Assembly: GCA_016182725.1 (NCBI GenBank) | Contig: JACPFZ010000006.1 | Coordinates: 1-17,059 of the forward strand | Origin: Candidatus Gottesmanbacteria bacterium | GTDB taxonomy: Bacteria > Patescibacteriota > Microgenomatia > UBA10105 > UBA927 | Direction of reading: 5' to 3' | Length of the DNA: 17,059 nt | Shown: in pieces, positions 1-17,059 of the stretch | Position numbering within the stretch: the stretch's first letter is position 1 | How the letters are laid out: each line of letters starts with the position of its first letter | Made by a program: the position numbers and the translations under genes | Notes under the pieces: model-generated | What the model was told of the DNA's origin: nothing | What the model saw: the letters and a program-made list of their open reading frames with translations, nothing else | The model's database searches: none

Positions 1-119
<119 letters not shown>

Positions 120-150
120 GATTTTCTCACATCTGTTGCCGAAAGACGGG

Positions 151-1254
151 ATGGGCAAGCGCGTGACGAAAAAGAAACTCCGTCGCATCGATCGTTGGTT
201 TCTTTTGGTCACTATCATTCTTTCTTTGTTCGGTATTCTCATGGTATACGATTCGTCTGTGGCCATTGCCATCCGAGATTTCGGTACTCCTTATTATTTT
301 GTCCGGGAACAGTTGAAGTGGCTTATTTTAGGAGGTGTTGCCCTCTTTGTTTTTTCTCGCATTGATTACCATATTTGGAAAAAGTTTGCATTGCCCATGC
401 TTCTTGTCACGCTTCTTCTGCTTATGGCCGTTTTCGTTCCCGGTATAGGTATTCGTGCATTAGGAGCTCACCGTTGGCTCAATGTTGGGTTTTTTATTCT
501 CCAACCGGCGGAACTTTCGAAACTTGTATTAGTTATTTACCTTTCCGCATGGTTTTCTCGTGATGAAAAAGATAGATTTATGGCTTTTCTCCTTCTTGTA
601 GGTATGGTGTTAGGATTAGTTATTTTAGAACCGGACCTAGGTACGGCCATTGTTATTCTTTCTATTGCATTGTTATTATATTTTCTTTCCGGAGCGCCAG
701 TTGTGCAGTTTCTGTTGCTTCTGCCCATCCTTTTCGTGGGAACTGTTGGAGTTGCCGTTATTGCGCCGTACCGATTTCGCAGGATCACTACTTTTTTTAA
801 TCCTGAAAGTGATCCGCTTGGAGCATCCTATCAAATCCGTCAAATTCTTTTGGCATTAGGTTCGGGAGGATGGTTAGGTGTCGGCATTGGCCAGTCTCGT
901 CAAAGGTACGAATATCTGCCAGAAGCAAATACCGACTCGATATTTGCAATCGTAGGAGAAGAAGTTGGATTCATTGGGGCTTTGGCGGTATTGGTTCTCT
1001 TTATATTTCTTATTTGGCGTGGATTTCGTATCGGCCGCGGTGCACCGGATGCGTTCGGGAGATTGTTAGCCCTTGGAATTTCTTCTTGGATTGGCATGCA
1101 AACTTTGATCAATCTCGCCGCTATGGTAGCACTCCTTCCTTTGACCGGTGTACCGTTGCCTCTCGTTTCGTACGGCGGTTCAAGCCTTATTATTCTCTTG
1201 AGTGCGTTAGGAATCGTATTAAATATTAGTAGGCACGAATCTCTATCCAGGTAG
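151..1254 (+). CDS. ftsW: SEDS-family peptidoglycan glycosyltransferase, divisome type (FtsW/SpoVE)
   Basis: ORF 55-1254 encodes a polytopic membrane protein with SEDS motifs GAHRWLNVGFFILQPAELSKL, EPDLGT, PEANTDSIFA and PLPLVSYGGSS. Its position between murD and murG fits ftsW. I chose the ATG at 151 (MGKRVTKKKLRRIDRWFLLV...) because the ATGs at 55 and 100 overlap the murD frame, which stops at 119. ATG 100 remains possible. Confidence 0.85.
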   Translation: MGKRVTKKKLRRIDRWFLLVTIILSLFGILMVYDSSVAIAIRDFGTPYYFVREQLKWLILGGVALFVFSRIDYHIWKKFALPMLLVTLLLLMAVFVPGIGIRALGAHRWLNVGFFILQPAELSKLVLVIYLSAWFSRDEKDRFMAFLLLVGMVLGLVILEPDLGTAIVILSIALLLYFLSGAPVVQFLLLLPILFVGTVGVAVIAPYRFRRITTFFNPESDPLGASYQIRQILLALGSGGWLGVGIGQSRQRYEYLPEANTDSIFAIVGEEVGFIGALAVLVLFIFLIWRGFRIGRGAPDAFGRLLALGISSWIGMQTLINLAAMVALLPLTGVPLPLVSYGGSSLIILLSALGIVLNISRHESLSR

Positions 1255-1382
1255 TAGAATTTCGACACGCTTTTTTGTTGTCCGGTTCACTAGTCTACCT
1301 TGGCCATAAAAAACATTTATGAAAGAAAGGATCCTGGAATTTTGACAGCGTAAAAGACAACAGTCGAAATTTCACTACCTGG
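1247..1382. repeat. 136-bp unit bounded by 20-bp inverted repeats that fills the ftsW-murG spacer
   Basis: CCAGGTAGTAGAATTTCGAC (1247-1266) and GTCGAAATTTCACTACCTGG (1363-1382) are reverse complements at 18/20 positions. As RNA they pair at 19/20 with one G.U. TAT flanks both ends (1244-1246 and 1383-1385). Confidence 0.55.
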
Positions 1383-1383
1383 T

Positions 1384-2466
1384 ATGAAAATTCTCATTAC
1401 CGGTGGTCACGTAACACCAGCAATTGCAGTTATTGAAGAAATACAAAAAAGATTCCCCGATTGGGAGATTGTGTTTGTCGGCAGAAAATATGCAATGGTT
1501 GGCGAGAAGGAAGTTTCCGCAGAGTACCGATTGATTTCAGATCTTGGGATTCGGTTTTTGTCGCTGACTACCGGTCGGAGTACTCCTGTTCGTTCTTTAT
1601 TAAAAATATCTTTTGGATTAGTACAGGCATTGTGGTATGTCTTTAAAGAAAAACCAGCGATTATTGTCTCTTTTGGAGGATATATCGCATTCCCCGTGGT
1701 TATCGCGGGCTGGATATTAGGCATTCCATCTCTTACCCATGAACAAACACGCATAGCGGGAGGGGCGAATCTTTGGATTGCAAAGATAGCAAAGAAAGTC
1801 TGCGTTAGTTACGCCGATACGGTTGATATGTTTCCTAAAGAAAAAACAGTATGTACAGGTTTGCCATTGCGACGAGATCTCTTTATTGTCCCCAAGAAGC
1901 CTCTTTTTACTCTTTCAGCACGATATCCCCTTGTCTATATTGCAGGTGGAGCAACCGGTTCAGAATCTATCAATAAATACATTTTTTCAATGCTTCCGGA
2001 GCTATTGACGAAATATACTCTTGTTCACCAAACTGGTTATTCATCATATTCAAATGCTCGCGGAAAATCACGTTTGTTGTCGAAAGATCAGTCATCGCGG
2101 TATCACATTTTCCCGTATATTTCCGTTTCCGATCTTTCCTGGATCTACCACTGCGCAAAGCTCTATATCGGAAGATCAGGGGGAAATACCGTTGGCGAGT
2201 TAGCTGCTCTCGGAAAAGTCGCAATTCTTATTCCTCTGCCGTGGTCCATAGGAGGCGAGCAAGAGAAAAACGCACAGTGGTTGGTTGAGGCTGGATCTGC
2301 AATCATTTTGCCTCAACGAGATTTACCTGATCAATTACTGAAAAAAATTGACGAGGTTCTGTCTCGATTTACGATCTACCATCAGCATGCTCAAGCATTT
2401 GCAAAAACCATACCCCGAAATGGAGCGCTTCGCATGTGTTCTGAAATACAGCATTTACTCTCATGA
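1384..2466 (+). CDS. murG: MurG-type undecaprenyl-PP-MurNAc-pentapeptide N-acetylglucosamine transferase (GT28)
   Basis: 360-aa ORF. The N-terminus MKILITGGHVTPAIAV resembles the MurG G-loop. The C-terminal half has the GT-B donor-binding pattern (YIAGGATGSESIN, IGRSGGNTVGELAALG, EQEKNA). It lies between ftsW and ftsQ. Confidence 0.85.
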   Translation: MKILITGGHVTPAIAVIEEIQKRFPDWEIVFVGRKYAMVGEKEVSAEYRLISDLGIRFLSLTTGRSTPVRSLLKISFGLVQALWYVFKEKPAIIVSFGGYIAFPVVIAGWILGIPSLTHEQTRIAGGANLWIAKIAKKVCVSYADTVDMFPKEKTVCTGLPLRRDLFIVPKKPLFTLSARYPLVYIAGGATGSESINKYIFSMLPELLTKYTLVHQTGYSSYSNARGKSRLLSKDQSSRYHIFPYISVSDLSWIYHCAKLYIGRSGGNTVGELAALGKVAILIPLPWSIGGEQEKNAQWLVEAGSAIILPQRDLPDQLLKKIDEVLSRFTIYHQHAQAFAKTIPRNGALRMCSEIQHLLS

Positions 2467-3152
2467 TCAGGGTTTATTTACGAAAGTTTGGAAAACGTAT
2501 CGTAACAGTTATTCTTATCATTGGACTCACGAGCGGCGTGGGTTTTGTGAGCATGACGTTTTTTACTCTTCAGGCAATAGAAGTAGAAGGATCAGGAATG
2601 CAGGTAGTGATTGATCAAAAAAAACTCACGAGGAACCTCCTTTTTTTCCCAACTGAAAAGCTGCGTACCGAGCTTCTCTCTCAAAATCCTCTTTTAGGAG
2701 ATGTCGTCATTCGAAAGAAGTTTCCTCATACGCTGGTGATTGCGGCAGTGCCACGTAGTCCCATTGCCCATTTACAAACGAAAGAAAGAAAGGTGGATAT
2801 TGACAAAGAGGGCATCGTTCTTCAAGAAAGTTCTCCAGATCATCCTCTCCCAACTCTTCTTTTCGATGTTGAACCTGTACGTACTGGTGAGAAAGTAAGG
2901 GATCCTCGCGTTTTTTCAGGTATCGCCATTCTTACTGCATTTGAGGGCATTTTCCCCATTGATGTGATATCATCTCTTGATAGTCAGTCTTTACAAGTAA
3001 AATCCGGTATATTACGCATATATGTTGTTCAACAAAGCGATATGAAAGCGGTGGCAACCACTTTACAAGTGTTACTGACTGGGTTTAGAATAAAGGGAAC
3101 ATTGCCTGCAGTCATGGATCTTCGTTTTTCTAAACCGGTTGTTACATTTTAA
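2463..3152 (+). CDS. ftsQ: Cell division protein FtsQ/DivIB-like (single TM segment plus POTRA domain)
   Basis: 229-aa ORF whose start overlaps the murG stop (ATGA). It has one N-terminal hydrophobic segment (IVTVILIIGLTSGVGFVSMTFF). A POTRA-like pattern follows (LQAIEVEGSG...FPHTLVIAAVPRSPIAHL...VDIDKEGIVL). It lies directly upstream of ftsA. Confidence 0.7.
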   Translation: MIRVYLRKFGKRIVTVILIIGLTSGVGFVSMTFFTLQAIEVEGSGMQVVIDQKKLTRNLLFFPTEKLRTELLSQNPLLGDVVIRKKFPHTLVIAAVPRSPIAHLQTKERKVDIDKEGIVLQESSPDHPLPTLLFDVEPVRTGEKVRDPRVFSGIAILTAFEGIFPIDVISSLDSQSLQVKSGILRIYVVQQSDMKAVATTLQVLLTGFRIKGTLPAVMDLRFSKPVVTF

Positions 3153-3156
3153 AAAA

Positions 3157-4461
3157 ATGGCGCGCGATCATACTTTTTCCAGCATAGACATAGGAACTTC
3201 AAAAATAACCACGCTTATTGCAACTATTGGCGAGGATGGATATGCAAATGTCATAGGGGTAAGTACGGTTCCCAGTCGGGGCTTGCGGAAAAGCCAAGTG
3301 GTCAATATTGAGGAAGCAACGAGCGCAATATCACAGTCCTTGGAAGCGAGTGAGCGCATGGCAGGAACAAATATTTCGGAAGCTTTTGTTTCCGTGGGAG
3401 GAAATCACATCGCATCATTAAATTCTCATGGTGTGGTAGCGGTGGCAGAACCGGAAAAAGAAATTACCGCGGGTGATGTGAAACGGGTAGTGGAAGCAGC
3501 AAAAGCAGTTTCTCTTTCTTCATCACGAGAAATCATCCACGTTCTTCCACGAGGATATATTGTAGATGGACAAGAAGGAATTGTAGATCCCGTTGGCATG
3601 ACCGGCGTACGACTGGAAGTAGATACACATTTGGTGACTGGTGGATCAACAGCTATTCGAAACCTTCATAAGTGCGTAGAGGAACTTGGGGTGGAAGTAG
3701 CAGGCATGGTATTTAGTGGACTCGCTTCTGCCTACGCGAGTCTTTCTGATACAGAGAAAGAATTAGGAGTTGTGCTTATTGATATCGGCGGTGGGACCAC
3801 GGATGTGGCGATTTTTGTAGAAGGGGCACTTTCTCATTCTTCTGTCATTCCCATAGGCGCTATCAATATTACCAAGGACTTGGCCGCAGGACTGCGCGTG
3901 TCACTGGAGAGTGCGGAGAAAATTAAACTTCTTTTAGGGCAAACTCCCAAGGGCCCGGTACTACCGGAAGATGGCGAAGAACGAGTAACGAAAACAAATA
4001 AAGGAGGGGACGTAAGCGACGAGGTGGATGTGAGTGGCCTTGGGCTTTCCGAGGAAATACGAACAATTTCGCGTAAGACATTAGTGGAAGGAATTATTAA
4101 GCCTCGCCTTAATGAGATTTTTACCTTTGTGGGACTGGAGATTAAACGGAGTGGGTTTGGCGGCATAACACCGTCGGGTGTCGTACTTACCGGCGGAGGC
4201 GCAGAAACCGTTGGAGCGGTTGAGGCGGCGCGCCGGAATTTGGCTATGCCCGTGCACATAAGTATGCCTGCCAGGGTCAACGGACTTATTGATGAAATTA
4301 TGACGCCGGCATTTACGACAGGTGTTGGACTTCTCCTGTATGGTGCGCAAACTAAAAGTGGTGGGGGTGTGTTTGGCAGCGTTGGCAAGATGGGTCAAAA
4401 GATACCAGTGGTATCAGTTGCAGGAAAGGTCATTGATCTGGTAAAGTCATTCTTGCCCTAA
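3157..4461 (+). CDS. ftsA: Cell division protein FtsA (actin-like ATPase)
   Basis: Actin-fold phosphate motifs are present (SSIDIGTSKITT, VLIDIGGGTTDVAIF, VVLTGGGA). The C-terminus looks like an amphipathic membrane-targeting helix (GKVIDLVKSFLP). I prefer ATG 3157 (MARDHTF...) to the track's TTG at 3139, which lies inside ftsQ. Confidence 0.9.
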   Translation: MARDHTFSSIDIGTSKITTLIATIGEDGYANVIGVSTVPSRGLRKSQVVNIEEATSAISQSLEASERMAGTNISEAFVSVGGNHIASLNSHGVVAVAEPEKEITAGDVKRVVEAAKAVSLSSSREIIHVLPRGYIVDGQEGIVDPVGMTGVRLEVDTHLVTGGSTAIRNLHKCVEELGVEVAGMVFSGLASAYASLSDTEKELGVVLIDIGGGTTDVAIFVEGALSHSSVIPIGAINITKDLAAGLRVSLESAEKIKLLLGQTPKGPVLPEDGEERVTKTNKGGDVSDEVDVSGLGLSEEIRTISRKTLVEGIIKPRLNEIFTFVGLEIKRSGFGGITPSGVVLTGGGAETVGAVEAARRNLAMPVHISMPARVNGLIDEIMTPAFTTGVGLLLYGAQTKSGGGVFGSVGKMGQKIPVVSVAGKVIDLVKSFLP

Positions 4462-4506
4462 AAATTTCTGAAACACGAAGTGTTTGCTTCGCAAACCAGA
4501 AATTTT
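4461..4506 (+). promoter_or_regulatory. Compound stem-loop in the ftsA-ftsZ spacer
   Basis: The outer 10-bp stem is AAAATTTCTG (4461-4470) with CAGAAATTTT (4497-4506). Inside it are two mutually exclusive hairpins, AAACAC-gaa-GTGTTT and GTTTGC-ttc-GCAAAC, which share GTTT. No U-tract follows. Confidence 0.4.
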
Positions 4507-4558
4507 CAGGGTAAACCCGTAAGAACTCATTTCCTTCTGCCCTCAATAAATATAGTTT

Positions 4559-5713
4559 ATGCTTATTAAACCAGATATCGCTCGATTTGCCAAAATTAAA
4601 GTTGTTGGTGTAGGTGGGGGTGGTTGCAACGCCATTAACTCCATGATTAGCGTGAATCAAATTAATGGTGTAGATTTTATTGGCGTCAACACCGATGCGC
4701 AGGCGCTCCTTACCTCTCAAGCGGCGGTCAAAGTACAGATCGGAGAAAACTTAACGCGAGGTTTAGGTGCGGGAGGAAATCCGGATCTCGGGCGTCAGGC
4801 AGCCGAGGAGTCAAAAGAAAAACTCAAAGAATATCTTCGAGACGCGGACATGGTGTTTCTGACGTGCGGAGAAGGCGGGGGTACTGGTACCGGAGCAACC
4901 CCGGTGATTGCGGAGCTTGCAAAAGAGCTGGGAGCACTCACTGTTGCGGTGGTCACAAAACCATTTCACTTTGAAGGAACTCGCCGCATGGTTAATGCTG
5001 AAGAAGGCATTATGAACCTTAAAGATAAAGTCGATACGCTTATTGTCATTCCGAATCAGAGACTGCTGGACGTGATTGATAAAAAAATGACCCTCCTGGA
5101 AGCGTTCAGGGTTACTGATTCAGTACTTGGACAGGGGGTACAGGGAATTTCTGATCTTATTACGATGCCTGGGCTTATTAATGTGGATTTTGCCGATGTA
5201 CGTACTATCATGACGAATGCAGGTTCTTCACTCATGGGAATTGGTACGGGTGTTGGAGAAAATCGGGCCGCAACTGCGGCACGTACGGCCATTGCCTCTC
5301 CGCTTTTGGAAATTTCTATAGAAGGTGCACGGGGAATTCTCTTCAATATTACGGGCGGTCCGGATCTGACTATGTCAGAAGTGAATGAAGCTGCCGGACA
5401 GATTGCTTCCGTCGTTGATCCAGATGCGAACATTATTTTTGGCGCAACAATTTCAGAAAACTTGGTTGACCAGGTAAAAATTACCGTCATTGCCACCGGT
5501 TTTGATGAGACGAAAAAGAGATTACGTGAATTATCGAATCGTCCTTCTTACGGATCAACTGTTACTCAACAGCCAACATTTACCAAGCCCGTGACGACAT
5601 ACCTAGCGCCCAGTGTTCAGCCAAAACCTCAATCCGTGACACCAGTTGCCGATGACCTCCCGCCGGAAGAGGACGAATTTGACATTCCCGCCTTCTTGCG
5701 GCAGAAAAGCTAA
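4559..5713 (+). CDS. ftsZ: Cell division GTPase FtsZ
   Basis: [15 protein letters not shown] and the tubulin signature [14 protein letters not shown] are present. A long P/Q/T-rich linker leads to the conserved C-terminal peptide [11 protein letters not shown]. Confidence 0.95.
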
Positions 5714-5716
5714 ATT

Positions 5717-5746
5717 TTGTCATTTTCAGCCTCTTTTTGCTATACT
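5717..5746 (+). promoter_or_regulatory. Putative sigma70-type promoter for ileS (TTGTCA-18 nt-TGcTATACT)
   Basis: TTGTCA lies at 5717-5722, then an 18-nt spacer whose last three bases are TGc (5738-5740), then TATACT at 5741-5746. The ileS ATG (5753) starts 6 nt after the -10 element. Confidence 0.4.
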
Positions 5747-5752
5747 TCACCT

Positions 5753-8707
5753 ATGGCTCATGCCTTTCATCCGGTTAGACCAAACGTCAACTTCCCCGAG
5801 ATGGAGAAGCGGATTTTGACCGAGTGGTATGAACGCGGCATAGTGGACAAGTACCTTCATCGCAATGATGCAGCAAAAAAGCGATTCTCGTTCCTCGATG
5901 GGCCGATTACCGCCAATAATCCCATGGGGGTTCATCATGCGTGGGGCAGAACGTACAAAGACCTCTGGCAAAGATTTTATGCAATGCGCGGCTATAAGGA
6001 GCGGTTCCAAAATGGTTTTGACTGCCAGGGGTTGTGGGTAGAGGTGGAAGTGGAAAAAGAGCTTGGCATTAAAAACAAAAAAGATATTGAAAATCTTGTC
6101 CCGGGCGACTCCAAAGCAAGCATCGCCAAATTTATTGAACTTTGTAAAGCACGTGTCCTCAAATACAGTAGCATCCAAACAGAACAAAGCAAGCGACTTG
6201 GTTACTTCATGGATTGGGATCATTCGTACTTTACGATGTCTGATGAAAATAATTACATGATATGGCATTTTCTCAAGACATGTTTTGAGAAAGGATGGAT
6301 GTATAAAGGTCGCGATAGCGTGCCGTGGTGCCCACGCTGTCAAACCGCTATTTCCCAACACGAAATGCTGACGGAAGACTACAAAGAAGTGTCGCATAAG
6401 GCAATTTACTTTACGCTTCCCATTGTCGGACGGGATAATGAATATCTTTTAGTATGGACGACGACGCCGTGGACGATACCTGCTAATATCGCGGTTGCTG
6501 TTGATGAAAACCTTGACTACGTATTGGTTGAAACAAATGATGGGAAACAATTATGGCTTGCTAAAGACAGACTCGAGGCGGTGATGGGCAAGCAATATCA
6601 GCGCATCATAAAAACGGTAAAAGGGAAGGAACTCGTTGGGCTTTTCTATAAAGGAGCGTTTGATACTCTTCCGGCGGTAGCCCAAACAGCAAAATCCAAT
6701 CGGAAAACATTTCATAAAGTCATACCAACGGATCCGCTTATTTTACCGATTACCGCCACGGAGGGAACAGGATTAGTACACACAGCAGTTTCTGCAGGAA
6801 GTGAAGATTTCAAGCTCGGGAAAAAATACGGATTGCCCATGATTGCGGTGATTGCGGATGATGCGAGTTATCTTCCGAATTTAGGATTTTTAAGCGGCCA
6901 AAATGCAAAAAAACATCCGGAAATCATTCTTGATTATCTCACCGAACGGGAAACTCACGGAGAACACTGGGTCTTTAAAATTGAACAGTATACCCATCGG
7001 TATCCGGCGTGTTGGCGATGCAAAACAGAGCTTGTGTGGAAAGTGGCGGAAGAATGGTACATCGCGATGGACCGTCCTTCGCATAAAGCTTCGGACGGCA
7101 AGCAAACGTTACGTCGGCAGATGGTGGAAGTTGCGAAAAAAATCGATTGGCATCCAAGATTTGGTCTTGAGCGGGAACTTGATTGGCTCACCAACATGCA
7201 TGACTGGCTGATATCAAAACCGAATCGATATTGGGGTCTGGCCATCCCCATCTACGAGTGCCAAAAGTGCGGTTGGTTTACCGTCATCGGGAGTTATGAA
7301 GAATTGAAGGAGCGCGCGGTTTCTGGTTGGAAAGAGTTTGAAGGACACAGTCCCCATAAACCATTTATCGATGAGGTAAAAATTAAATGCGAGAAGTGCG
7401 GAGAAGTCGTGTCGCGACTTGATGATGTCGGAAATGTGTGGTTGGATGCCGGCATCGTTCCGTTTTCTACCTATATTGATCCGGAAACAAAACAACTTAG
7501 TTATACCACCGATAAAAAATACTGGAAACAGTGGTTTCCAGCTGATTTTATTACAGAATCATTTCCCGGACAGTTTAAAAACTGGTTCTACTCGATGATT
7601 GCCATGGCAACGGTTTTAGAAAATAAACATCCATATAAAACTGTTTTGGGGTTTGCTTCTATGCTTGGTGAAGATGGTAGACCTATGCACAAATCATGGG
7701 GCAATGCGATTGAGTTTGGCGAAGGAGCAGACAAAATTGGTGTGGATGTGATGCGTTGGATGTTTGCGACACACGACCCAGAACAAAATCTTCTCTTTGG
7801 ATATAAAAAAGCAGATGAAACGCGCAGGAAATTCCATCTACTCCTTTGGAATGTTTATAATTTTTTCGTAACCTATGCAAATGTGGATGGAATTACGAAT
7901 TATGATTTACGAAGTACGAATGTGCTAGATGAGTGGATAGTAAGCAAACTTAAGGGGTTAGTCAGTGCTGTTACATTGTCGCTTGAGAAATATGACGCGA
8001 TGACTGCGGCAAACAGCATTGAGATATTCGTCACTGATTTATCGCAATGGTATGTGCGAAGATCGCGAGACCGAGTAGGACCAACTGTTGAAAATTCTCT
8101 TGACAAAGAGTCATGTTATGCAACGCTTTACGAGGTTTTAATAACACTCTGTAAACTGCTGGCTCCGTTTACTCCGTTTTTGGCAGAAGAAATATATCAG
8201 AATCTTACAGGTGAAGCATCAGTGCATTTGTCAGATTGGCCTATGGTTGGGATAATTGATACGAAATTACATAAACAAATGGAGATGGTGAGAAAAATTT
8301 GTGAATTGGGGCATGCCATCCGGAAAGAACACAAAATAAAAGTGAGGCAGCCGTTAAAAGAATTACGAATTAAGAATTACGAATTAAGAATAAAAAAAGA
8401 TTTTTTGCAACTTATTACAGATGAATTAAATGTGAAAAACATTATTATTGAAAAAGGAAAAGGGAAGCTTGAGGTGGCATTTGATCTTACGTTAACCCCA
8501 GAGCTCAAAAATGAGGGCGACGCAAGAGAGCTGGTACGGCAAATACAGATACTGCGGAAGGAAAAAGGGTGTAGAATAGATGAGCGAGTCAAGGTACAAT
8601 TGCCCAAGGAATATCAAAGACTTAAGGATCACTTTGATTACATTCGAAAAGAAACATTAGCTGGCTCTATCGTATGGGGAGAATCTTTAAACGTATCGAC
8701 TGGGTAA
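5753..8707 (+). CDS. ileS: Isoleucine--tRNA ligase with divergent class-I signature motifs
   Basis: The ORF runs 5717-8707. The overall architecture is IleRS-like: TTTPWTIPANIAVAV, the WLISKPNRYWGLAIP type motif, Cys pairs CPRC/CWRC and CQKC/CEKC, and DWPMV near the C-terminus. I prefer ATG 5753 (MAHAFHPV...) to the TTG at 5717. Confidence 0.9.
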   Translation: MAHAFHPVRPNVNFPEMEKRILTEWYERGIVDKYLHRNDAAKKRFSFLDGPITANNPMGVHHAWGRTYKDLWQRFYAMRGYKERFQNGFDCQGLWVEVEVEKELGIKNKKDIENLVPGDSKASIAKFIELCKARVLKYSSIQTEQSKRLGYFMDWDHSYFTMSDENNYMIWHFLKTCFEKGWMYKGRDSVPWCPRCQTAISQHEMLTEDYKEVSHKAIYFTLPIVGRDNEYLLVWTTTPWTIPANIAVAVDENLDYVLVETNDGKQLWLAKDRLEAVMGKQYQRIIKTVKGKELVGLFYKGAFDTLPAVAQTAKSNRKTFHKVIPTDPLILPITATEGTGLVHTAVSAGSEDFKLGKKYGLPMIAVIADDASYLPNLGFLSGQNAKKHPEIILDYLTERETHGEHWVFKIEQYTHRYPACWRCKTELVWKVAEEWYIAMDRPSHKASDGKQTLRRQMVEVAKKIDWHPRFGLERELDWLTNMHDWLISKPNRYWGLAIPIYECQKCGWFTVIGSYEELKERAVSGWKEFEGHSPHKPFIDEVKIKCEKCGEVVSRLDDVGNVWLDAGIVPFSTYIDPETKQLSYTTDKKYWKQWFPADFITESFPGQFKNWFYSMIAMATVLENKHPYKTVLGFASMLGEDGRPMHKSWGNAIEFGEGADKIGVDVMRWMFATHDPEQNLLFGYKKADETRRKFHLLLWNVYNFFVTYANVDGITNYDLRSTNVLDEWIVSKLKGLVSAVTLSLEKYDAMTAANSIEIFVTDLSQWYVRRSRDRVGPTVENSLDKESCYATLYEVLITLCKLLAPFTPFLAEEIYQNLTGEASVHLSDWPMVGIIDTKLHKQMEMVRKICELGHAIRKEHKIKVRQPLKELRIKNYELRIKKDFLQLITDELNVKNIIIEKGKGKLEVAFDLTLTPELKNEGDARELVRQIQILRKEKGCRIDERVKVQLPKEYQRLKDHFDYIRKETLAGSIVWGESLNVSTG
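7890..7924 (+). repeat. Five tandem heptamers (GAATTAC GAATTAT GATTTAC GAAGTAC GAATGTG) inside ileS
   Basis: Read directly from the sequence. The consensus is GAATTAC. Confidence 0.6.
8360..8394 (+). repeat. Five tandem heptamers (GAATTAC GAATTAA GAATTAC GAATTAA GAATAAA) inside ileS
   Basis: Read directly from the sequence. The heptamer consensus is the same as at 7890-7924. The array encodes ELRIKNYELRIK. Confidence 0.7.
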
Positions 8708-9675
8708 GCGGCATTTGCATCCTTTGTTTGGCAAGTTTTGGTCTTTTTTTACTCCTTACGGTCGACCAAACACTGTTTCTTCAACAGCTCCTCTTTTTGG
8801 TTATTGCTTTATTGTTTCTTGTTGGAATATCGCTTATTGATTGGACACTGCTTTGGTGGATGGCGCCTGCGGGCTACGTGGGTTCGATACTCTTTCTTTT
8901 TCTTTCCTATTTTGGCCCCTCTATTCTCGCACGTTTTCTTACGCAATATTCACCGCGGAATGTGCGTTTTGTGCCTTTACATATGATACTTTTCCTCATC
9001 CCATTTTTTTTGGTATTGAAACAACCGGACTTAGGAAGTAGTCTCGTTTATGGGGGACTGTGGATTTCTATGCTGGTTGCTTCCGGGTTTCCATTCGGAT
9101 TCCTTGTGGTGTTCGTTGCGTTGGGTGCCTTGTTGCTCCCATTTGGTTGGCATGCACTCGCGGTGTATCAAAAGAGCCGCATTCTCACCTTTCTCAATCC
9201 CGCACTTGATCCAAGAGGAGCGGGTTACAATGCCCTTCAGGCGATGATTGCTGTGGGGAGCGGGCAACTTTTTGGCCGGGGACTGGGTCGAGGAACGCAG
9301 AGCCACCTGCGATTTTTGCCGGAATTCCACACGGACTTTATGTTTGCAACCCTCATTGAGGAGCTTGGGTTTGTCGGCGGTGCATTGCTTTTGGCCGGAT
9401 ACGGGTTTCTTTTGTGGCGCATTCTTTCGCCACTCGTTCGGGGGAGTATCACTGATGCATTTCCATTTATCTATTCCATTGGTCTCTTCGCGACGATTCT
9501 GACGCAAATTTTTATCAATACGGGTATGAATATGGGGCTTATTCCCATAACCGGTATTACGTTGCCGTTCGTTTCCTACGGAGGAAGCTCTCTTCTGTCT
9601 CTTGCTATCTCTTTTGGGTTTCTGTGGGCGCTGCAGCAGCAAAAACGCCAGAGAACAGACATTGCTATCCGATAG
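8674..9675 (+). CDS. rodA: Second SEDS-family protein (RodA-like), missing the RW...QP(S/A)E segment
   Basis: 333-aa polytopic membrane ORF that overlaps the ileS 3' end by 34 nt. SEDS motifs KQPDLGSS, NPALDPRGAGYN, PEFHTDFMFATLIEELGF and LPFVSYGGSSLL are present. Confidence 0.8.
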   Translation: MGRIFKRIDWVSGICILCLASFGLFLLLTVDQTLFLQQLLFLVIALLFLVGISLIDWTLLWWMAPAGYVGSILFLFLSYFGPSILARFLTQYSPRNVRFVPLHMILFLIPFFLVLKQPDLGSSLVYGGLWISMLVASGFPFGFLVVFVALGALLLPFGWHALAVYQKSRILTFLNPALDPRGAGYNALQAMIAVGSGQLFGRGLGRGTQSHLRFLPEFHTDFMFATLIEELGFVGGALLLAGYGFLLWRILSPLVRGSITDAFPFIYSIGLFATILTQIFINTGMNMGLIPITGITLPFVSYGGSSLLSLAISFGFLWALQQQKRQRTDIAIR

Positions 9676-9690
9676 AACAATTGATATACT
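9662..9690 (+). promoter_or_regulatory. Putative promoter for rplU (TTGCTA-17 nt-TGaTATACT)
   Basis: TTGCTA lies at 9662-9667, then a 17-nt spacer whose last three bases are TGa (9682-9684), then TATACT at 9685-9690. The rplU ATG (9697) starts 6 nt after the -10 element. Confidence 0.4.
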
Positions 9691-9696
9691 ACGGGC

Positions 9697-10005
9697 ATGT
9701 TTGCTGTTGTTATCATTGCAGGAAAACAATATAAAGTAACCCCAGGAGATCGAGTGGTGGTTGATCGCCTCAAGAGAAACGTAGGCGATACCGTGGTATT
9801 GCAAGACGTGCTTTTGGCGGGCAACGGCAAGACCCTGGTGGGAGCTCCAACGCTGCCAAATATTTCAGTGAAAGCCAAGATTCTCTCCCATGAAAAAGGA
9901 GAAAAGGTTGAAGTCCGACGGTTTAAGTCGAAAGTCCGCTATCGCAGGCACATCGGATTCCGTCCGTTGCGTACCAAACTTGAGATTCTTTCTGTTGGCG
10001 CCTAA
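9697..10005 (+). CDS. rplU: 50S ribosomal protein L21
   Basis: 102 aa. MFAVVIIAGKQYKVTPGD...HEKGEKVEVRRFKSKVRYRRHIGFRP matches the bL21 pattern. Confidence 0.9.
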   Translation: MFAVVIIAGKQYKVTPGDRVVVDRLKRNVGDTVVLQDVLLAGNGKTLVGAPTLPNISVKAKILSHEKGEKVEVRRFKSKVRYRRHIGFRPLRTKLEILSVGA

Positions 10006-10011
10006 AAGGTC

Positions 10012-11205
10012 ATGAACTCCTGGATCATCGTGTTGGGGGCAGCGCGCAGTCTTGCTCGCGCGGAACTTCATGCGCTTCTTCCTTCTTCTCTTTTCGTTCC
10101 TCTTTCCGGGTCTTGTATGTTTTTGGAAGAATCTCGTGATGTTTCTGCAGAAACACTGCAAGAGGTTGCCGGCGGAGTGGTGAAAATCGCGGAAGTTGTT
10201 GGCGAGGTAGCCATCGTCACACCGGGGGAACTTGCCGAAATTCTTCTCAGTAGTAGCATTGATCAGCAAAAAATTACTTTTGGCGTCAGTCGCTATGACG
10301 GAGACGTTGTTTCTTTGCCGTGGCTGCGAGAAATAAAGGCCCAGCTCTCGCGCGCAGGGAAAAAGGCACGTTTTATCTCTTCCCCAGACGGGATACTTTC
10401 GAGCGTGGTTGTCCAAAAGGAACACATGCAGGAGCTAGTCGTGGCAAAGAGAGGGGATCACGTTTTGATCGGCCTTACGGCTACGGTGCAGGACTTTGAA
10501 GCGTGGAACAAGCGTGATTACGGCCGGCCGTATGCAGATCCGAAGTCTGGTATGTTGCCGCCAAAGGTGGCAAGAATGGCGGTCAATATTGCCCTTAAAA
10601 ATTCGGAAATTTTTCAGGGTAAACCAGTTCAGGTGTTTACGATTCTTGATCCATTTTGCGGCATGGGGACCATCCTAGCTGAAGCATTGTTGCGGGGGTG
10701 TCACGTGATCGGCAGTGATCAGTCAGAGGAAGTTATCGCAAAAGCCCGCAAAAATCTTGAGTGGCTTACGCATGATTCCCGGAATCGAGGTACTTTGATT
10801 CCGGGAATCGAATTACCGAGCGTACAACTTTTAGTAAGCGATGCAACCCATGTATCACATAAGCTTAGACCGAATAGTATCGATGCAATTGTCACCGAAC
10901 CCCATATGGGTACGCCGGCACTGGGCGAGCGACGGGTTACTGATCCGGAAAAAATTCGCAATGTTGTTAAAGGCCTGGAAAAATTGTACATTGGAGCACT
11001 TCGGGATTGGGTAGATGTTCTTAAGCCTAGAGGAAACGTTGTTATTGCGTTGCCCCAGTTCAGCCTCGAGGGGAAAACATATTTTGTGAAAAAGGTAGTT
11101 GACAGTTGTGAAAAGCTTGGCTATACTATGGGAGCTGGTCCTATAGAATATAGCAGACCACAGGCAGTCGTGCGAAGACAATTTTTCGTATTCACGAAAA
11201 ATTGA
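10012..11205 (+). CDS. Class I SAM-dependent RNA methyltransferase, Trm11/RlmL-like (UPF0020 type), with atypical motif IV
   Basis: 397 aa. GRPYADPKSGMLPPKVARMAVNIA is the substrate-arm pattern of Trm11/RlmL-type N2-guanine methyltransferases. SAM motif I is ILDPFCGMGTILAEA. Motif IV reads DAIVTEPHMG instead of (D/N)PPY. Confidence 0.65.
   Translation: MNSWIIVLGAARSLARAELHALLPSSLFVPLSGSCMFLEESRDVSAETLQEVAGGVVKIAEVVGEVAIVTPGELAEILLSSSIDQQKITFGVSRYDGDVVSLPWLREIKAQLSRAGKKARFISSPDGILSSVVVQKEHMQELVVAKRGDHVLIGLTATVQDFEAWNKRDYGRPYADPKSGMLPPKVARMAVNIALKNSEIFQGKPVQVFTILDPFCGMGTILAEALLRGCHVIGSDQSEEVIAKARKNLEWLTHDSRNRGTLIPGIELPSVQLLVSDATHVSHKLRPNSIDAIVTEPHMGTPALGERRVTDPEKIRNVVKGLEKLYIGALRDWVDVLKPRGNVVIALPQFSLEGKTYFVKKVVDSCEKLGYTMGAGPIEYSRPQAVVRRQFFVFTKN
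11179..11204. repeat. Perfect 11-bp inverted repeat with a 4-nt loop across the methyltransferase stop codon
   Basis: CAATTTTTCGT (11179-11189), loop attc, then ACGAAAAATTG (11194-11204). The stop TGA is at 11203-11205. Confidence 0.6.
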
Positions 11206-11210
11206 ATTTA

Positions 11211-11281
11211 ACAAATACTACAAATAAACAAATCCGACAAATGAAAACATTTGTAGTATTTATAGTATTGGTAGTATTTGT
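11211..11281. repeat. 71-bp imperfect AT-rich palindrome with ~9-nt periodic motifs, directly upstream of rpmA
   Basis: The outer arms are ACAAATACTAC (11211-11221) and GTAGTATTTGT (11271-11281). The inner arms are ACAAATG (11237-11243), AAAA, CATTTGT (11248-11254). ACAAAT starts at 11211, 11220, 11228 and 11237. TAGTATT starts at 11254, 11263 and 11272. A T-rich run follows (ATATTTTT, 11282-11289). Confidence 0.6.
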
Positions 11282-11294
11282 ATATTTTTGAGAT

Positions 11295-11540
11295 ATGGCA
11301 CATGTCAAAGCAGGGGGGGTCGCAAAAGGGAATAAAGACTCTGTTTCCAAGCGCTTAGGAGTCAAAATTTTTGGCGGTCAGGTAGCAATCCCCGGCAATA
11401 TCATCGTTCGGCAAAAAGGAACCAAGGTATATCCTGGCCAGGGTGTCAGTATGGGTCGGGATTCTACGCTTTTTGCAATAGCGAAAGGAAAAGTAACGTT
11501 TTTGACAAAGCGAGGAAAGCAGTTCGTTTCTGTCCAATAA
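11295..11540 (+). CDS. rpmA: 50S ribosomal protein L27
   Basis: 81 aa. [24 protein letters not shown]...[16 protein letters not shown] matches bL27. It starts at the mature AHKK-type N-terminus, with no Prp-cleaved extension. Confidence 0.9.
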
Positions 11541-11553
11541 TTTCGCGAAAAAA

Positions 11554-12363
11554 ATGGCGGATACACAACAGATTCTTCACTTGGATATTGAACTCATTCA
11601 ACCAAATCCGTTGCAACCCCGAGGGCTCATTCCTCCCGATTCTCTTCGTGATCTTGTCGAGTCACTCCGCGAGCACGGCATTATTGAACCGTTGGTTGTA
11701 GCGAAAACCCCGGCAGGGTATCAGATTATTGCGGGTGAGAGGCGCTGGCGTGCGGCGAAACTTGCGGGTTTAACTACCGTACCGGTGGTCATTAGAGAAA
11801 CGACGTCTCGGGGAATGCTCGAGATGGCGATTGTCGAGAATGTCCAACGCGAAGATTTAAACCCCATCGAACGAGCTCAGGCATTCCAACGGCTGATTGA
11901 AGAGTTTGGGTTGCCACTCACGGAAATATCCAAAAGGATTTCCAAGAGCGAGTCGTACGTTTCCAATACGATACGTCTTTTGGCGCTTCCTGATGCAATT
12001 AAAGACGGACTTATCTCCCAGGCAATCTCTGAAGGTCACGCCCGTGCTATTGCAGGACTTGGCGATGTAAAGCTCATGGTAGATGCATATAAGACGATTC
12101 TTTCGGAAAGCGCATCCGTTCGCCGGGCAGAAGACTTGGCGCGCCGACTCAAGGCCCAGTACGACAAAAAGCCAACGATGCGCGTCGAGCGAATTCACAG
12201 CGACGAGTTGGATGCCATGGCAAAAGACTTGGCCCAGTCGGTCAATGGATTAGTAAAGATTACGCAATCAAAAGTAGAAGCGCGCATTGTATTTGTCATC
12301 CGCGGTAACCTGGAAACGACGAGCGATACTTTAAAAAAGATTCACCAGAAGTTAAAGCAGTGA
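11554..12363 (+). CDS. parB: ParB/Spo0J-family partition protein
   Basis: 269 aa. It has the ParB N-terminal box LIQPNPLQPR, the arginine patch IIAGERRWRAAKLAG, and the HTH LTEISKRISKSESYVSNTIRLL. Confidence 0.85.
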   Translation: MADTQQILHLDIELIQPNPLQPRGLIPPDSLRDLVESLREHGIIEPLVVAKTPAGYQIIAGERRWRAAKLAGLTTVPVVIRETTSRGMLEMAIVENVQREDLNPIERAQAFQRLIEEFGLPLTEISKRISKSESYVSNTIRLLALPDAIKDGLISQAISEGHARAIAGLGDVKLMVDAYKTILSESASVRRAEDLARRLKAQYDKKPTMRVERIHSDELDAMAKDLAQSVNGLVKITQSKVEARIVFVIRGNLETTSDTLKKIHQKLKQ

Positions 12364-12372
12364 TCTTTTCTG

Positions 12373-12936
12373 TTAGAAAAAATACGTGGGTCGGGAAATG
12401 AGGCCAACTCGAGAAAATGGCCAGTACCGAAGCAGTGCCTTCCCGATAAAATCTTCTTTTGCAATAGGGCCAAACTCACGCGCATCGGAGCTATGCGGCC
12501 GATTGTCTCCCACGACGAAGTATTTGCCGGGCGGGACGACCACCTCACTGTTTTCTCGTAAATAGGATCCTCCAAAAGTATAGACGCCCGGCGTGAGGTA
12601 TGGTTCATCAAGTTTTTGACCATTGATAAAAAACGTGCTACTCGATAGGCGCACGGTTTCGCCGGGCAACGCAATGACGCGTTTGATAAAGTCCACTTCT
12701 TTGTTTCTGGGTGATTTGAAAACAACCACGTCACCGCGCTTTGGATCGAGAAATTTGTATTCAATTTTGTTGGTGAGGATAAATTCGCCATTATGAAAGT
12801 TCGCCTCCATGGACGCGCCGCTAATTTCCTGCGGCGACATGATGAAAAGGTAGATCATGACCATGATGGCAAGGACCACCACAATGGACTGGAGAAAATC
12901 AAAAACAGCGGCTACTGCGCGCTTTATTAAGTTCAT
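12373..12936 (-). CDS. lepB: Signal peptidase I
   Basis: It has an N-terminal TM segment, the catalytic Ser box ISGASMEANF, the Lys box DFIKRVIALPGETV, and GDNRPHSSDAREFG. I prefer ATG 12936 (MNLIKRAV...), which has AGGAA 7 nt upstream, to the track's TTG at 12984. Confidence 0.85.
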   Translation of the reverse strand: MNLIKRAVAAVFDFLQSIVVVLAIMVMIYLFIMSPQEISGASMEANFHNGEFILTNKIEYKFLDPKRGDVVVFKSPRNKEVDFIKRVIALPGETVRLSSSTFFINGQKLDEPYLTPGVYTFGGSYLRENSEVVVPPGKYFVVGDNRPHSSDAREFGPIAKEDFIGKALLRYWPFSRVGLISRPTYFF

Positions 12937-12963
12937 ACGAATTTCCTGTATCTTCAGTGTAGG

Positions 12964-12972
12964 TGATATAAT
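12964..12972 (+). promoter_or_regulatory. Extended -10 element (TGaTATAAT) upstream of the tRNA locus
   Basis: TG lies at 12964-12965 and TATAAT at 12967-12972, about 28 nt upstream of the first tRNA nucleotide (13001). The same AT-rich block read on the minus strand gives TATTAT upstream of lepB, so the two promoters may be divergent and back to back. Confidence 0.4.
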
Positions 12973-13000
12973 AAGAGTCGTCAATCCCGTTGTTTCCTTT

Positions 13001-13182
13001 GGGCGGTTAGCTCAGCGGTAGAGCACTTCGTTGACACCAGCCCGCCGAAATGAGCCCATAGCTCAGTGGTAGAGCGTTTCGTTGACATCGAAAAGGTCGA
13101 TGGTTCAAATCCATCTGGGCTCACAGAGAGGCGAATGCTGGCGCGGTCGAAGGGGTCGTTGGTTCAAATCCAACGTCGTCCA
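13001..13182 (+). tRNA. Interrupted tRNA-Val(GAC)-like gene: 5' half 13001-13036, 3' half 13147-13182, 110-nt intervening sequence after position 37. It may instead be two tRNA remnants.
   Basis: 5' half: GGGCGGT TA GCTC AGCGGTA GAGC A CTTCG TTGACA. 3' half: T CGAAG GGGTC GTTGG TTCAAAT CCAAC GTCGTCC A. Joined, they form a 72-nt cloverleaf. The anticodon stem pairs 5/5 Watson-Crick, the T stem 5/5 and the D stem 4/4. The acceptor pairs 7/7 (4 Watson-Crick plus 3 G.U). Confidence 0.4.
13052..13123 (+). tRNA. tRNA-Val (anticodon GAC)
   Basis: The manual cloverleaf is GAGCCCA TA GCTC AGTGGTA GAGC G TTTCG TTGACAT CGAAA AGGTC GATGG TTCAAAT CCATC TGGGCTC A. All stems are fully Watson-Crick and the discriminator is A. 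No CCA is encoded. Confidence 0.85.
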
Positions 13183-13183
13183 C

Positions 13184-15139
13184 CTACCGAAGTAGATCTT
13201 CTTTGAGATATGCGGGATCGAAGCGAAATGTGGAAATTTCGGGAAGTTTAGAACTGCGGGGATATTCTTTCCACAAAACTTTCCCGTTTTCCAAAAACTG
13301 CGCAATGATAAGCCGAGCGTTTTCGCCTTTTGGTAAAAATCGAAGTTTGTACGATCCAGCCCTAGGGTTAAATATCGTAATGAGGCTTTCGTTATCTTTC
13401 CGCATGGATCCTGCGGGGTCCGTGAGCCACAGGTCGGCAGGGTAGCCCATGATAACGAGTGCGGATGTTGGCTCCACAAAGGACGCTGTACTGACGCTTG
13501 TTGCTCCCATCCCTAGAAAATTGAGAATTTCGTTTATGCCCTGGCCTGATGAGACAAGTCCATTGTGTGGCTGGGGAACGCGCAGATATGTAGCGCCGTC
13601 AACCTCGCTGCTTGTTAAAAGTACCGTGCCGTCGCCGTCGGTGGTTGTACGTCGTAGGAGTGGTTTGCCGTCTGTCCAATCACCGCGGCGTGTATCCAGA
13701 CGGCTTGGCGGTTTGACCACAAGCTCATGCAATGTCTCAAATCCAGTGCCGGAAAGCGTGCCAACGGTGACGCCGTAAAAAGGAGGGGTAAATCTAGTGG
13801 TAGGTAGCCAGTTATTTTGCGCGTCCATCTCTATGACCGGCTTTACCGCACCGGTTCGAAAGTCCTTGAGGTAGTCGAATACCGGAAGTAAATTTTGTAC
13901 CGATGGGATTACTCGGCGGATGGTTTCGCGGTTGTTGGGACGAATAGTGTCACATAGACGAAGAGCTATCGTCATGAGCATCTTATTACGTAGATTATCT
14001 TCCCAAATCTCGCCGCCGGACCACGCGGGATAGGCAAGAACGTTGCCTTTGTGTGGGGATCCGACGGTGAGGAGTTTATCGAGTTTGTTGGCATCTGCCT
14101 GTGCTTCCAAGTACGCGCGGCCGAGAAGCCCTCCCATGCTATGGCCAACCAGATGCACATTTTCCCCTTCTTGTTGGATCGCTGCATCGATGACGCCTGC
14201 AAGTGGTGCGGCATGGGTAGTCACTTGTTTTCGCCAATCGTAGTAGTAGGGAATGGTCGTCCACCCGGCATCGGTAAGCGCAGTCAACAGTGGATTGTAG
14301 ACGTCCGCTGCTTGGTCGTTAAGCGTCCAATCACCCTCGTAGCCTTCGGTTTTGCAGTTCATGATCGCATCTTTATTCCAACTGGCCCCAAACCCCGGAA
14401 TCACCACGACTTTGGTGACGGGAATCGGAGTTGGTGTGGGGGTAGGAGTTGGCATCGGAGTCGGAGTTGAGGTGGGCGTAGGGGAAGGAGCATCGCACCC
14501 ACCGCTATCGCAAAGTTGAAAATTAGCAAATTCTGTATTACCGTTTGCATATTTAAGACGGACAATATCTGGAGTAAAATTAAAACCGTTATCCCACGAG
14601 CCTAAAATATTACCATCTTCAATTAATATCATGTTAGAACTAATACAGTGAAGTTCGAAACTGTGAACACCTAGGGATTTATCCCAAAACATCGTTGGAG
14701 AACCTAATCCACCACCGTTTTGAAAAGCTTCGAAATTAAAAGTTCCATTGTCTCTTAAGACGACTCTTTTTTCGTTTGCCGGAAAAGACGAGCTATAATC
14801 CTTACATGAAAATAGCACCAAGGAAGGAGAAGAGTTGATTTTAATATCAATCTTAACAATCTCATCGGATGGCAAATAAGAAGGAATAGATATTAAACCA
14901 TACTCGATACCGTTATTTGTGTCGCCTATGCCAAACATTGACGGGGTAGGAGCAGTAGTATACGGTTCTACTGTCCACAATGAAGTATTGTAACCACCGG
15001 AAAAAGAATCGTAAAAAACAGTAGAAGCATTGACTTTAGAAGTATTAGTAAAGAAGAATACTACGGCTAATAAAAATAGAAAAAAATATTTTTTCGTAAT
15101 TTCTGCCTCTAATACTAGAGTAAATATTATAGGAATCAA
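13184..15139 (-). CDS. Secreted multidomain protein: signal peptide, ConA/LamG-like lectin domain, PT linker, LCAT/PGAP1-type alpha/beta-hydrolase (lipase/acyltransferase), C-terminal beta-rich domain
   Basis: 651-codon ORF. The hydrophobic leader YFFLFLLAVVFFF ends in VNA|S. FYDSFSGGYNTSLW is a ConA-like N-terminal pattern. The linker is PSPTPTSTPTPMPTPTPTPTPIP. The hydrolase has VVVIPGFGAS, YYYDWRK (LCAT-family YDWR), the nucleophile elbow VGHSMGG, then GSPHKG, DGDGTV and PQPHNG. The start is uncertain: TTG 15139 in the track, or ATT 15100 (see findings). Confidence 0.75.
   Translation of the reverse strand: MIPIIFTLVLEAEITKKYFFLFLLAVVFFFTNTSKVNASTVFYDSFSGGYNTSLWTVEPYTTAPTPSMFGIGDTNNGIEYGLISIPSYLPSDEIVKIDIKINSSPSLVLFSCKDYSSSFPANEKRVVLRDNGTFNFEAFQNGGGLGSPTMFWDKSLGVHSFELHCISSNMILIEDGNILGSWDNGFNFTPDIVRLKYANGNTEFANFQLCDSGGCDAPSPTPTSTPTPMPTPTPTPTPIPVTKVVVIPGFGASWNKDAIMNCKTEGYEGDWTLNDQAADVYNPLLTALTDAGWTTIPYYYDWRKQVTTHAAPLAGVIDAAIQQEGENVHLVGHSMGGLLGRAYLEAQADANKLDKLLTVGSPHKGNVLAYPAWSGGEIWEDNLRNKMLMTIALRLCDTIRPNNRETIRRVIPSVQNLLPVFDYLKDFRTGAVKPVIEMDAQNNWLPTTRFTPPFYGVTVGTLSGTGFETLHELVVKPPSRLDTRRGDWTDGKPLLRRTTTDGDGTVLLTSSEVDGATYLRVPQPHNGLVSSGQGINEILNFLGMGATSVSTASFVEPTSALVIMGYPADLWLTDPAGSMRKDNESLITIFNPRAGSYKLRFLPKGENARLIIAQFLENGKVLWKEYPRSSKLPEISTFRFDPAYLKEDLLR
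14420..14491 (-). repeat. Low-complexity Pro/Thr linker coding repeat
   Basis: The plus strand shows reiterated GGAGTTGG/GGTGTGGG units. On the minus strand it encodes APSPTPTSTPTPMPTPTPTPTPIP (aa 217-240 of the ORF). Confidence 0.8.
15126..15131 (-). promoter_or_regulatory. Perfect TATAAT hexamer (minus strand) upstream of the lipase signal peptide
   Basis: Minus strand 15146-15095 reads TTGACA-attgattcc-TATAAT-atttactctagtatta-GAGG-cagaa-ATT-ACG. The -35-like hexamer is only 9 nt from the -10, so it cannot act as a standard -35/-10 pair. Confidence 0.3.
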
Positions 15140-15175
15140 TTGTCAAGTACCAATAATTTTAGTAGACTCGGTTCT

Positions 15176-15571
15176 ATGAAATCCCAAACTTGTTATCTCT
15201 GCAACAGCACACGAGGTCACCTTCTTTGGAAAAAAAATAATTTCAATATAGTTCAATGCGATTTATGTGGCTTCATTTACGTTACTCCGCTTCCATCAAG
15301 AGTTTCTCTAGATAAGTTTTATAAAACATTTGATTATAAAAATGTAATCGAAGCTGAAAAAGTTATCCGAAAAGATGCAGAGCAAAGTCTAAAGAAAATC
15401 GAGAAATTTCAGCAAAGGAGAACACTGCTGGATTTGGGTTGTGGAAGAGGATTGCCTTTAATCAAAAGGCTTAAGTACTTACTTTTCGATAGGGTTGTTT
15501 GCGGGTTATTATATAGAATATTGAATTTTGATCATTGGGGAACAAAGTTAGAAATAATTGGGGCTAAATAA
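15176..15571 (+). pseudogene. N-terminal remnant of a Zn-ribbon plus class I SAM methyltransferase, ending shortly after motif I
   Basis: From ATG 15176 it reads MKSQTCYLCNS...IVQCDLCGFIYVTP (CxxC...CxxC), then LLDLGCGRG (motif I), and stops about 45 codons later with no post-I motifs. It is a paralog of the N-terminus of the 16288 gene (MRCYCG...IVQCLACDQVRTITP). The track ORF 15140-15571 starts at a TTG. Confidence 0.5.
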
Positions 15572-15575
15572 TAAT

Positions 15576-16319
15576 ATGAAACTTTCTGTCGTGATGATAA
15601 CTAATAATGCAGGAGAAGTAATTGGAGGAGCTCTAGCAAGCATTCATGGTTTATGGAGTGAATTGTTAATTAACGATGATGCAAGTACCGATGGGACAAG
15701 GCGGATTGCAGAGCGGTATGGTGCGAAGATATTTACGCTTAAAAATAAAAATCTCGGGGAACGGAAACAGTGGTTGATCACTAAAGCACGAGGAGACTGG
15801 GTGCTTATATTAGATGGCGACGAGCGCGTATCAAAAGAACTTGGCCAGGAAATAAAAAAAGTTATTTCGCATAACGATACCATCCGGGGATACCACATAC
15901 CGTATCAGAATTACGTGTTTGGGAAGCCGGTGTATTGGGGAGGCGAGCGGTATAGCAAAGTACGATTGTTCCGGAGGGGATACGGGAAGATTACTCCTCT
16001 TCAACTCCACGAGGAAGTGATAGTGAAGGGAGAAGTTGGAACGCTTCAAGGCGTTATTCATCACCATTCCTTTCGAACACCCATACAACTATTTAGCAAA
16101 TTTACCAACTATGCCCGGATTGCCGCTAAGGAAAAGAAACGACACGGCGAGACCCTGTCACTCGCCAAACTTTTTTTGTATGCACCACATATGTTTTGGG
16201 CCAGATTTATTAAAGAAAAAGGATATAAAGATGGCTGGCGAGGATTTGTGTTGGCGTTTGCATTCGCTTATATGGAAGGATTAACGTATGCGATGCTATT
16301 GTGGGGCAAAAGATCATAA
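15576..16319 (+). CDS. Family 2 glycosyltransferase (KdtX/WaaE-like, ~250-aa class)
   Basis: It has MKLSVVMITNNAGEVI, LINDDASTDGTRRIAERYGAKI, GDWVLILDGDERVS (DxD) and a C-terminal amphipathic/TM tail. I prefer ATG 15576 to the TTG at 15558. Confidence 0.85.
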   Translation: MKLSVVMITNNAGEVIGGALASIHGLWSELLINDDASTDGTRRIAERYGAKIFTLKNKNLGERKQWLITKARGDWVLILDGDERVSKELGQEIKKVISHNDTIRGYHIPYQNYVFGKPVYWGGERYSKVRLFRRGYGKITPLQLHEEVIVKGEVGTLQGVIHHHSFRTPIQLFSKFTNYARIAAKEKKRHGETLSLAKLFLYAPHMFWARFIKEKGYKDGWRGFVLAFAFAYMEGLTYAMLLWGKRS

Positions 16320-16899
16320 ATTACTTTTTTGCGCAAGTAGCTATCAGATTGTGCAATGCCTTGCTTGTGATCAGGTGCGAACGATAACTCCATCAAAGAT
16401 AGAGAGAAAACAGATATATAATAAGGAAGATATCTCTGTGTATATTGAGAAAGAAGTGATGTTTCGGTTGCTTTTTAAGCGAATTGTTGATTTTATAAAA
16501 CAATATAAAAAGGACGGAACCTTTGTAGATATTGGCGCAGGGGTCGGATTACTGGTGGATGAAGCGCGCCGTGCTGGATTCGATGCTTCGGGTATTGAAC
16601 CATCACTTTCTGCTGTAAGGGCGGCGAGGAAATTTTTCCACATTCAGTTATTGCATACAAAATTTACTGAAAAGTCGATGAAAAAACCAGTCGACATTGT
16701 CGTTCTTAATCACGTGTTGGAACACCTGCCAAATCCTCATGCGGTGATTCGGACCATAGCAAATGTTTTAGAAAAAGATGGTCTTTTAGTGATCGGTGTG
16801 CCAAATTTTGGTAGTATCATGTCTCTTCTTAAAAAAAGTCGTTGGCAATCTCTTGTCCTAGACCAACATCGTTGGCACTTTACCCAAAAAAACACTTGA
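16288..16899 (+). CDS. Zn-ribbon plus class I SAM-dependent methyltransferase, ended prematurely by a frameshift at an A7 tract
   Basis: It has CYCG...CLAC, motif I FVDIGAGVGLLV, FDASGIEPS, VDIVVLNHVLEHLPNP and LLVIGVPN. The stop at 16897-16899 follows the A7 run at 16886-16892. The start overlaps the GT2 3' end by 32 nt. Confidence 0.75.
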   Translation: MRCYCGAKDHKLLFCASSYQIVQCLACDQVRTITPSKIERKQIYNKEDISVYIEKEVMFRLLFKRIVDFIKQYKKDGTFVDIGAGVGLLVDEARRAGFDASGIEPSLSAVRAARKFFHIQLLHTKFTEKSMKKPVDIVVLNHVLEHLPNPHAVIRTIANVLEKDGLLVIGVPNFGSIMSLLKKSRWQSLVLDQHRWHFTQKNT

Positions 16900-17059
16900 C
16901 CAATTAGTGTTACCTTTGGGCTTTAAGAAACTGGGAACAACTGGAGAAAATCATGATCGATCGATGCATACGTTTTGGAAACGGCCGATATACCGGATGA
17001 TTGATATGCTAGCGTTATTAACGAATAGAGAGGAAGCAATATTAGTAGTATATTGGAAA
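16892..17059 (+). other. Open continuation of the methyltransferase in the -1 frame (56 codons, runs off the window)
   Basis: Removing one A from the A7 tract gives ...HFTQK-TLDQLVLPLGFKKLGTTGENHDRSMHTFWKRPIYRMIDMLALLTNREEAILVVYWK with no stop up to 17059. This looks like a plausible methyltransferase C-terminal extension. Confidence 0.6.

Follow-up and report, generated by a model that had tools for sequence, protein, structure and literature searches.

In the window, by which we mean the whole 17,059-nt stretch of Candidatus Gottesmanbacteria DNA that was analysed, a complete tRNA-Val(GAC) gene lies between the two halves of another. On the plus strand the series begins with a putative extended −10 promoter element, TGATATAAT, at 12964-12972, followed by a 5′ remnant (O5, 13001-13036) that corresponds to tRNA-Val(GAC) positions 1-37 and belongs to the sequence type that we call type A. 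The left end of an insert (13037-13051) comes next and consists of CCAGCCCGCC, the 5′ arm of a GC-rich palindromic repeat, and the 5-nt linker GAAAT. It leads into the complete inner tRNA-Val(GAC) (13052-13123), recognized by ARAGORN and by Rfam RF00005, after which the right end of the insert (13124-13146) is made up of the linker CAGAGA and the 3′ arm of the repeat, GGCG-AAT-GCTGG-CGCGG. A 3′ remnant (O3, 13147-13182), equivalent to tRNA-Val(GAC) positions 38-73 and type B-like, completes the series. Both neighbouring genes are on the minus strand: a signal peptidase I gene (12373-12936; Pfam PF10502, E = 2.8e-49; P0121 is 100% identical) and a convergent gene for a lipase-like alpha/beta hydrolase (13184-15139; Pfam LCAT, PGAP1 and Abhydrolase families, with homologues found), whose stop codon (13184-13186) is separated from O3 by the single base 13183. 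The coordinates and sequences of the locus parts in a preliminary description of this DNA all agree with the re-inspected sequence, including the extended −10 element upstream and the 1-nt distance to the lipase stop codon. The 5′ half, the leader and the first part of the inner tRNA were recovered in Logan contigs from three other sequencing runs, and a fourth Logan contig covers the end of the inner tRNA, then the trailer and the 3′ half, as well as the lipase gene. An assembly chimera was therefore rejected, since independent assemblies confirm both junctions. The organism is present in the sequencing runs SRR12113383, SRR12113422, SRR12113424 and SRR12113430.

We judge 13052-13123 to be the working gene of the locus. 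ARAGORN calls it tRNA-Val(gac), and with 75.9 bits against Rfam RF00005 (E = 2e-15; gathering score 29) its cloverleaf lies above the curated covariance-model threshold. The acceptor stem consists of seven Watson-Crick pairs, no CCA is encoded, and the gene scores 72.2 bits with an HMM built from the tRNA-Val genes of relatives. Its sequence is absent from every other locus that we fetched.

The outer halves can be joined on paper just as the preliminary description had proposed. Together, 13001-13036 and 13147-13182 make 72 nt that ARAGORN calls tRNA-Val(gac) and that score 67.7 bits with the HMM from relatives, so the joined sequence still scores as a tRNA; the break falls exactly at the canonical 37|38 with zero bases lost or duplicated, and the outer acceptor stem contains the four Watson-Crick and three G·U pairs originally reported. 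Taken singly, O5 matches model positions 2-36 in nhmmer (30.2 bits) and O3 positions 37-73 (21.5 bits), and a local HMM search found both halves significant (E = 2.5e-9 and 1.3e-6), which rules out chance resemblance. Both halves in the window are pristine.

The two outer halves are, moreover, from different tRNA-Val lineages, A and B. O5 is identical at 36 of 36 positions to the 5′ half of intact type A genes (L013, L006 and L159), and O3 matches the 3′ half of the type B gene of L008 at 34 of 36 and that of L011 at 32 of 36; the reciprocal fits are worse (O5 against type B, 30-31/36; O3 against type A, 28-29/36). The same CCAACGTCGTCCAC end as in O3 also adjoins the lipase gene of L005. Because the halves come from different lineages, the outer acceptor stem has its three G·U pairs, G3·U70 among them: GGGCGGT and GGACGAC differ by three transitions, which fall exactly at the three G·U positions. 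We rejected the idea that these pairs are a sign of selection for pairing, as transitions between the parental acceptor stems explain them. In each of the 21 complete tRNA-Val genes of relatives, 6-7 of the acceptor-stem pairs are Watson-Crick and no more than one is G·U; none has G3·U70, the main alanine identity element.

The insert between the halves measures 110 nt (13037-13146), which leaves no room for a nuclease gene, and its two flanks are arms belonging to a family of palindromic repeats. Homologous 5′ arms occur in L005, L131, L132, L135, L152 and L153 (consensus CCCGCCCGCC) and diverged ones in L014 and L023; the consensus with which the 3′ arm was compared is GGCG-TT-GCGGG-CGGGG. 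Covariation is seen at the third base of the 5′ arm, which pairs as A-T in the window, as T-A in L005 and as C-G elsewhere. Within the window CCMGCCCGCC occurs once, at the junction (expected 0.04), as does the two-arm pattern (expected 0.00). The flanks had been proposed to pair as a stalk (CCAGC with GCTGG and CGCC with GGCG), and both helices are present in the minimum-free-energy fold, where 13001-13183, folded without constraints, forms a nested double cloverleaf with a stalk at −70.2 kcal/mol. L014 shares the junction TTGACA|CC.G.C.GCC, and O5 there is visibly decayed. A single ancestral insertion shared by the window and L014 is hard to square with a pristine O5 in the one and a decayed O5 in the other, which makes independent site-specific events or conversion seem more likely.

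We compared the site across 21 related Gottesmanbacteria loci (22 including the window, WIN), using the signal peptidase I gene as the anchor for fetching orthologous loci and the lipase gene as the second syntenic anchor. The tRNA-Val genes at this site fall into approximately ten acceptor-stem types, and the signal peptidases are 63-88% identical; the closest relative (88%) has another single tRNA-Val gene without a nest. An uninterrupted type A gene occupies the site in L006, L013 and L159, and an intact type B gene does so in L008 and L011. In 10 of the 21 loci one complete gene is accompanied by decayed remnants, of the 5′ part upstream, of the 3′ part downstream or of both, and many of the remnants are decayed, truncated or interrupted by hairpin insertions. 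Fragments of the 5′ side lie upstream only (WIN, L014, L016, L017, L018, L022 and L023) and credible fragments of the 3′ side downstream only (WIN, L005, L013, L014, L017, L018, L022, L160 and L162). None of the 21 related loci conserves the outer tRNA arrangement of the window, and none holds a tandem tRNA-Val array, each having one complete gene. We take the nest to be a recent event; the spacer between promoter and tRNA has diverged from that of L159 though the adjoining O5 is identical to type A, which we count in support.

Judged from sequence, the −10 element at 12964-12972 probably drives the entire tRNA locus. In the locus comparison most of the 21 related loci keep the block gtgtaggtgatataat at an equal distance. 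The 12964-12972 element overlaps the divergent signal-peptidase promoter, and a consensus scan of the minus strand found the promoter-like site TTGACG-17-TACACT; the consensus scans detected neither a plus-strand sigma-70 promoter with a −35 element nor an intrinsic terminator.

Six-frame translation of the window contains no GIY-YIG-like motif. Genes for GIY-YIG nucleases are found at the syntenic site of relatives, where in L016, L017 and L018 the ORF separates the O5 remnant from the complete tRNA (PF01541, E = 1.5e-15 to 3.2e-16), and L162 carries a GIY-YIG gene too (Pfam mark on the record). The distribution is patchy (4 of the 22 syntenic loci). A metagenome scan returned 334 GIY-YIG relatives, and relatives of 57-80% identity lie upstream of tRNAs. 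Where enough downstream sequence was available, 29 of 62 metagenome loci have a same-strand tRNA no more than 30 nt downstream of the GIY-YIG ORF, with at least ten anticodons represented. At 31 of 63 metagenome loci the ORF is closely preceded by a 5′ tRNA fragment whose D loop contains a hairpin. A significant 5′ copy of the tRNA lies upstream at 18 of 38, and several loci have 3′ remnants downstream. The anticodon families encountered among the GIY-YIG/tRNA loci were Val, Ile, Asp, Lys, Arg and His. When tested as members of a cassette family, the related loci thus have a GIY-YIG domain and a patchy presence at a conserved site, with several targets.

The GIY-YIG proteins are ∼82 amino acids long and comprise the catalytic domain only (residues 1-71). 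Their nearest solved structures are UPF0213 proteins, which have no assigned function, and a DNA-binding domain of the I-TevI/Seg type is absent (TIGR01453, 24.6 bits against a cutoff of 56). A fusion of GIY-YIG with TrmH has been reported elsewhere (PMC1564403). No relative of the family was found in IMG/VR viral contigs, and a phage vector is for that reason unsupported.

Our preferred reading, to which we assign a probability of about 0.7, is that a working tRNA-Val(GAC) sits amid dead outer halves as the nuclease-less copy of a mobile tRNA-replacement cassette. Because related nests carry a GIY-YIG gene abutting the tRNA 5′ end, we assign the window to a homing-type family, as a member that lacks the nuclease; the homologous architecture suggests that a nuclease may also have been involved at the window locus. 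A short cassette, consisting of a complete tRNA-Val between two palindromic arms, would have inserted at the anticodon loop of the resident gene, between positions 37 and 38, and such a cassette could invade an essential tRNA gene because its own replacement copy comes along. Transcription would start at the old promoter (12964-12972), RNase P would remove a 51-nt leader formed by the 5′ remnant and the left arm, 3′ processing would remove a trailer formed by the right arm and the 3′ remnant, and the outer ‘tRNA’ would never be rejoined. For the chimeric halves, the most likely route suggested by the sequences is a break followed by gene conversion, which is one of several histories that fit: an intact type A gene would have been broken, the donor in the ensuing conversion would have been a type B allele already holding the cassette, and the conversion tract would have run rightwards, through the 3′ remnant of the donor.

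Several observations were counted against the replacement cassette. The window contains no GIY-YIG gene of this kind, and the proteins of the related loci lack the DNA-binding domain found in I-TevI-type homing enzymes. The pristine halves and the perfect nested double cloverleaf are what a functional arrangement would look like, and the joined outer sequence passes both ARAGORN and the HMM.

The nest could also have arisen without a dedicated nuclease, either because a palindromic MITE-like element that enters hairpin loops captured a tRNA in its apical loop or because ordinary homologous recombination that followed DNA uptake rearranged the flanks, and we regard this as unlikely. It agrees with the insert ends, which are palindromic repeat arms with the tRNA in place of the apical part, with the related hairpins that remnants carry in their D, anticodon and T loops (one hairpin being flanked by a TTGA duplication) and with a window that has no GIY-YIG gene. 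However, the metagenome hairpins are tightly linked, in fixed order, to GIY-YIG genes and complete tRNAs, a nuclease gene lies inside the nest at four syntenic Gottesmanbacteria loci, and no transposase is present. This explanation differs from the replacement cassette in the motor only, the outer halves being dead in both.

The preliminary description had suggested instead a tRNA-Val that functions in spite of its interruption, with the 110-nt insert removed from the RNA, through RNase P and RNase Z freeing the inner tRNA or through another endonuclease, and the halves rejoined by a ligase such as RtcB. We consider this very improbable, and the intron-like, religated form is left unsupported by the different lineages of the halves, by three G·U pairs including a G3·U70 that is matched by no relative's tRNA-Val, and by the decayed remnants at orthologous sites. 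At those sites the outer pieces decay independently and the arrangement is unconserved, a pattern already named in the preliminary description as speaking against its proposal; no relative keeps the arrangement, and the other remnants are truncated or hairpin-filled. With a working copy of the same anticodon inside it, the outer tRNA is under no selection. The lack of a clean bulge-helix-bulge motif was confirmed: no 4-bp central helix is possible between the 3′ insert end, GCTGGCGCGG, and bases of the anticodon loop, and the fold at the exon-insert junctions is a continuous stalk instead. That the insert has no group I core also holds, an Rfam search of 12940-13240 at E ≤ 1 having given no group I intron or ribozyme match and, besides tRNA, just an antisense sub-threshold Plastid-ycf2 match that is the antisense strand of the tRNA. 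Neither an EndA nor an RtcB gene is present in the 17-kb window, and the host, a bacterium, has no known splicing endonuclease. RNase P and RNase Z leave 5′-phosphate and 3′-OH ends; the products here would carry 15- and 23-nt tails, could not serve RtcB as substrates and would leave the 7-nt anticodon loop unrestored. A functional outer tRNA does fit the canonical 37/38 break with both halves complete and undecayed, the ARAGORN tRNA-Val call on the joined form and its 67.7 bits, the nested double cloverleaf on its stalk and the covariation of the stalk across the repeat family, and CPR rRNA genes are known to contain unusual non-intron insertions, some encoding GIY-YIG proteins (PMC11270868). 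Nor does the joined form fall below tRNA thresholds, an outcome that the preliminary description had named as a further argument against its proposal.

The alternative offered earlier, a decayed tandem array of paralogous tRNA-Val genes of which deletions spared one complete gene between a 5′ half and a 3′ half, is in our view scarcely plausible and gives way to a nested insertion. The three pieces are indeed of three different sequence types, and CCGCC at 13042-13046 can pair with GGCGG at 13002-13006. Every related locus, however, has exactly one complete tRNA-Val gene and none an array; two independent deletions with exactly complementary endpoints, at 37 and 38, would be required; decay of an array should leave upstream 3′ parts and downstream 5′ parts about equally often, whereas the observed polarity is strictly nested; and the insert flanks belong to a repeat family, not to tRNA spacers. 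Least credible is an origin as scars of integrase-mediated island or prophage integration and excision at a tRNA gene (attL/attR remnants), since, although it accords in general terms with tRNA anticodon loops being classic integrase targets and with islands leaving partial tRNA copies, the outer pieces are complementary halves with no duplicated core, there is no direct repeat (the junctions TTGACA|CCAGCC and GCGCGG|TCGAAG differ), only 110 nt separate them, no integrase is found among the window ORFs and upstream 5′ remnants are unlike the leftovers of islands that restore a 3′ end.

The replacement cassette that we favour nevertheless shares features with several known systems. Integrative elements with tRNA genes as their targets bring along a copy of the tRNA segment that they displace, and, as proposed here, their landing site is an essential tRNA, function is preserved by the incoming tRNA sequence and the scars are partial copies. 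Such elements rely on tyrosine integrases, leave a short 3′ core duplicated and extend over kilobases; in the window, by contrast, a whole tRNA is supplied, both old halves remain, integrase and core repeat are lacking and the insert spans 110 nt.

The free-standing, intron-less GIY-YIG homing endonucleases of T4-like phages, above all SegB of the T4 tRNA gene cluster (PMC2330249), offer a parallel in that a GIY-YIG gene adjoins tRNA genes and in the presumed mode of spread, by which a nuclease-free allele would be cut and repair would copy the gene together with flanking sequence; such co-conversion of flanking sequence would explain the chimeric flanks in the window. SegB is nonetheless a multi-domain, site-specific phage enzyme encoded between intact tRNA genes with no nested remnants, whereas the CPR proteins, with ∼82 amino acids, the catalytic domain only and a putative cleavage activity, are chromosomal, and their gene is joined to a complete replacement tRNA inside a broken resident gene, the window copy being nuclease-less.

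Interruption at 37/38 and a complementary leader and trailer recall archaeal tRNA introns and split tRNAs (PMC4090602, PMC4390854), and the archaeal tRNA-Trp intron, which holds a box C/D RNA, offers a parallel to the structured RNA inside the interruption in the window. The window differs in having no bulge-helix-bulge, in halves that have not co-evolved and in an arrangement that is unconserved. Group I introns likewise interrupt the anticodon loop of bacterial tRNAs and sometimes carry a homing endonuclease gene (bioRxiv 10.1101/2020.01.27.920355), but the 110-nt insert has no ribozyme core and no Intron_gpI match and is itself a tRNA. The short hairpin-like insertions at loops of structural RNAs described in CPR rRNA genes occur in the same host group, and all GIY-YIG proteins in that survey, which was limited to rRNA genes and makes no mention of tRNA, came from insertions resembling neither intron group (PMC11270868); in the window the interrupted copy would be abandoned and replaced, not processed. 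In ‘fractured genes’ (PMC2677866) a nuclease gene also lies between two halves of a host gene, both halves there being functional via split inteins, whereas here a complete extra copy would rescue function. Within the literature that we searched, the coverage of which is limited, neither tRNA-fused GIY-YIG genes nor nested remnants of tRNAs have been described in CPR bacteria, and the cassette family appears to be undescribed.

Homing endonuclease genes normally persist in essential genes by hiding within self-splicing introns or inteins, or they are placed next to genes. The arrangement described here suggests a possible third way of colonizing essential RNA genes, in which one cassette breaks the resident and delivers a complete substitute. 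More tentatively, CPR (Patescibacteria) genomes may harbour a class of undescribed selfish ‘bring-your-own-copy’ elements, composed of a hairpin, a minimal GIY-YIG gene and a complete tRNA, that home into D and anticodon loops, kill and replace the resident tRNA copy and leave nested 5′ and 3′ remnants; they would drive rapid xenologous turnover of tRNAs, and the window would hold a recent nuclease-less copy. If true, this would explain the approximately ten unrelated-looking tRNA-Val sequences at one site among close Gottesmanbacteria, and tRNA genes of CPR bacteria would be expected to undergo rapid replacement by horizontal transfer. It would also give the widespread UPF0213-type minimal GIY-YIG proteins a concrete candidate role.

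For annotation, this means that two half-tRNAs may yield a plausible tRNA when joined in silico without being parts of a split or intron-containing gene. With introns allowed, ARAGORN called the inner gene alone in the genomic region and not the outer tRNA, and lowering its score threshold produced more than 100 spurious calls.

The locus is best read, with a probability of roughly 0.7, as a working tRNA-Val(GAC) inside the remnants of another tRNA-Val, that is, a tRNA-replacement nest. The window, a contig of a Candidatus Gottesmanbacteria genome bin (CPR/Patescibacteria) with matching gene content (FtsW, MurG, FtsA, IleRS, ParB, a signal peptidase), holds a single tRNA, a tRNA-Val(GAC) at 13052-13123 (ARAGORN, Rfam; 75.9 bits) with the acceptor stem type GAGCCCA and no encoded CCA. 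It lies in a 110-nt insert (13037-13146) between two outer segments, 13001-13036 and 13147-13182, which the preliminary description had read as the halves of a second tRNA-Val(GAC)-like gene. Joined in silico, these give 72 nt that ARAGORN calls tRNA-Val(gac), and an HMM of relatives' tRNA-Val genes scored the joined sequence at 67.7 bits versus 72.2 bits for the inner gene. The nested double cloverleaf on a stalk is the unconstrained minimum-free-energy fold of 13001-13183. Three contigs from independent assemblies of other sequencing runs contain the 5' half, the leader and the start of the inner tRNA, and one, likewise from an independent assembly of another run, contains the end of the inner tRNA, the trailer, the 3' half and the lipase gene. 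Since both junctions recur in this way, an assembly artefact is ruled out and the nest is real and precise, confirming the inner and outer sequences as first described.

We fetched the orthologous intergenic regions using both flanking proteins as anchors, the signal peptidase I (12373-12936, minus strand) and a lipase-like alpha/beta hydrolase (13184-15139, minus strand), and turned all of them to the orientation of the window. These loci (L-numbers) came from 16 species-level Gottesmanbacteria genomes, two metagenome contigs reached via the hydrolase and four closer relatives reached via the signal peptidase (80-88% identity). A divergent promoter block (gtgtaggtgatataat) is conserved at the orthologous sites, always with one complete tRNA-Val(GAC) behind it. 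In the window this strongly conserved, face-to-face block occupies 12950-12990, with counterparts in L006-L023 and L157-L162, and comprises two promoters: the plus strand has the extended -10 element of the tRNA, the minus strand the signal peptidase's TTGACG-17-TACACT. The block persists while the tRNA behind it is repeatedly replaced: about ten acceptor-stem types occur at the site (GGGCGGT, GGACGAC, GGACTCG, GGACCCG, GACCACT, GCGCGCA, GGGTGCA/GGGCGCA, GGATCCA, GGATCGT and the window's GAGCCCA), and the closest relative (signal peptidase 88% identical) has yet another tRNA-Val type, without a nest. The site turns over fast, leaving nested, decaying remnants. Two lineages stand there uninterrupted, type A (acceptor GGGCGGT, 3' strand ACCGCCC) in L006, L013 and L159, and type B (GGACGAC...GTTGG/CCAAC...GTCGTCC) in L008 and L011; a type B 3' remnant adjoins the hydrolase gene in L005.

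By sequence comparison, the outer 'tRNA' of the window is a chimera of these two lineages. Its 5' half is identical to the first 36 bases of the type A genes of L006, L013 and L159 (36/36, against 30-31/36 for type B), and its 3' half matches the type B genes of L008 and L011 at 34/36 and 32/36 positions, type A reaching only 28-29/36. Transitions at positions 3, 6 and 7 separate GGGCGGT from GGACGAC, so that a type A 5' strand placed on a type B 3' strand yields exactly the three G.U pairs of the outer acceptor stem. It had been noted that all seven acceptor pairs form, and they do, the three G.U included; the likeness of the two parental stems, rather than selection, explains them. All 21 complete tRNA-Val genes of relatives have six or seven Watson-Crick acceptor pairs and at most one G.U, and G3.U70 is absent from every one of them. 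G3.U70 is the major alanine identity element; in a valine tRNA it would be a liability.

Both flanks of the insert belong to a GC-rich palindromic repeat (consensus CCCGCCCGCC-ACGCAAGCC...GGCTTGCGA-GGCG-TT-GCGGG-CGGGG), whose basal arms they form: CCAGCCCGCC is the left arm, GGCG-AAT-GCTGG-CGCGG the right. A complete tRNA-Val sits between these arms, at 37/38 of a two-lineage tRNA-Val. The repeat occurs without a tRNA inside in L005, L131, L132, L134, L135, L145, L147, L152 and L153, and there is covariation between the third base of its left arm and the base opposite, the pair being A-T in the window, T-A in L005 and C-G elsewhere. One copy of the motif is present in the window, exactly at the junction; 0.04 copies of the left arm and 0.00 of the two-arm pattern would be expected. 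With repeat arms as its flanks, the stalk is a repeat-family hairpin in which a complete tRNA takes the place of the apical part.

Archaeal tRNA introns and split tRNAs are interrupted at the same position as the nest, which however fails the bulge-helix-bulge and co-evolution tests: no bulge-helix-bulge motif can form at the insert junctions, and at the orthologous loci the outer halves decay independently, without covariation, the very pattern that the preliminary description had named as speaking against a functional outer tRNA. Bacterial group I tRNA introns have a ribozyme core that the insert lacks; apart from the tRNA and its antisense strand, nothing in Rfam, whether intron, ribozyme or any other family, matched the insert region at E <= 1, in agreement with the original failure to find a group I core or a clean bulge-helix-bulge. 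Together with the two-lineage halves and G3.U70, these results do not support the split or intron-containing outer tRNA that had been proposed, and the outer halves are very probably non-functional remnants of insertion. A sub-threshold Rfam match to the Plastid-ycf2 5' UTR RNA at 13052-13124 on the minus strand (33 bits, gathering score 65.7) has no significance, being the antisense strand of the tRNA.

The other reading that had been offered, a decayed tandem array, likewise lacks support. Fragments of tRNA-Val lie beside the complete gene in 11 of the 22 loci (window included); those upstream are 5' parts only (window, L014, L016, L017, L018, L022, L023), those downstream 3' parts only (window, L005, L013, L014, L017, L018, L022, L160/161, L162), a nested polarity predicted by insertion into a resident gene and not by array decay, and none of the 22 loci has a tandem tRNA-Val array. 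Most remnants are plainly dead: that of L023 is cut within the D arm, those of L013, L018, L160 and L162 have hairpins replacing or inside the T arm, and L014, with the same junction as the window (TTGACA/CC.G.C.GCC), has lost the D arm. The halves in the window are the best preserved, and the 5' half is still identical to type A, yet the adjacent non-coding spacer has diverged from that of L159, so the nest-forming event was probably recent.

At other loci such nests also contain a GIY-YIG gene, which is fused to the complete tRNA. In L016, L017 and L018 the 5' remnant and the complete tRNA are separated by an ORF of ~82 aa whose product has the GIY-YIG catalytic domain (E 1e-15 to 1e-16), and L162 has a GIY-YIG ORF of another subfamily in the same position; there is no such gene in the window. 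A metagenome scan with these proteins returned 334 relatives, and 80 loci were read, representing 68 distinct genes. A complete same-strand tRNA follows within 30 nt in 29, and within 200 nt in 39, of the 62 loci with room (Val GAC, CAC, TAC; Ile GAT; Asp GTC; Lys CTT, TTT; Arg CCT, TCT; His GTG). Upstream, 31 of 63 loci with room share a fixed order of tRNA 5' fragment (running from the acceptor strand through the D stem to GGTT), palindromic hairpin, AGAGC plus 8-18 nt and GIY-YIG start codon, the hairpin being 40-60 nt long, exactly in the D loop and either type 1 (ACCCGnnCAAATTT...AAATTTGnnCGGGT) or GC-rich type 2. Of 38 loci that could be tested, 18 have a fragment significantly similar to the 5' end of their own complete tRNA, in many cases without a mismatch over 18-22 nt; in others the fragment belongs to a different tRNA. 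Remnants of 3' parts lie downstream in L112, L125, L134, L095, L096 and L083. Among the metagenome loci L077-L156 (e.g. L077 1927-2330, L152 1916-2323, L153 989-1473), ~82-aa single-domain GIY-YIG genes stand immediately upstream of the complete tRNA, at a distance of -1 to +25 nt, with at least ten anticodons represented. In L018, L077 and others the ORF runs into the tRNA, its stop codon being T8-A9-G10 or a D-loop TAG, so RNase P cleavage would truncate the mRNA.

The ~82-aa proteins have no domain besides the catalytic one, score well under the NCBIfam group I intron endonuclease cutoff and have, as closest relatives of solved structure, UPF0213 proteins of unassigned function; no relatives were found in IMG/VR viral contigs. 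From their architecture and patchy distribution we infer that they are putative homing endonucleases, without claiming family membership. An Slx1-like prokaryotic GIY-YIG domain is fused to TrmH, the tRNA Gm18 D-loop methyltransferase, and a role in RNA metabolism has been suggested (PMC1564403); such a role is a possible alternative for small GIY-YIG proteins beside D-loop hairpins.

At the window nest, the inner gene would be a working tRNA-Val(GAC) transcribed from the conserved promoter, because the 15-nt leader is too short for another. RNase P would remove the 5' remnant and left arm as leader, the right arm and 3' remnant would be removed as trailer, and CCA would be added post-transcriptionally, since none is encoded. 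We further infer a history of break and repair, in which a break in the anticodon loop of an intact type A gene was mended with a type B allele, already carrying the cassette, as donor, and conversion ran rightwards through the donor's 3' remnant. The motor would be a GIY-YIG nuclease that acts in trans or has been lost since; that such a homing process made this nest is tentative, at slightly less than even odds.

Cleavage and co-conversion are also the logic of the free-standing GIY-YIG homing endonucleases that T4-like phages encode, SegB of the tRNA cluster in particular (PMC2330249); SegB, however, is a phage enzyme with several domains, and it produces no nested remnants. Integrative elements that target tRNAs likewise restore the displaced tRNA segment, with different enzymes and scars. 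Near analogues are fractured genes (PMC2677866) and those insertions in rRNA genes of CPR bacteria that are not introns and of which some encode GIY-YIG proteins, reported in a paper that makes no mention of tRNA (PMC11270868). We found no published account of tRNA-fused GIY-YIG genes or nested tRNA remnants from CPR bacteria, nor of the fixed D-loop hairpin/GIY-YIG/tRNA architecture of L077-L156; literature coverage is incomplete, so novelty is provisional. Taken by itself, the locus amounts to an ordinary tRNA with a pseudogene scar about it. As a probably recent, nuclease-less tRNA-replacement nest, it points to a widespread hairpin, GIY-YIG and tRNA cassette family of CPR bacteria that appears to be undescribed.

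Several loci showed further features. In L008 the minus strand has another kind of GIY-YIG ORF (101 aa; PF01541 E 2.9e-5, GIY_YIG_2 E 1.2e-4), ~330-24 nt downstream of the intact type B tRNA-Val. The contig of L005, whose hydrolase is the closest to that of the window (70% identity), was notable at 1050-1712 and 3860-4322: its signal peptidase gene is inverted, there is an IS1595-family transposase in the vicinity, and tRNA-Val is left on this contig only as 3' remnants of two successive types, one with a type-2 hairpin in the T arm. In L006 (5848-6072), L157 (2178-2408) and L160 (1382-1645) a small ORF of 74-87 aa separates the tRNA from the hydrolase gene or whichever gene comes next; the window lacks it, its 3' remnant abutting the hydrolase stop codon instead. 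At ~479-541 of L017 (window orientation), a 3' tRNA remnant has a type-1 hairpin, CCCGAACAAATTT...CTTGCGCGGG, in its anticodon loop, bordered by a duplicated TTGA; the same sequence occurs downstream of the tRNA of L079, and the hairpin looks like a MITE-type insertion aimed at loop DNA. The complete tRNA-Val(CAC) of L112 is followed, at ~2442-2590, by another tRNA-Val(CAC) of almost full length, whose D loop contains a 40-nt hairpin and whose acceptor strands mismatch each other.
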